A stretch of 64,000 bases of DNA. It comes from Alphaproteobacteria bacterium (GTDB lineage Bacteria > Pseudomonadota > Alphaproteobacteria > MPNO01 > UBA830). Shown here in pieces: positions 1-64,000 of this stretch. The notes below the pieces were generated by a model. It was given only the letters and a program-made list of their open reading frames with translations. It was not told the origin of the DNA and did no database searches. The translations under genes were made by a program, and so were the position numbers. The stretch covers positions 3,808,001 through 3,872,000 of the forward strand of contig OZ251539.1 of NCBI GenBank assembly GCA_965243135.1, in the 5' to 3' direction. How positions within the stretch are numbered: position 1 is the first letter of the stretch; every line of letters starts with the position of its first letter.

Positions 1-104
1 TTTGCAACCGACTGACGCTTCAAACTTGAAGGGGCCCCGAATTCGGACACGGAAAACTGCAGATTTCCCCAAGACCGCCGTTCCCGCTTATTGTACGCAG
101 GCGC

Positions 105-614
105 TCATTCGCTGTCCATAGCGGCTTCCTTCAGGAAATCCAGCAATAGGACGATCCGGCTCCGCTCGGATCGGTTCCATGCCTCGTGCTCCAAGGTGTC
201 GTCGAAGATCAGACATCTGTTCTCTTCCCATCGTCTGGTTTCGTCGCCGACTCGCAGCTCGCAGACCAGGGGAACAATCAGGCCCAAGTGACACCGGAGC
301 ACCTTACTGGTATAGCCGACGTGGGGTTTGATGTGAGCGCTGGGCCCCAAGCGCGAGAATCCTGCGGTGACGAGATTTGGCACCCGCTCGACGATCTCGA
401 CCGTTCGAGGGCACATGGCGCAGTTCTCGGAGAGCTTTTCCCCGAACCAGTAGAAACCGAAGACGTCCCACCCCTCGTCGTAGAGCATCTTTTCCGGCCA
501 CGGCAGAAAGTGGTCGGAGGTCAACAGCCGGTCGAGCTCCTCCCTGACCGCCCCTGCGCCCCCCTCGAGAACTTCGACGAACGGAAAATCCGCCGGATCA
601 AGAAAGCCGGTCAT
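105..614 (-). CDS. Aspartyl/asparaginyl beta-hydroxylase domain protein (Fe(II)/2OG oxygenase)
   Basis: GWDVFGFY, CPRT, FSRLGPSAHIKPHVG, LRCHLGLIVP and IFDDTLEHEAWN..RIVLLLDF motifs typical of Asp_Arg_Hydrox. Confidence 0.88.
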   Translation of the reverse strand: MTGFLDPADFPFVEVLEGGAGAVREELDRLLTSDHFLPWPEKMLYDEGWDVFGFYWFGEKLSENCAMCPRTVEIVERVPNLVTAGFSRLGPSAHIKPHVGYTSKVLRCHLGLIVPLVCELRVGDETRRWEENRCLIFDDTLEHEAWNRSERSRIVLLLDFLKEAAMDSE

Positions 615-1107
615 GCGCTTCCCCTCCGGAACCAGCCTCGCGCCGCGTCGAATTCGGTCTCCGGTACGGCATCGTCCATCCTTCCAGCTTGGCGTCCCTT
701 GCGTAGGATCTGATCGTCATGATCGAGACGTTCCCGCCCGGATATTTCGCTCGCACGCGCCTCTGTATCTCGCGGTACGACAACCCTACGGATCGCGCGC
801 TGGCGGCGTCCGGTTCCACCGGCCGGCGCGTGTCGCGGTCCTCGTAGTGGTCGATATGAACGAGGGCCGTCATGATCGCCGCTTTCAACTCGCCGCGCCG
901 CGGGGTCTTGCGGACCCACGGAAACCGCAACGCCGACAGGGAGAACATGCTGGCCAGCACCGACCGCACGACCGCCGCGCCGCGAGTCTTGCGGATCCAC
1001 GGAAACTGCAACGCCGACAGGGAGAGCATCCCCGTCAGGATCGACTCTTTGGCGCTGTCGCGCCGAACCTGTCGCGTTTCTTTGGACGGCATGGAGACGC
1101 TCCGCAA
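598..1107 (-). CDS. Hypothetical protein with an internal repeat and a possible C-terminal HTH-like domain
   Basis: 169-aa ORF overlapping the hydroxylase start; repeated SLSAL(Q/R)FPW(I/V)RKT; GLSYREIQRRVRAKYP helix pattern. Confidence 0.5.
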   Translation of the reverse strand: MRSVSMPSKETRQVRRDSAKESILTGMLSLSALQFPWIRKTRGAAVVRSVLASMFSLSALRFPWVRKTPRRGELKAAIMTALVHIDHYEDRDTRRPVEPDAASARSVGLSYREIQRRVRAKYPGGNVSIMTIRSYARDAKLEGWTMPYRRPNSTRREAGSGGEAHDRLS

Positions 1108-1201
1108 GTCGGACTGCCGGAAGAAAACCCTTCCACGGTATTCCTAGCAACAAGACGGTGATAGGCTCAACCCCTATTTCGGTTTTCACGGCGGCCCGCG
1201 A

Positions 1202-2236
1202 ATGAACGAACCGACAAGCACGCGATGCCCGCCTTCATGGGAGGCTGTCCTCGGCGCCGGGAACGCGGCCGCCGTCGTTTACCCGACGCTGGCGGTCGAA
1301 GACCTTTCCGCCCGTCTGCTCGCGTATCTCCGCGACGCGCTCGCCGACAACCGGCTAGGCTACGCGGAACCGCCGTCCCGAATGGAGGGCGGCTCCCAAG
1401 CCCAAATCTACCGCTTCGGACTGAGCGGCGCTCCCCCCGATCTCGCCCGAACCTTGGTACTGTGCCTGTATCCGCGGGGCTACGGCACGGGCAGGATCGT
1501 CAAGGAAGGCCTCGTTCAGAACGGACTCGCCCGCCGGTCGTATCCCGCCCCCCGGGTTCACGCGGCATGCACCGACATGTCGATCCTCGGCGGCGCGTTC
1601 CTGGTCATGGAATTCCGTCCGGGCGACCTCTTGCTGCACGCGCCGCCCGAGACCATACCCGGTATGCTGGCCGAGACCCACGCAGCCCTGCACCGTATCG
1701 ACCCGCGGCCGGTCGTCGAGTCGTTGCGCGCGCAGGGTTGGATAGCTTCGCAATACCGATTCGAGGGAGAACTGGCGGTGCTCCGCGACCGGACCGGGAG
1801 GCATCCCCGCCTGCGCCCGGTCGCCGACTGGCTGTCGGCGAACCGGCCCCCGGAACCCAGGCCGCTTTCGATCTGCCACGGCGATTTTCACCCCCTCAAC
1901 GTTCTCGTCCGGGACGGCGAGGTCACTGGCGTGCTCGACTGGTTCGACGCTGTCGTCGGCGATCCGGCGCTGGACATCGCTTGCACGACGCTGTTGATCC
2001 GGGTCTTCGGCCGCCGCGTCATGTTGCCGTCGGAGGCCGACCATGTAGCAACGAGATATCTTGAAGCCTACAGGCCCCCGAAGCCGTTCGACCCCGAACG
2101 CCTCGACTATTATCGGATCAGGCGTTGCCTCATCGGCCTGTTGGACGGAGCGGACGGTCAGGAGATGTGGCGACATCCCTCGGTCGCGCGGGAGCTCGCC
2201 AGCGATATCCTCCGAGTTACCGGAGTCGCCGTATAA
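1202..2236 (+). CDS. Aminoglycoside phosphotransferase (APH/choline kinase-like) family protein
   Basis: CHGDFHPLNVL catalytic loop, GVLDW metal-binding motif, GDPALD. Confidence 0.85.
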   Translation: MNEPTSTRCPPSWEAVLGAGNAAAVVYPTLAVEDLSARLLAYLRDALADNRLGYAEPPSRMEGGSQAQIYRFGLSGAPPDLARTLVLCLYPRGYGTGRIVKEGLVQNGLARRSYPAPRVHAACTDMSILGGAFLVMEFRPGDLLLHAPPETIPGMLAETHAALHRIDPRPVVESLRAQGWIASQYRFEGELAVLRDRTGRHPRLRPVADWLSANRPPEPRPLSICHGDFHPLNVLVRDGEVTGVLDWFDAVVGDPALDIACTTLLIRVFGRRVMLPSEADHVATRYLEAYRPPKPFDPERLDYYRIRRCLIGLLDGADGQEMWRHPSVARELASDILRVTGVAV

Positions 2237-2657
2237 ACGCGCTGCCCTCGCCCGTCGGCAGCGGCCCGCCATGCCCGCTCTCGGCGATGCAAGCATGCGT
2301 AACTGCCCGATGGCGCGCCGGTTCGTGAATCAAGGAATTTTTTTGCGGCGAAATCCTTTCCGGGAGTCCCGGATCCCGACGCCGCGCTCCGCCCCGCTGT
2401 CTTCACGCCGTGACGCTCGAACCCGGAACGGTTCGGGGGAACGAGGTGCGGAAGCGCCCATGGGTCGCGCTTGCCTCCGTAAAAAACGGTTCCGCTCGCC
2501 GTCTTTTCTCGACGCGGTCCGGACTCCCCATTGCCTGACATCTTGACGCTCACTCAGGCATCGCATTCGGTGCGCGTGTCGCACCTCAAACTTCAAGGGG
2601 CCGGGAGCTTTCCGGAAGGCGCCGGCTTGCCGTTCGACCCGGTCCGCAAGGTTCCGC

Positions 2658-4991
2658 TCAGAAGAACACCGCGACGGGATTGAGGTCGGCCTCGGGCGTG
2701 GGCGTCTTCCGCCACCCCATCTTCACCGGCACGTCGTACAGCCGCCCCGGTCCGAAGCGCATCCAGAAATGCCGCAGACCCGGCACGATCGTCTTCGCCA
2801 CCGGCATTCCGATGTCCGGCCGCGTCTGGTCCAGAACCAGGAACTCCAGGCCCATGCCTTCCACCAGCGCCCGGCAACGCTCCACGTCCTCCCGCAGATC
2901 CGTCGTCTCCGGAACCGGGTAGTCCACCGCCCCGCGCTTCGCCGCGCCCGCCGCCGGCGCCAGATACGGATGCTCCGCCAATTTCGCGTTCTTCCACCAC
3001 CAGAGGGTCTCCGGATCGTCCTGGAGATAGCTCCCCCCGTCGATGCCCACGTCCCGCACCGCTTTCATGTCTTGATTCAGTTCGCACACCGCCCGCAGCG
3101 CCGCGATATGCGGGTCGGCATGCGCGCCGGCCGCGAGGATGATGTCCTCGGGCTCCTTGTCGACGCGCCGCGAGACAGCCACGAACACCGGCACCCCGAG
3201 ATCGTTGGTCACGTCCAGAAGCCACACGTCGCGGCGGAAGGAGGCGTAGTACTCCCGCGTCCGCGACAGATAGCCGTCGCCGAAGCTGTCGATGTCCACC
3301 TCCGGCATGGACAGCCGGTTGTACCACCAGCACGCGAACGCGTCCCGCTCCGCCAGTTCGTAGAAGCCCTGAAGGATCGCCTCCTCCAGGGTGTTCCCCG
3401 CCGCGCAGCCGTTCGAGTCCGGACCGCAGTAGACGACGCCTCCCTCGGTCGGCGTCGAAAAGTAGAGCATAGCCGTCGGCAGCCAGCGGTGGCGCCCCGC
3501 CGTCAGCGACCACGCCGGCGTCCAGTCCATCTCGACGGACGGGTCGAAGCGCGTCGTGACGTAGTTGAACAGGGACCCGAAGGCGTTGATCTCCTCCGCG
3601 CGCTCGTACTGCCGGTCGCTGTAAAGCATCACGTCGTTGGGGTGGATCGCCTCCCCCTCCGCGAAGTCCTCGAACCGCGCCCGGCGCCGGATCTCGTCCC
3701 CGTGATACACGCCCGAGTAGCGTTCCACCGCCTCGCACAGCGCGCTCGCCTCCGCCTGCTCCGGCGTGCTGCCCTTGCCCGAACTCTTGGTCCGCAGGCT
3801 GTTGCGCAGCATGTGCAGGCTATCCGCCTTGAGCGCCAGATTGCTCCCCGCCCAGTACACGTGCAGCCAAGAATCCGCCGGGTCCGTGGCGCGCATCAAC
3901 TGCGTCACCACGCCGCTGACCGGACTCACCAGGTGGCGGTACTTGCGCACCGTCTCCCCCGGCGGAACCGAACGCAGGCCGCCGCTGTTCCGGACCCGCT
4001 TCGGACTCGAACCCAACGCCACCGGCGCCGGCGCGCGGTCGGGGCGCCGCAGCGCCTCCTCGCCGCACGCCGCGCACTGCGGACGCCGCATGACCGGATG
4101 CCGCTCCCCGGCGAGATCGTACAGCGACAGCGACAGCGCATGCTCGTGCAGCGCCGCCGCCTCCCCCAGAACCACCCATCTCGCGATCTCCGTCGCCGCC
4201 AGGCCGAGCACCGCGTCCGCGAACGGCGGAACCGTCACCTGCGGCACCACGCCCGCGCCCCCCGCGTTGCGCAGATAGTTCTCGACCTCGTTGTTGCCCC
4301 GCATCCGGTGCGCCAGGCACGCCCAGCACGCTCCCCCCTCGCCGGGGCGGAACACCGGACCGAACAGCGGCCACGACCCGTCGGCCTTCACCAGAACCCA
4401 CGGCACCCCCGACGCCAGATGGCGCCGGTTGGTCTCCTCATGCTCCAGGTAGTCGGACGCCCGGATCACGTTCAACGTCGCGCCGTCCGCGACGACCGCC
4501 AGCCCCATCGCCGCCAGCGCCGACCCCAGGCGACCGCCCTCGTCCCCCGAAACCGACACCCGCGCCGAACCCAGCCGCTCCTCCGCCCACCGCGGCGACA
4601 CGCCCACCGAACACCAGAACGCCGCCGCGTCCCGGTCCAGCCCGAATTCGCCCGAAACCGCGTAGCCCTTCGACGCCAGCGACACCAGCGCCGTCTGGAT
4701 CTCCAGCGGACCGTACGTCCCCGACAGCGCCGCCGCGATCTCGCGGCGCGTGCGCGTCCCGTCGAGCAGCGGCAGAAGATCGACGTAACGCCGCCCGTAG
4801 AGCGCCGCGTTGAAGGTCTCCGAAACCAGCAGCGCCGCCTCGCCGCCGAGCGGGCGAACCTCCAGATGCGGCGACAACAGCGGCCGCTCCACCGTGCCGC
4901 GATCCGCCTCCGTGACCCGGAACAGGGCCCGGGCCTCGCCCGCGGGCCGGTCGAACAGGCCCGGCGCCCCGGACGGCTTGGCGCTCTCCAT
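2658..4991 (-). CDS. Fused leader-binding/E1-like-YcaO cyclodehydratase (TOMM type)
   Basis: GPVFRPGEGGACWACL, RRPQCAACG, SSGKG..ALCEAVERYS, DSNGCAAGNTLEEAILQGFYELAERDA, IVPGLRHFW; start taken at MESAKP. Confidence 0.92.
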   Translation of the reverse strand: MESAKPSGAPGLFDRPAGEARALFRVTEADRGTVERPLLSPHLEVRPLGGEAALLVSETFNAALYGRRYVDLLPLLDGTRTRREIAAALSGTYGPLEIQTALVSLASKGYAVSGEFGLDRDAAAFWCSVGVSPRWAEERLGSARVSVSGDEGGRLGSALAAMGLAVVADGATLNVIRASDYLEHEETNRRHLASGVPWVLVKADGSWPLFGPVFRPGEGGACWACLAHRMRGNNEVENYLRNAGGAGVVPQVTVPPFADAVLGLAATEIARWVVLGEAAALHEHALSLSLYDLAGERHPVMRRPQCAACGEEALRRPDRAPAPVALGSSPKRVRNSGGLRSVPPGETVRKYRHLVSPVSGVVTQLMRATDPADSWLHVYWAGSNLALKADSLHMLRNSLRTKSSGKGSTPEQAEASALCEAVERYSGVYHGDEIRRRARFEDFAEGEAIHPNDVMLYSDRQYERAEEINAFGSLFNYVTTRFDPSVEMDWTPAWSLTAGRHRWLPTAMLYFSTPTEGGVVYCGPDSNGCAAGNTLEEAILQGFYELAERDAFACWWYNRLSMPEVDIDSFGDGYLSRTREYYASFRRDVWLLDVTNDLGVPVFVAVSRRVDKEPEDIILAAGAHADPHIAALRAVCELNQDMKAVRDVGIDGGSYLQDDPETLWWWKNAKLAEHPYLAPAAGAAKRGAVDYPVPETTDLREDVERCRALVEGMGLEFLVLDQTRPDIGMPVAKTIVPGLRHFWMRFGPGRLYDVPVKMGWRKTPTPEADLNPVAVFF

Positions 4992-5469
4992 CAAAAAAAC
5001 TCCCCGATGCGGCGGCGAACCGTGGATCAAACTCCGGGACCGGAGAATACGATCGCGACATCGCGCGTCAAGCGCCGCGCCAATCTAACGTCATGCAGCG
5101 AACTTTAGATGCAAGACCCGCGGCCTGAAGGTCGCGAGGGCCTACAATAGCCGGGGCCGACATTCGCTTGCGACCGAGCGGGCTGGGCGGCCTTGGCCCT
5201 TGGGAGGAAGGGCGGGCTTCGCGCCGCGCGAAGCTTCGGTCACGGAAGGCGGCGGTCGCCACGGACGCGGCGCTTGCCCGCGAGTCCGAGACCATCGCCC
5301 TGACGCGAGCGGGCCGCGGCGTCCGGCTATCGTCCGGCTGCGGCGTTCCGCCCGAGCCGGCGGCCGGTCAGGCGTTCCCCGACGTAGACATTGAAAGCCG
5401 CGTCGTCGACCCGCTCGCCGCCCCAGGGGCCGTCGGGATCGTCGCGACGATCAAGGGCGCCGTCCGGTA

Positions 5470-5800
5470 GTGGTCCGCCGCGCACCGCCGCTCGACGACC
5501 GCCATGGTCAGAAAGCGGGGCGAAGGGCTTCCCGTCCTCGTCGCCGGGTCGCCGAGATCCGCCTGCTCGACCGTCATCCCGCTTGGCATACTGCCTGCCG
5601 TCTTGCCGCCGCCGGAGATCATGTCGAGTTGCTCTTCCCCCAGCTGAACGTTCGAGCGGCGAAGTGACGGAATGCAGCGGCCGGATTCTCGACGACGCGG
5701 ACCTCCAACCAGGGACGAGGCCGAAGTCGGCGAAAACGGCTGCCGGATCCTCTTCCGTCCGAGCGCGGAGGTCGGGATCCTTGCAGCACTTGATCCGCAA
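5470..5800 (-). pseudogene. Frameshifted NHLP-family RiPP precursor
   Basis: Leader motifs lie in three frames: KDPDLRARTEEDPAAVFADFG / LEVRVVENPAAAF / NVQLGEEQLDMISGG-GKTAGS; boundaries approximate. Confidence 0.72.
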
Positions 5801-5901
5801 ACCGCTCGTGGCTCGAGGCAGGAATTGCCGCTTGACCATGAATCGTATATGCTGTACGCAACCTGCCGCAGTAAACGAACAGTCACGAAAGGTTACGGAC
5901 C

Positions 5902-6159
5902 ATGGTCGAAAGTACGGATAACAATCTCGACAAGGCGCTCGCCGATCTCACCCCCGAGCGGGTCGAACGCAATCAACAGATCTACGCCGACATTGTCGCC
6001 AAGTACTACGGCGATCCTGACTTCAAGGCGAAGGTGGATGCGGACCCGACTCGGGTTCTCAAGGACGAGGGCCTTGAGATCCCCGAGGGCGCCAACGTCA
6101 AGTTGCTGTTCAACACTGAGAAACTCCTGCATATCGTGTTGCCGGCCCCTCTCAAATAG
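5902..6159 (+). CDS. NHLP (nitrile hydratase-like leader) domain-only protein with no GG site or core
   Basis: IVAKYYGDPDFKAKVDADPTRVLKDEGLEIPEG..VKLLFNTEKLLHIVLP followed by a stop. Confidence 0.8.
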   Translation: MVESTDNNLDKALADLTPERVERNQQIYADIVAKYYGDPDFKAKVDADPTRVLKDEGLEIPEGANVKLLFNTEKLLHIVLPAPLK

Positions 6160-6739
6160 GAAATTCTCGAAGCGTTTGTCGGCTGCTGTCTCCTCGGCAC
6201 CGCGCAGATCGCTTCGCCCGCGAGCGGGTTCGCTCCATGGCGGGTCGCGGTCTCGGGAGGGACTGCCGCAAGGGTCGGCGTGAAGCCTGTCATGCTTTTT
6301 TCAGGCGGACGGGGTGCTTGCCGGCCTGACGCCCGGCGGCATCCCTTGCGACCGGCGTGGTTGGGGGCTGCCGGGCGAGCAGGGCGCTGCGCCCCGCTGT
6401 TCGCCTCGAGGCCTTGGAGCGTCAGGCGCCGGCCCCCGAGTTAGCGGGGAACCTGCAAGTCACGCGCGCTCCGGGATTGGCGCGTTCCGGTTGCGCCTTG
6501 TCTTCCTGCCCAACAACGCAGTCCCGTCCGCGATGACGGCCATCTTCGGTCCGGCCGGTCCTGTCCGTCGCTGCGCCGCGCCCAAGGAGTGTCGGACGCC
6601 CAGTTAAAATCCAACAATGTCAGGAGATCTGAAATTAGGATTTGAAATTAGGGTTTCCCCCCTCGGTTAGGGTAGTGGATGCGTGCGTGAGTGAGTGTGT
6701 CGCCTCGCATGATCGAAACAGCGAATTGAGGACGGAAAC

Positions 6740-7153
6740 ATGCCCCCTATCAACTTGACGACCGTGCTTCACATACCGGTGTCGCCCGAAGGACTCCTAC
6801 AGAGCGTGCGCCAGCTCGCGTCCATCGCGGATGAGTACCGCAAGGATCCGGAGTTTCGCTCGAACCTTAGCTCGGACCCGGTCGCCGCCCTCTCCGAGAA
6901 CAGCATCGAGGTGGTGCCCGATACGGAAGTGCGCATCGTCGAGGACACCGACGAGGTTTTCCATTTCATCCTTCCCCCCGACTTCAACGCCAGCGTGGGG
7001 GACGAGGTGCTCAATGCGGTCGCCGGCGGCGGCAAGACCGCCAGCAGCGCGACCACCGGACCCGGCTATGGGGGGCCCCGAGGACCCTCTTGCGGATGCG
7101 GCGCAAGCTGCATCGACGCATGGACCTCACGAGGGGGAAGCGGCTCCATCTGA
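6740..7153 (+). CDS. NHLP-family RiPP precursor peptide
   Basis: YRKDPEFRSNLSSDPVAAL..EVRIVEDTDEVFHFILPPD..DEVLNAVAGG double-glycine site; Ser/Thr/Cys/Gly-rich core; GAGGA RBS. Confidence 0.88.
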   Translation: MPPINLTTVLHIPVSPEGLLQSVRQLASIADEYRKDPEFRSNLSSDPVAALSENSIEVVPDTEVRIVEDTDEVFHFILPPDFNASVGDEVLNAVAGGGKTASSATTGPGYGGPRGPSCGCGASCIDAWTSRGGSGSI

Positions 7154-7399
7154 TCGACGCAGCCCGTCGCATGTCGCGGCCGGCCCCGGCCGGTTCGCGG
7201 GATTTGGGCTCGAACCCGAATCACCTGAGGAGCGAAATCGCCCGCCGCCGCGGCGTCGTTCGACAACGCGTATTCCTGGACGACAGGAGCGAGCGGCGAC
7301 GGCGTCATTAACCGTTTGGCCCGGTCGGTCTTCAACGCCGAATTGAGTGCGCGCGAGGGAATGGCGCGGGAGTTGGGGTAGACGCAGCGCCCGGCTTCT

Positions 7400-7680
7400 T
7401 TACCGCCTGGGCGTGCCGTCACGGCGGAGGCCTTCATGTCCGGCATCGCGCGCCGGAGAGACCGCGTCGAGTTCCCGCAACGGCCGCCGCGTATCTACCT
7501 GCATCGTCGGCCGCGCGCCTTCACGGGAGGCGACTTGACGCTCTACCGCCCGACTTTGTCCGAATTCGGCCGGCGCACGACGCTCTCGTCGCGTTTCCGC
7601 CCGAACGCGAGGTCGAGCCGGTGCGCTGCGACCCCGACGACTGGGGCCGGCCGGTTCAGGGGATTCGTGCTCGAGTCTCC
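7400..7680 (+). pseudogene. Degraded 2OG-Fe(II) oxygenase (prolyl 4-hydroxylase-like) fragment
   Basis: Fragments across frames: HGGGLHVRHR, IYLHRRPRAFTGGDLTLY, LVAFPPEREVEPVRCDPDDWG..GRF. Confidence 0.5.
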
Positions 7681-8015
7681 CGCGGCAGCGCCCTCAAGGC
7701 GCGCCTCTGAACGGCGCTGCGCCGGACATCGTTACCCCGGACATCTCGTCGACGAATCGTCGGTTGCCGATAGCGGCAAGGCGGTGAGCACCATGCGCCG
7801 GAACCCTGCCTTCCTGCGTGAGTTCGGCCGGAAGCATGGGGGTAGCCTCGGAACCGCGAGGGACAGCCTTTGGAGTTCCCCTTGAAACTTGAAAAGAGCC
7901 GCTTGAAAAGGGCCGCTTCAAAAAATCCAGTTGCGGGGCAAAGGCAGCGACCAGGGTTTCGAGCAGACCGAACGGACTCGGCGCCCGGACGCGCCGACGC
8001 ACCCGGGCAGCGGCG

Positions 8016-8354
8016 TCAGGCGGAAAGCGCGGCGACGGCCTGCGCCCGGTCGGCGTGAACCGGGATGACCTTGTCGAAACCGGCAACCTCGACGATTTCC
8101 CGGATGGAATCCGGGAGCGAGCAGAGCGCGAATTTCGCGTCCCGTTTCCACAGATTCTGGGCGGTCAGCAGAATGGTCCGGAGGCCCGCGCTGCTGATGT
8201 AGGACAGATGCTCAAGGTCGATGATCACGACGCTTTCGGTTTCGCCGATCGCCGCCGTTATCGCCTCCTCGAATTCCCTGACGTTGATGCCGTCAATGCG
8301 TCCCTCCGCGCACGCAATCAGCGCTCCACTCTCCCTTTCCGTCTTTATTTCCAT
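8016..8354 (-). CDS. STAS domain anti-sigma factor antagonist
   Basis: EGRID..VIIDLEHLSYISSAGLR motif with the conserved phospho-Ser; 112 aa. Confidence 0.92.
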   Translation of the reverse strand: MEIKTERESGALIACAEGRIDGINVREFEEAITAAIGETESVVIIDLEHLSYISSAGLRTILLTAQNLWKRDAKFALCSLPDSIREIVEVAGFDKVIPVHADRAQAVAALSA

Positions 8355-9078
8355 CCGTGGTGTCTCCAGATATGGCTCTTCCCGCGAAGAGCGTATTGAC
8401 TCTCCGTGTTCACGATAACCTGTGGAGGAGAAAATTGCAATCCTGTTCGCGCCCGCGGGCTGGGGTTTTCGCCGCGCTCGCGCGAGGCGCGAGACAGCCG
8501 GGCGGCGCGAGGCTGGCCATCGTCGGAAGTTCCAGCGAACCGAACGGAGATCGAACGCCGGGACGAGGCCGAGAGGGAGTCGACGGCGCTACAACCTGGC
8601 CGGCGCCCGGACGGAGCGGTTCGCGGGGCGCATAAGCCTGACGGCGAGCATGGTCATAGAGGGCGCGATTCCGGCCGCTGCCAGCGCCTCGGCCTTGCGG
8701 TCCCGCGACTTCAACGTTCTGCGCGCCTTCCGTCCGCGCCATCCGGAAGGAAGGCGCCGTCGCCCTTTCAGGCCCATGACAAGGCGAAGCTGCGCGAAAC
8801 CTCGAACAACGTGGTCTTGACCGTGTTCGCGCCCGCGGAGCCGATGGTTTCTCCCGAACATCGCCGATTCTCGCACTGAAACTGCTTGGGTTGCTGCGAC
8901 AGGAGCGGCGGCGGCGAGCGGCGGCGCCCGTGCGCAGAACCGGGGGTTTTCCGGCGGACGCTATCTTGCAGAACGCGAACTCCGCTTGCTGCGGGGGAGT
9001 CGCGACGCGCGACCGCTGCTGGTATGTTCGCCGCGCCCGGCCGCCGCGGCCGGAACCGCCCATCGAAAGGAGATGTTC

Positions 9079-10080
9079 ATGCGCAGAATTATCGTGAGCG
9101 CCCTCTGCGGCGCGTGCCTGCTGGCTGCAGGATCCGCTTTCGCCAAGTGCGACAAGGGCGAGATGCACATCAAGTTCAGTCACGTCACCAACACCGACAA
9201 GCATCCGAAGGGAATCGCGGCGACGCTGCTCGCGCAACGGGTCAACGACGAGATGAACGGCAAGGCGTGCATGACCGTTTATCCGAACTCCAGCCTCTAC
9301 GACGACAACAAGGTGCTCGAGGCGATGCTGCGGGGCGACGTGCAGCTGGCGGCGCCGTCCCTGTCCAAGTTCGAGAAGTTCACGAAGAAGTTCCGCATTT
9401 TCGATCTGCCGTTCATGTTCAAGGACATCGCCGCGGTCGACCGCTTCCAGAATTCCGAATCGGGACAGGCGTTGAAGGATTCCATGAAGCGCCGCGGCCT
9501 TCAGGGCCTCGCCTTCTGGCACAACGGCATGAAGCAGCTGTCGGCCAACCGGGCGCTGACGTCGCCCGGCGACGCGAAGGGCCTGAAGTTCCGGGTGCAG
9601 GCTTCCGACGTCCTGGTGGCGCAGTTCATGGAGCTCGGCGCGAACCCGCAGAAGATGGCCTTCAAGGAAGTCTACGGCGCGTTGCAGACCAAGGTCGTCG
9701 ACGGGCAGGAGAACACTTGGTCCAACATTTACGGAAAGAAGTTCTTCGAGGTTCAGGACGGGATCACCGAGACCAATCACGGGATCATCGACTATCTGGT
9801 CGTCACGTCCGTCGAATGGTGGGATGGCCTGCCGAAGGACGTCCGTTCGCAGTTCGCGACGATTGTCCGGGAGGTGACCGATGCGCGCAACAAGGCAGCC
9901 TACGCCGTCAACCAGGAGAACAGGAAGAAGATCGTCGAGGCCGGCGCGACGATACGGAAGCTGACGGACGTCCAGCGCCAAGCCTGGATCGACGCGATGA
10001 AGCCCGTCTGGTCGAAGTTCGAGAAGGATATCGGCGCCGACATCATAGAAGCGGCGCAGGCCGCCAACGTCGGCAGCTGA
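9079..10080 (+). CDS. dctP: TRAP transporter solute-binding protein DctP
   Basis: Signal peptide, IKFSHV, HPKG, VYPNSSLY, GLKFRVQ, VDGQEN. Confidence 0.93.
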   Translation: MRRIIVSALCGACLLAAGSAFAKCDKGEMHIKFSHVTNTDKHPKGIAATLLAQRVNDEMNGKACMTVYPNSSLYDDNKVLEAMLRGDVQLAAPSLSKFEKFTKKFRIFDLPFMFKDIAAVDRFQNSESGQALKDSMKRRGLQGLAFWHNGMKQLSANRALTSPGDAKGLKFRVQASDVLVAQFMELGANPQKMAFKEVYGALQTKVVDGQENTWSNIYGKKFFEVQDGITETNHGIIDYLVVTSVEWWDGLPKDVRSQFATIVREVTDARNKAAYAVNQENRKKIVEAGATIRKLTDVQRQAWIDAMKPVWSKFEKDIGADIIEAAQAANVGS

Positions 10081-10131
10081 AATCCGACCGGGCCGGCGGG
10101 CGGACGGCGCGCCGGCCCGGAAGGCGGCATT

Positions 10132-10743
10132 GTGCGAAACTCAGACGGGAAGTTCGGGCGGTTCTCCGACGCGGTCGAGGAAACGCTGACCGCGATGCTC
10201 CTCGGGGCGATGACGGCGATCACCTTCGCGAACGTCGTGGCCCGCTACGTATTCAACGACAACATCCTGTGGGCGCTCGAGACGACGGTTTTCCTTTTCG
10301 CGTGGATGGTGCTGCTCGGCGCTTGCTACGGCGTAAAGAAGTGCCTGCATCTCGGCGTCGACATCCTCGTCTCGCGCCTGCGGCCGGGCATGCGGCGGAT
10401 ATTCGGCCTGGCCTCCGTCGCCGCCTGCCTGGCCTTCGCCGCGCTTCTGCTCGTCGGCAGTTGGGAGTACTGGTATCCGTTCGCTTCCAAACGGGCGTTC
10501 CTGGAAGTGAACGACGTTCCGATGCCGGGGTTTCTACAGTTTCTCGCGGACTGGATGAACGAGGGCGAAGCCTACGAAAAAATGCCGAAATTCATCCCCT
10601 ACGCGGCATTGCCGATCAGCATGTCGCTGATGACCTGGCGATTCCTCCAGGCGGGGATGCGCGTTCTGCGCGGCGACATCGACATGGTCATCGCCGCCCA
10701 CGAGGGTGACGATCCGGGCGCGCGGCCGGCGGAAGAGCGATGA
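10132..10743 (+). CDS. dctQ: TRAP transporter small permease DctQ
   Basis: NVVARYVFN..WALE..LFAWMVLLGA..HLGVD; lies between dctP and dctM. Confidence 0.9.
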   Translation: MRNSDGKFGRFSDAVEETLTAMLLGAMTAITFANVVARYVFNDNILWALETTVFLFAWMVLLGACYGVKKCLHLGVDILVSRLRPGMRRIFGLASVAACLAFAALLLVGSWEYWYPFASKRAFLEVNDVPMPGFLQFLADWMNEGEAYEKMPKFIPYAALPISMSLMTWRFLQAGMRVLRGDIDMVIAAHEGDDPGARPAEER

Positions 10744-12104
10744 CCGTCGCGCTCCTGTTCGGCGCGGTGATCGGCCTGATGGCGATCGGGGTTCCGGTCG
10801 CGGTGGCGCTCGGCTTGTCGAGCATCGGGTTTCTGCTGATCCATTCCGACGGCTCGCTCGCGTCGATCGCCCAGACCCTGTTCTCCGCCTTCGACGGGCA
10901 CTACACGCTTCTCGCGATCCCGTTCTTCATCCTGGCGTCCAGCTTCATGTCCACGGGCGGCGTCGCGCGGCGGATCATCCGCTTCGCCATCGCCGTGGTC
11001 GGGCATTTCAGGGGCGGACTGGCGATCGCGTCGGTCTTCGCATGCATGATGTTCGCCGCGCTGTCGGGCTCGTCTCCGGCCACCGTGGTCGCCATCGGCT
11101 CGATCGTGATCGCCGGAATGCGCGAAGTGGGATACTCCCGGGAATTCGCCGCCGGCGTCATCTGCAATGCCGGCACGCTGGGCATCCTCATCCCGCCGTC
11201 CATCGTCATGGTGGTGTACGCGGCGGCAACGGACGTGTCGGTCGGGCGCATGTTCCTCGGCGGAGTGATTCCGGGCCTGATCGCCGGACTGATGCTGATG
11301 GCCGGCATATACGCGGCCGCCGTCGTTCGCGGCCTGCCGCGCCAACCCTGGGCCGGATGGCGCGAACTGATCGCGTCCGGCGCGAGCGCGTTCTGGGGGC
11401 TGCTGCTGATCTTCATCATCCTGGGCGGAATTTACGGCGGCGTATTCACGCCGACCGAAGCTGCCGCGGTGGCGGCCGTCTACGCCTTTCTCGTCGCGAC
11501 GTTCGTCTACCGCGACATGGGACCGTTCGCGGAGAAAGGCGCGGGCGGTTTGGCGGTCGTTCCCCGCGCCGTTTCGGCCCTGTGGCATCCCGACACCAGG
11601 AAGACGCTCTTCGAAGCCGGCAAGCTGACCGTCGCGCTCATGTTCATCATCGCCAACGCGCTGATCCTGAAGCACGTGCTGACGGAGGAGCGCATCCCGC
11701 AAGCGATCGCCGAGACGATGCTCGCCGCCGGCTTCGGACCGGTGATGTTTCTCGTGGCCGTCAACGTCCTTCTGCTGATCGGCGGGCAATTCATGGAGCC
11801 CTCCGGGCTTCTGGTCATCGTCGCGCCGCTAGTGTTTCCCATCGCCATGGAACTGGGGATAGATCCCATTCATCTCGGGATCATCATGGTGGTCAACATG
11901 GAAATCGGCATGATCACGCCGCCGGTGGGACTGAACCTGTTCGTCACGGCCGGCGTGGCCTCGATGTCGGTGCTCAGGGTGGTCCAGGCCGCGTTGCCGT
12001 GGGTGGGCATCATGTTCGTCTTCCTGATTCTGGTGACCTACGTGCCCTGGATATCCACGTGGCTGCCCACCGCTTTCATGGGGCCGGAAATCGTCACCAG
12101 ATGA
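10740..12104 (+). CDS. dctM: TRAP transporter large permease DctM
   Basis: LLAIPFFILA, SGSSPATV, GTLGILIPPSI, TPTEAA, ITPPVGLNLFV. Confidence 0.95.
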   Translation: MTVALLFGAVIGLMAIGVPVAVALGLSSIGFLLIHSDGSLASIAQTLFSAFDGHYTLLAIPFFILASSFMSTGGVARRIIRFAIAVVGHFRGGLAIASVFACMMFAALSGSSPATVVAIGSIVIAGMREVGYSREFAAGVICNAGTLGILIPPSIVMVVYAAATDVSVGRMFLGGVIPGLIAGLMLMAGIYAAAVVRGLPRQPWAGWRELIASGASAFWGLLLIFIILGGIYGGVFTPTEAAAVAAVYAFLVATFVYRDMGPFAEKGAGGLAVVPRAVSALWHPDTRKTLFEAGKLTVALMFIIANALILKHVLTEERIPQAIAETMLAAGFGPVMFLVAVNVLLLIGGQFMEPSGLLVIVAPLVFPIAMELGIDPIHLGIIMVVNMEIGMITPPVGLNLFVTAGVASMSVLRVVQAALPWVGIMFVFLILVTYVPWISTWLPTAFMGPEIVTR

Positions 12105-12177
12105 GCGCCTCGGCCTCGAGCGACCGGCGGACGCGGCCGACGAACGACGACCGGCGCCGTGCGCGCAAGCCCGCGGG

Positions 12178-12351
12178 ATGATCCACCACATCCTTCCGGG
12201 AATGCGCGTCCGCCACCCGCTCCGGCCGGACTGGGGGTTGGGTCAGGTGCAATCCGTCGACGGCGCGCGGATCACGGTAAATTTCGAGGAGGCGGGAAAG
12301 CGGTTGATAAACGGCGAGGTGGTCGAGCTTGAGATCGTCTCGGAAAGCTGA
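12178..12351 (+). CDS. DUF3553 family small protein (57 aa, below the ORF-track cutoff)
   Basis: Hand translation: MIHHILPGMRVRHPLRPDWGLGQVQSVDGARITVNFEEAGKRLINGEVVELEIVSES. Confidence 0.8.
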   Translation: MIHHILPGMRVRHPLRPDWGLGQVQSVDGARITVNFEEAGKRLINGEVVELEIVSES

Positions 12352-12672
12352 GAGCCGGAGCGCTGCGGGCGCCCCGCGAAAAAGCTGCCTCTGGCCGCTC
12401 TCCCGTCCCCGGCGGAACGGCGCTTCCCGGCGGCGGTTTCTCGTGCGGAAGAGCAGGGCGCGGCCTGCGCCGGAAGCGGTTGAACGTTCGTAACGTCTTG
12501 AATTGCGAACGGCTTTCTGGGTTGCGCCCCGCCAACGGCTCCCACTGCGCCGACGACGAATTGTTCGGCCGAGAGAGCAAACGGCCTTTTCGCAAGCTTC
12601 CCGCGTTACCGAAAGAGACGGCTCGCAGAGGCGGAATTGCCCGGGAAGGGCGGAATTCGCCCTTGATGCTCC

Positions 12673-12757
12673 TGGTGCGGGCGGCCGGACTCGAACCGGC
12701 AAGGCCGAAGCCGAGGGATTTTAAGTCCCTTGTGTTTACCTGTTTCACCACGCCCGC
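12673..12757 (-). tRNA. tRNA-Leu (anticodon UAA)
   Basis: GCGGGCG acceptor stem, anticodon arm GGGA-CTTAAAA-TCCC, long variable arm, GGTTCGAGTCC T-loop, encoded CCA end. Confidence 0.96.
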
Positions 12758-12929
12758 ATGAAGCGAAGAATATGCGACCTCGCGCGCCCGGAAAAGGCGT
12801 CGCCGATGCAGGGACGTACAAACTATGCGTCAGCCGAAAAAGGTTCCCCGCGCGGCGCGTCGAAAATCGCCCCGAACCGTGGCGACATCCTTCGGCTTTT
12901 TTCGTCCCTGACTGCGTTGCCCCCTCCTC

Positions 12930-13215
12930 AGCCTCGCGCTCCGGGTTCGTAACGCTTGACGCCGATGTTGCCGTCGAGCTGCAGCATGACATGACCCTCG
13001 TCCCATGCGTAGCAAAGTATCCTTCGACACGCCGAAAGCCTTCTCTATTCTGAACGTCGTTTCCGGCGACAGACTCGCATTCTCGTTCAGGAGGCCGGAC
13101 GGCGTGGCTCGGCGCACCCCCGACCTCGGCCGCATGGGTAGTCGAGTTCCTCCAGGATTTCGGCGCGAACGAAACTGCCGGGATGCGGCGACCTTCAATC
13201 CTTCCCCGTCCATCA
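12930..13215 (-). pseudogene. HigA-family antitoxin, degraded
   Basis: GVRRATPSGLLNENASLSPETTFRIEKAFGVSKDTLLRM; C-terminal IGVKRYEP in another frame. Confidence 0.7.
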
Positions 13216-13249
13216 GCGACAGCCCTCCAAGTCCGCGACATCTCCGTTC

Positions 13250-13412
13250 GTCGTTGTGCAGCTAACCCCGGGATGCAGTCCGCAAAGACCCGTTCCGCGA
13301 ATCGAAGATTTTTCGCGGCGGCGTTCGCCGTTCGAGAGCGTGACGCCGAGGGCTGAACCGCTCTGGCCTCGTGCCGCGACGTCCGAACGCGGAACGGTTA
13401 TGTCGGCGCGCG
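13250..13412 (-). repeat. Copy 1 of a ~170-bp element; inverted copy at about 17697-17870
   Basis: Reverse complement shares GACATAACCGTTCCGCGTTCGG, CAGCCCTC.GCGTCACGCTC and GCGAAAAA(A)TCTTCGATTCGCGGAACGG with the second copy. Confidence 0.8.
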
Positions 13413-13576
13413 TCCAAGAGAACCACACCCAAAGCCGCATGCTACGGGGCGAGCAAACCATGAGAGTTTGGCGCAACGCTGGGCGCGTCTGCGCGTCTGG
13501 CGCAGCTGCCCATCGGGAGGGTATTCTGCGGACTGTTTCCGCCGTTCGAAAAGCGCATTGAGGAAAGGATAACGAA

Positions 13577-14635
13577 GTGACCGGTGCCCAGCCCTACGTC
13601 TTCACGGCGGCGCGCCCGCGCCCCGAGCGGCGCAGCAAACCCGACGCCTTCACGGTCGACATACATTGCCATGTGCATGTTCCCGAGGCCGCCGACATCG
13701 CGGCGCCGTTTTTCAGGCCGGAACTGGAGCCCGCGCTCCTGTTCGCCGGCGAGCTGTCTCGCGAGGTCAACGCGCGGCAGAACGCCGATCGCATGCCGCA
13801 CCTCACCACGGTCGATCACCGTCTCGACGACATGGACGAAATGGGCATCGATCTGCAGACGATCATCCCCCCGCCCTTTCAAGCGTATTACTGGCTGGAT
13901 CCCGATATCGGCATGAAGGCGGCCCGGGCGGTCAACGACGGGCTCGCCGAGATCGTCGACCGCCTCCCCGACCGCTTCGTCGCCTTGGGCACGGTGCCGC
14001 TTCAAGACGTGGACATGGCGGTCGCCGAGCTCGAAAGGGGGGCGACTCAACTCGGTCTCAAGGGGTTCCAGATTCTCACCAACGTCAACGGTTCGGAAAT
14101 CTCGAACGCACGGCTCGACCCGTTCTGGGAAAAGGCGCAGGCGCTCGACACGCTGATATTCATTCATCCCAACGGCTTCACCTCGGCCCAACGCTTCACG
14201 GAGCATTACTTCAACAACGTAATCGGCAATCCGCTGGAGACGACCGTCGCGGTGCATCGCCTGATTTTCGACGGCGTGATGGAGCGATACCCGGACCTTC
14301 GCATCCTGCTGGCCCATGGAGGCGGTTATCTTCCGGCCTATTCAGGGCGAATCGACCATGTATGGGGAGCGCGAGAAGACGGTCGGGTGAACATACCGCA
14401 CCCGCCGACATCCTATCTGAAGAAGATGTGGCTCGACACCGTCGTCTTCACGCCGCACCAACTGAAGTACCTGATCGACCAATACGGCGCCGCCAAGGTC
14501 GTGATGGGAACGGACTATCCTTACGACATGGGCGATTACGATCCCGTCGGGCTCGTGGAATCGGTCGACGCTTTGGCGAAGGAAGACAAGGAAGCCATCT
14601 GGGGGGGCAACGCCAAAGCGCTCCTCAAGCTGTAG
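13577..14635 (+). CDS. Amidohydrolase_2 family protein (ACMSD-like decarboxylase/hydratase)
   Basis: DIHCH, FIHP, LAHGGGYLP, GTDYPYD motifs. Confidence 0.9.
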   Translation: MTGAQPYVFTAARPRPERRSKPDAFTVDIHCHVHVPEAADIAAPFFRPELEPALLFAGELSREVNARQNADRMPHLTTVDHRLDDMDEMGIDLQTIIPPPFQAYYWLDPDIGMKAARAVNDGLAEIVDRLPDRFVALGTVPLQDVDMAVAELERGATQLGLKGFQILTNVNGSEISNARLDPFWEKAQALDTLIFIHPNGFTSAQRFTEHYFNNVIGNPLETTVAVHRLIFDGVMERYPDLRILLAHGGGYLPAYSGRIDHVWGAREDGRVNIPHPPTSYLKKMWLDTVVFTPHQLKYLIDQYGAAKVVMGTDYPYDMGDYDPVGLVESVDALAKEDKEAIWGGNAKALLKL

Positions 14636-15005
14636 ACGGTTCGGAGACGTGGGCCGCGACGATGCGCCATCCTTCGGGCCTGCGCGCCCATGTCTGGCTC
14701 TGTCGGCCTACGGCGTCGTTGCCGGGGCGAATCCACTCGGCGTTCGCGACGGCGAAGTCGCGGCCGAAGGTCGTGATGCGGATATTTTTCAGGGCACGCC
14801 GCCACGGACCTGCGTTGCGATTGCGGCGGAACGCCGAGAGCGCCGCATGCCCCACGAGCGTGCCGTTGGGACCGTAGCGCAGCGTTCTTTCGTCGTTCCA
14901 GAAAAGTTCGTCGATCCGGTCGACGTCGTTCGCGAGCAGGGCTTCTTCATACGCCATGAACGCTTCCCTGACCTCTGCGACAACCTCCGGCAGGTCGATT
15001 TCCAT
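14625..15005 (-). CDS. AtzH-like / HpxZ (DUF3225) protein
   Basis: IDLPEVVAEV..YEEAL..LFW..RYG, GRQSQTW..GWRIVAAHVS. Confidence 0.88.
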   Translation of the reverse strand: MEIDLPEVVAEVREAFMAYEEALLANDVDRIDELFWNDERTLRYGPNGTLVGHAALSAFRRNRNAGPWRRALKNIRITTFGRDFAVANAEWIRPGNDAVGRQSQTWARRPEGWRIVAAHVSEPSTA

Positions 15006-15554
15006 CTTCGCCTCCTGACTTGCTGCGGCAGGTTATAGCGGAAAGCCGGAGCATCCTCGACGATCGACGGTGCCGCTCGCCCTGCCGCGGACGCGCGAAG
15101 ACGGAGGGTTTCGACCCGGCAAAGTCCGAATAGCGCGACGCGGTCCTCAGGGGGACGATACGCGCCGGGCGAGTCCATCTTTTCTGTCCGTCCGGCGACC
15201 TGCAAAGCGGATGCCGACCCGGGCGGTTCAAAGCATCCGGCCGCGAAAACCGGCTGCGACCCAGGACAGCACGTTCGCGGCATTTCAGCGACCGCCGCGA
15301 ACGACGGCCTCGCGATTTCCGACGACGGCATGCGGAATGCGCGAATCCCTTCGTTCGGGCAAGCCGGGCATTCTTTTTCGTCACCGTTTGACGACGGAAA
15401 GCGAGAGTGCATCTTACGGCGGTGGAAGCGGTTCCGCCGGAAGGCAGGCGCCCACGATCGACGCCGCCGCGTGGGCGCGCCGAAGAAGGGCGTCTTCCGC
15501 ATCCGCAGGGGAAAACGGACGCTGCGCGAACAGGGCGTCTTCGGAGCGAAAGCG

Positions 15555-16373
15555 ATGAACCAGACAGGCGAAACGAGCGCCACCGTCAAGGCGGCCATGA
15601 CCTACGCGGTCGATACGGGCGAGAAGATCGTCAACGAGACGATGAGCGCCGGCGACATGAGCCGGCGCCGATCAGGGACCGTTTCGCGTCACGAGGTCGT
15701 CGTTCGCAACGGACGCTTGCGCGATTTTCATCTGGAAACCAACGGTTTCGAGTTCGTCGATCATCCCACGGCGGTAACGGACTTCTTCGATCAGGACGAA
15801 CTGAGGGCCGTATACTATCCGGAAGCGGGAGCGCTGGTGAAGGAACGGACCGGCGCGGCTCGCGTCCATGTCTTCGACCACACGCTGCGTTCCGGCGATC
15901 AGGAGACGCGGGATCGCAGGCATGTACGCGAGCCGGTGGACCGGGTTCACAACGATTACACCGAATGGTCCGGTCCGAACCGGGTTCGCGAACTTCTTCC
16001 GGACGAGGCGGATGCGTTGCTGAAACGGCGGTTCGCCATTGTCCAGGTCTGGCGCGCCATTCGCGACCCCATCGAGTCGGACCCGCTCGCGATATGCGAC
16101 GCGCGCAGCATCGCCGCGGAAGACTTGCTTGTCTCCGAGCGGCGCTACCCGCATCGGGTGGGGCAAACCTATCAGGTCGCGTGGAACAAGGATCACGAAT
16201 GGTACTACTTTCCGCGCATGACGCGGGACGAAGCGCTCGTATTCAAGGTTTACGATTCCGCGACGGACGGACGGGCGCGTTTCACCGCACACAGCGCCTT
16301 TACGGATCCCGCGGCGCGGCCCGACGGTCCGCCCCGCGAGAGCATCGAGATGCGGACTTTCGCCTTTTTCTGA
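15555..16373 (+). CDS. CmcJ/NvfI/AsaB-like oxidoreductase
   Basis: GFEFVDHPT, YYPE, VFDHTLR, VHNDYT, QVWR, PLAICDARS, WYYFPRM, HSAF..RESIEMR. Confidence 0.8.
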   Translation: MNQTGETSATVKAAMTYAVDTGEKIVNETMSAGDMSRRRSGTVSRHEVVVRNGRLRDFHLETNGFEFVDHPTAVTDFFDQDELRAVYYPEAGALVKERTGAARVHVFDHTLRSGDQETRDRRHVREPVDRVHNDYTEWSGPNRVRELLPDEADALLKRRFAIVQVWRAIRDPIESDPLAICDARSIAAEDLLVSERRYPHRVGQTYQVAWNKDHEWYYFPRMTRDEALVFKVYDSATDGRARFTAHSAFTDPAARPDGPPRESIEMRTFAFF

Positions 16374-17493
16374 TCTGCCTTCGTCCGCCGCGAGCATCTT
16401 TCTTCGCTCCAGGCGCAACGTCTCTCGAGCATCGCCGTTCTTCGAGTCGGAGATAGCGGGCTCCGCGGCAGTCGTCCGTGCTGGCGATCAATTGGAAACG
16501 CTGCGGCCACTGCAGCGGACGGTGCAAGCCGCACTCTCCGCCAAGACATGCGCCCGAACTCCGTATCGGGCGGCACCCGTGCCGGAGCCGAACCGGAAAC
16601 TACCTCTCCCGGCTGGCATGCACAGGCCGGACGCAACCGTTTTCGCCGGATCCTTCGAACGCAAACGCGAACCCGAACCTCGACGAGAGCCGTCTCCCCG
16701 TTCGAGATTCTGGGCCTGCCGCAGCTTTGACGCGAGTCTGGAGCGGACTCCTCCTCGACAACAGGCAGGTCAGGACGCGGCGTGCACGACAGCATTCCCC
16801 AGCACCCCCTCGGCGCGGATCGGCGCCCACCGCCCGCTACCGCGCCCGAACAACCGCCGGACCAACTTGCGGGCGTGGGATCTTCAGCCCTCTTCGCCAT
16901 CCCCAGTTCCCGACGCAGGTGCGTCGCCTCGCGTTCCTTCTGCAGAATTCCGACCAGCGCCACCGCCCGGCGGAATCCTCTCCGCCGCCTCCCCGCACGA
17001 CACTTCTCAACTTCACGGATCGCGCTCTCCAGCACCAAGCGGAGATCCGAGTTCTCCCGGAGTGCCGCAGCCAGAGTCTGGTCCGGCTGCCCGATCTCCC
17101 CGGCCTTCAGCTTGGTCCCACATTTGCATCCTTCAGATCAACCGGGACAAGATAAGACCGACGCTAATCATCAAAATTGGAGAAATTTTCCGGTTGATCG
17201 GCGTTTGAGCAGTTCGGTACTCATTGGTAACTTGAGATGGATTTGGTAAAATTCTCACACAGTTTTGGTTCGAGAAAACAAACTTGACCAGTCAAGAGTT
17301 TCAGAAAGATGAAACGACGAAGCTGCAGTCCCCTTATGTGGTTCGACGATAAAATGAGTAGTTCTATTGCGCGCCGTCATCGATCTTCCTCCATCCTTCG
17401 AATTTCCATTGATCGCGAATTGCGATCTGCTTGATGCCAGATCCACTTGGTTCTAGTTGATCTATAATTTCGGTTGCCTCTATTTCGCCAACT

Positions 17494-17667
17494 GAAACAA
17501 ACGCTCATGATCGGCACCTGCTCATTCCGTAGCATGTAACTGGCCCTACGTCCTGCCCGCTGGTTGGGCTATTGGGCGGCATGTGGACGACTTTTTGTGG
17601 TGAACGCTGGTTTCCCGAAAACAAACTCTCATGATCGGTGCCTGCTCGGCCCGTAGCATGTAACTGG
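17494..17667. repeat. Two imperfect 50-bp direct repeats (17494-17543 and 17618-17667)
   Basis: AAACAAAC(G/T)CTCATGATCGG..CCTGCTC...CCGTAGCATGTAACTGG; about 43/50 identical, offset 124 bp. Confidence 0.75.
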
Positions 17668-17696
17668 TGGTTTTGCTGGCATCGCGCCGCTATCAT

Positions 17697-17870
17697 GCGC
17701 AGACATAACCGTTCCGCGTTCGGGGCGTCGCGGCGTGAAGACAGGGCTATACGGGGCAGCCCTCAGCGTCACGCTCCCGAATTCTCGAACGGCGAGGGCC
17801 GCTGCGAAAAAATCTTCGATTCGCGGAACGGATTTTTATGGCCTGCGGCTCGGGGTAGTTACACAACAAA
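17697..17870 (+). repeat. Copy 2 of the ~170-bp element (inverted relative to 13250-13412)
   Basis: Direct sequence comparison with the reverse complement of copy 1. Confidence 0.8.
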
Positions 17871-18161
17871 CTGTGCCAACGGCCTCAAGCCCCGTATTGT
17901 TCCCGGCTCCGCGCTGTGGACGTACAGCAAAATGATCCGCGCCGAACCGGTGCGTGACTTTCGTTCCGAAGGTTACCCGCACCCGCCAACTCTCACATGG
18001 AGGCGTCGATGTTAACCGACAAGACGCACGTTGTCCACCCGCGCGCAGTGGGAGATCGATGCGCTGTCAACACTCCAAGCTTGCGGACCGCCCGGCTTCG
18101 GATGCGCGCCAAGTCGTGCTATTTTGTATCGGTAGCATGAATGCGTGATATGGAGACCGAC

Positions 18162-18419
18162 ATGGGAACCGTCCGCAAGACCATTACACTGACCGATCAG
18201 CAGGATCGTTGGGTCAACGTGCGGACCGCCGCCTGCGGCTTTACCGACGACAGCGAATGCATCCGCGACCTGATCCGCCGCGAGCAAGGGCGGAACGCTA
18301 CATTTCGGGCGCTCGAAACCGCAGTCCGGGAAGGCATCGACAGCGGCGTAAGCGACAAGACCGTGCCGGGGATCATGGAGGAAGTCGAAGCCCGGCTCCG
18401 CGCCGATGGCCGCCTATAG
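18162..18419 (+). CDS. parD: ParD-like ribbon-helix-helix antitoxin
   Basis: MGTVRKTITLTDQQDRWV...SECIRDLIRREQ...EGIDSG. Confidence 0.8.
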   Translation: MGTVRKTITLTDQQDRWVNVRTAACGFTDDSECIRDLIRREQGRNATFRALETAVREGIDSGVSDKTVPGIMEEVEARLRADGRL

Positions 18420-18890
18420 GCCGACGCAGCCGAAGACCTCGACAGCATCCATGAGTAGATGATCACGAATTTCGGGTTGGAGCGGGCGCGAGACTACTTG
18501 AACGGCCTGCGCCAGCGTTTCGGCGGTCTCGCGGAGCGTCCGACGCTCGGATTCGACGGCCCACGGGCATCGGACGATTTCATGAGCGATTGCGCGCAGC
18601 CGCCAATGCAGGAACGCGAAGGCATGTCGGTGTTCCGCTATATGCTCGACACGAACATCTGCGTTTACGTCATCAACGACCGGCCAAGTCAGGCGGATCT
18701 TCAACGAGCGTGCGGAGCAATTGTGCATTTCGTCGGTCAGTCTGGCGAAGCTGCATTACGGCGCGGCAAAATCCGAATCGTCGGCACGAAACCTCGGCGT
18801 GGTCGGATCTTTCGCCGCGCAGCTGGAGGTCCTTCCGTTCGAAGAAAAGCGGCGGCCGCATTATAGTGAAATCAGGGCCGGATCTTCCAG
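18406..18890 (+). pseudogene. Fused remnants of parE', the vapB C-terminus and a frameshifted vapC
   Basis: AAEDLDSIHE*MITNFGLERARDYL (ParE), FDGPRASDDFM..QPPMQERE (VapB tail), YMLDTNICVYVI and CISSVSLAKLHYGAAKS (VapC PIN). Confidence 0.72.
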
Positions 18891-18999
18891 CGTGCGGTTG
18901 CCGTGGTCGATTTCCATAGTAACCCGCACAAGCGATATCGCATGACGTCCACAATCGCAGGGCGGAAGCGTGTATCCTCTCGATCCTCGGCGTGTGTTC

Positions 19000-20223
19000 T
19001 CATGACCATAATGTCGAGATCGGAATTGCGGCCATTCGATCACCGAACGGCACGATACGATCATGATCGTAAAGAACCACGCCCATCGCAAAATTGTCGC
19101 CGCAGGCCGCCGCAAGGCGATGCAGGCCCGAGAAATCTTTTCTCGAAACGGTCGCGGAAGCCTTCACTTCGACTCCGACGACTCGTCCGCGCCTGTCTTC
19201 GATGACGATGTCGACCTCGTTGCGTTCCTTGTCGCGGAAGTGCGAGAACGCGTGACGGCCGCCGGACCAACTTGAGAGCTTGAGAAGTTCGCCGAGAACG
19301 AAGGTTTCCAGTACCGGTCCGAACAGAGTTCTGTCCCGATGCACGCGATCCGGCGAAAGAGCCTTAAGCGCGGCAAGCAGCCCGGCATCGAGGAAGTGCA
19401 GCTTAGGAGTCTTCGTCAGCCGTTTCAGAGCATTCGTGTACCAAGGCTGCAGGGTGCAGACAAGAAACAGGCTTTCGAAGACGGCGGCGTATTTCTGGGT
19501 GGTGACGTGGTTAAGGCCGATCTCCGCGCCAAGGCCGGAATAGTTGACAAGACGGCCGGAGTGTTCGGCGAATATCCGCAATAGTCTCGGCATTAGCTGT
19601 ACCTGCTGGATTCCAGCGACAGCGTGCGCATCGCGTTGAATGAGCGCTTCGACATAATTCAGATGCCAGTCCTGTCGACGTTTCCACTTGGAACGGGCAA
19701 GGGCTTCCGGATATCCGCCCGCGAGAACGGTCTCCACGAGCATGTCGCCGACGACGATGTTTCGGGGTTTCGGAACGTCGCATGCAAATACGCCTTTCAG
19801 GAAGGACGAACGCGCTTCGCGCACTTCCGCTTGGGCGAGCGGCAGCAGACGCACGACCTGCATGCGCCCCGCAAGCGAGTCCGCAATGCGCGGAAGCGTC
19901 ATCAGGTTGGCGGATCCGGTGAGAAGGAAGCGTCCCGCGCGCTGGTCAGCGTCTACGGCGGTCTTGATCGCCAGCAGAAGATCCGGCGCGCGTTGCACCT
20001 CGTCGATGATTGCTTTGTCGAGACCGCGTATGAGGCCCACGGGGTCCGAAAGGGCGGCCTCGAGCGTCGTCGCGTCGTCGAGCGAAACGAAGGGGACGGC
20101 GTTGTCCGCTATCCGTTCCGCGAGGGTGGTCTTTCCCGACTGCCTGGGGCCGCACAACAGCACGACTCGCGTGTCCTTCATCGCCTCCCGGATTTGACGT
20201 TCGATAAATCGAGGATAATACAT
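19000..20223 (-). CDS. AAA_14 ATPase with DUF4143 (PD-(D/E)XK-like) C-terminus
   Basis: GPRQSGKTT, IIDEVQR, LTGSAN, SLAGR, GGYPE, KTPKLHFLDAGL, EVDIVIE..GVEVKAS. Confidence 0.9.
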   Translation of the reverse strand: MYYPRFIERQIREAMKDTRVVLLCGPRQSGKTTLAERIADNAVPFVSLDDATTLEAALSDPVGLIRGLDKAIIDEVQRAPDLLLAIKTAVDADQRAGRFLLTGSANLMTLPRIADSLAGRMQVVRLLPLAQAEVREARSSFLKGVFACDVPKPRNIVVGDMLVETVLAGGYPEALARSKWKRRQDWHLNYVEALIQRDAHAVAGIQQVQLMPRLLRIFAEHSGRLVNYSGLGAEIGLNHVTTQKYAAVFESLFLVCTLQPWYTNALKRLTKTPKLHFLDAGLLAALKALSPDRVHRDRTLFGPVLETFVLGELLKLSSWSGGRHAFSHFRDKERNEVDIVIEDRRGRVVGVEVKASATVSRKDFSGLHRLAAACGDNFAMGVVLYDHDRIVPFGDRMAAIPISTLWS

Positions 20224-20669
20224 GGCTGTTTTCCAACCTCGGTTTGACTGATTGAAATCTTGGGCCGACCAATTGAAGTTTGATTCACGACCAATTGAAA
20301 GTCAATATCCGTCCGATTGAAATCCTGATCCGCGGTAGCCGAAAATAGGCGTTCGCTAATACTGTTCAGAAAGCCGACGCTAGGGCGCAGTGCGACATCG
20401 GCTTTCGCGGCGAGACCCGACCGCGACAAGCCGCTGCGCAAAGCTCCCGACGCCGGAGGCACGGCGCGAGGCGCCAAACGCGCTTCGATAGGGGGAAGCC
20501 TCTTTTCGGGCGGTCGCCTCCGTGGCAGCGTTTCGGCAAGCCATCTCCTGCAGCGGAAACCTGCCAATGAAATCCTGCGTCATGCTCTCGACTGGACGGT
20601 CGCGGGCGGCGGCGGCCGGTAGACTTTGTCCCGATTACGGGTGGAAACAGCCCCCTCCGCGGACAACTC

Positions 20670-21884
20670 TCAAGAACTCGCGGCAGCGAATTCCTTGCGA
20701 ATGATGCTCAACTTTTCGACAGCTTTTTTCGCGATACAGTCGGTCAGCTCTTTTCTCTTTTTTTCGTCCGCTAAAATCTTGATATCATCCGGCTGAAGAC
20801 CTGTTCCATCGCGCTGCAAGACGCACCACCAAGGCCAGATATCATGAGGCTTCTCCCCTCTGCCAATTTTACTTTTGAGGTTCTCAAGCCTGTCCCTAAT
20901 CTCGTCGTATTTTTCCTTGCTTTCGCCTTCATCCCAGCAAACGCCAATATAGAAACCATATCCCTTCGAAGCTTCGACGCCCAGCCAAGCGGGTTTCTGT
21001 CCAAATGAATAATACAGGCCGAACCACCCTCGATGTTCTATCGCGTTCACAATTATCTTTTTGGAAATATCTGAATCCTTATGCTGTTTTAGGTCTTTTC
21101 GGCCCTCAAACAAATCCTTTTCTAGGACGCTCCTTATTTCCTTCCACATATCATGCATCAGAGAAGCCTTGGCATACGGCAAAGCCTCCGCCAAATGGTG
21201 AGCGACAAGAAGGTTGTTGTCACGCAAGCAAAGTTTCTTCAATTCTTCCATGAGTTCGCTCCTTTTATCATTGCCTGTCATCCTCTTTATCAGGCGCGAA
21301 TACTGTGCAATGGACTCCCGCAGATCGGGTTCGTCGTAGGCTCGTTTCCGGCAACGCTCAAGCCAAGGGAGAATAGCCTCGTAAGAGATCGAAGTATATT
21401 CTTTTCCATTGAGACATTTGACGCTATCCTTGGAAGGCTTGCGACCGTCGATCGCCAAATACAATATGTGTATGTCCTCTTTTTTATATCCTTGCTTCAC
21501 TAAATCTTTATGGTATCTTTTCAGCTGTCCCTCCTGATCTCCAGCGTAGATTTTGTTCTCGATCGCCAGAGCCTGTCCGTGATCGTTCGTGATCAGAATG
21601 TCGATGTAGTCGCGTTCCCGCTCGACTTTCGCGCCCTCGGGATCGAAGTTGCGCAGCCGTTCGGGAGCGAATTCTCCCATGAAGTCACGCAGATTCGCCG
21701 CCCCTTCCTCGCTCCGATGGCCTAGCAGAGCGGCCAGAAACCGGGAATGAAGGTTGACTTCGTCACTCTCGCTGCGCAGGACGGTAAAGACGTTGAAAGG
21801 TTCCGGGCGATCCGGCTTGTACCTCTCGTACAGGATGGCTGCGTCTTTCAGCAGCCACTCCTCCCGCCGCCGCTCGTCGTTCAT
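20670..21884 (-). CDS. PD-(D/E)XK nuclease family protein (PDDEXK_4-like)
   Basis: FNVFTVL..EVNLHSRFLAALL, IDILI..ALAIENKIYAGDQEGQLKRY. Confidence 0.85.
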   Translation of the reverse strand: MNDERRREEWLLKDAAILYERYKPDRPEPFNVFTVLRSESDEVNLHSRFLAALLGHRSEEGAANLRDFMGEFAPERLRNFDPEGAKVERERDYIDILITNDHGQALAIENKIYAGDQEGQLKRYHKDLVKQGYKKEDIHILYLAIDGRKPSKDSVKCLNGKEYTSISYEAILPWLERCRKRAYDEPDLRESIAQYSRLIKRMTGNDKRSELMEELKKLCLRDNNLLVAHHLAEALPYAKASLMHDMWKEIRSVLEKDLFEGRKDLKQHKDSDISKKIIVNAIEHRGWFGLYYSFGQKPAWLGVEASKGYGFYIGVCWDEGESKEKYDEIRDRLENLKSKIGRGEKPHDIWPWWCVLQRDGTGLQPDDIKILADEKKRKELTDCIAKKAVEKLSIIRKEFAAASS

Positions 21885-22706
21885 TCCCGCATTCTCCCGT
21901 TTTCCTGCCGAGTAAACGACTGTTCCATGCGTAGCGGGTCCTTGTCAACCCCGGTGCCGGGTTAGGCGCAGAAGCTTGCCCCGCCTGTGCGTTGCGTGGA
22001 TGGAAGCCCCATGGGCGGCTTGTCGTCCGGAATTTGGGGGTGCGCCATGACCGCCGTCCCGGAACGCCCTCGGCAAACAGCGCAAACGCCGCGCTGGAGC
22101 GGCAGCCTTGTCCGCGGAGAGTCGCGGCCCGGCGCTTCCGTTGCGAGCGGCCGACCTTGTTGACGTCTGCGGCGATCTTCCATGTCGTCGAACCGATCTC
22201 GGCCATCTGGTTTGCGGCTCCGATCGCAACCGCGAATGACGGCCCTCCGTTCGGTGAACGTCGACCGCCGTTTGAAGACGGCAACGGCAGCGCGGCGCCG
22301 AAAGCCTCGGGCGCCAGCGGCGCGGCCGGAGCATCCCTCGCTTCGACCAGGCCCGTCGGCAACGCGATTGCCGGGTCCGGACGCAAGTGCCGCCCCGGTC
22401 GCGCGGAACGCCGCTTCGCCCGGCCCCGCGTTCAGCCCCGTCTTACGCACGCCCTGCGCCCGCTGTCGATCCTTTGGAACTCCTGATCGCGAAATTCCGG
22501 GACCATGCCGGGGCCGTTCCGCCGGGCCGCCGGACCGGCCGGCCGAAACCGCTTTTCGAACCTCTGGGCGAAGCCCGCTTTCGTGTCGGCGGCGGTCCGG
22601 CGGAAGCGCTTTCCGGGGACTGGACCTTTCGCAGGATTTCTGTAAAATCGCTCTTGGTTGCCCTGACGGGGCCGCCAGATCCGAGACACCAGACTGGGAG
22701 GTTTAC

Positions 22707-24011
22707 ATGAAGATCCTTGCTAACGCGGGACTTGCCGCGGCCGGCGTCGCGGTTGCGCTGGCGGGCGGCGCCGCCACGGCGCAGACGGTGAAGATCGGCG
22801 TTCCGACGTTCCTCACCGGCGCGGGCGCGCCGGCCTTCGGCATTCCCGCGAAGAAGGGCGTCGAGCTGATCGTCCGCGGCATCAACAACGGCGAACTGCC
22901 GGCGCCCTACGACGCGAAGGGCCTCGCCGGACGCCAGATCGAGCTCTTGGTCTACGACGAGGCGGGCGGCGGCACCAAGCAGGTGACCGAACTGCGCAAC
23001 AAGGTCCAGAAGGACAAGGTCGACGCGATCATCGGCTTCATCTCCTCGGGCACGTGCGCCGCGACGACCCGGGTTTCCGAGGAACTCAAGATCCTGACGA
23101 TCCAGACGGTCTGCGGCACGCCGCGGATATTCGAGGAAATCAACAAGAACCCGAAATACGTCTTCCGCACGATGAACCACGCGACCGCGAACAACGTCTC
23201 GGCGGCGCGCTACATCGCGGCCACCATGAAGGACAAGGTCAACGGGTATATCGGCCTCAACCAGAACTACGCCTGGGGCCAGGATTCGTGGCGCGACTTC
23301 GACCTCGCCATGAAGACGCTGATGCCCAGCGCGAAGGCGTCCGGCAAGCAGCAGTTCCCCAAACTGTTCTCGGGTCAGTACGGCACCGAGATCTCCGTCC
23401 TGTCGCGGGCGCCCGAAAGCATCGTCCATTCGAGTTTCTGGGGCGGCGACCTCGAAGCGTTCATCGGGCAGGCGGGCGCGCGCGGCCTGTTCAAGCGCAA
23501 GACCTTCATCCTCACGGTCGGCGAGACCGTCGCCTACCGCCTGGGCAAGAAGTTCCCGGAAGGGCAGCTGGCGGGAACCCGCGGCCCCTACGGCATGTAC
23601 GTGACCGACGATCCGTCGCCGGTGAACCAGTGGTTCCAGAAAGAATACCGCAAGACCTACGGCGAACCTCCCTCGCAGCCGGGCTACCAGTTCGCGCAGG
23701 GCTTCCTCGGCGCCAAGTACGCCTTCGACGCGGCGGGCAAGGCCGCCGGCAAGTTCCCGACGACCGACCAGGTCATCGCGGCTCTCGAAGGGGCGACGTT
23801 CCCGACCTTCGTCGGCGAAGTCAAGATGGCCCTGTCGAACGGGCATCAGGGAGTCACCGACGACCGCTGGGGCGTGACCGTCTGGGACGACCAGAAAGGC
23901 GAGATGGTGGTGAAGGACGTCGCGGTATTTCCTCCCGAATGCGTCAATCCGCCGGACGGCGTCGGCTCGATCGAGTGGCTCAAGGGCGGCATGAAGGGCG
24001 CCAAGTGCTGA
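22707..24011 (+). CDS. Branched-chain amino acid-type ABC transporter substrate-binding protein
   Basis: Signal peptide, VKIG..LTGAGA..FG, NYAWGQDSW; first gene of a Liv-like operon. Confidence 0.88.
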   Translation: MKILANAGLAAAGVAVALAGGAATAQTVKIGVPTFLTGAGAPAFGIPAKKGVELIVRGINNGELPAPYDAKGLAGRQIELLVYDEAGGGTKQVTELRNKVQKDKVDAIIGFISSGTCAATTRVSEELKILTIQTVCGTPRIFEEINKNPKYVFRTMNHATANNVSAARYIAATMKDKVNGYIGLNQNYAWGQDSWRDFDLAMKTLMPSAKASGKQQFPKLFSGQYGTEISVLSRAPESIVHSSFWGGDLEAFIGQAGARGLFKRKTFILTVGETVAYRLGKKFPEGQLAGTRGPYGMYVTDDPSPVNQWFQKEYRKTYGEPPSQPGYQFAQGFLGAKYAFDAAGKAAGKFPTTDQVIAALEGATFPTFVGEVKMALSNGHQGVTDDRWGVTVWDDQKGEMVVKDVAVFPPECVNPPDGVGSIEWLKGGMKGAKC

Positions 24012-24018
24012 TCTGACC

Positions 24019-24051
24019 GGCCGGGGACGTCCGTCCCCGGCCCCCTTTTTT
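24019..24051 (+). terminator. Intra-operon hairpin with U-tract after the binding-protein gene
   Basis: GGCCGGGGACG-TC-CGTCCCCGGCC followed by CCCTTTTTT. Confidence 0.6.
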
Positions 24052-24087
24052 CGACGCGGCGCCGCCCCCGCAAACGGAGTTCCGGCA

Positions 24088-24990
24088 GTGGACCTTCAGC
24101 TCTTCGCCGTCATTATTGTCGACGGCCTCGTCTATTCGTCTTACCTGTTCATGGTCGCCGTCGGGCTGACGGTGATTTTCGGGGTCCAGAAGGTCCTGAA
24201 CGTCACGCACGGCTCGTTCTTCGGCTTCGGCGCCTATCTGGCGGCCTACTTCATCGGCGTCTGGTACAACGCGGAACTGCCCGACTTCGGCGGCTTCGCC
24301 ATCATATTCCTGTCCGCGGTCTTTCTCGGCGTCGTGTTCGGCGTCCTGATCGAGCGCGGGCTTCTGAAGTTCCTCTACGACCGCGACGAGCATATCGTGG
24401 TGCTCGCCACCTTCGCCGCGTTCCTCGTGCTCGAGGACGTGATCATCCTGATCTGGGGCACGGATCCCTACCTGGCCTTCCAGCCGATGGCGCTGCTGGG
24501 CAACAGCGAAATCGCCGGCCTGATCTTCGACAACTACAACCTTTCGATGGTCGCGCTGTCCTTCGTCGTCGCATTCCTCATCTGGTACGGGCTCAACCGC
24601 ACCCGTTACGGCAAGATGCTGCTGGCGGTCATCTTCGACCGCGAGATCAGCATGGCCATGGGGATCAACGTCACGACAGTGTTCCTGACGACGTTCATGC
24701 TCGGCACCTTCCTCGGCGCGCTCGGCGGCGCCTATCTCTCTCCGACGATTTCCGTGCAGCCGGGCATCGGGGTCGAGGTGATCGTTCTCGCCTTCGCCGT
24801 CGTCGTCATCGGCGGCATGGGCTCGATCCCGGGGGCGTTGATCGGCTCGATCGTCGTCGGCATCGCCCGCGCCACCGCGGTCCACCAGCTGCCCCAGGTG
24901 GAGCTGTTCGTGATCTACGCGATCATGGCGATCGTCCTGATCGTTCGACCGGAAGGGTTGTTCGCTCCGATCAAGGCGAGGAAGATATGA
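24088..24990 (+). CDS. ABC permease, LivH-like
   Basis: GLTVIFGV..VLNVTHG, VVVIGGMGSIPGA, RPEGLF. Confidence 0.9.
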   Translation: MDLQLFAVIIVDGLVYSSYLFMVAVGLTVIFGVQKVLNVTHGSFFGFGAYLAAYFIGVWYNAELPDFGGFAIIFLSAVFLGVVFGVLIERGLLKFLYDRDEHIVVLATFAAFLVLEDVIILIWGTDPYLAFQPMALLGNSEIAGLIFDNYNLSMVALSFVVAFLIWYGLNRTRYGKMLLAVIFDREISMAMGINVTTVFLTTFMLGTFLGALGGAYLSPTISVQPGIGVEVIVLAFAVVVIGGMGSIPGALIGSIVVGIARATAVHQLPQVELFVIYAIMAIVLIVRPEGLFAPIKARKI

Positions 24991-25952
24991 CCCGCGACAA
25001 GACCTTCTGGGGCCTGACCGCAGGCCTCGTCCTCCTCCTGGCGCTCAACTTCGCGCTCGAAGAATGGATGCGGACGATCGGCCTGCAGTCGATGGCGCGC
25101 GGCTGCGTCGCGATCGGGCTCCTGATCCTGTGGCGCGCCGGGCTCATTTCCTTCGGCCACGCGCTGTTCTTCGGCTTCGGCGCCTATACCGTCGCCATGC
25201 TGCAGATCGGCGGCGTGAACGACGCCTTCCTGCTGCTCGCCGCCGGCACGGCGGTCGCGGGGGCGCTGGCGTTCGCGCTCGGCTTTCTGCTGCGCCAGTA
25301 CAGGGCGATCTTCTTCGCGCTCCTCAACATGGCTTTCTCGATGATCCTGTACGGCGTTCTCGCCAAGCTGGAATCATTGGGCTCGACCGACGGCATCGGA
25401 ATCAGGCCGGTGACCTTTCTCGGCTACGCGCCGGAAGGCGACGGCTATCGCGCGACGCTGTTCGTCTTCGGCCTGTTCTTCACCTGGCTCGCGGCGGTCG
25501 CCGCGCACTGGTACCTGAAATCGACGCTCGGAACGATGACCATGGCCGTCCGCGAAAACGAAATCCGCGTCGAATATCTCGGATACTCCGCGGAACGCGC
25601 GATCCACGTGAAATACGTCATCTCCGGACTGCTGGCCGGAATGGGCGGCGTGATCATGGCCGCCACCGTCGGGCACGTCGATCCGGATTCCATGGTGTAC
25701 TGGCCGATTTCCGGCGAATTCGTGTTCATCACGATCCTGTCGGGCACCGGCAACGTCAGCGCCACCTTCGTCGGCGCGCTGGTGTACGAACTGCTGCGAA
25801 CCTACGCTTTCGAGTTCGCGCCGCATGTCTGGCAGCTGATCATGGGCGGCGCGCTGTTGTTGATCATCATGTTCCTGCCCGACGGGCTGTGGTCGCTCGG
25901 CGCCGAATGGCGGCGGCGGAAGTCGCTCGGCAAGGCGCAGGCGGCGGAGTAA
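24987..25952 (+). CDS. ABC permease, LivM-like
   Basis: GLISFGHALFFGFGAY, AVRENE, PDGL. Confidence 0.9.
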   Translation: MTRDKTFWGLTAGLVLLLALNFALEEWMRTIGLQSMARGCVAIGLLILWRAGLISFGHALFFGFGAYTVAMLQIGGVNDAFLLLAAGTAVAGALAFALGFLLRQYRAIFFALLNMAFSMILYGVLAKLESLGSTDGIGIRPVTFLGYAPEGDGYRATLFVFGLFFTWLAAVAAHWYLKSTLGTMTMAVRENEIRVEYLGYSAERAIHVKYVISGLLAGMGGVIMAATVGHVDPDSMVYWPISGEFVFITILSGTGNVSATFVGALVYELLRTYAFEFAPHVWQLIMGGALLLIIMFLPDGLWSLGAEWRRRKSLGKAQAAE

Positions 25953-25956
25953 GGCC

Positions 25957-26733
25957 ATGGCGCGCGTCCTGGAGGTTCGCAATCTGGAGAAGCATTTCGG
26001 CGGCGTGGTCGCGGCCCACAACATCAACGTGACCGTCGACGAGGGAGAGACGATCGGAATCATCGGCGCCAACGGCGCGGGAAAGACCACGTTCGTGAAC
26101 ATGGTCACCGGCTATCTGCCGCCGTCCGCCGGCGCCATCGAATTCGCGGGCCGGAGCCTGATCGGCCTGCATCCGCGCGACGTCACGAGGCTCGGCATCT
26201 GCCGCTCGTTCCAGGTGCCCCAGGTGTTCCTTTCGGAGACGGCCTTCGACAACATGCTCGTGGCCTACGGCATCGCGGAAGACAGCGGCTGGCGCATGCT
26301 GTCCCCGATTCACTCGGAAACCCGCAGGCGCCGCGTCGAGGAGCATCTCCGGCGCTACCGGATCGACGATTACCGCGACGTTGCCGCGTCGGCGCTGCCG
26401 CAGGGCGTCCGCAAGCTTCTCGACATCGCGATGGCGACCGTGCGCAAGCCGAAGCTCCTCATGCTCGACGAGCCGACGAGCGGCATCAGCGTGGAAGAGA
26501 AATTCGGCCTCATGGACATCATCATGCAGGCGCTGAAAGAGGAAGAAACCACGGTGATGTTCATCGAGCACGACATGGAGATCGTCGAGCGCTACGTCGA
26601 CCGCGTCTGGGCGTTCTATCAGGGCGAGATAATCTGCGACGCGCCCGTCGCGGATGCGATGAACGACGCCGGAGTCCGCGAATTCGTCATCGGCCAGGAA
26701 TACCACCCGTCGCACGAGGCGGCCGATGCTTAG
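25957..26733 (+). CDS. ABC ATP-binding protein, LivG-like
   Basis: GANGAGKTT, RSFQ, LMLDEP, IEHDM. Confidence 0.9.
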   Translation: MARVLEVRNLEKHFGGVVAAHNINVTVDEGETIGIIGANGAGKTTFVNMVTGYLPPSAGAIEFAGRSLIGLHPRDVTRLGICRSFQVPQVFLSETAFDNMLVAYGIAEDSGWRMLSPIHSETRRRRVEEHLRRYRIDDYRDVAASALPQGVRKLLDIAMATVRKPKLLMLDEPTSGISVEEKFGLMDIIMQALKEEETTVMFIEHDMEIVERYVDRVWAFYQGEIICDAPVADAMNDAGVREFVIGQEYHPSHEAADA

Positions 26734-27370
26734 GGTCTCGTCGCTCGACGTCAACATCGGCGCGACGCCGATCCTTCGCGGCGTCACGCTGGAGGTGCCT
26801 TCGGGCACGATGTGCGGCCTGATCGGACGCAACGGCGCCGGAAAGACGACCTTCATGCGGGCGGTCATGGGCGCGCTCAAGGCGCGCGCCGGCGCGATGG
26901 AATTCGACGGCGAAAACCTGCGCGAGACGCCGCCGCATCGGCGGGTGCACGCCGGGATCGGCTTCATGCCCGAAGACCGGCGGCTGGTGCCGCAATTGAC
27001 CGCCGAGGAGAACATCATGCTGCCGGCCTGGACGACCGGAGCGCCGGACGCGGACGACCGGCTGGAGCGCATATACAAGCTGATGCCGGAAGTTCAGGAG
27101 TTCCGACATCGCGGCGCCACCGAGCTTTCGGGCGGCCAGCAGAAGTTCGTCGCTTTTGCGCGGGCGCTCATGGCCGGGACCAAGCTCCTTCTTCTCGACG
27201 AGCCGTCGGAGGGAATCGCGCCGGTGTTCGCGCATCGAATGGTCGAGATCATGTCGAACCTCAAGGACGAAGGCGAATCCGTGCTGGTGGCGGAATCGAA
27301 CGACAAGCACATCGCCGACCTGCTCGACCGCACTTTCGTGATCGAACGCGGCTCGATCATAAAGGGGTAG
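26726..27370 (+). CDS. ABC ATP-binding protein, LivF-like
   Basis: GRNGAGKTT, LSGGQQ, LLLDEPSEG. Confidence 0.9.
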   Translation: MLRVSSLDVNIGATPILRGVTLEVPSGTMCGLIGRNGAGKTTFMRAVMGALKARAGAMEFDGENLRETPPHRRVHAGIGFMPEDRRLVPQLTAEENIMLPAWTTGAPDADDRLERIYKLMPEVQEFRHRGATELSGGQQKFVAFARALMAGTKLLLLDEPSEGIAPVFAHRMVEIMSNLKDEGESVLVAESNDKHIADLLDRTFVIERGSIIKG

Positions 27371-27425
27371 CGCCGCCGCCGCGCGCCGCTTACCCTTCCC
27401 GGAACGGGACGACGGAGGAACGACG

Positions 27426-28670
27426 ATGGCCGGCCGCATGATCGAAATCGCTTCCCGCGACGGGGGCGCCTTCCGGGGATACCTGTCGGCGCCGGAGCGC
27501 GGCTCCGGGCCCGGACTGATCCTGGGCCAGGAAATCTTCGGCGTGAATCCGACCATGCGGGCGGTCGCGGACTACTTCGCCGAGGAAGGCTATACGGTGC
27601 TCGCGCCCGACATGTTCTGGCGGCTCGAACCCGGCGTCGAGCTGGCCTACACCGAGGCGGACTTCCAGAAAGCGTTCGGCTATTTCGAGCGCTTCGACGT
27701 CGATCTGGCGGTCGAGGACATCGCGGCGGCGATGGACGCGCTCCGGAACCTCGACGAATGCGAAGGCGATGTCGGCTACATGGGCTTCTGCCTCGGCGGA
27801 AAGCTCGCCTACCTGACGGCGGCGCGTCTGAACCCCGCGGTCGCCGTCTCCTTCTACGGAGTCGGCCTTCCGGAACTGCTGGACGAAGCGAAGAACGTCG
27901 ACTGCCCGATGGTCTTCCATTGCCCGGATCTCGACGAACTGATGCCGCCGGAGGGCGTCGCCGCCCTGCGCGAGACGTTCGCCGGACGCGACGACGTCGA
28001 AATCTACGGATACCCGGGCGCGGATCACGGGTTCTGCAACCGCGACAGGGACGTTTTCGACAAGCCTTCGGCGTCGATGGCGCACACCCGGACCATCGCC
28101 GCGCTGCGGCGGGCGCTGGGGCCGCGCTACGATCTGAGCGCGTTGTGGGACAAGCACTGCGAGTACGAGTTCATGACCCGCGACGTGGACGCGACGATGT
28201 CGACGATGGTCGACGAGCCCTACGTCAATCACGTTCCGACCCTGACCGGAGGGGTCGGCTACAAGGAACTGCACCGCTTCTACCTGAACCACTTCGTTCA
28301 CGCCAATCCGGAAGACACCAAGCTGATTCCCGTGTCGCGCACCGTCGGCGCCGACCGGGTGGTGGACGAACTGCTGTTCTGCTTCACGCACACCCGGGAA
28401 ATCGACTGGATGCTGCCCGGCGTCGAGCCGACCGGGAAGTACGTCGAGATCCCGGTCGTCGCCATCGTCAATTTCCGCGGAGGCAAGCTCTATCACGAGC
28501 ACATCTACTGGGATCAGGCGTCGGTGCTGACGCAGATCGGATTGCTGGATCCGGAAAACCTGCCCGTCGCCGGCCACGACGTCGCGAAGAAGATGATGGA
28601 CGCCGCGAGCCTGCCGTCGAACGGCTTGATGGAGCGCTGGGCGGAATCCGCGCCGCAGCCTGGAGATTGA
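27426..28670 (+). CDS. Dienelactone hydrolase fused to a SnoaL-like C-terminal domain
   Basis: QEIFGVN, GFCLGG nucleophile elbow, HGF; C-terminal EPYVNHVPT..HEHIYWDQASVL. Confidence 0.88.
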   Translation: MAGRMIEIASRDGGAFRGYLSAPERGSGPGLILGQEIFGVNPTMRAVADYFAEEGYTVLAPDMFWRLEPGVELAYTEADFQKAFGYFERFDVDLAVEDIAAAMDALRNLDECEGDVGYMGFCLGGKLAYLTAARLNPAVAVSFYGVGLPELLDEAKNVDCPMVFHCPDLDELMPPEGVAALRETFAGRDDVEIYGYPGADHGFCNRDRDVFDKPSASMAHTRTIAALRRALGPRYDLSALWDKHCEYEFMTRDVDATMSTMVDEPYVNHVPTLTGGVGYKELHRFYLNHFVHANPEDTKLIPVSRTVGADRVVDELLFCFTHTREIDWMLPGVEPTGKYVEIPVVAIVNFRGGKLYHEHIYWDQASVLTQIGLLDPENLPVAGHDVAKKMMDAASLPSNGLMERWAESAPQPGD

Positions 28671-28674
28671 ACGC

Positions 28675-29397
28675 ATGGACATCGGGGCCGCAACCGTTCT
28701 CGTCACCGGATCGAACCGCGGGCTCGGCCGCGCTCTGGTCTCCGCGCTGGACGCCGCCGGCGCGCGAAAAATCTACGCCGCCGCGCGCGACCCGGCCGCG
28801 GCGGCCGATCTCGCCGACGAAGAACGCATCGTCACGCTCGCGCTCGACATCACCGACGAAGCGCAGGTGGCCGCCGCAGCCGGGCGGGCCGACGACGTCG
28901 ACCTGCTGATCAACAACGCGGGACGCAACTTCAACGTTCCCCTCGTCGCCTCGGACGGCATCGACGCCGCGCGGGAGGAGGTCGAGACCAACTATCTCGG
29001 CACCCTCCGCATGTGCCGCGCCTTCGCGCCGATCCTCGCGGCCAACGGGGGCGGAACGATCGTCAACGTGATCTCGATGCTGGCCCGCGTCTCGATCCCC
29101 GCCATCGGATCGGTGTGCGGGTCCAAGGCGGCGCTTCTGTTGATGACGGCCGGCGTCCGGGCGGAGCTCGCCCGGCAGGGAACGCATGTGATGGGCGTCC
29201 TGCCCGGCCCGATCGATACCGACATGACGCCCGGCGGCGAGTCGAGTCCCGCCGACGTCGCGGACGCGATTCTGCGCGCCGTCGCAGCCGGCGAGGAGGA
29301 AATCTGGCCCGGACCGATGGCGGAACGGGTTCGCGAAGGCCTCCTCGCCGATCCGAAGGCAGTAGAGAAGGAATTCGCCGCCTATCTCCCCGAATAG
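28675..29397 (+). CDS. Short-chain dehydrogenase/reductase
   Basis: VTGSNRGLG, LINNAG, PGPIDTDM; the YxxxK motif reads VCGSK. Confidence 0.85.
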   Translation: MDIGAATVLVTGSNRGLGRALVSALDAAGARKIYAAARDPAAAADLADEERIVTLALDITDEAQVAAAAGRADDVDLLINNAGRNFNVPLVASDGIDAAREEVETNYLGTLRMCRAFAPILAANGGGTIVNVISMLARVSIPAIGSVCGSKAALLLMTAGVRAELARQGTHVMGVLPGPIDTDMTPGGESSPADVADAILRAVAAGEEEIWPGPMAERVREGLLADPKAVEKEFAAYLPE

Positions 29398-29883
29398 AGA
29401 TTCTTGCGTTGCTCCTGACCTCTTGAAATACAGGTAGGTTTCAGGAGCGCGGCATTTCCTTTACCCCGGCACGGAATGCTGCGAATTCTCCGCGCCGGGA
29501 GAACCGTTTGCGCGGCTTCCACCCCAAATCGCTCCTCGCCCGTGGCCCAGCTCGTCCCGAGTTTGCCGCGCGGCGCCGGGACAACCGGAAATTTTCCGCA
29601 GTTGCCCTCCCGCGCGACCCTTGCGAGCCTGCAGACAGGCGGCCGGAGCGCCGGGCGGACAGAAAATGGCACAGCGCAAACGCCTCTTTGCCCGGAACGG
29701 CGCAAGAGCGCCTGCAGGCGGACGCAGCCGCCGGGCCGAGTTCCCGGCTGCCTCCTCGGCGGAGCATCCCGTCAAGCTGTCGGCGCACAGGGTGACGAGC
29801 CGCCCTCGACGAGGCGCTTGCCGACCTAGACGGCCTTTCGCGGAGGCGGCTGCCGAAGTGTCCGAACGGGACCTCGCCCGGCT

Positions 29884-31419
29884 TCAAGCGACCTCGCAAT
29901 CGAACCCGACGACGTTGCGCTCCTTGCGGCTGAACTCCACCCCGATCAGGTGGACCGAACGTCCGAGGTGGCGGTACTTGTCCGCGTAGCCCTTCTCCCG
30001 CAACTGCGCGAGCGCAGTCCCCTCCCGCCCGCGCTCCACCACCTTGAACTCGAACAGGTAGACGCGCCCGCCGGCGCGGATCGCCATGTCGGCGCGCCCC
30101 CGGCTGCCGCTGTCCTCGGCGACCGGCTCGAAGCCCTCCATCAGGAAGCAGCTGTGGATGACGCTCGCGTAGTGGGCCTCGTACTTCGCGACCGGGCTGG
30201 TCGCGTACCATTGGTGCGGGATGGCGGCGAAAATGCCGCGGAACAGGGTCTCGATGCGCTCGAAGTCGTTCGCCTCCAGCAGTTCGCCCAGCCGCAGGCG
30301 CGCCGTCTTCTTGCGCGCCGCGTTCGGGAGCAGTTCTCCCAGCAGGGCCTCGCCCAGGCTCTGGCGCACCTCGAGGTTCGGATAGTCCAGCCGGTAGCAC
30401 CCGTCCTCCTCGCCGGCGATGGTGAGGTAGCCGGTCTGGAACAGAAGCGCCTCGACCGAGATATTGTCCACGTCGAAGGTCGAGAGCAGGCTCTCGCTGC
30501 CGGTCATGCCGTCCAGGTCGGGAGTGGGCAGGTCGCGGCGCGCCAGCGTCTCGACCAAAAAGGTCGGCGTGCCGCTATGGAACCAGTAGTTGCCGAACTT
30601 GCGTTTGTCGAACAGCAGCAGGAGGCCGAACGGGTTGTAGACCCTCTCCGGTCCGAGCCAGTTGTAGCCGTTGTACCAGCGGCGGACCTTCTCCCGGTCC
30701 AGGCCCTCGAGTTCCGGGGCGAAGACTGCGTCCAGCTCCGCTTCGGTGTAACCGCAGATGGTGCCGTAGCGCTCGTCCAGCGTGATGTCGTTCAGGTTGT
30801 TCAGGCCAGAGAACAGGCCCGCCTTCGAGAATTTGCTCACCCCCGTCAGAAAAACGAAACGGAGATGCCTGTCGCAGTCCTTGATCACCCCGTACAGGTC
30901 GCGCAGGAAGCCGCGGTTGGCCAGCGCCAGTTCCCGGTCGCCGAGCGCGTCCAGGATCGGCTTGTCGTACTCGTCCACCAGAACGACCGCCCGCTGCCCG
31001 GTGCGCTCGTGCAGTTCGGAGATCAGATGGTGCAGGCGGTCGGAGGCGTCCGGGTAGCCGCATTGGACGCCGGCGCGCTTTTCGGCGGCGTCGAGCTGCA
31101 TCATCGCGTTCCTGTGCAGCCGGTCGGGGACGACGAAATTGCGCCCGCCGAAGCTGAGCCGCACGACCGGGTGGCGCGCCGACCAGTCCCACCCGTCGTG
31201 CACGGCGAGGCCCCGAAACAACTCCTCGTTTCCCTCGAACAGCTCCTGCAGCGTGTCCACCAGAAGGGTCTTGCCGAACCGGCGCGGACGCGACAGGAAA
31301 TAGTACTTGCCCCTCTCGACGAGACGGCGCGCATGGTCCGTCTTGTCGACGTAGTAGCAGTCCATCCCCCGGATCTCCCGGAGGGAGGAAAAGCCGATCG
31401 GAAGCATGCGTTGCGTCAT
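29884..31419 (-). CDS. AAA-ATPase-like plus PDDEXK_9 nuclease protein, copy 1
   Basis: LPIG, YYVDKT, SRPRRFGKT, LVDEYDKPI, FLTGVSKF, WYNGY, QTGYLTI, YPNLEV, GRADM..FEFK. Confidence 0.92.
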   Translation of the reverse strand: MTQRMLPIGFSSLREIRGMDCYYVDKTDHARRLVERGKYYFLSRPRRFGKTLLVDTLQELFEGNEELFRGLAVHDGWDWSARHPVVRLSFGGRNFVVPDRLHRNAMMQLDAAEKRAGVQCGYPDASDRLHHLISELHERTGQRAVVLVDEYDKPILDALGDRELALANRGFLRDLYGVIKDCDRHLRFVFLTGVSKFSKAGLFSGLNNLNDITLDERYGTICGYTEAELDAVFAPELEGLDREKVRRWYNGYNWLGPERVYNPFGLLLLFDKRKFGNYWFHSGTPTFLVETLARRDLPTPDLDGMTGSESLLSTFDVDNISVEALLFQTGYLTIAGEEDGCYRLDYPNLEVRQSLGEALLGELLPNAARKKTARLRLGELLEANDFERIETLFRGIFAAIPHQWYATSPVAKYEAHYASVIHSCFLMEGFEPVAEDSGSRGRADMAIRAGGRVYLFEFKVVERGREGTALAQLREKGYADKYRHLGRSVHLIGVEFSRKERNVVGFDCEVA

Positions 31420-31850
31420 TCGAAGAGGGTAGGCCGCCGCGCCGGAGCCGTCAAGGAGATGGCGGCCGGGCGGAGGCGGCGAAAACGGCGGTTTGCCGCG
31501 CCCGGGGCAATGGCTCAACTCGCGTTGCGCCGGCGACGGGCGGGAGGCCGCCGTTTCGCGGAAATCTTCCCCGCTGAAATGGATTTTCTCGCCCTCTCAA
31601 GTTTCGCCTCCCAGGCCGGCTCCGGCAAACCCGCCCGCTCTTCGGCGACAACGTCTGCAGGCGGAGCGCTGCGGTCCCGAAACCGGCGCCGAGCGGGACG
31701 TTCCTGCGGCCCGCCGCCGCGGCTACCTCGCCTTTCGTCCTGAAGATTGATCGTCCGCGCGGCCTTGTCGGTGGGCGGCCGGAGCGAATTGCGGGACGCC
31801 GGCCGGGCGTCCGGCCGACAAAAAATGGCGCAGCGCAAACGTCAGCAGCC

Positions 31851-32405
31851 TCAGTCGCGGTCGAGCCAGCCCGGCTCCACCCGCGGCAACGGTATCGCGC
31901 CCAGCAATTCGCGGGTGTAGGCGTGCCGCGGCCCGGCGAACAGGTCGGCGCAGTCTCCCTCCTCGACCACCCTGCCATCCCGCGTGACGAGAACCCGGCC
32001 GCACAGCGCCCGAACGACAGCGAGGTCGTGGCTGATGAACAGCAACGCGAGTCCCATTTCCTCGCACAGCCCCCGAAGGAGGTCGAGAATCCGGGCCTGA
32101 ACGGAAACGTCGAGGCCGGAGACGATTTCGTCGGCGACCACGAATTCCAGCTTCGCCGAGGTCGCGCGGGCGATGCCGACGCGCTGACGCATGCCGCCCG
32201 ACAATTCGTGCGGATATTTCCGCAACGCCTGCTCCGGCTCGCGTATGCGGACGGCTTCCAGAAGCGCCCGCTTCCGCGTCGCGCCCCGGGAAAGGCCGAG
32301 ATGCTTCCGCAGGACGTCGGTCGTCTGCGTTCCGATGCGGAGCACGGGATTGAGCGCCGCCGTCGGGTCCTGCAGGATCATGGAAATTTCGCGGCCCGGC
32401 AGGCC
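31851..32405 (-). pseudogene. Chimeric oppD(internal)::oppF(C-terminal) ABC ATPase remnant
   Basis: First half near-identical to about 35900-36135 and second half to about 34709-35045, joined at LSGG-RQRV; no Walker A. Confidence 0.85.
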
Positions 32406-32559
32406 GCCGGGCCGAGTTCCCGGCTGCCGCGGGGCATCCCGTCAAGCTGTCGGCGCGCATGGCGACGAGCCGCCCTCGACGAGGCGCTTGCCGACCCGAA
32501 CCTGGACGGCCTTTCGCGGAGGCGGCTGCAGAAATGTCCGAACGGGATCTCGTCCGGCT

Positions 32560-34092
32560 TCAGGCGGCCTCGCAATCGAACCCGACGACGTTGCGCTCCT
32601 CGCGGCTGAACTCCACCAGGTGCACCGAACGACCGAAATGGCGGTACTTGTCCGCGTAGCCCTTCTCCCGCAACTGCGCGAGCGCGGTCCCCTCCCGTCC
32701 GCGCTCCACCACCTTGAACTCGAACAGGTAGACGCGCCCGCCGGCGCGGATCGCCATGTCGGCGCGCCCCCGGCTGCCGCTGTCCTCGGCGACCGGCTCG
32801 AGGCCCTCCATCAGGAAGCAGCTGTGGATGACGCTCGCGTAGTGGGCCTCGTACTTCGCGACCGGGCTGCTCGCGTACCATTGGTGCGGGATGGCGGCGA
32901 AAATGCCGCGGAACAGGGTTTCGAGACGCTTGAAGTCGTTCGCCTCCAGCAGTTCGCCCAGCCGCAGGCGCGCCGTCTTCTTGCGCGCCTCGACCGGGAG
33001 CAGCTCTCCCAGCAGGGCCTCTCCCAGGCTCCGGCGCACCTCGAGGTTCGGGTAGTCCAGCCTGTAGCACCCGTCCTCCTCGCCCGCGATGGTGAGGTAG
33101 CCGGTCTGGAACAGAAGCGCCTCGACCGAGATATTGTCCACGTCGAAGGTCGAGAGCAGGCTCTCGCTGCCGATCATGCCGTCCAGGTCGGGAGTGGGCA
33201 GGTCGCGGCGCGTCAGCGTCTCGACCAGGAAGGTCGGCGTGCCGCTCTGGAACCAGTACGGGCGGAACTCGCGCCGCCGAAACAGCAGCAGGACGCCGAA
33301 CGGGTTGTAGAGCCTCTCCGGCCCGCACCAGTTGTAGCCGTTGTACCAGCACCGGATCTCGTCCCGGTCCAGGCCCTCGAGTTCCGGGGCGAAAACCGCG
33401 TCCAGCTCGTCGTCCGTGTAGCCGCAGATGTCCGAGAACTCCGGCTCCAGCGTGACGTCGATCAGGTTGTTCAGGCCCGAGAACAGGCCCGCCTTCGAGA
33501 ATTTGCTCACCCCCGTCAGGAAAACGAAACGCAGCTGCCTGTCGCAGGCCTTGATCACCCCGTACAGGCTGCGCAGAAAGTCGCGGTTGGCCAGCGCCAG
33601 CTCCCGGTCTCCGAGCGCGTCCAGGATCGGCTTGTCGTACTCGTCCACCAGAACGACCGCCCGCTGTCCGGTGCGCTCGTGCAGCGTCCTTATCAGGCGC
33701 CGGAAACGGACCGCCGCCCCGGCGGGACCCGGTTCGAGGCCGGCCTGCATCTCCGTCTCTTCCAGCTGCGCTTCCACGGTTTCCCGAACCCCGTCCGGGC
33801 CGTCGAAGCGGCCCACGCCGCTGAAATCCAGCCGCACGACCGGATGGTGCGCCGACCAGTCCCACCTGCCGTGCACGGCGAGGCCCCGGAACAGCTCCTC
33901 GCTTCCTTCGAACAGCTCCTGCAGCGTGTCCACCAGCAGGCTCTTGCCGAACCGGCGCGGACGCGACAGGAAATAGTACTTGCCCCCTTCGACGAGGCGG
34001 CGCACATGGTCCGTCTTGTCGACGTAGTAGCAGTTCATCCCCCGGATCTCCCGGAGGGAGGAAAAGCCGATCGGAAGCATGCGTTTCGTCAT
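32560..34092 (-). CDS. AAA-ATPase-like plus PDDEXK_9 nuclease protein, copy 2
   Basis: Same motifs as copy 1; start at MTKRMLPIG. Confidence 0.92.
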   Translation of the reverse strand: MTKRMLPIGFSSLREIRGMNCYYVDKTDHVRRLVEGGKYYFLSRPRRFGKSLLVDTLQELFEGSEELFRGLAVHGRWDWSAHHPVVRLDFSGVGRFDGPDGVRETVEAQLEETEMQAGLEPGPAGAAVRFRRLIRTLHERTGQRAVVLVDEYDKPILDALGDRELALANRDFLRSLYGVIKACDRQLRFVFLTGVSKFSKAGLFSGLNNLIDVTLEPEFSDICGYTDDELDAVFAPELEGLDRDEIRCWYNGYNWCGPERLYNPFGVLLLFRRREFRPYWFQSGTPTFLVETLTRRDLPTPDLDGMIGSESLLSTFDVDNISVEALLFQTGYLTIAGEEDGCYRLDYPNLEVRRSLGEALLGELLPVEARKKTARLRLGELLEANDFKRLETLFRGIFAAIPHQWYASSPVAKYEAHYASVIHSCFLMEGLEPVAEDSGSRGRADMAIRAGGRVYLFEFKVVERGREGTALAQLREKGYADKYRHFGRSVHLVEFSREERNVVGFDCEAA

Positions 34093-34708
34093 CCGAAGAG
34101 GGTAGGCCGCCGCGCCGGAACCGTCAAGGATGAGGCGAATTGCGAAGCGCCGCGGCGACTCCTGCCAGGGCAGCGGACCTTCGCGGGAGACCCGGCGCGC
34201 CATCGGCGGCGGACGGGGCGTCACGGCGCGTCTCCCGCGGCAACGTTTTCTCGCCAGCCCGTGGCGCGCCCCTTTCGCCCGGCTTTCGCCCGGCGCGTCC
34301 GTTCGCCGCAGGGGCGGCGTTCGGGCGGAGGCAGCGAAAACGGCGGTTTGCCGCGCCCGGGGCAATGGCTCAACTCGCGTTGCGCCGACGATGGGCGAGA
34401 GGCCGCCTTTCCGCGGAAATCTTCCCCGCTGAAATGGATTTTCTCGCCCTCTTGAGTTTCGCCTCCCAGGCCGGCCCCGGCAATCCCGCCCGCTCTTCGG
34501 CGACAACGTCTGCAGGCGGAACGCTGCGGTCCCGAAACCGGCGCCGAGCGGGAAGTTCCTGCGGCCCGCCGCCGCGGCTACCTCGCCTTTCGTCCTGAAG
34601 ATTGATCGTCCGCGCGGCCCTGTCGGCGGGCGGCCGGAGCGAATTGCGGGGCGCCGGCCGGGCGCCCGGCCGACAAAAAATGGTGCAGCGCAAACGTCTC
34701 GAGTAGCC

Positions 34709-35515
34709 TCAGTCGCGGTCGAGCCAGCCCGGCTCCACCCGCGGCAACGGTATCGCGCCCAGCAATTCGCGGGTGTAGGCGTGCCGCGGCCCGGCGAACA
34801 GGTCGGCGCAGGCGCCCTCCTCGACCACCCTGCCCTCACGCATGACGAGAACCCGGCCGCACAGCGCCCGAACGACGGCGAGATCGTGGCTGATGAACAG
34901 CAACGCGAGTCCCATTTCCTCGCACAGCCCCCGAAGGAGGTCGAGAATCCGGGCCTGAACGGAAACGTCGAGGCCGGAGACGATTTCGTCGGCGACCACG
35001 AATTCCGGCTTCGCCGAAATCGCGCGGGCGATGCCGACGCGCTGACGCTGCCCGCCCGACAACTGGTGCGGGTAACGCGCCGCGCAGTCGGCCGGCAACC
35101 CGACGCGTTCCAGCAGTTCGTCCGCGTGCTCGCGGGCTTCGCGCCTCGACGCCGCGAGTCCGAAGGCGAGCGGCGGGTCCGTCAGAATGCGGGCGATCCG
35201 ATGCCGCGGATTGAGCGCCGAAAGCGGATCCTGAAAGATCATCTGCATGTGGCGGCGCAGCGGCCGGAGTTCCCGTTCGGGAAGGCGGGTGATGTCGCGG
35301 CCGCGGAAACGGATCGTTCCGCCGACGGGCGTGCACAGGCGCATGACGGCGCGGCCGAGCGTGGTCTTGCCGGAACCGGATTCCCCGACCACGCCGACCG
35401 CCTCGCCGGCCGCCACGTCGAGATCGACGCCGAACAGGACCTGCGTGAGCGGCGGCGGCCCCGCCAGGGGCTTGCGGCCCGGATAGGCGACTTCGATCCC
35501 GCGCGCTTCAAGCAC
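34709..35515 (-). CDS. Peptide/nickel ABC ATP-binding protein, OppF/DppF-like
   Basis: [35 protein letters not shown]. Confidence 0.92.
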
Positions 35516-36371
35516 CGCGGCGCGCCTCGTCGTAGGCGAAAGCCTCCTGCCACAAGCGCCGCGCGAGTTCGTCCGGCACCGGACGGAGCGCGGCGGCCGG
35601 ACGGTCGTGGCGCGGCGTCGCGGCGAGCAGGGCGCGGGTGTAGTCGTGGCGGGGAGCGTCGAACAGTTCCGCGACCGGCGCGGTTTCGACGATCCTGCCT
35701 GCGTGAATGACGCTGACCTCGTCGCAAATCTTCGCGACGACGCCGAGATCGTGGGTGATGAACAGCACGGCGGCTCCGGTTCGCGACTGCTGTTCCTTGA
35801 TGAGCCGCAGGATCCTTTTCTGCACGGTCACGTCGAGGGCCGTCGTCGGTTCGTCCGCGATCACCAGCTTGGGATCGCAGGCGAACGCGATCGCGATGAT
35901 GACGCGCTGACGCATGCCGCCCGACAATTCATGCGGATATTTCCGCAACGCCTGCTCCGGATCGCGTATGCGGACGGCTTCCAGAAGCTCCCGGGCGCGC
36001 GTCCGCGCCGCGCCCCGGGAAAGGCCGAGATGCTTCCGCAGGACGTCGGTCGTCTGCGTTCCGATGCGGAGCACGGGATTGAGCGCCGCCGTCGGGTCCT
36101 GCAGGATCATGGAAATTTCGCGGCCCGGCAGGCCGCCGGACGGCCTGCCCGAAAAGCGTATCGCGCCTCCGGTGACGGTCGCGGCGGCGGGAAGGATGTC
36201 CAGCACCGCTCTGCCCACCAGGGTCTTGCCGCCGCCCGACTCGCCGACCAGGCCGTGGACCGCGCCGCGCGGGATGTCGAGGCTGACGCCCCGCAGGACG
36301 GGCCTGCGGCCGCCGCGCTCCCGGATTTCGAGATGCAGATTTTCGATCGACAGGACGGGCGGCGCGCTCAT
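35508..36371 (-). CDS. Peptide/nickel ABC ATP-binding protein, OppD/DppD-like
   Basis: GESGGGKT, YPHELSGGMRQRV, ADEPTTALDVTVQ. Confidence 0.92.
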   Translation of the reverse strand: MSAPPVLSIENLHLEIRERGGRRPVLRGVSLDIPRGAVHGLVGESGGGKTLVGRAVLDILPAAATVTGGAIRFSGRPSGGLPGREISMILQDPTAALNPVLRIGTQTTDVLRKHLGLSRGAARTRARELLEAVRIRDPEQALRKYPHELSGGMRQRVIIAIAFACDPKLVIADEPTTALDVTVQKRILRLIKEQQSRTGAAVLFITHDLGVVAKICDEVSVIHAGRIVETAPVAELFDAPRHDYTRALLAATPRHDRPAAALRPVPDELARRLWQEAFAYDEARRGA

Positions 36372-37183
36372 TTTCGCGGATCGAGCGCCTGGCGCAGTCC
36401 GTCCCCCAGCGCGTTGAGGCCGACCACCGAGACGACGATGCAGCCGATCGGCAGGGTCATCGCCCACCAGGCCTGGTGGACGTATTCCCGGCCTTCCGCG
36501 ATCATGCCGCCCCAGGTCGCGATATTGGACGAGGAGAAGCCGACGAAGCTGAGGATCGCTTCCACGACGATGGCGATTCCCATTTCGAGCGCGAAGAGAA
36601 CGAGCATGAGCGGCGCGACGTTGGGCACGATCTCGTCGAACAGGATGCGGCGGCGGCTCTTGCCGACGGTCACGGCGGCGGCGACGAAATCCTGCTCCCG
36701 CAGCACCAGGACTTCGGAACGGACGACGCGGCAGAAGCGCGTCCAGTCGATGACGACGATCGCGAGGATCACGGCGTGGAGCCCGGCTCCGATCACCGCC
36801 ACGAGGACGATCGCGAGCAGGACGGGCGGAAAGGACATGAAGGTCTCGACCGTCCGCGAAATCAACGCGTCCACCCAGCCGCCGTAAAACCCGGAATACA
36901 GGCCGAGGAAGATGCCGATGGCGGCCGAGAACAGGGCGCCGAGCAAGGCGACGGCGACGGCCGGCCGCGCGCCGTGGATGAGGCGCGACAGCACGTCCCG
37001 CCCGAGCGAGTCCGTCCCGAAGGCGTGATCGGCGCTGCCGCCGTCCGACCAGGCGGGGGGCAGATACTGCGCCATGAGGTCCTGGTCCAGGGGATCGTGC
37101 GGAGCCAGCGCGGGCGCGAGCGCCGCGCAGGCGATCAGCGCCCCGAGAACCGTCAGGCCGAACGCGAGGCGCGGATTACCCAT
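36368..37183 (-). CDS. Peptide/nickel ABC permease, OppC/DppC-like
   Basis: FGTDSLGRDVLSRLIHGAR, EAILSF, WGGMIAEG, GDGLRQALDP. Confidence 0.92.
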   Translation of the reverse strand: MGNPRLAFGLTVLGALIACAALAPALAPHDPLDQDLMAQYLPPAWSDGGSADHAFGTDSLGRDVLSRLIHGARPAVAVALLGALFSAAIGIFLGLYSGFYGGWVDALISRTVETFMSFPPVLLAIVLVAVIGAGLHAVILAIVVIDWTRFCRVVRSEVLVLREQDFVAAAVTVGKSRRRILFDEIVPNVAPLMLVLFALEMGIAIVVEAILSFVGFSSSNIATWGGMIAEGREYVHQAWWAMTLPIGCIVVSVVGLNALGDGLRQALDPRK

Positions 37184-38177
37184 GCCGCACCCTGGGGTTC
37201 AGCAGCGCATAGGTCGCGTCGATGACGAAGTTGAGCAGAATGAAGAGGATCGCGAAGGTCAGGGTGATTCCCTGGATCAGCGGCAGGTCGCGGTTTATCA
37301 CCGCTCTCACCGCCATGTTGCCGATCCCGGGATAGGCGAAGATCAGTTCGATCAGCACGGTGCCGCCGAGGAGAAACATGAACTGGACGCCGCTCAGCGT
37401 CACCGCGGGGATGAGGGCGTTGGGAAGCGCGTGGCGCGTCAGGATCCGCGCTTCCCCGAAACCCTTGACGCGGGCGAGCAGGATGTAGTCCTGACCGACC
37501 GCTTCGAGCAGGGAGGACTTGAGCACCCGCGAGATGACCGCGGCGAGCGGCAGGCCGAGAGCGAGAACCGGCAGCGTCATGTGCTTCAACAGGACGCCCG
37601 CGGCGGCGAAATCGCCGCGGACGACGCTCTCCGCCAGGTAGAACCCGGTGTCGAAATCGACCGCCAGCGTGGGGTCGAGCCGCCCGGAGACCGGCAGAAC
37701 CGGGATCAGAACGCCGAAGAACAGGATCAGCAAGAGCGCCCAGAGAAAATCGGGCACGGCGATCATCGTTCCGTTGACTCCGTCGACCAACGCCTCCGGC
37801 CAGCGGCCGCGCCAGTAGGCGGCGGCGAGCGCCAGCGCGATTCCGAGGGCGACCCCGACGGCCATCGCGACGACGGCGAGCTCGAGGGTCGGCGGCAGGC
37901 GCTGCAGAATCAGATCGGCGACGTTCTGCTTGAAACTGATCGACGTGCCGAAATCGCCGGTCGCGACATTGCCGAGATAGATCAGAAACTGCTCGAGAAT
38001 CGACCTGTCCAGCCCGTAGAATTCCCGCAGGCGCCGAACGTCGTCCGCCGTCGCCTCCGGGCCGATCATCATCGCGACGGGATCGCCCGGCACGATCCGA
38101 AGCAGCACGAATACGACCACCATTACGCCGAAAAGCGTCGGCACGGCCGTCCAGAGCCGCTTCAGACTTCCCGACAT
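37176..38177 (-). CDS. Peptide/nickel ABC permease, OppB/DppB-like
   Basis: PGDP, GDFGTS, DYILLARVKG, HALPNALIP, RDLPLIQG. Confidence 0.92.
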   Translation of the reverse strand: MSGSLKRLWTAVPTLFGVMVVVFVLLRIVPGDPVAMMIGPEATADDVRRLREFYGLDRSILEQFLIYLGNVATGDFGTSISFKQNVADLILQRLPPTLELAVVAMAVGVALGIALALAAAYWRGRWPEALVDGVNGTMIAVPDFLWALLLILFFGVLIPVLPVSGRLDPTLAVDFDTGFYLAESVVRGDFAAAGVLLKHMTLPVLALGLPLAAVISRVLKSSLLEAVGQDYILLARVKGFGEARILTRHALPNALIPAVTLSGVQFMFLLGGTVLIELIFAYPGIGNMAVRAVINRDLPLIQGITLTFAILFILLNFVIDATYALLNPRVRHG

Positions 38178-38219
38178 GCGCTCTCCCCCGCGCCGTCGGG
38201 TCCGGCGCGGGAGCGCCGT

Positions 38220-39749
38220 CTAGTTTCGGCCGATCTTCGCGGGCAATACGTAGTTGGCGACATGCGGCGTGAAGGACAGTCCGGACTTGTAGATCACCGG
38301 CTGGTGAAACTGCCATAGCGGCAGGACCAGAGCGTTGTCGGCGATGTACTTGTTGGCGTCGTCGTAGCCCGCGATCCGGCGGTCGTAGTCCCGCTCCTGA
38401 AACAGCTTCAGGAGCTTGGCGGACAACTCTTCGCCGTCCCATACCGAGTGCGGGCTGGGGCCGAACATGGCGTGGCCGGTCGAGTTCTCCGGATCGGCGG
38501 AGGAATTGCCCCAGCTGTAGTAAGCCGCGGGCGCGAGCTTGTCCTGCGCGCGCAGTTCGAAGTGCTTGGCGATCTCGTACACCTCGATTTCCGCCTGAAT
38601 GCCGACCCGCCGCCACATGCCGACGATCGCCTGAACGGTCTCGTAGTCCTTGGGCTTGTAACCGCGGGTCGTCTGAATCGTGAACTTCACCGGGTTCTCG
38701 CGCGAGTGCCCGCTGGCGGCGAGCAGCTTCGCGGCCATATCCGGATCGTAGGGAGTCTTGATGCCGGGGTTGTAGCCGACGTACTGCTCGGTCAGCAGCG
38801 TGTCGATCGGCGTGGCGAGACCGCCCATGAGGCGGTCGACGATGGCCCGCTTGTCGATCGCGTGCACCATCGCCTTGCGCACGTTGGCGTCCTTCATGGG
38901 GCCGACGTCGTTGATGAAGATCATCGCGATGTCGCTCACCGGATGCGCGACGCCTTCGAGGCCGGCCTTGTTCTTGAGTCTCGTGAACTCCTCGTGCGGC
39001 AGGTCGAGCGTGAGGTCGGACGAGCCGCTTTCGATTTCGGCGACGCGGCTCGACGAGTCGGTGACGAACTTGAACACCACCGTCTCGAAGGCGGGTTTCG
39101 GCCCCCAGTAGTTGGGGTTCCGCTTGAGCCGCGCGAACGAGCCGCGGGAATACTGGTCGAGCTGATAGGGTCCCGATCCCATCGGCGCCTTTTCGAAGCC
39201 TTCCTTGCCCACCTTCTCGTAGTAGTGCGGCGGGAGGAGATAGGCGCCTAGGAAGCTCAGCCACGTCAGGATCGTCGCCCGGTAAGGCTCGAGATCGGCG
39301 GTGACCGTGTCGCCGTCGATCTTGAAATTCTTCAGGCTGGCCCAGACGAACTGGATTGGATTGCCGGTCTTCGGGTCGCCGAGCCGCTTGAGATTCCAGA
39401 CGATGTCCTCGGCGGTGATCGGTTTGCCGTCCGCCCATCGCCGTCCGGCGCCGAGCTTCAGGCGGACCCCGGTCCCCTTCGCGTCGTAGGACCACTCGGT
39501 CAGCACGCCGGGTATCTGCTTCAAATCGGGCGCCTGATCGACGTACTGGTCGAAAACCGATTTGTAGATCGACGCAAGCGCCGGATTGACGGCGGAGGTC
39601 CCCGTCGTCGGATCCCAGGAGGGCACCGGCAGGTTGTAAGCGATCGTCAGCGTGTCTCCGGTCGCGGCCCGGGCCGCTCCGAGGATGGGCGAGATAGTGC
39701 CGAGCGCCGCGGCGCCGGCCAGGAAGTCCCTTCGATGCAAGCTGCCCAT
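38220..39749 (-). CDS. Family 5 ABC substrate-binding protein (OppA/DppA-like) with Tat signal
   Basis: MGSLHRRDFL twin-arginine motif, WADGKPITAEDI, PMGSGPY, NPNYWG. Confidence 0.9.
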   Translation of the reverse strand: MGSLHRRDFLAGAAALGTISPILGAARAATGDTLTIAYNLPVPSWDPTTGTSAVNPALASIYKSVFDQYVDQAPDLKQIPGVLTEWSYDAKGTGVRLKLGAGRRWADGKPITAEDIVWNLKRLGDPKTGNPIQFVWASLKNFKIDGDTVTADLEPYRATILTWLSFLGAYLLPPHYYEKVGKEGFEKAPMGSGPYQLDQYSRGSFARLKRNPNYWGPKPAFETVVFKFVTDSSSRVAEIESGSSDLTLDLPHEEFTRLKNKAGLEGVAHPVSDIAMIFINDVGPMKDANVRKAMVHAIDKRAIVDRLMGGLATPIDTLLTEQYVGYNPGIKTPYDPDMAAKLLAASGHSRENPVKFTIQTTRGYKPKDYETVQAIVGMWRRVGIQAEIEVYEIAKHFELRAQDKLAPAAYYSWGNSSADPENSTGHAMFGPSPHSVWDGEELSAKLLKLFQERDYDRRIAGYDDANKYIADNALVLPLWQFHQPVIYKSGLSFTPHVANYVLPAKIGRN

Positions 39750-39893
39750 GACCGTTGTCTCCTCCGTTTGTCGACCGGCCGCAGTGTGCATGCGTCGCCG
39801 CTTTCTGTCAAAACCGGCCGCGTCCGTTCGGTTCTCCTCGGACGAGCCGAAACGACCTCGCAGAAAAGGCCTTGAAGGCGCCGGAGACGCTCC

Positions 39894-40814
39894 ATGCCCT
39901 TGCCGACTCCCGCTGCCGTTTACGCCGCCGTTCCGCCCTCCGTTCGCGGCGTCGTCCTGATGATGACGTCCGCCTTGTGCGTCGTCGGCATGAACGTCTC
40001 CGTGCGCCATGTCGCCGAGGATCTCCACCCGTTCGTCATCGGCTTCTTCCGCCACGTCATCGGCGCGGCCCTGCTGGCGCCCTTTTTCCTGAACGGCGCG
40101 CCCCTTCGCACGCGGCGATTGCCTCTGCACGCCTTGCGCGCGCTGCTCAACGTGGCCGCGATGCTCGCCTATTTTCTCGCGCTGACGCTGGTGCCGCTCG
40201 CCAAGGTCGTCGCCCTGTCGTTCTCCGCGCCGCTGGTGGCGACAGCGGGCGCGATTCTGCTTCTCGGCGAGAAGGTCACGTTGCCGCGCGCCCTCGCGCT
40301 CGCGGTCGGTTTTTCCGGCGCCCTGATCATCCTGCGGCCCTGGACCGTCGAGATCGGTCCGGGATTGGCGCTGGTGTTGTTCTCGGCCGTCCTGTGGGGA
40401 GCGACCCTGGTCGTCATCAAGCTTCTTTCCCGCACCGAAACGCCGGTGACCATCACGCTTTACGCGTCGCTGCTGCAGGTGCCCTTCGCGCTCGTCGCCG
40501 CGTTGTTCCATTGGCAATGGCCGACGCCCGGACAACTGGCGTTCATCGCCGTCGTCGCCCTGTTCGGCGCAGGCACCCAGCTCGCCCTGTCGCAAGCGTT
40601 CCGCGAAGCCGACGCGACCGTCGTGCTTCCGGCGGACTTCACCAAGCTCGTCTTCGCGGGCGTCGCCGGCTGGATCTTCTTCGCGGAGTTGCCGGAGCTC
40701 TGGGTCTGGATCGGCGGCGCCGTGGTCTTCAGCGGCGTCATGCTCAACGCCTGGCTCGACAGGAGGAACCGTCCCGTTGCGCCGACAGGCAATTCGCCCC
40801 ACACTCCCGCTTAG
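39894..40814 (+). CDS. DMT/EamA family transporter
   Basis: About 10 hydrophobic segments, LLGEKV, FFAELP..WIGG. Confidence 0.88.
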   Translation: MPLPTPAAVYAAVPPSVRGVVLMMTSALCVVGMNVSVRHVAEDLHPFVIGFFRHVIGAALLAPFFLNGAPLRTRRLPLHALRALLNVAAMLAYFLALTLVPLAKVVALSFSAPLVATAGAILLLGEKVTLPRALALAVGFSGALIILRPWTVEIGPGLALVLFSAVLWGATLVVIKLLSRTETPVTITLYASLLQVPFALVAALFHWQWPTPGQLAFIAVVALFGAGTQLALSQAFREADATVVLPADFTKLVFAGVAGWIFFAELPELWVWIGGAVVFSGVMLNAWLDRRNRPVAPTGNSPHTPA

Positions 40815-40833
40815 GAGAAGGAAGGAGTCCGGC

Positions 40834-41694
40834 ATGAAGGTCTGGCGCGACTACACGCAGGAGGAACTCGACGCCAATTACAATCAGGCGTCGCTGGTTC
40901 CCGACGTGGAGGCGTACTCGCAGAGGAACCTCGACCGCAGCGCAGAGGTCCGGGCCGCGACGGAATATGTCGCGGACGTTCCGTACGGCCCGACGCTGGA
41001 CGAGAGACTCGACATCTTCCCGGCCGAACGGAAAGGGGGCCCGGTCGCGGTGTATTGCCACGGCGGCGCCTGGACGCGGACGCGCAAGGAGCATTACTCG
41101 TTTCTGGCGCCGCCGTTCGTCGCCGCGGGCGTGACCTTTCTTGTGCTGGATTTCAGCCTCGCTCCGAAAGCCTCGCTGGACGAGATGGTTCGCCAGTGCC
41201 GCGCCGGCCTCGCTTGGGTCTGGCGCAACGCCGACGCGCGCGGCTGGGACCGGGACCGGATCCACGTGCTGGGGCACTCGTCGGGCGGGCATCTTTCGGC
41301 CATGACGCTGACGACGGACTGGGAAGGCGAGTACGGGCTGCCCGCCGATCTGATCAAGAGCGGCGCCCCGCTCAGCGGCATGTACGATCTCGAACCCGTC
41401 CGACTGAGCCACCGCAACGCCTATCTCGACCTTACCGAGAAATCGGCCCTGCGGAACAGCCCGATCCATCGCATTCCCGAGCGGGCGATCCCGATCGTGA
41501 ACGCCTGCGGCGACGGCGAACTTGCGGAGTTCCAGCGCCAGAACCGGGAATTCGCGCAAGCCTGGCGGGACGCGGGGCATCCGGTGAACGAGATCGCGAT
41601 GGAAGGCTTCAATCATTTCGAGGTCTGCATAGAAGTCGCCAATCCGGAAGGCCGGCTCTTGCCTGCGATTCTCGCCAATATCGTCCCCGGATAG
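40834..41694 (+). CDS. Alpha/beta hydrolase, arylformamidase-like
   Basis: YG..ERLDIF, HGGAW, GHSSGGHL, SGMYDLEP, NHF. Confidence 0.88.
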   Translation: MKVWRDYTQEELDANYNQASLVPDVEAYSQRNLDRSAEVRAATEYVADVPYGPTLDERLDIFPAERKGGPVAVYCHGGAWTRTRKEHYSFLAPPFVAAGVTFLVLDFSLAPKASLDEMVRQCRAGLAWVWRNADARGWDRDRIHVLGHSSGGHLSAMTLTTDWEGEYGLPADLIKSGAPLSGMYDLEPVRLSHRNAYLDLTEKSALRNSPIHRIPERAIPIVNACGDGELAEFQRQNREFAQAWRDAGHPVNEIAMEGFNHFEVCIEVANPEGRLLPAILANIVPG

Positions 41695-41779
41695 TCGCCC
41701 TGAGCAGTAACGATGTCCTCCTGGCGTCGTTCTGGCAACCCGTGACGAGAGGTCTTGCCGGAGAGACGACTCGACCAAG

Positions 41780-42665
41780 CTCCGTTATCGGATTTTGCCT
41801 ACCGTCAGCGGCAATGCGAGCGCGGTGCTTGCGCATCCGACAACCGAAGCGCCGGAGCAACGTGTCGCTCGGACGGCAAGCCGACACTCACGACATGTTC
41901 TTGACCTGCCTACTCGGCACCCGTGCCAACCCGTTTCCGACCGTCGTCTGGCACCGCCCGGAGATCGAGTCAGAAAGAGCAAAGGCGGGGCATTCGATCG
42001 TGCGTCCGCTCCGGGCGATGAGCGAGAAAACGACGAAGCGCGTCTACGCACGGGGCGAGGTCCGGCCAACCGGACTCTTGGGGCGCTGACATTCAACTTG
42101 ACGGAAATTCGGGGTCTGCGCCCGGACAGCTCGGCCCTGCCGGCGCACCAGGCTTTTCCGCGAGATGAAGCGCAAGCGGTTTCTTTCCGATACGCCGACG
42201 CCTCGGCAAGATGCGAGATCGAGCCGAATGGCTCGGAGACGCCCTTGGCCGCCGCTCCGTCTGCCTGCCGGCCGCCGACTCCCGGAAATCCAGAGGCCGC
42301 GTTGGGAGCGTATCGACCTCGATGGGCTCCGGCTCCCCGACACTAAGACCGTCGCCACCGTCGCGCATTCGGCCGATCCGGCCATCGCGGTGCTGCAACT
42401 CTCGATAGGCGGGACGGCAATGCCTCGGTCATCGCCGGGCCAGGATGCCGCCCGACCAGCCAAGCCCTAGCGGCGCATCCGGGATCTACGATATGCGAAT
42501 CCACCACGCACGCCGCACGCGAAAACTTCGCCAGCGGTGGTCCGACAAGTTGCTCGGCCATACCCGGGATACCCGGGGCACCGCTCGCTGCGGCCATATT
42601 GCCGACGATTCCGTCAAGACCGCCGACCTCACCGCCACCGCGAAAATCAACTGGATGGCATCTTG
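41780..42665 (+). pseudogene. Tyrosine recombinase/integrase, heavily degraded
   Basis: Fragments: SNVSLGRQAD (arm domain), ANRTLGAL..FNLTEIRGLRPD, MKRKRFLSD, RWERIDL..LRLPDTKT, MRIHH..R, KLLGHT..TARCGHIADDSVK. Confidence 0.7.
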
Positions 42666-42713
42666 ACAAAAGATGACGGCTAGCTTTTTTTGTACGCATG
42701 TATACGTCGTTCC

Positions 42714-42926
42714 ATGATCGGTGACGAATTTGTACGGCGAGTCCGAAGGCTTGGCAGGGAGCGGGGCATTGCGGTGCGCTTCGAATCCCGAAAAGGCAAG
42801 GGAAGCCATGGTCGCCTTTACTACGGGGACCGTTTCGCCACGGTCAAGGATCGCCGCAAAGAAATTAGCCAAGGTCTCCTCGCGGCCATGATCCGGCAAC
42901 TCGGGATATCCCGAGAAGACATCTGA
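42714..42926 (+). CDS. hicA: HicA family toxin
   Basis: GKGSHGRLYYG..TVKD..KEIS.GLL..MIRQLGI. Confidence 0.88.
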   Translation: MIGDEFVRRVRRLGRERGIAVRFESRKGKGSHGRLYYGDRFATVKDRRKEISQGLLAAMIRQLGISREDI

Positions 42927-42943
42927 GGGAACGAAAGAATCAC

Positions 42944-43384
42944 ATGACGATACAATCGATGCGGCTGGCGTATCCTGTCAGACTGAAGGCGGAGGAAGGG
43001 GGAACGGTGCTGGCGTCGTTTCCCGACATCCCGGAGGCCTTGACGGAAGGCGCTACGGAGCGGGAGGCGCTAGCGGAAGCTGAGGATTGCCTTGTCGCCG
43101 CTCTCAGCGGATACGTTGAGTGCCGCCGCGACATTCCACGGCCGTCGCCGGAGAGAGGGCGCCCACTCGTTTCGTTGCCCGCGCTAGTCGCCGCCAAGGT
43201 CGCTCTCTACCGCGCGATGCGCGATTGCGGGATCGGCAATGCTGCGCTGGCCAAGGAATTGGGAACCGTGGAGGGGACGGTCCGGCGCTTGCTCGACCTC
43301 GACCACCGGTCGCACATCGGGCAAGTCGAGGCGGCGCTTCATGTCTTGGGACAGCGCTTGGTGGTGGCGACACGGGCTGCATAG
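42944..43384 (+). CDS. hicB: HicB family antitoxin
   Basis: YPVRL..ASFPDIPEALTEGAT..EAL..AEDCL; C-terminal HTH. Confidence 0.9.
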   Translation: MTIQSMRLAYPVRLKAEEGGTVLASFPDIPEALTEGATEREALAEAEDCLVAALSGYVECRRDIPRPSPERGRPLVSLPALVAAKVALYRAMRDCGIGNAALAKELGTVEGTVRRLLDLDHRSHIGQVEAALHVLGQRLVVATRAA

Positions 43385-43389
43385 TGATC

Positions 43390-43430
43390 CCGAAGCGTGC
43401 GCTTGCCCCGCTTCGGTCATGATCTTTATT
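43390..43430 (+). terminator. Hairpin after hicB
   Basis: CCGAAGCG...CGCTTCGG inverted repeat followed by a T-rich stretch. Confidence 0.4.
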
Positions 43431-43436
43431 AGCAGA

Positions 43437-44230
43437 GTAGAGTCGAGGACTGGCGCGTTAGCGTTAGGGTCCGGTGGATGTTTCGTCGCTTTCGCTCCGG
43501 GCCTCAGTCCGGCTTCCGTGGCCACGTGTCCCCGCTCTCCGAACCAGACGTGCGGATCTCCCGCGCCTCCAGCCATGCGTCTCGCCCACGGATGATTTGG
43601 CAGCGTTCCCGGAACGGCCGGTCTTCCGGACCCGGGAGTTGCACCGTCTCCCATTTCCGCCTGTTCCCGCTTTCCGTCGCCGAGCCTGTTTACGCCTCGA
43701 CGGTCCCGGCCTCTCGACCGGGTTCCTTCGCTTCTGCATGCGGCGCTTCCGGGATCTCCGACATGTGGCCGGTTGTTAGGCATAGCCCCTTCTCCCTTGC
43801 GGCACCCTTCCTCGCGCCCCTTTCCTCCGCCGACGTTACCCGGCTTCTCCGGTACTACGGGCCTCTCCGCCACCCGCCGGCCTGCCCCTCGCGGGGTTCC
43901 GGTTGACTCGTGCGCGTCACCGACAGGGTTTCCCGTGTTGCTGCTTCCTTCATCTTCCATGCGTGCCGACACCCCGGCGGAAACGGTCGGTGCTTTTGTC
44001 GTTCTCTTCCCGACCGTCGGCCGCTTTCCCCTGGTTTCCAGAGAGTCAGCTTCCTCATGGCATGTTTCGAGGCCTGGTTTACTCGCGTTTCGGCCCGCAT
44101 GTTCGCTGAGCGGCCTTCGCCGCCCTTTTTCCAGAGTGCTTCAGCCTACGCTCCGTAAGCCGCCCCGGCTGACCGGAACGACAGTTGTTGAGTCGCACCC
44201 ACCAGAAGAAAGCGCCTTTCCACGGCGCAC
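43437..44230 (-). mobile_element. Group II intron with the RT ORF internally deleted (about 794 nt)
   Basis: 5' GTGCGCCGTGGAAAGGCGC; degenerate domain V GCGCGGGAGATCCGCACGTCTGGTTCGGAGAGCGGG; 3' end CTCGACTCTAC; CGGAGAGGCCCGTAGTACCGGAGAAGCCGGGTAAC and GGAGGAAAGGGGC domain II/III-type motifs. Confidence 0.82.
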
Positions 44231-44289
44231 GGAAACAATCAAGCAATGAAGCAGAAACTTACCCCAACATGTATCGATCTTCGTACTCG

Positions 44290-44470
44290 GCGTGAACGGT
44301 CATCGCGAACTTCTCAAGCTGCTTGAAGGTAAGCTAGAAATCGCCGCTCTCCCATTCACGGTATTTTGGGAACTTGCGAACCAGCGAAGCGACAACCGCG
44401 CCGACGCGCTCGCATTCCCGACGCAGCAGTTCCTGCTTGACGTCGACGCGAAAAGTTATCGCCGCTCCCA
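44290..44470 (-). pseudogene. N-terminal HTH fragment of an XRE-ImmA/IrrE family protein
   Basis: RVDVKQELLRRECERVG..SLVRKFPKYREWESGDF*LTFKQLEKFA. Confidence 0.5.
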
Positions 44471-44729
44471 TGCCTAGAAATGCTGCAACCTGTCGTGCGG
44501 TTGCTCGTCATAGTGCCACCCTTCGTGAAAAGTCTCGAAGAAATGGATGCGCTACCATTCGTCGAGACCGTAGATGCCGGCGACACGGCATCAAGTTCAT
44601 GGATCATATCTTGCCAACCTATGCCGCCGACGGGTCCATTGGAGAGGTCCATGGATCTAGCCAAAATGGCGGCGCGTTCATCCGGAAAGGTGAAGCGTCC
44701 GGCAAGCTCAACGACTCGCCATTCTCCAA

Positions 44730-46592
44730 CTAACCGCAGCGACGACCGTGGCACTCCTTGATGGGACCGTGATTATCTATCTGATACTGCGTACGACCAC
44801 AGTACACACAGGTTTCGTAGTACATTTGTTCCTCACGCTGTATATTGGTAGATTCCCTTGATCTTTTTTCGAGGAAATTTGGTCTCCAAATACTCACCAA
44901 GTCGCCCGGTATCAATCGCCAATCTTCGTCCATCGAGATATTGGACCGTAACGTAACCTTGAACTTGAACGAATCAGTCATTGTATGTTGAGTTTCACTT
45001 TTGGAATTCTTTTTTTTTGAGCCCGATTGGACGAATTTATTGTCGTATCTCGCTTCAGAATCCCTACCATTCACATTTGACAAATTCAGACAGAAATCAA
45101 GATTGTGTATCTCGGTTTCAACCATTTCTCGCCGACCTTTAGAGATCAACCTTATATGTGCCACATAGTCATGGTCAATTTGGATTTCACATTCTAGGCG
45201 TTCCAGAAAAGGACGTGCCTTCGGGTCGACAGGTAAATTAAGAGAGGCAAGCTTTACCCTCTCATCATTTTCCTGTAAAAGTCCGACTTTGCGTGGTTTA
45301 GCGAACTCAAACACCGCGGATCCGTCTCGCGGATCAATACAAAAGAAGCGTTTGCTGCAAACAGGAATAATTTCATTCTCCACAGGTAGGATTTGGGTTG
45401 TGTCGACCAAGGGCAAACAACTGCCACGTCCGATTCCGTCAGATACCAATACCTCAAGCGGCTTCGCCAAGGTAAGCCTTAATCCGTCGTGGGCAATCCA
45501 AGCAGCTCCTTCCGCGATTATCCTGTCACGATTGGAAAGGTCAGGTACGCGAGTACCAAATCGTTCGACCAATCCATTCCAAATTGCCGGCATGTTCACC
45601 ATCCCACCGGTTGCTATGCAGAGCTCAATATCGCTACGATCAAGAAGCGCTTCCTCAAGAAGCTGATCAATTTTGGAAAGACCTCGTTGGACCAAGTCCT
45701 CGGAAAGAAGTTCAAGTTCATTTCTTGTTATGTCCACGGAAAGATTTCGTTCAGGACCACTACTACGGAGATAGTCTTTAGCGATTACCGTAAAGAGGTC
45801 TTCGCTCGAAAGAGCTATCTTCGCTTGCTCGCATTGTGTTAACAGTTTGGCCGACGAACCTGGCTGCTCAAGAGCGTTAACGTCCTTAATACCATACGGC
45901 TCTGTGTGTTTGTTCCTAATTTGATTACGAAGCCGCTCGTCAAATCGATCCCCGCCTATTTCATTATTCCCTAGATTAGCAATTTGCATAATGGTTCCTC
46001 CCAATACCCGGCAAACGGTCAGGTCAAGGGTGCCGCCGCCCCAATCAAAGACAAGAACGACCTTGTTCTCCAGTCTAGAAAGTTCTTGACTGAAGTTTGG
46101 TTTCGAACGCACGTAAGCGTACAGTGCTGCCGCGGGTTCTTGGACGAACTGAAGCACACCAATTCCTGCTTTTCTAGCGGCAGCACGCAAGGCGCGACGT
46201 TGAGGTCCGGCGAAATCTACCGGGATAGTCATTACGGCACGCGAAATTTCGTATCCATCCGTATCTCGATCAGCCGCATTTCTCCGAATATATGAAAGAA
46301 CTTCCGCAACAATATCAATCGGGTCAACAGCTTTGCCGAGAATATGTACCGCCCCTTCCCTTCGCAAACTCATTTTTGGGGAGCGGACGAAGCCATGCGC
46401 GGCGTCGGTTTCCAACGATTGAAGATGCCCTTTCGCCTCCCGCCCAACAATTATCTCGGCACCCCGGTACCAAACGACTGAAGGATGTGGTTTGTCGTCT
46501 TCATCGGTCAGAGTCTGAACCTCATCTCCGATAACGAACGCCGCAAGACTGTTGGTCGTGCCGAAATCCACCCCAAAGGTCAAGTCACTCAT
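44730..46592 (-). CDS. Atypical Hsp70-family protein with a Cys-rich C-terminal tail
   Basis: GVDFGTTNS, PSVV, AVMTIPVDF, EPAAA, VFDWGGGTLD, IGGDRFD, CEQAKIALS, TGG..NMP; C-terminus CVYC...ECHGRRC. Confidence 0.9.
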   Translation of the reverse strand: MSDLTFGVDFGTTNSLAAFVIGDEVQTLTDEDDKPHPSVVWYRGAEIIVGREAKGHLQSLETDAAHGFVRSPKMSLRREGAVHILGKAVDPIDIVAEVLSYIRRNAADRDTDGYEISRAVMTIPVDFAGPQRRALRAAARKAGIGVLQFVQEPAAALYAYVRSKPNFSQELSRLENKVVLVFDWGGGTLDLTVCRVLGGTIMQIANLGNNEIGGDRFDERLRNQIRNKHTEPYGIKDVNALEQPGSSAKLLTQCEQAKIALSSEDLFTVIAKDYLRSSGPERNLSVDITRNELELLSEDLVQRGLSKIDQLLEEALLDRSDIELCIATGGMVNMPAIWNGLVERFGTRVPDLSNRDRIIAEGAAWIAHDGLRLTLAKPLEVLVSDGIGRGSCLPLVDTTQILPVENEIIPVCSKRFFCIDPRDGSAVFEFAKPRKVGLLQENDERVKLASLNLPVDPKARPFLERLECEIQIDHDYVAHIRLISKGRREMVETEIHNLDFCLNLSNVNGRDSEARYDNKFVQSGSKKKNSKSETQHTMTDSFKFKVTLRSNISMDEDWRLIPGDLVSIWRPNFLEKRSRESTNIQREEQMYYETCVYCGRTQYQIDNHGPIKECHGRRCG

Positions 46593-47637
46593 TCGGTTTC
46601 TCCAATCGAGACCGTACCGCCTTCATGGCCATATTAATACGTTGAACAGCTGCCGTTGCATTGGGCGGTATAAACTCCAGTGCATCTAACGCATCGGAAA
46701 GCGGCGGCTTTAATCGATCTTCCAAGAAGCCTCGAAATTGCCCGTTTCGTGTTCTTTCATCGAGCTCCCGCAATTTTTTTTGTTCATCCAATTGTTTTTC
46801 AACCTTGCAGAGTTGATCGGAGAGACGGATTCGTTCTCTTTTCGCAATTTCCAAATCGCTAGTGGTCGCGTTCAGTTTCATCTCCATAAGATTCATATCT
46901 TCTCCGAGCTTCGATAACTGGGCGAAAGTTTGCCGCGCATCCTTTGTTTTCTCCTCGACAATAGCCTCAAAATAATTGGCAATCAACGCCAGATCATGGA
47001 GGTGATTTAATTTAGCAATTTTGACTAGCCGAACTGTGGCAGCATGGACGCCAGTATTCGTTACTGGCGCTTTTTTAGATTTAATTTTTCTCACAGATAA
47101 AAGTGCATCATCAGGTTTCAAATTACGCTCATCCACCAGCCAATTCAGAGCGAGACGCAAGAAGTTTTGCGCTTTTGTTCGACGGGCTTTATCTTTATCA
47201 GAAAGGTGTTCAGAAAGCGTCTGTACGATCCGGCCGAATAACTCATTAGGAGACATATCCTCGTTCGATGACGCGCCCGGCATATAGTGATCTAGCGAAA
47301 TCTTTGTTGCTCTCGCAATCCATTTGTTGATTGGATCCGGTCCCTTTCCCACAAGCGACACAGTTCGAACTAATGTTGGATCAGCGACTTCAAGTTCTTG
47401 GATAGCTTTCGACATGTCATCCGCATCGAAGATCTTGATCTTCGCTTTCCGCACGCATTTACAGAAGGCCAACGGCTTAATCCGAGGATCGGAGTAGTAT
47501 AGAGAAATCTGAGGTTCTATGGGGATCTCCCTCTGTTCATCTCCGTTGACGTTTGGTTTCATGGCGTTCATACTCTTTCGACTAAGATCATTCTGCAGCT
47601 GGACGTCAGGTTCAGTCTCTTCGGTTGGCATCGTCAA
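46585..47637 (-). CDS. Hypothetical protein with a C-terminal coiled coil
   Basis: 350 aa, overlapping both neighbours; heptad-like charged helices (LSKLGEDMNLMEMKLN..LEIAKRERIRLSDQL). Confidence 0.75.
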   Translation of the reverse strand: MTMPTEETEPDVQLQNDLSRKSMNAMKPNVNGDEQREIPIEPQISLYYSDPRIKPLAFCKCVRKAKIKIFDADDMSKAIQELEVADPTLVRTVSLVGKGPDPINKWIARATKISLDHYMPGASSNEDMSPNELFGRIVQTLSEHLSDKDKARRTKAQNFLRLALNWLVDERNLKPDDALLSVRKIKSKKAPVTNTGVHAATVRLVKIAKLNHLHDLALIANYFEAIVEEKTKDARQTFAQLSKLGEDMNLMEMKLNATTSDLEIAKRERIRLSDQLCKVEKQLDEQKKLRELDERTRNGQFRGFLEDRLKPPLSDALDALEFIPPNATAAVQRINMAMKAVRSRLEKPNE

Positions 47638-48818
47638 AGCTCCTCTATATCCTCAAGGCAACTGGTTGCCCATTCCCCGAACGGATATGTCGAACTCAAT
47701 AGCCTTAACGGATCGATAGCATCCGCAGCAACATCCAATCGCAGACTCGTCGACGCCCAAAGTGCATATATTTTCAAGCGATCGCTCATCGTCAGTGTCG
47801 TTTCATTGGCGTATTTATTGCACTTTTCCCGTAATGCCGTTTCCCATCTCGTCGAGGAACCGAGTTGCACGAAAAAATCAAGAATATGATCTGTTGCTTC
47901 ATCAATCGGGCAGATTGGGATTACCCCCTCAACTCCGAAGTGCAACGCAGGCGGGCGGATCAAAATTTTTGATGACTTATCGGGATCTACTTTCGAGGCT
48001 TCAGCCTCGTTTCTAAGCAGTGCAGCGAGCATTGAATTACACCAATCAAGCCTCCTAAAACCCGAGCGCGATTCGACAGCGCTAAAATCATTGAAGGTAA
48101 ACCGCACAACTGCGCTGATCACCATGGCTAACGGCCGCGTAAAATCCTTCAATCCGTCAAGCGCTTTACCATAAAGGCTGTCAGCCTCGGAAGGCGGCAA
48201 GGTGACGCCAGTCACCTGATCCTTCACGAGCACAGCTCGGACATACGATCCTAATGCGTCGGCGTAATCTCGAACGACGCCGTGGCAACGGCTATCCTTT
48301 AAAAATGCAGCGACCTGTTGCATGCTGGGTTCGTCGTGCGTCAAGTGTTCCTTGAACGCTAGGTCGACTTCGTCCAAAGACGTTTTGTCGGGTATCCGAA
48401 GCTCAAAATAATATTGTTGATAAACTGGGCTTGCCACATTATCGAAACGATTGGCAAGTTGAATTTTGATATTTGCATCTGTCTTTTGGGACAGTAGTTT
48501 CGGAACATCGTGCGGAGACACTTCTTTCTTCGCCAACCCATTAACTTCGATATACGCTGTTGAACTGTTCTTTATGCCAATCTGCGCAGCTGCCAACGGC
48601 TGGGTAAACCTCGAAGATTGATCCGGTTCCCGTCCGCTAACCATTAATATTGGTCGTTCACCCACATGTTTCAAAGATAAATGGTCATTCAGAGAACGCT
48701 GGTCATCAAAGCGTTCACCGCAAAACGGACACGGTAGAAGCTGTTTCCCCGGTGTCAAAGGTAACGGTAGCGGCGAAGAACGAAGCATGTCGTCTTCATA
48801 GTATGAAGCGAATCCCAA
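47634..48818 (-). CDS. Hypothetical protein with an N-terminal C2H2 zinc finger
   Basis: CPFCGERFDDQRSLNDHLSLKH fits C-x2-C-x3-F-x5-L-x2-H-x4-H; TTG start with GGAG RBS. Confidence 0.8.
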   Translation of the reverse strand: MGFASYYEDDMLRSSPLPLPLTPGKQLLPCPFCGERFDDQRSLNDHLSLKHVGERPILMVSGREPDQSSRFTQPLAAAQIGIKNSSTAYIEVNGLAKKEVSPHDVPKLLSQKTDANIKIQLANRFDNVASPVYQQYYFELRIPDKTSLDEVDLAFKEHLTHDEPSMQQVAAFLKDSRCHGVVRDYADALGSYVRAVLVKDQVTGVTLPPSEADSLYGKALDGLKDFTRPLAMVISAVVRFTFNDFSAVESRSGFRRLDWCNSMLAALLRNEAEASKVDPDKSSKILIRPPALHFGVEGVIPICPIDEATDHILDFFVQLGSSTRWETALREKCNKYANETTLTMSDRLKIYALWASTSLRLDVAADAIDPLRLLSSTYPFGEWATSCLEDIEEL

Positions 48819-49407
48819 GTGCTTATCACTCCAATCAATCTACGGAATTGGCTAGCTACACAGAGCTTCAGAACAGCGCGGCATGACCAAATCAATAGTT
48901 CGTTTTGAATGGCTCAGAAAGTTGCGGTTCACTGAGAGCCCTTGACCGCTCGGAAAGCCGCAACAAGCGGACTGAAGCCCGCTCAGCCGAAGTATATGCA
49001 CAAAACTTCGCTCGGCGCAAGTCATCAAAGGTGATGGCGAGGTCCTTTGACCGGATTTCTCAGACGCGGTCGTTTGCGGCAGGGGCGGAGTCTGGGCGGA
49101 TGGACATCGTAACGGCCCTTCCGCGATACGCCGAACTAAATGACTTCAGGTGCGGATTTATCGATAACGTTGCCTCTGTCAGCGGCTCAGACCGCAGTAT
49201 TGCCGGCCGTCAAGAGAAGTCGTCGGAAAGAAGATAGCCGGCGTCGGCGATGGTCGGGCCTTGCTGGTTTTCGGTTCCGGGGCGTCTGGCACCGGGACGG
49301 AGCGCCTGCGGGACCCCTGCCCGACGAGAGGTTTACAGGAAGGCGCACAGCCGAAAAAGAAAAACGCACGGCTTGACGCCAAGCAATACGTGTACTATAT
49401 ACGACAC

Positions 49408-49761
49408 ATGACGCACTTCGGCGATACGGCCCGCGAAATCCGCGAACGCCTTCGCGGCGACGATCGGCGCTATTCGCTCCGCCAGGTCGCGGGACGGGTC
49501 GGAATCGAACCGGCCTATCTGAGCAAGATCGAGCGCGGCGACGTGGCGCCTCCGTCGGAAGCCACGACAAGGCGACTGGCGGAGGAACTCGATCAGGACC
49601 CGGATGTGTTCCTGGCGCTGGCGGGAAAGGTGTCCCGCGATCTGCAGGACATCATTCGCAAGCGGCCGGAACTTTTCGCGGAGCTGATCCGGCAGCTGAA
49701 GGACGCGCCGGACAGCGCAATCCTCCGCGTGGTGCGCGAGGTGCGGGACGGCGAATGGTGA
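49408..49761 (+). CDS. XRE-family HTH transcriptional regulator
   Basis: SLRQVAGRVGIEPAYLSKIERG..PPSE. Confidence 0.88.
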   Translation: MTHFGDTAREIRERLRGDDRRYSLRQVAGRVGIEPAYLSKIERGDVAPPSEATTRRLAEELDQDPDVFLALAGKVSRDLQDIIRKRPELFAELIRQLKDAPDSAILRVVREVRDGEW

Positions 49762-49776
49762 AAGGGAGAAATTGCC

Positions 49777-50772
49777 ATGATCACGCTCGAAGCCGACAGG
49801 CTGGAATTCCGTTTTCCGGAGGTTCACGAGGACGCGCGTTGCGTCATCGAATTTCAGCGCACGCTGCGCATTCCCGACGACGGCGGAACTTATCCGTTGC
49901 CGCCGGGCCTGGGGAGGTTCCCGTTGCGGCATCTGGACGACCATGCGGAGAGGCTGCCGGAGGACTGGCTGCGCCGCGGCGGAGTGATCGCTCCCATGCA
50001 CCAGGCGGAGGCGCTTTGGATCAACTTCAGCTCTTACGATTACCCGTGCGCGGTGAAGATCGCGACCGGCAAGATATGCGCGGTGACGGGCGACAACTGG
50101 ATCGATCACCTGAACGGCGATCCCCAGGACTACGTCGTCGTCCCCGAACAGCCGTGGCTTGACGGTTACTGCGTCGAAAAGGGCGTGATCCGGCAGTTCG
50201 TCGCCATGCCGCTCGGCGAGGGCTACACGGCGGAAGAGCAATTGACGGGCGCTGCGCGGCACGGCGGATTGCAGCTTCTCGTATGTCCCATGAAGAGGGA
50301 ACGATACGAGGCGATAACGGAGGACAATGCGGTTTTTAGCGTCAAAGCGCTCTATTGTGCGTCGCCTGCCATGGGACTGGCGCCGGGCGGGCGCATGAAG
50401 CAGGAAATTTACGATGACCCTCACGGTCTGGACGCTTGGGATCAGCGCCAGGTCCGTCGCTGCTTCGTCACCATCGCCAATTCCGCTCAGTGGACGGATA
50501 TCACCGGCGAACGGCCGCCGACCGAACCGCCGACTGCGAAAAGCTACGCGGAGGCGGGGCTGCCGTGGTTCGACTATTACGGCGGCGACCTGAAAGTTCG
50601 TCCCGGAGCCGAAAAGCTCGCCGGACTCGCAAGCGTCGCGGAAACCGCGTCGAAAAAGGGCGACCCGCCGCCGGCCGGCAACGAATCGCTCGACGTGACC
50701 CTCGACGTGACCAAGGTGCTCCCGATTCGAGCGCCGGGCGCGAACCGCGTGAGGGAACCCGAACCGATCTGA
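49777..50772 (+). CDS. Conserved hypothetical protein
   Basis: FQRTLRIPDD..YPLPPGLG.FP, PMHQAEALWINF, QDYVV.P.QPWLDG, IRQFVAMPLG.GYT.E.Q, GLAPGG..KQ.IY.D, Y...GLPWF.YY; strong RBS. Confidence 0.75.
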   Translation: MITLEADRLEFRFPEVHEDARCVIEFQRTLRIPDDGGTYPLPPGLGRFPLRHLDDHAERLPEDWLRRGGVIAPMHQAEALWINFSSYDYPCAVKIATGKICAVTGDNWIDHLNGDPQDYVVVPEQPWLDGYCVEKGVIRQFVAMPLGEGYTAEEQLTGAARHGGLQLLVCPMKRERYEAITEDNAVFSVKALYCASPAMGLAPGGRMKQEIYDDPHGLDAWDQRQVRRCFVTIANSAQWTDITGERPPTEPPTAKSYAEAGLPWFDYYGGDLKVRPGAEKLAGLASVAETASKKGDPPPAGNESLDVTLDVTKVLPIRAPGANRVREPEPI

Positions 50773-50829
50773 GGCTTCAGCCTCGTTGCCGGCCTGAGCC
50801 GGCGCGCGCGGAGAACTGCGCACGCCGGC

Positions 50830-51768
50830 TCAGGCGGCCTCGCGGCCGTAGCGGTGAAGTTGCGTCCCGTGATCCCGCAGCCATTGACGGGAACCCTCGA
50901 ACCCGGGGCAAATTTTCCCGACCAGCGCCCAGAAACGGGGTCCGTGATTGAGTTCCCGGAGATGCGCCATCTCGTGGGCGATCACGTAGTCGAGAACGTG
51001 CTGGGGCCCGAGCACGAGACGCCAGCTGAGGCTGATGTTGCCCTCTCTCGAACAACTCCCCCAGCGCGAGCTCATATCCCGAAGGGTCACTTGCCGCGGC
51101 TTGCGGCCCACCCGGGTCGAGGCGGCGCGGATGCGCGGCTCGATTTCCCGGCACGCCTGATCGACGATCCAGTGGTGAACGCGGTCGGACAGCGTCTCCT
51201 CGCGGCCTCCGACGACAAGGATGTTTCCGTCGAGAACGGGCGGGGCGGATCTTCCTTGGTCGCGCCGGATCGTGACGGTTTCGCCGAGCAAGGGAAAGGT
51301 TGCGCCGTCCCTGAAAGGCGCCGGCCCGCCGACTTCAGCAAGCCGTCGCGAGATCCAGGCCGTCTGTCCGCGCGCGAACTTCATTCCCTCTTCGAGCGTC
51401 ATTCCCGGCGGCAGAACGAGTTCGAGCTCGCCGTCATGCGGACTTATGCGAAGCGCCACGCGGCGCGCGCGAGCGCTGCGGCGAGGCCGCACCGGGACGG
51501 TCCGTCCGTCGCGCAACGTGATCGACACCGCTGCGACGCCGCCGTTGTCGGGCGGCGCGGTTGCCGAATCGATCTGCCGAGCGATCCATTCCGCTTCGCG
51601 CTGCGCGAGGCGCATTCCTTCTTCCAGCGTCGCGCCGGGCGGCAACACGATCACGAGCGCGCCGCTGCGGCGATCCACGCGAAGCGAGATGCGCCGCGCC
51701 CTTCGACTGCGCCGCGCATGCGCGGGGACGGTTCGTCCGTCGGCCAGCGTAACTGTCTTTTCCCTCAA
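50830..51768 (-). CDS. M48/YgjP-like (DUF45) metallopeptidase with a duplicated N-terminal module
   Basis: SRWGSCS, LSWRL, DYVIAHEMAHL..NHGPRFW; TTG start overlapping the MFS stop. Confidence 0.82.
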   Translation of the reverse strand: MREKTVTLADGRTVPAHARRSRRARRISLRVDRRSGALVIVLPPGATLEEGMRLAQREAEWIARQIDSATAPPDNGGVAAVSITLRDGRTVPVRPRRSARARRVALRISPHDGELELVLPPGMTLEEGMKFARGQTAWISRRLAEVGGPAPFRDGATFPLLGETVTIRRDQGRSAPPVLDGNILVVGGREETLSDRVHHWIVDQACREIEPRIRAASTRVGRKPRQVTLRDMSSRWGSCSREGNISLSWRLVLGPQHVLDYVIAHEMAHLRELNHGPRFWALVGKICPGFEGSRQWLRDHGTQLHRYGREAA

Positions 51769-53165
51769 GTTCTCACTCCCGGTTGGAGTTGGTGCATTCG
51801 CATGACGCACAGGCTGCCGGCGAGCGCCATGGCCGCGCAGGCGCCGAAGACCCAGAACAGCGCGCTTCGGACGATCTCCGGTTCCATGCCGGCATCGAGT
51901 CCGGTCGCGTTGGCGATCAGCCCGGCCGCCGCGGCGCCGTAGGCAATGCCCACGGACCGCATCGCGGGCGCGGCCGAAGCGGTGATCTGCGCTTCCTCGG
52001 GGCCGGCGGCCGCCAACGCCCATGAAATCGCGTGCACGTTGGTCATGCCGACGCCGATTCCCGCGATCGCGGTCAGCGCGGTCAGCGTCCAGAGCGAGAC
52101 GCTCCCGACGGCGAAGGCGATCGCAAGGCAGGCCGCCGCCGTGATCGCGAGTCCGCTCGCGCAGACGACTCGCGTCCAGCGGTCGCCCCATCCTGCCGTT
52201 CCGACCGAACCCAGCGTCCAGCAGAGCGAGAACACCGCGGCGACGTATCCGATCCAGAGCGCGTCGAGGCCGTACAGGAAGCTGAGAGCGAGCGGCAAAA
52301 ATATGGTGAGCGGCGTATGGCAGGCGGAGAGCAGCAAAAACACCCAGTACGCCGTGCCGATCGGCGCGTACAACGAGAGAACGCGGCTCGGGAACAGTGC
52401 GCCGTCGCGTCCCCGGCCGTCCAGTCTCAGGGTCTGCCACAAGCAAAAGACGCCCGCTGCGACCAGCGCGACCCGCAAGGGAAGCGCGTGAAGTTGCCCG
52501 GAGACGCCGACCAGGAGAACCGAAAGACCCAGAAGCGCCAGCCGGCGGACCGGCAGTCGATGGCGGTTTCCCGGCCGTTCCTGCGGTACGACGCACGCGG
52601 CGGCGACAATGAACAGCGTCGTGAGAACGCATGTGGTCACGAAGGCTCCGCGCCACCAGCCGAAGGCGCCCCAGATGCCTCCGATCAGCGGTCCGGCGAT
52701 CGACGCGACGCTCCATGTCGTCGTGATCGTCGCAAGAATCCGCGTTCTCAGGCGTCCCGAATACAGATCGGCGACCAGCGTCATGGACTGCGAGATCAGC
52801 AGCCCTCCGCCGACTCCTTCGACCGTTCGGAAGGCGAGGAGAAAGGCCATCTCCGGCGCGGCCGCGCATCCGGCCGCGCCGGCGAGAAAGATTGCGCCGC
52901 CCGCAACGTAGCCCCCTCGGCGGCCGAGGAGAGAGCGTACGTAACGGCCGCTGGCGGCTCCGACGATGGTGCCCACCATGTACAGCATCGTCGTCCAAGC
53001 GTAGAACTCGACGTTGCCGAGGTCTTCCACGACGACCGGCATGATGGTCACGATGACGAAGATGTCGATCGCGTGCACTCCGATGCCGAGGTTGAGCAAC
53101 AGGGTGTGAACCCCGCGTACGCCCCGGAACAGTTCGGACCAGCTGTCAGGTGCCTCTTCCTTCAT
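51765..53165 (-). CDS. MFS transporter
   Basis: 12-14 TM pattern, YAWTTMLY, R..EG.GGG, GPLIGG. Confidence 0.88.
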   Translation of the reverse strand: MKEEAPDSWSELFRGVRGVHTLLLNLGIGVHAIDIFVIVTIMPVVVEDLGNVEFYAWTTMLYMVGTIVGAASGRYVRSLLGRRGGYVAGGAIFLAGAAGCAAAPEMAFLLAFRTVEGVGGGLLISQSMTLVADLYSGRLRTRILATITTTWSVASIAGPLIGGIWGAFGWWRGAFVTTCVLTTLFIVAAACVVPQERPGNRHRLPVRRLALLGLSVLLVGVSGQLHALPLRVALVAAGVFCLWQTLRLDGRGRDGALFPSRVLSLYAPIGTAYWVFLLLSACHTPLTIFLPLALSFLYGLDALWIGYVAAVFSLCWTLGSVGTAGWGDRWTRVVCASGLAITAAACLAIAFAVGSVSLWTLTALTAIAGIGVGMTNVHAISWALAAAGPEEAQITASAAPAMRSVGIAYGAAAAGLIANATGLDAGMEPEIVRSALFWVFGACAAMALAGSLCVMRMHQLQPGVRT

Positions 53166-53243
53166 GGATCGGTTATAGGAGCGTGGGAAGAGAATCGTTA
53201 GCTTTGCGCCGGGCAGGCCTGCCCGGAACTTGAGGAGTGCGAG

Positions 53244-54251
53244 ATGGTGCGGCTCAGCGTTCTCGACCAAAGCCCGATAAGAGCCGGCTGCGCGCCTGCC
53301 GACGCTTTGCGGGAAACGCTCGAACTCGCGAACTTTTGCGACCGGATGGGCTATCATCGCTACTGGCTCGCCGAGCACCATTCCACGGGAGGGCTTGCGG
53401 GATCGGCCCCCGAAATCATGATCGGGCAAGTCGCGCAGCGGACGCGCAATCTGCGGGTCGGTTCGGGCGGCGTGATGCTGAACCATTATTCGTCGCTCAA
53501 GGTGGCCGAAGCGTTCCGCGTGCTCGAAGCCCTATTTCCCGGACGCATCGATTGCGGGATCGGTCGCGCGCCCGGTTCCGACGGCCTGACGGCGAACGCG
53601 CTGGCGCACGGTCCGGGAGCGCTGGGCATCGAGCATTTTCCCGCCCAAATCCAGGACCTTCGTGCGTGGCTGACCGGCGAGATGCCGGAAGACCATCCGT
53701 TTCGCCAGGTCGAGGCCATGCCGACCGGCGCGACGGCTCCCGAACTCTGGCTGCTCGGCTCGAGCGATCAGTCGGCGGCCTACGCCGCATGGTTCGGCTG
53801 CGCGTTTTCGTTCGCCCATTTCATCAACGCGCGCGGCGGCGAGCAGGTGATGGAAGCCTATCGCCAGCATTTCCGCCCGTCTCCCCAATTCGCGCGGCCG
53901 ACCGGATCGATCGGCGTCTTCGTCATCTGCGCCGATACCGAAGAGGAGGCGATGAACCTCCGCTGGAGCCGCGATCTGTGGCTTCTGCGCCTCTACGCCG
54001 GGCGAACGTCGCCGGTGCCGACCGTCGACGAAGCGAAAAACTACCCGTACAGCGAACGCGAGAAGGCGATCGTCCTTCACAACCGCCGGCGCACGGTCGC
54101 AGGCGACCCGGAACAGGTGCGGGAAACCATCGTTTCGCTGGGCGAGGCGTACGGCATCGACGAGTTCGTCGTCGTCACGATCTGCGACAGGTTCGAGGCG
54201 CGCCTCAGATCGTACGAACTGCTGGCCGACGCCTTCGCCTTGGCGCCTTGA
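53244..54251 (+). CDS. Luciferase-like (LLM) flavin-dependent monooxygenase
   Basis: LSVLDQSPI, GYHRYWLAEHH, RVGSGGVML.HYS, PGRID.GIGRAPG. Confidence 0.92.
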   Translation: MVRLSVLDQSPIRAGCAPADALRETLELANFCDRMGYHRYWLAEHHSTGGLAGSAPEIMIGQVAQRTRNLRVGSGGVMLNHYSSLKVAEAFRVLEALFPGRIDCGIGRAPGSDGLTANALAHGPGALGIEHFPAQIQDLRAWLTGEMPEDHPFRQVEAMPTGATAPELWLLGSSDQSAAYAAWFGCAFSFAHFINARGGEQVMEAYRQHFRPSPQFARPTGSIGVFVICADTEEEAMNLRWSRDLWLLRLYAGRTSPVPTVDEAKNYPYSEREKAIVLHNRRRTVAGDPEQVRETIVSLGEAYGIDEFVVVTICDRFEARLRSYELLADAFALAP

Positions 54252-54317
54252 ACGCGGCCGTGCGGGCTTTCGTTGCCGCCCGCAAGGGCGTATCTAGTTA
54301 CCGAAAGGAAGGGTGAC

Positions 54318-54794
54318 ATGGAAGAAAACCTTATTTTCGCCGCCGTAATCGGCGTCACCGTCTATCTTTTCGTGCGCCGCATCCGGCTTCTGAAGGAGCA
54401 AAGGCGCGGGGGGCCCGTCGAACTGGACGACGCGGCGAGCATGCCCCGGCTGGGCAATCCGGGCACGATTACCCGCGAGCAGATGAGGTTGCTGAAGGAG
54501 AACCATTTCCAGCCGTCGCGCCTCTGGAGCCGGGAAGAAGCGCAGCTCGTTCTGGACGCGGTGATCTATCTCAGAGCCGTGATCCACGAAACCACGGGGG
54601 ACGGGGATCCGCCGACGGAAATCCAGAATGAACTGCTCAAGCTCATCCTTACCGACGAGCATTTGCGCGACTACGTCCTCGAATGGGGACTCAATCGAAC
54701 GCACGACGACATGGAAGCCGAATGGCCGACGCTCAATCGAGACGCCGCGTTCGCCGCGGTGGAGAAAGCCGTCATGGAACTGTGGGAAGATTGA
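54318..54794 (+). CDS. Hypothetical protein with an N-terminal membrane anchor
   Basis: [17 protein letters not shown] segment; RBS; coupled to queA. Confidence 0.7.
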
Positions 54795-55831
54795 GAGCGG
54801 ACGCGGCGCGAACCGACGCCTTCGATTTCCACCTGCCCCGCGACCGGATCGCGGCGCAACCCGCCCGCCCGCGCGACGCCGCGCGCATGCTCGAAGTCGG
54901 CGATCGTCTCGTCGACCGCTCGGTGCGCGACCTGCCGGCGCTCCTGCGGCCCGGCGACGTCGTCGTGCTCAACGACACGCGCGTGATTCCCGCGCGATTG
55001 CGCGGAACGCGCCGCGGCGCGAAGGTGGAGGTGACTTTGCACCGAGCGGAGGCCGACGGCCGGTGGCGGGCGTTCGCCCGGCCGGCCCGAAGGCTTCGCG
55101 AAGGCGACGCCGTGGAATTCGCCGACGGGTTCCGGGGGCGCGTGACGGCGAGGGACGGCGGGGAGGTCACGCTCGCCTTCGACCGGCCGGACAGCCTGTT
55201 CGCCGATCTCGAGCGGCACGGCGAATTGCCCTTGCCGCCCTATCTGTCGCGGCCGGCGAACGCTGCCGACGCGGCTGACTACCAGACGGTCTACGCCGTT
55301 CGCGACGGCGCCGTGGCGGCGCCTACGGCCGGGCTGCACTTTACCGAAGCGCTGCTGGAAGGCGTGCGCGCCGCCGGCGCGGCCGTCGCGAAGGTTACGC
55401 TGCATGTCGGGGCGGGCACGTTTCTGCCGGTAACGGCCGAGCGCGTGGCCGATCACCGGATGCACGGCGAATGGGGCGAGATCGACGCGGCGGCGGCCGA
55501 AGCGGTCGCCGCCGCGCGCGCCGACGGCGGCCGCGTGGTGTCCGTCGGCACGACGCCGTTGAGGCTGCTCGAAACCGCGGCCGCCGAGGACGGCGCGGTC
55601 CGCCCCTTCCGGGGCGAAACCGACCTGTTCATCACGCCCGGCTATCGGTTCAGAGCGGTCGACAAGCTGATGACGAACTTTCATCTGCCGCGCTCGACGC
55701 TGTTCATGCTGGTGGCCGCGTTCGCTGGACTGGAACGGATGAAGGCGGCCTATTCGCACGCGATCGCGGCGGGCTACCGGTTCTATTCCTACGGCGATTC
55801 TTCCTTCCTCCATCGATTCGACGCCTCGTGA
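54791..55831 (+). CDS. queA: S-adenosylmethionine:tRNA ribosyltransferase-isomerase
   Basis: [58 protein letters not shown]. Confidence 0.96.
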
Positions 55832-56955
55832 CCGCATTCCGTTTCGAGCTGCTGAAGACGGACGGCGACGCCCGCCGAGGACGGTTGACCACCGCGCACG
55901 GCGTCGTCGACACGCCGGTCTTCATGCCGGTGGGCACTGCCGGAACCGTCAAGGGAATGACGTCCGAAGCGTTGGCCCGCACGGGCGCGCGGATCGTGCT
56001 CGGCAATACCTACCATCTCATGTTGCGTCCGGGAGCCGAGGTCGTCGCCGCATTGGGAGGGCTGCGCGCCTTCATGGATTGGGATGGTCCGGTGCTCACC
56101 GATTCCGGCGGGTTTCAGGTGATGTCGCTGGCCGGCCTGCGCGAGTTGAGCGAAAAAGGCGTTTCCTTCCGTTCGCATCTCGACGGCGCCCGGCATTCGC
56201 TGACCCCGGAGCGGTCGGTCGAAATCCAGAGGCTGCTCGACGCGACGGTCACGATGGTTCTCGACGAATGCACGCCCTGCGGCGTCGACGAGAGAACCGC
56301 GGCGGAGTCCATGCACCTGTCGATGCGCTGGGCGCGGCGTTGCCGCGACGCTTTCGCCGCCCGCGAGGGCTACGGGCTTTTCGGGATCGCGCAGGGCAGC
56401 GTCTATCGGGATCTGCGGCTGGAGTCCGCGGCGGCGCTTTCGGAACTCGGTTTCGACGGCTACGCCGTCGGAGGGCTCGCCGTGGGGGAGGGGCAAACGC
56501 GGATGTTCGACGTTCTGGATTGCACCGCGCCGGCCCTGCCGACGAACCGTCCGCGCTATCTGATGGGCGTCGGCGCGCCGGCCGATATCGTGGGCGCAGT
56601 GCAACGGGGAATCGACATGTTCGACTGCGTGCTGCCCACCCGGTCCGGGCGGACCGGACGCGCCTTCACGCGCCGCGGCGCGATCAATATCCGCAATTCG
56701 CGCCATGCCGCGGATCCGCGGCCGCTGGATCCCGGCAGCGGCTATCCGAACGTCGGCGGAGTCAGCCGGGCTTATCTGCACCACCTTTTCAAGGCGGGCG
56801 AGATGCTCGGCCCGATTCTGCTGACCATGCACAACCTGCACTACTACCAGGAACTGATGCGCGGTCTGCGCGAAGCCGTGGAGGCAGGCTCTCTGGCGGC
56901 GTTCGCCCGGGAGTTCCATGCGCAACAGGCCGCGGGCGATCTCGAACCTTTATGA
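55828..56955 (+). CDS. tgt: tRNA-guanine transglycosylase
   Basis: [53 protein letters not shown]. Confidence 0.96.
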
Positions 56956-57292
56956 TCCCGGTCGCGGACAAGTTCGGCCCGGCGTTACCGGAAGCGTTCC
57001 GTTCGCGCGAAAGAAAACGAGGGCGCTGCGGCCTCCGGCGTACGGGAACGCCGCGTTCCGTCCAGACGGAGTTTTCCGCGACGCGTGCGGGGTTTTCCTG
57101 TTTCCGGGTTCGGAGAACGGCGGGGCATGCCCGGGGGACGAACGGTCGCACGACGCGCGCTTTCTTTCCCGCCCGAGCGGATGAACCTCTTTCGCCCGGC
57201 AAGCATTCTGCGGCTTCTTCAAGGCTGTCCAAAAAATGATAAGTTCGGTCGCGCGCTCGGCGCAGAGACGCGAACCCTTCCTTCAGGAAAGC

Positions 57293-58813
57293 ATGGCTGA
57301 CTATTTTTTCGAGTGGCTGGCGCGCAACGCCCGCGACGTTCCCGACAAGCCGGCGATCCGTTCGCTCGATCAGGGGACGGAGATCACGCACGGAGAGTTG
57401 TTTCGCGTTTCCAACCGCATCGGACGCCACTACGCCGCGCTCGGCATCGGACGCAACGACCGCGTGGCCCTTCTCTCGAACAACTCGATCGAGCACATGA
57501 TCGTCTATCTTTCTTCTCTGGCCTACGGATGCACCATCTGCACCATTCACGTGGAGATGAATGCGGCCTATCTCGGGGAGATGCTCGAGAGCGTCGGGGC
57601 GAAGCTCGTCCTGTGCGAGGACGGCCTGCCGGAGCTGGAGGCGGCGGGGGTGTCCGGGCGGCCGCTGGGAAGGTGGGAGATCGTCGGCGGAACCGGGCTG
57701 TTCGACGAACTCGACGATCACCCCGACACGCCGGGAGAGCGCCCCGCCATTCGGCGGAGCGACGATGCGTCGATCTTCTACACCTCCGGCACCGCGACCC
57801 GACCGAAGGGCGTCGTCTGCAGCCTCGCCGAGCTTTACGACAACACGCTGCCCACCGCGGACGCGTTCGGCATGACGGCCGACGACCGGGTGCTCGATTA
57901 CCGCTCCATGAACTGGATGTCGGCGCAGGTGCTGTCGGCGCTCTCCCCTGTCGCGAAGGGCGCGACCCTGCTGCTCGCCCGGAAGTTTTCCGCCAGCCGC
58001 TTTTTCGATTGGGTAAACGACAACGGGGCGACGATCGCGGCGGGCAATCCCACGATTCTGAACATGTTGGCGAACCGGGAAGCGGCGCGGGGCAGAAACG
58101 CGGCGCCGACCTTGCGCTTCATCACGTCGAGCTCCGCGCCGCTGCTGATGTCCGAGTGGCGAAGGTTCGAGGAGACGTTCGGGATCCCGATCTGCCAGGG
58201 CTACGGCACCAGCGAAACGGGATGGATCGCGGGCAGCTTCGAAGCGACCCGCAAGCCGGGCTCGGTCGGCAGGCCGCATCCCTACCAGAAACTTCGGATC
58301 GTCGATGCCGACGGCAAGCCGCTGCTCGCCGACGAGATCGGCGCCATCCAGGTCAACGGCAATCCGGCCGGCCGCTATCGGTACCTCGACGTCGACGGAT
58401 CGGTGCGCGTCAACTCGGAAGGCGGGGTCCTCACCGGCGATCTGGGATTCGTCGATTCCGACGGCTTCCTGTTCGTGACCGGACGCGAGAAGGATTTGAT
58501 CATCCGCGGAGGGGTGAACATTTCGCCGCTCGAGATCGACAACGTCGTCCTTCAGATGCCCGGGGTCGCCGACGTCGCCACCGTCGGCGTTCCCGACGAC
58601 GTCTACGGCGAGCAGGTCGTCGTCTACGTCGCTCCGCGCGAGGGCGTGCGCGTGGACGCGGATTCGGTGCGGGATCACTGCGCCCGCCATCTTGCGGAGT
58701 TCAAGATGCCCGGCGCGATCGTCTTTCGCGACGACCTGCCCAAGACGGCCCGCGGCAAGATGGATCGCAAGGCGCTTGCCGGAGAATGGACCGCCGCGCA
58801 CGCTGTCGGCTGA
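57293..58813 (+). CDS. Class I adenylate-forming enzyme (acyl-CoA synthetase)
   Basis: YTSGTATRPKGV, YGTSE, TGDLG..D.DG, GREKDLIIRGG.NI, LPKT..GK. Confidence 0.92.
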   Translation: MADYFFEWLARNARDVPDKPAIRSLDQGTEITHGELFRVSNRIGRHYAALGIGRNDRVALLSNNSIEHMIVYLSSLAYGCTICTIHVEMNAAYLGEMLESVGAKLVLCEDGLPELEAAGVSGRPLGRWEIVGGTGLFDELDDHPDTPGERPAIRRSDDASIFYTSGTATRPKGVVCSLAELYDNTLPTADAFGMTADDRVLDYRSMNWMSAQVLSALSPVAKGATLLLARKFSASRFFDWVNDNGATIAAGNPTILNMLANREAARGRNAAPTLRFITSSSAPLLMSEWRRFEETFGIPICQGYGTSETGWIAGSFEATRKPGSVGRPHPYQKLRIVDADGKPLLADEIGAIQVNGNPAGRYRYLDVDGSVRVNSEGGVLTGDLGFVDSDGFLFVTGREKDLIIRGGVNISPLEIDNVVLQMPGVADVATVGVPDDVYGEQVVVYVAPREGVRVDADSVRDHCARHLAEFKMPGAIVFRDDLPKTARGKMDRKALAGEWTAAHAVG

Positions 58814-58929
58814 AAGCCGGATTGTCGGACGAGCCGTCCGACCTCCTGCGGCGGGTCGCCGTTTGCGCGGCGTGTTGCTCAAGCGCAACAGGTTCTTGTT
58901 TTTTTGATATACGCATTATGTCATTTGCC

Positions 58930-59235
58930 ATCTCTCTATCACCATGATAGGCAAATGGTGATGATGAGTTCTCAGGGAGCGGTGTCGCGTCAGGCTGTGC
59001 CGGCCCGTGGCCTCCGGGCCGGGCAACGAATACTGTCCGACGGCGAGCGTCCAATGAGGCGTTCAGCATTCATTGGACGAAGCACGCCAAGGGGATTGTG
59101 CAAATACAAGATGGAATGCACGACGCCGAACTCGGACAACAAAACTGTAAGGGTTGTGGTCAGACCGCCGCCATCGGCGAACGAAGCGAAGATTGTCTCG
59201 GTGGGTAAATCAACCCTCTGGTTGGATAATATTGA
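58930..59235 (+). pseudogene. Probable degraded DUF4258-like toxin
   Basis: KYKMECTTPNSDNKTVRVVV..KIVSV fragment directly upstream of an MqsA-like gene. Confidence 0.4.
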
Positions 59236-59255
59236 CAGAATGATGGAGCACCACC

Positions 59256-59717
59256 ATGCAGGGACGAGAGCTGGACGCGTATCGGTACACCGAATGCGGT
59301 CTGGACAACGTGTACATTCAAGGGTTCGATCCTGTCGTTGACGATCAGGGGGAAGAAGTTTTCCATATTCCCAACGTGAATGGCCTGCACAAGCTGATCG
59401 CGCACGGCATTGTGCATTGCGATGCCGCAATGTCGGGGCGGGAACTGCGCTTCCTTCGGACCGAAATGGGTCTTACCCAAGCCCAATTGGCCAAGCATGT
59501 CCATCGCGATACGCAGACGGTTGCGCGATGGGAGAAAGGTCAGACTCCCGTTCTGGAAGCGGCCGAGGTGATCATTCGCGTACTTGCGGTCGAGAAGCTC
59601 GGTTTGGAGGTCTACACTTCGATCGAAGACATTGCCGCCAAGTGCGTGCCGAGTGCGATCGTCAATTGCATTCGTATCGACGGCAGCAATGCCGGCGAAT
59701 ACAGATTGGCCGCATAA
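59256..59717 (+). CDS. MqsA-like HTH antitoxin/regulator
   Basis: YRYTECGLDNVYI, ELRFLRTEMGLTQAQLA..TVARWEKG. Confidence 0.75.
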   Translation: MQGRELDAYRYTECGLDNVYIQGFDPVVDDQGEEVFHIPNVNGLHKLIAHGIVHCDAAMSGRELRFLRTEMGLTQAQLAKHVHRDTQTVARWEKGQTPVLEAAEVIIRVLAVEKLGLEVYTSIEDIAAKCVPSAIVNCIRIDGSNAGEYRLAA

Positions 59718-59820
59718 TGCCGCGCCGCTTTCGGCGTTAGGCTGCTTCTGCGTTGCCCGCACGGCAGAATTGCAGGGTGGAGCGCCGAGTGCGAGTTCAG
59801 CGAACGTCGACCCTTTGCGC

Positions 59821-60110
59821 TCAGTGCATGACCATGCCGCCATCCACGACGATAGCCTGCCCCGTCACGAAATCCGAATCGGGCGAGACGAGGTAGATCG
59901 GCGCGCCGATCAGGTCGTCGAGCGCCTGTTCACGGCGCATGGAGCGTCCCGTCAGACTCAGGTTAACGTAGAATTCCAGCTTTTCGCGTTGCGCCTCGAT
60001 CCTGTCGCTCATGGTGAAACCCGGCGCGATCATGTTGACCCGGATGCCGGAGGCACCCAGTTCGCCCGGAGTTCACCGTGCGGCACCGGGGCAGCCGGAT
60101 AATTCGTTTC
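59821..60110 (-). pseudogene. SDR oxidoreductase C-terminal fragment
   Basis: ELG..GIRVNMIAPG, DDLIGAPIYLVSPDSDFVTGQAIVVDGG; no N-terminus. Confidence 0.7.
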
Positions 60111-60240
60111 CGTACCGAAGTCGCCCGCCTGCACAACCTTGCGGGCTTGTCGACGGGCCCCAGCCGATAAAGAACGGCACGGCGCAAACGTCTTGAGGTC
60201 TGAAATTAATTGACCGTTTCCGCTGCAGCGGCCTATTCTA

Positions 60241-61741
60241 ATGGAAAGACGCCTGCTTCCGATCGGCATGTCCTCCCTCCGGGAAATCTGGAAAATGGAC
60301 TGCTACTACGTTGACAAGACGGACCATGTGCGCCGCCTCGTCGAAGGAGGCAAGCACTATTTCCTGTCGCGTCCGCGCCGGTTCGGCAAAACCCTCCTGG
60401 TGGACACGCTGCAGGAGCTGTTCGAAGGAAGCGAGGAGCCGTTCCGGGGCCTCGCCGTGCACGGCAAGTGGGACTGGTCGGCGCGCCGTCGTCCGGCTGG
60501 ATTTCAGCGGCGTGGGCGATTTCGACACGCCGGACGGGGGAACCTTGTAAGGGCAACCGGCGGCGACGGAGAGGCGCGCCGGCCTCGAACCGGGCCCCGC
60601 CGGGGCGGCGGTCCGTTTCCGCGAGTTGATCGAGGCCCTGCACGAGCGCACCGGGCAGCGAGCGGTCGTGCTGGTGGACGAACAAGCCGGTCCTGGACGC
60701 GCTCGGCGACCGGGAACTGGCGCTGGCCAACCGCGACTTCCGGCGCAGCCTGTACGGCGTGATCAAGGCCTGCGACGGGCATCTCCGTTTCGTTTTCCTG
60801 ACGGGGGTGAGCAAGTTGGCGGGCCTGTTCTCGGGTCTGAACAACCTGCGTCACGCTGGAGCCGGAGTTCTCGGACATTTACGGTTGCACGGACGACGAT
60901 CTGGACGCGGTCTTCGCCCCGGAACTCGAGGGCTTGGACCGGGACGAGGTCCGCCGCTGGTACAACGGCTACAACTGGCGCGGGCCGGAGAGGGTCTACA
61001 ACCCATTCGGCCTGCTGCTGCTGTTTCGGCGGCGCGAGTTCCGCCCGTACTGGTTCCAGAGCGGCACGCCAACCTTCCTCGTCGACCTTCTGGCGCGGTG
61101 CCGGGTCTCGGAGCCGGCCCTGGAAGGCGTGTTCGCGGACGACGACCTGCTGTCGGCCGTCGACCGCATCCTCGTCGAGACGCTGCTGTTCCAGACCGGC
61201 TACCTGACCATCGCCGACGAAGAGCAGGACGAGGACGCGCCCCTCTACCGGCTGGACTACCCGAACCAGGAGGTGAAGCGCAGCCTGAACGCGCTCCTGC
61301 CGGAGGCGATGGCGCCGGACGTTCCGATCGAGGCGGAGAGTCGGGAGCTGCGCCGCCTGGGCGAACGACTTCGCAGGCCTCGAGAATCTGTTCCGGGCGT
61401 TCTTGGCGAGCAACGAGTGGTACGCGAACACGGGCATGGCGGGCTACGAGGCGCACTATGCGAGCGTGTTCTACTCTCACTTCGTGGCGGCGGGTATGGA
61501 CGTCCGCGCCGAGGAGAGCACGGCGCACGGCCGTTCGGACATGGCGGTCCTGGGCGGCAGCGTCTACCTGTTCGAGTTCAAGGTCGTGGACGGAAAGCCG
61601 GAAGGGCGGGCGCTGAAGCAGATCCGGGAGCGCGGCTACGCGCACAAGTACCGGCGTCCGGACGTGACGATACACCTTATCGGGATCGAGTTCGGCCGTG
61701 AGGAGCGCAACATCGTCGGATTCGAGTTTGAGACCGTCTGA
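60241..61741 (+). pseudogene. AAA-ATPase-like plus PDDEXK_9 protein, copy 3, multiply frameshifted
   Basis: Motifs split over several frames with an internal stop; ends RNIVGFEFETV. Confidence 0.88.
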
Positions 61742-62169
61742 AACCGGGAGCCGCCGTCCGGCGACGGGAGCATGTCCCCGTGCCGGTTCAAGAGCCTCGG
61801 AGGTCTAAATTTCCGACCTCCCGACGTGGGGCTTGGATCGTTCTCATTAAATCTTTGCGCCGTGGCCGCGTTTCGCCTTCCCGCGCGACAGTGCGCCGCA
61901 TTGTCTCGGAGCCGCGCTGACCGTCGGCAGCGCGAGGGCATTATCGGGAGGAGGACCGATTGACAAAAATGCGGCATTACGCATTTCCGGCGACATCGGA
62001 AAATAATTCTATTCTTGCGAAATATCGAATTGATTTTTCACCCTATTCCAAACGGGGACCGAAAGCCTTCTTGCCGTAACTCCCGCTTCGCCGATGTCCG
62101 CTACACATAAATTACCGTCTACCGCCGCCGGGTTGCGCCGTGTCATCGTGGATAACCGAGACCTTCACG

Positions 62170-62895
62170 TCATCGCGGTTTCGCGCCCTTTTGTCGAACA
62201 AATGCTGCGCGAACATTCCGCTCAATCCGGTTGGGCTTTACTTCGTATTCAACGAAATCACCAATGCTGTCGTGCCTCATGTGCAATTGACCTTCGCCTA
62301 TATTCCCACGGTGCTGGCCTGTCGAATAGCGAGGATGCTTTGCTACTTCCCGCGACGAAAGGACCCAATACCGAATAAGGTCGCGCCACACCGCGATCAA
62401 TACAAAGATGTCGCAGCAGTCGCACTTCACCTGCTGAAAATTCATCCAGAATTCTTTTCCCGAATCCGAGTGCAAAGCCTTGATGTAGAGAGGTTCATCC
62501 GAATTCGCATCCACCGCTCTCGACGCTTTGACTTCAATGCGAATGTTATCCAACAATAGGTCGTATTGTCCGGAATATTGCGGATCTTCGCTTTTGGTTG
62601 GTTTTTTTAGATTTGGAACCAAGCTTTTTAGATGGCCCTGCGCCCAAGATTCGCCGAAAGAACGAGGTGCGCTAATCTCAAAAATATAAAGGAAAAGATT
62701 CCTATTTACGTAGTTATTCCGAAGTTCGTAATAGTCATCTAGAGTTAGTATTTTCATTGCGAGAAGTGTGCAAATAATGTATTCGTACTCATTGAATGGA
62801 TAAACTGAAACGAGAGACTCAACTCTTTCCCGAATTTCCTTTTCTTCAGGTATGTTTTTCAACAAATTATCGAGTTCTTCCTGAAGACGTTCCAT
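62170..62895 (-). CDS. Putative type II restriction endonuclease (PD-(D/E)XK)
   Basis: GQYDLL..IRIEVKASR, MNFQQVK; TGATG overlap with the MTase; lower GC. Confidence 0.6.
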   Translation of the reverse strand: MERLQEELDNLLKNIPEEKEIRERVESLVSVYPFNEYEYIICTLLAMKILTLDDYYELRNNYVNRNLFLYIFEISAPRSFGESWAQGHLKSLVPNLKKPTKSEDPQYSGQYDLLLDNIRIEVKASRAVDANSDEPLYIKALHSDSGKEFWMNFQQVKCDCCDIFVLIAVWRDLIRYWVLSSREVAKHPRYSTGQHRGNIGEGQLHMRHDSIGDFVEYEVKPNRIERNVRAAFVRQKGAKPR

Positions 62896-63875
62896 CAGAA
62901 CAATGTTTCTTGAGTGGACGGCGCTATCGGCTGGACTACCCCGACGTCCGCGAGGTCGTTTTCGAAGGGATGTCCATTTTGCCATCCGGTTCGCCCTGCT
63001 GTACGAAATCGTTCAAGACGACGAATGGAGATTTCAGCGTAGACAGGATCAATATCGATCGTGAAGCATTTTCTGTTAAGGATTTCACACGCCAGCAAAG
63101 TCGTACCGGAATGGGCAAAAAAATCTACTACCAAATCATCTGGTTTGGAGCTCGCTTGAACAATTCTTTCAATGGATTTCATTGGTTTTTGAGCATAGCA
63201 GCCAGAAACATTTTCCTCCATTCTATAAAATATTTGCTGAATATCGACCCAGACATTTCCTGCACGAATTGTATCCGATTTGCTCCTTTCCATATTCTCC
63301 ATTTTTCTTCCGTTTATTTCTTTATAGTATCCGCGCAGGATTTTAGGAATGTCAGTGTATTCCGCATCGACATTGAAACTCGGATTTCCTTTGGTATAGT
63401 AGAGCAGCTCTTGGCGAACCGCCATCCAGTTTTTTGGGGTTCCGTATCCACGCTGGTTTCTCATGGTGATATGGCTTCGCGCACGAAACGGTTGGTCTCT
63501 CATCATGATTATGAAGTCCGGGAACGGTTGGAAATCGTTTTTTTGATCCGCGCCTATCCAGACATAAAGAGATGAATCTGGAGTCAAAATACCGTATGTA
63601 TTAGATATCCATGTTTTGCACCATAGAATAAAATCCGGGATAGAACGGAATTCGAATGCCGCAAGGTTATATGGTGGATCGTGAACAGCGAGTTGTGCAC
63701 GTTGTCCGTCCATTATTTCTTCGATTTCCTCGAAATTACCCGCATCCAGGCATCCGACGCGGTGACCGTGAAGGCTGTCGGTCCAGATTTGCCCGGGCTC
63801 GAGCCGGCAATATGGAAGCAGCTTGCGGCGCAATTCTAGAGAGGTGTCGAGCCTCGGCAGAGGATTGTTTTTCAC
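62895..63875 (-). CDS. N6-A/N4-C DNA methyltransferase (beta class)
   Basis: DPPYN precedes QKP..and VVDFFAHSGTT. Confidence 0.9.
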   Translation of the reverse strand: MKNNPLPRLDTSLELRRKLLPYCRLEPGQIWTDSLHGHRVGCLDAGNFEEIEEIMDGQRAQLAVHDPPYNLAAFEFRSIPDFILWCKTWISNTYGILTPDSSLYVWIGADQKNDFQPFPDFIIMMRDQPFRARSHITMRNQRGYGTPKNWMAVRQELLYYTKGNPSFNVDAEYTDIPKILRGYYKEINGRKMENMERSKSDTIRAGNVWVDIQQIFYRMEENVSGCYAQKPMKSIERIVQASSKPDDLVVDFFAHSGTTLLACEILNRKCFTIDIDPVYAEISIRRLERFRTAGRTGWQNGHPFENDLADVGVVQPIAPSTQETLF

Positions 63876-64000
63876 GGATAGCGCCCCGTATGCTCCGGCG
63901 GATAATCAGGCGCTCGAGAGAGACCGCCCAAGTTTTGAGCTGTTAGATCGGAGGAACGCATTGCGTGCGGGCAACCTTGGGGAAGCCTGCAAAATCTGTC

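Follow-up and report, generated by a model that had tools for sequence, protein, structure and literature searches.

We analysed a window of 64,000 nt from an Alphaproteobacteria bacterium (GTDB MPNO01; UBA830; GCA_965243135.1, contig OZ251539.1, positions 3,808,001-3,872,000, forward strand). The open reading frames bore out the original prediction of three intact co-oriented genes, here called g1, g2 and g3 (Table 1), which overlap by 4 bp (g1/g2, 47634-47637) and by 8 bp (g2/g3, 46585-46592). The start codon of g1 is TTG, with GGAG 10 nt upstream. This cassette had also been described as more AT-rich than its flanks, and in 500-nt windows the GC content was indeed 0.45-0.53 over 44500-48999 versus 0.57-0.74 in the flanks.

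Table 1. Coordinates of the cassette genes, their parts and the surrounding island within the window
Feature	Position	Strand	Residues	Description
g1	47634..48818	-	1-394	ORF, 394 aa, C2H2 finger/TPR-like putative adaptor
g1 finger	48666..48731	-	30-51	classical C2H2, C-x2-C-x12-H-x4-H; C30, C33, H46, H51
g1 beta-sandwich			53-141	
g1 helical repeat			144-394	TPR-like
g2	46585..47637	-	1-350	ORF, 350 aa, coiled-coil protein
g2 N-terminus				disordered
g2 helical domain			44-188	
g2 single helix			211-321	~110 residues
g2 loop			315-325	DAxDAL-x-F-x-PP, conserved
g3	44730..46592	-	1-620	ORF, 620 aa, lidless Hsp70
g3 NBD	45489-46592	-	1-368	
g3 linker + SBD-beta	45078-45488	-	369-505	
g3 spacer				low complexity, between SBD-beta and tail domain
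g3 tail domain	44733-44990	-	535-620	~85-residue 4-Cys domain
g3 zinc ribbon	44736..44810	-		4-Cys; C595, C598, C614, C619
Island	41700..50830			about 9 kb, bears the cassette; from comparison with related genomes

In six related genomes (G005, G007, G008, G010, G011 and G012), the EamA/hydrolase genes that reach to about 41694 in the window adjoin the YgjP/MFS genes that begin at about 50830, and a search of 20 related genomes gave no match to the cassette DNA. Also on the island are HicA/HicB, an XRE gene paired with an unknown gene, and a multi-copy repeat bearing an intron-like piece. Decayed neighbours had been predicted, namely an integrase, an intron and an ImmA fragment. Only the intron stood, as a sub-threshold match to group II intron D1-D4 (43962-44187, minus strand; E 6.5e-7, 32.7 bits where the gathering score is 49). 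The integrase and the ImmA fragment did not: no integrase catalytic domain was matched in the window, the frames of 41.7-42.7 kb had no Pfam matches, and no ImmA-like match was obtained.

Domain structure of the three proteins

g3 matched the Pfam family HSP70 (PF00012) over residues 6-368 (E 1.2e-52, 179.5 bits versus a cut-off of 20.6), with the alignment ending at profile position 373 of 599. By the criteria of the Hsp70 superfamily, it has an actin-fold NBD with the phosphate-1, phosphate-2 and adenosine motifs, and both catalytic residues, Lys and Glu, are there. The ATPase motifs and the CxxC...C...C tail claimed for this protein are both present: phosphate-1, K73, E152, DWGGGTLD and GGMVNMP are kept in 76-78 of 78 homologues, as are the linker and SBD residues, and DFGTTNS is kept in 74-76 of 78 sequences. 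When the family profile was aligned with the genome's own DnaK by hhalign (probability 99.9), the two were colinear over DnaK residues 1-491, including the interdomain linker and the beta-sandwich SBD. The alpha-helical lid is absent, since beyond about residue 505 nothing aligns to the DnaK lid. The tail domain had no PDB sequence match and weakly resembles the CSL zinc finger (E 0.05 here, 0.0048 in locus L005); in some relatives (L005/L063, L007 and likewise L080), the zinc ribbon is a separate small ORF. A weak MreB/ParM-type Pfam similarity of g3 was also recorded (E 7.1e-8).

The known Hsp70 types were then compared with g3 by their models. DnaK was rejected (NF001413, 167.8 versus 648 bits; TIGR02350, 166.4 versus 822.55), as were HscA (TIGR01991 and NF003520, 162 bits versus 620-708; HscA models overall, 125-162 bits versus cut-offs of 620-743) and YegD (NF008673, 55.9 versus 331 bits). 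No HscC model was among the NCBIfam matches of g3. A housekeeping locus of the HscC/YegD type had been named in advance as one outcome that would speak against the original prediction; overall, the DnaK, HscA and YegD models scored 56-168 bits against cut-offs of 331-1019. The predicted lack of DnaJ and GrpE nearby was also confirmed. The window contains no J-domain, the nearest lying about 310 kb outside it, and neither a J-domain nor a GrpE gene was found near the cassette; the genome's own grpE-dnaK-dnaJ is at 4.729-4.733 Mb, and the window at 3.808-3.872 Mb.

The C2H2 finger proposed for g1 fits the classical definition (CPFC-x3-F-x5-L-x2-H-x4-H), including the conserved Phe and Leu. Its score against Pfam zf-C2H2_4 was 20.3 bits, under the cut-off of 27, and the g1 family profile matched solved C2H2 fingers (2i13, E 8.3e-8). 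Of 72 homologues, 71 retain all four ligands, and in an alignment of 71 sequences, the invariant positions were C30, C33, H46, H51, P56, N243, D306, D346 and K349. The AlphaFold2 model of g1 had a pLDDT of 80.2. Fold searches gave no enzyme fold and no clear match for g1, only repeat or Ig-like ones (best Z 8.3), and no Pfam family was found above its cut-off.

As for g2, the long coiled coil announced earlier corresponds to one predicted helix (pLDDT about 80-96; 73.8 for the whole model). This protein is without a Pfam family and evolves fast, with only six positions at least 90% conserved among 57 sequences. Fold searches gave no match with Z >= 8 for g2, and the best matches of g1 and g2 were generic repeats and coiled coils (Z <= 8.3). 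In locus L013, g1 and g2 are fused in frame as one open frame. Complex prediction for g2 and g3 gave scores of 0.05, 0.60 and 0.57 (median 0.57), with 0.00 for the best control, at least 48% of contacts in agreement between runs and a partner pLDDT of at least 71. When the score was calibrated on 157 solved complexes and 215 mismatched pairs, 116 and 2, respectively, reached the mark; only 18 of the solved complexes, and both of the mismatched pairs that passed, did so at a score of 0.60 or below. These models weakly suggest that g2 and g3 may associate physically. A cryptic effector fold had been envisaged within the cassette. None came to light: Pfam and fold searches recognised no nuclease, toxin or membrane domain in g1-g3.

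Distribution and neighbourhood of the cassette

Across 185,579 species genomes, searches with Hsp70 subfamily patterns, confirmed by tblastn, gave up to 431 places; for the g1 family, 519 clusters (50% identity) were counted at E <= 1e-30. We examined the best 80 of the 431 places and counted gene order in those 79 loci whose sequence upstream of g3 extended for at least 2.3 kb. It had been set beforehand that the prediction would depend on a gene order conserved across distant taxa. g1 was found upstream of g3 on the same strand in 75 of these 79 loci, and a g2 profile match lay between them in 64; in the remaining g1-bearing loci, a single open frame occupied the gap, 395-513 aa long except in L069 (307 aa). 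The hosts belong to the Alpha-, Beta-, Gamma-, Delta- and Epsilonproteobacteria, Acidobacteriota, Verrucomicrobiota, Gemmatimonadota, Actinomycetota, Armatimonadota and Rhodothermales; among the 79 loci, the order spans at least nine phyla or classes. The cassette moves horizontally between many bacterial phyla. One copy was on a conjugative Paenarthrobacter plasmid, 8 loci had integrases nearby and 6 had serine recombinases, and no relatives were found in viral contigs.

Defence context was scored as a PADLOC match at E <= 1e-10 within 3 kb of the cassette. Such matches were present at 49 of the 79 loci (40 of them strong), absent at 30, and found in 53 of 247 cluster representatives. Passed through the identical pipeline, 80 housekeeping dnaK loci, a control of one gene from Alphaproteobacteria only, gave matches at 12 of 77 loci and in 3 of 131 representatives. 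The enrichment near defence genes that had been put forward for checking was thus found (Fisher p 2e-9), with PADLOC matches transferred from cluster representatives to members and related loci not independent of one another.

The cassette was also seen inside known systems. The arrangement PglX-cassette-PglZ(-BrxL), all on one strand, occurred in L066, L076, L078 and L084. PglX was likewise upstream in L091, where a GmrSD gene precedes PglZ, and in L095, which has PglZ downstream at a distance of about 1.6 kb. The loci L082 and L086 showed no PglX next to the cassette; downstream came GmrSD (L082) or Septu PtuAB (L086), then PglZ. HmaC-cassette-HmaB was found in L045 and L054. An EVE/McrB-like gene lay directly downstream in six of the 79 loci (L026, L036, L039, L041, L044 and L064); in four of these, L036, L039, L044 and L064, McrC comes next. 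BREX genes were within 3 kb in 11 of the 79 loci, Hma genes in 6 more, and neither in 62; the systems hosting or adjoining the cassette vary and include Wadjet and R-M of types I and III besides BREX, Hma and McrBC. The pglX-pglZ gap is a published slot for embedded systems, with genes there in ~7000 of ~9000 BREX loci (PMC11341690). Hma is another such slot, in which 7 of 9 embedded candidates protected against phage (10.1101/2024.01.29.577857).

Comparison with named systems

The original prediction had recognised no named system in the cassette. PADLOC-DB v2.0.0, including the PDC and HEC candidates, likewise returned 0 families for g1, g2 and g3 at E <= 0.1, and literature searches brought up no description of the cassette. 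CnuD/CnuCD of type III CoCoNuT (Bell et al., eLife 2024, PMC11090510) resembles g3 in having an Hsp70 NBD and SBD in predicted defence loci; coiled-coil proteins stand alongside, in superoperons with BREX and R-M, and CnuD and the cassette are both computational predictions. The same paper gives McrB-type NxD GTPases (CnuB) and McrC homologues (CnuC) as the CnuD partners, with HEAT repeats and degenerate Walker A-like motifs. In contrast, the cassette has intact ATPase motifs, a zinc ribbon tail, C2H2/TPR and different coiled-coil partners, and no GTPase in its conserved unit. We therefore rejected CnuD by domains (the four-Cys tail versus HEAT-like repeats, and DFGTTNS kept) and type III CoCoNuT by partners, the unit being g1-g2-g3 only, with no AAA_5 or McrBC Pfam match in g1 or g2.

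BrxU/GmrSD, PARIS and HEC-01 to HEC-09 share with the cassette their slots (the pglX-pglZ gap and Hma) and their mobility from one host system to another (PMC11341690; 10.1101/2024.01.29.577857). Within one BREX island, the cassette even lies beside a GmrSD gene (L091, L082) or Septu (L086). The embedded BREX/Hma systems described in these papers carry ABC ATPases, nucleases or RNases, whereas the cassette has none of these. The GTPase-centred conflict systems of Kaur et al. (eLife 2020, PMC7159879) likewise include Hsp70 as a predicted conflict component; they have GAP1-N2 or DO-type GTPases, often with tubulin, GrpE and J-domains, none of which was found in or beside the cassette. A TAC system, defined as a SecB-like chaperone with a toxin and a ChAD antitoxin, was rejected because the chaperone here is an Hsp70 and no SecB, toxin or antitoxin family was found in g1-g3 (Pfam, NCBIfam). 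Membership of BREX (type 1), taken as PglZ and PglX together in one locus or genome, was rejected: no PglZ was matched in the window's genome (98.8% complete), and in other genomes the BREX loci carry the cassette as a passenger. Dedicated Hsp70s with private partners, possibly with a single client motif, are known from HscA-HscB-IscU and from E. coli HscC with DjlB/DjlC. The cassette resembles these in its dedicated Hsp70 and private partners, and differs in having no J-domain partner, in being mobile and in its link to defence.

Interpretation and possible mode of action

The anatomy of the genes, their conservation and mobility, their setting in defence islands and their lack of a name were all observed. 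On our reading, the cassette is probably an anti-phage or anti-mobile-element system of three genes, autonomous and horizontally mobile, with a dedicated, ATPase-competent, lidless Hsp70 at its centre (probability about 0.6), and a role in defence is somewhat favoured. Besides the conserved unit, its mobility, the defence context and the embedding, further points were counted for this reading. The conservation of the g3 motifs, linker and SBD and of the g1 finger ligands points to functional constraint, the fused frame of L013 and, weakly, the g2-g3 prediction to physical linkage, and autonomy is suggested by the window's genome, which has no PglZ and whose DUF499 genes are more than 350 kb from the cassette. 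Weighing against it are the failure of Pfam and fold searches to recognise an effector domain and the 30 of 79 loci that showed no PADLOC match within 3 kb. Because the cassette moves between phyla and sits among or inside known anti-phage systems, it is a strong candidate for an undescribed chaperone-based immune system.

The same-strand embedding in BREX and Hma operons, within tens of bases of PglX/PglZ or HmaC/HmaB, would also fit an accessory chaperone that assembles, regulates or rescues BREX, Hma or McrBC and has no defence activity on its own. Hsp70s are known to serve as assembly factors, and the McrB-like gene directly downstream in six loci agrees with such a role. We regard it as quite unlikely, however, since the window's genome offers no such partner in PglZ or in nearby DUF499 genes, most loci have neither BREX nor Hma genes within 3 kb, the hosting systems vary, and three BREX islands hold the cassette beside the known autonomous systems GmrSD or Septu. 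Moreover, PMC11341690 describes the pglX-pglZ slot as a general insertion site for independent systems.

An actin-fold ATPase with a coiled coil and a DNA-binding finger might instead act in partition, addiction or counter-defence of a carrier element. The integrases or recombinases near 14 loci, the plasmid-borne copy, the position beside HicAB on the island and the MreB/ParM-type similarity of g3 all point that way. This is nevertheless improbable: the ATPase is clearly an Hsp70, with a linker and SBD-beta colinear with DnaK, not ParM, no viral relative was found, and many copies lie within chromosomal defence operons without mobility genes. A specialised housekeeping Hsp70 of the HscA/HscC/YegD type, serving one cellular client and unrelated to conflict, is very improbable. 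Its private partners and the lack of a J-protein or GrpE are reminiscent of the atypical E. coli Hsp70s, and the conserved PP loop of g2 recalls a client motif, but the distribution is patchy (the cassette was not found in 20 relatives), the GC content is low, the neighbourhood is enriched for defence genes, and the models of known types score far under their cut-offs.

For the anti-phage system that we favour, a mode of action may be proposed, each step of which is tentative and, taken singly, rather doubtful. g1 would be the sensor and adaptor: nucleic acid or a partner would be bound by its finger, and protein by the beta-sandwich and the TPR-like repeat. g2 would be a coiled-coil scaffold tying g1 to the Hsp70, in place of the absent J-protein and GrpE. 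The LPPVK motif of IscU enters HscA, and the conserved F-x-P-P loop of g2 may likewise enter the substrate cleft of g3, which would use ATP to clamp or remodel a target. Because no nuclease, toxin or membrane domain was recognised, we would favour over a suicide effector a direct action in which ATP is spent to sequester or remodel a protein or nucleoprotein complex of the phage. Inside BREX or Hma, the target could be an anti-restriction protein. PARIS guards host systems against such phage proteins. It is conceivable, though unlikely, that the cassette represents a new class of immunity in prokaryotes with Hsp70 as the executing enzyme. In such a system, the zinc-finger/TPR protein would act as sensor and the coiled-coil protein as co-factor, and together they would direct the private lidless Hsp70 against a protein or nucleoprotein assembly of the phage. 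Clamping or unfolding driven by ATP would then neutralise this target, and neither a nuclease nor an NADase, membrane or nucleotide-signalling effector would take part. Within BREX or Hma, the cassette would guard the host system against anti-restriction proteins as PARIS does, by chaperone action.

The cassette identifies one recurrent occupant of the pglX-pglZ gaps, of which about 5000 of the ~7000 occupied hold no known system (PMC11341690). By the counts of Hsp70 places and g1 clusters given above, it is common enough for study, and its partner proteins g1 and g2 both stand outside Pfam. None of the usual effector domains is present in it. Should it prove protective against phages, this would show that immunity can be executed by a chaperone cycle alone, and the cassette would be a defined, tractable case of Hsp70 function with neither J-protein nor GrpE. 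Should it turn out to serve BREX or Hma as an accessory instead, it would bear on the assembly or triggering of those poorly understood complexes.

The cassette and its island

The original prediction described three co-oriented genes joined by 4-bp and 8-bp overlaps, and the ORFs, all on the minus strand, agree with it: g1 encodes a zinc-finger protein, g2 a coiled-coil protein and g3 an Hsp70. Translation of g1 starts at a TTG that has a GGAG 10 nt before it; the N-terminal motif MGxASY.ED is common to the relatives. The AT-richness noticed earlier was also found, with a GC content of 0.45 to 0.53 over 44500-48999 versus 0.57 to 0.74 in the flanks. A scan for promoters and terminators stayed near the shuffled expectation (7 versus 4.9 and 10 versus 5.9, respectively).

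In six related genomes (G005, G007, G008, G010, G011 and G012), a few hundred bases separate the EamA/hydrolase genes from the YgjP/MFS genes, so the island (window positions ~41.7-50.8 kb) represents an insertion. The cassette DNA had no match in any of the 20 related genomes searched. Neither a tRNA nor flanking att-like direct repeats were found at the island ends. An intron, an integrase and an ImmA fragment had been read as decayed neighbors; the intron piece was recovered as a subthreshold group II match, while no integrase catalytic domain was present in the window and no ImmA-like match was found. The intron-like match lies within an ~800-bp repeat that has at least 14 further copies in the genome at 85 to 93% identity, some spanning only the last ~420 bp, and that lacks a reverse transcriptase ORF at this site. 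Pfam searches of the frames at 41.7-44.7 kb gave nothing besides HicA/HicB.

Two other gene pairs share the island. The HicA (78 amino acids [aa]) and HicB (146 aa) genes are intact, with Pfam scores each slightly under the gathering cutoffs, and similar DNA occurs at other places in two related genomes (G004 and G017). On the other side, an XRE-type helix-turn-helix gene (166 aa) is followed, after a gap of 16 nt, by a 331-aa gene without a Pfam family. Since copies of this pair with 73 to 75% DNA identity stand at other sites in three related genomes (G001, G004 and G017), the two genes look like a mobile module in their own right.

Features of the cassette and its island (window positions)
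Feature	Position	Strand	Description
g1	47634-48818	-	ORF, 394 aa
g2	46585-47637	-	ORF, 350 aa
g3	44730-46592	-	ORF, 620 aa
Group II intron D1-D4 match, subthreshold	43962-44187	-	E 6.5e-7
Repeat	43437-44237		~800 bp
HicA/HicB pair	42690-43384
XRE-type gene and 331-aa gene	49261-50772

Architecture of the three proteins

The model of g1 (pLDDT of 80) has three parts. The predicted classical C2H2 finger held up, its ligands being kept in 71 of 72 sequences and its profile matching solved fingers at an E value of 8.3e-8; it is followed by a beta-sandwich (residues 53 to 141) and a TPR-like helical repeat (residues 144 to 394). Across 71 sequences, five residues (P56, N243, D306, D346 and K349) never vary. 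D306...D346-x-x-K349 was considered as a PD-(D/E)xK motif, and this reading was rejected because the model is all-helical at those residues. In the ESM Atlas, g1 gave only short C2H2 clusters at 0.77, under the useful range.

The long coiled coil claimed for g2 corresponds to a single helix of ~110 residues (211 to 321), preceded by a helical domain (residues 44 to 188). This protein has no Pfam family and no fold-search match at a Z score of 8 or more. It evolves fast, with only six positions at least 90% conserved among 57 sequences, concentrated in a DAxDAL-x-F-x-PP loop. Its conserved acidic C terminus was rejected as an EEVD-like tag because those codons overlap the g3 start codon, and the conservation may reflect this overlap rather than a functional tag. 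When g1 and g2 were searched for an enzyme or a hidden effector fold, the rows returned were all of generic TPR, Ig-like or coiled-coil type, with Z scores up to 8.3, within the tool's stated background.

Residues 6 to 368 of g3 match Pfam PF00012 (E value of 1.2e-52), and the family profile is colinear with residues 1 to 491 of the DnaK of this genome, covering the nucleotide-binding domain (NBD), the linker and the beta part of the substrate-binding domain (SBD), at a probability of 99.9. The view that all ATPase motifs are retained was upheld: 76 to 78 of 78 homologues keep the residues for catalysis and nucleotide binding, the linker residues D369, L373, L375 and K377, and several positions in the SBD. 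The protein is lidless; beyond residue ~505, a low-complexity spacer leads to a tail of ~85 residues that contains four cysteines (C595, C598, C614 and C619). Some relatives carry the zinc-ribbon tail as a separate small ORF after an Hsp70 of ~530 aa (L005:11680-11979, shared by L005/L063, and L007:4339-4605; likewise L080:9497-9973), so the tail is a module of its own. This subclade with a split-off tail constitutes a four-gene version of the cassette. The tail had no match among PDB sequences, and its similarity to the CSL zinc finger, tried as a candidate, was subthreshold. P0050 (871 aa), a remote Hsp70-subfamily member, is fused to an FGE-sulfatase domain (PF03781), a domain to which a sensor role has been ascribed in predicted conflict systems. 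As had been stated, no J-domain or GrpE gene lies nearby: none was found in the window, and grpE-dnaK-dnaJ is located elsewhere in the genome.

Links between the proteins were seen at two levels. In a metagenome contig (L013:116-2398), g1 and g2 are fused in a single open frame. For g3 with g2, complex prediction gave scores of 0.05, 0.60 and 0.57 versus 0.00 for the best control, with at least 48% contact agreement and a partner pLDDT of at least 71. Of 157 solved complexes, 116 attained the score mark, as did 2 of 215 mismatched pairs; at 0.60 or under, it was attained by only 18 of the 157 and by both of these mismatches. The prediction weakly supports a link between the two proteins and gives no interface.

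Distribution and defense-gene context

A single-protein locus search with g1 returned nothing, and alignment-based scans were needed to find the relatives; word-based protein searches, which yielded 12 proteins with g1 and 41 with the g3 C terminus, undercounted them. On contigs representing one genome per species, a pattern scan built on the Hsp70-subfamily alignment gave 504 matches, 431 of which encode a relative. The g1 profile detected 519 clusters (50% identity) at E values of 1e-30 or lower among 1.84 billion representatives; at less stringent thresholds, poly-finger proteins inflate the counts. Among the best 150 clusters, 149 are single-stretch proteins of 266 to 425 aa with no fusions. 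With 431 Hsp70-subfamily places and 519 g1 clusters, the idea that the cassette is very rare was dropped.

Co-occurrence was counted with profiles of the three proteins in the 79 loci, from the best 80 of the 431, that have at least 2.3 kb upstream of g3. The gene order proved to be conserved across taxa: in these loci, g1 lies upstream of g3 on the same strand in 75, a g2 match lies between them in 64, and both are present in 63. In the 12 loci with g1 and without a g2 match, a single open frame of 395 to 513 aa (in L069, 307 aa) spans the gap. The g1 gene is absent upstream in L033, L057, L075 and L077, and g3 is truncated in three of these four. A copy is also borne by the conjugative Paenarthrobacter plasmid pA (L100, NZ_CP094490), annotated as "hypothetical protein" and "Hsp70 family protein", where an IS3 element interrupts the g1-like gene. 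This plasmid locus has an extra 446-aa coiled-coil-like gene directly after the Hsp70 gene and two DUF262 genes upstream. No relative was found in viral contigs, and complete E. coli genomes had no match to the Yersinia-type copy.

Flanking ORFs of at least 150 aa lying no more than 3 kb away, 301 in all, were clustered, and the 247 cluster representatives were scanned with PADLOC. At E values of 1e-10 or lower, 53 of the 247 representatives matched, and after transfer from representatives to cluster members, 49 of the 79 loci had at least one match; 40 of these were rated strong and 9 weak or ambiguous (e.g., AddA-like, Lon and MotB-like). When 80 housekeeping dnaK loci were taken through the identical pipeline, 3 of 131 representatives matched and 12 of 77 loci had a match, in nine cases owing to one conserved gene. 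Enrichment near defense genes was observed (Fisher p of 2e-9, for loci that are related and a control that is a single gene family). The conserved control gene (~220 to 250 aa, found in Pelagibacter-type genomes and others at ~2 kb downstream of dnaK; L115, L117-L119, L122, L138, L170, L174 and L187) matches the PADLOC "REase_II nicking endonuclease" at an E value of 7e-21 and is probably a housekeeping gene overcalled by the PADLOC HMMs, a false positive.

Embedding inside defense operons is more telling than proximity. The order PglX-cassette-PglZ(-BrxL) on one strand occurs in L066, L076, L078 and L084. PglX is also upstream of the cassette in L091, with a GmrSD gene before PglZ, and in L095, with PglZ ~1.6 kb downstream. 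No PglX was seen beside the cassette in L082 and L086, where GmrSD and Septu PtuAB, respectively, are downstream and followed by PglZ. HmaC-cassette-HmaB was found in L045 and L054, and Hma genes adjoin the cassette in L024, L038 and L081. In six loci, the first gene downstream is EVE/McrB-like, and in four of these McrC comes after it. Further loci have type I or III restriction genes, Wadjet JetCD, AbiE, PsyrA, GmrSD or the type III CRISPR gene Cas7. The L086 locus, from a Halomonas genome, is a densely nested defense superoperon; L086:1583-14298 carries in a row, on one strand, Ppl/mad3-like, pAgo-like, cassette, Septu PtuA/PtuB, PglZ and BrxL genes.

Both embedding sites have been published. 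In the parts of Went et al. that deal with BREX loci, the pglX-pglZ gap is occupied in ~7000 of ~9000 loci, neither DefenseFinder nor PADLOC 2 knows a system in ~5000 of these gaps, and BrxU and PARIS are among the commonest known occupants (PMC11341690). For Hma, the portion of Payne et al. on "guilt by embedding" gives 7 of 9 candidates as validated (10.1101/2024.01.29.577857).

Known systems and possible function

Apart from the "Hsp70 superfamily" and the "C2H2 finger", the cassette belongs to no named family or system, in line with the original prediction. PADLOC-DB v2.0.0, including its PDC and HEC candidates, had no match. No description of the trio was found in the literature searched; the supplements of PMC11341690 and 10.1101/2024.01.29.577857 could list it unnamed. 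Within the published text covered, the closest counterpart is CnuD of type III CoCoNuTs, which has Hsp70-like NBD/SBD, HEAT repeats and a degenerate Walker A and is tied to McrB/McrC homologues (PMC11090510); each of the last three features was tested, and none was found in the cassette. The GTPase-centered systems with Hsp70, GrpE and J-domains, as outlined in PMC7159879, have only Hsp70 in common with it. In a BREX diversity survey (PMC12839542), the words chaperone and DnaK are absent from the main text, and no mention of Hsp70 in it came up in the literature search.

The cassette is a conserved, mobile, selectively maintained and unnamed three-gene unit with an active-looking Hsp70, found in defense islands and inside defense operons. 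The proposal of a defense function came through the comparative tests that were run, and we infer from sequence comparison that the cassette is a candidate autonomous anti-phage or anti-mobile-element system, with a probability of about 0.6. The neighborhoods with PglX/PglZ, Hma and McrBC genes could also be read as those of a chaperone that serves BREX, Hma or McrBC as an accessory, which we consider improbable; in the window's genome, the cassette stands alone beside the HicAB and XRE pairs, there is no PglZ, and the DUF499 genes are more than 350 kb away. A module for mobile-element maintenance or counter-defense is slightly more improbable still. A specialized housekeeping Hsp70 is very improbable; g3 falls outside DnaK, HscA and YegD by the NCBIfam cutoffs.

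For the candidate defense system, a tentative mechanism, doubtful as a whole, is our best guess. The g1 protein would sense the target, its finger recognizing nucleic acid or a partner and its TPR and sandwich parts recognizing protein. The g2 protein would scaffold the complex and substitute for the J-protein and GrpE, its PP loop perhaps being offered to the SBD, and the Hsp70 would clamp or remodel a phage component. No effector domain is visible in the cassette proteins. The interest of the cassette lies in its being without a conventional effector, unnamed, widespread and embedded in well-studied defense operons.
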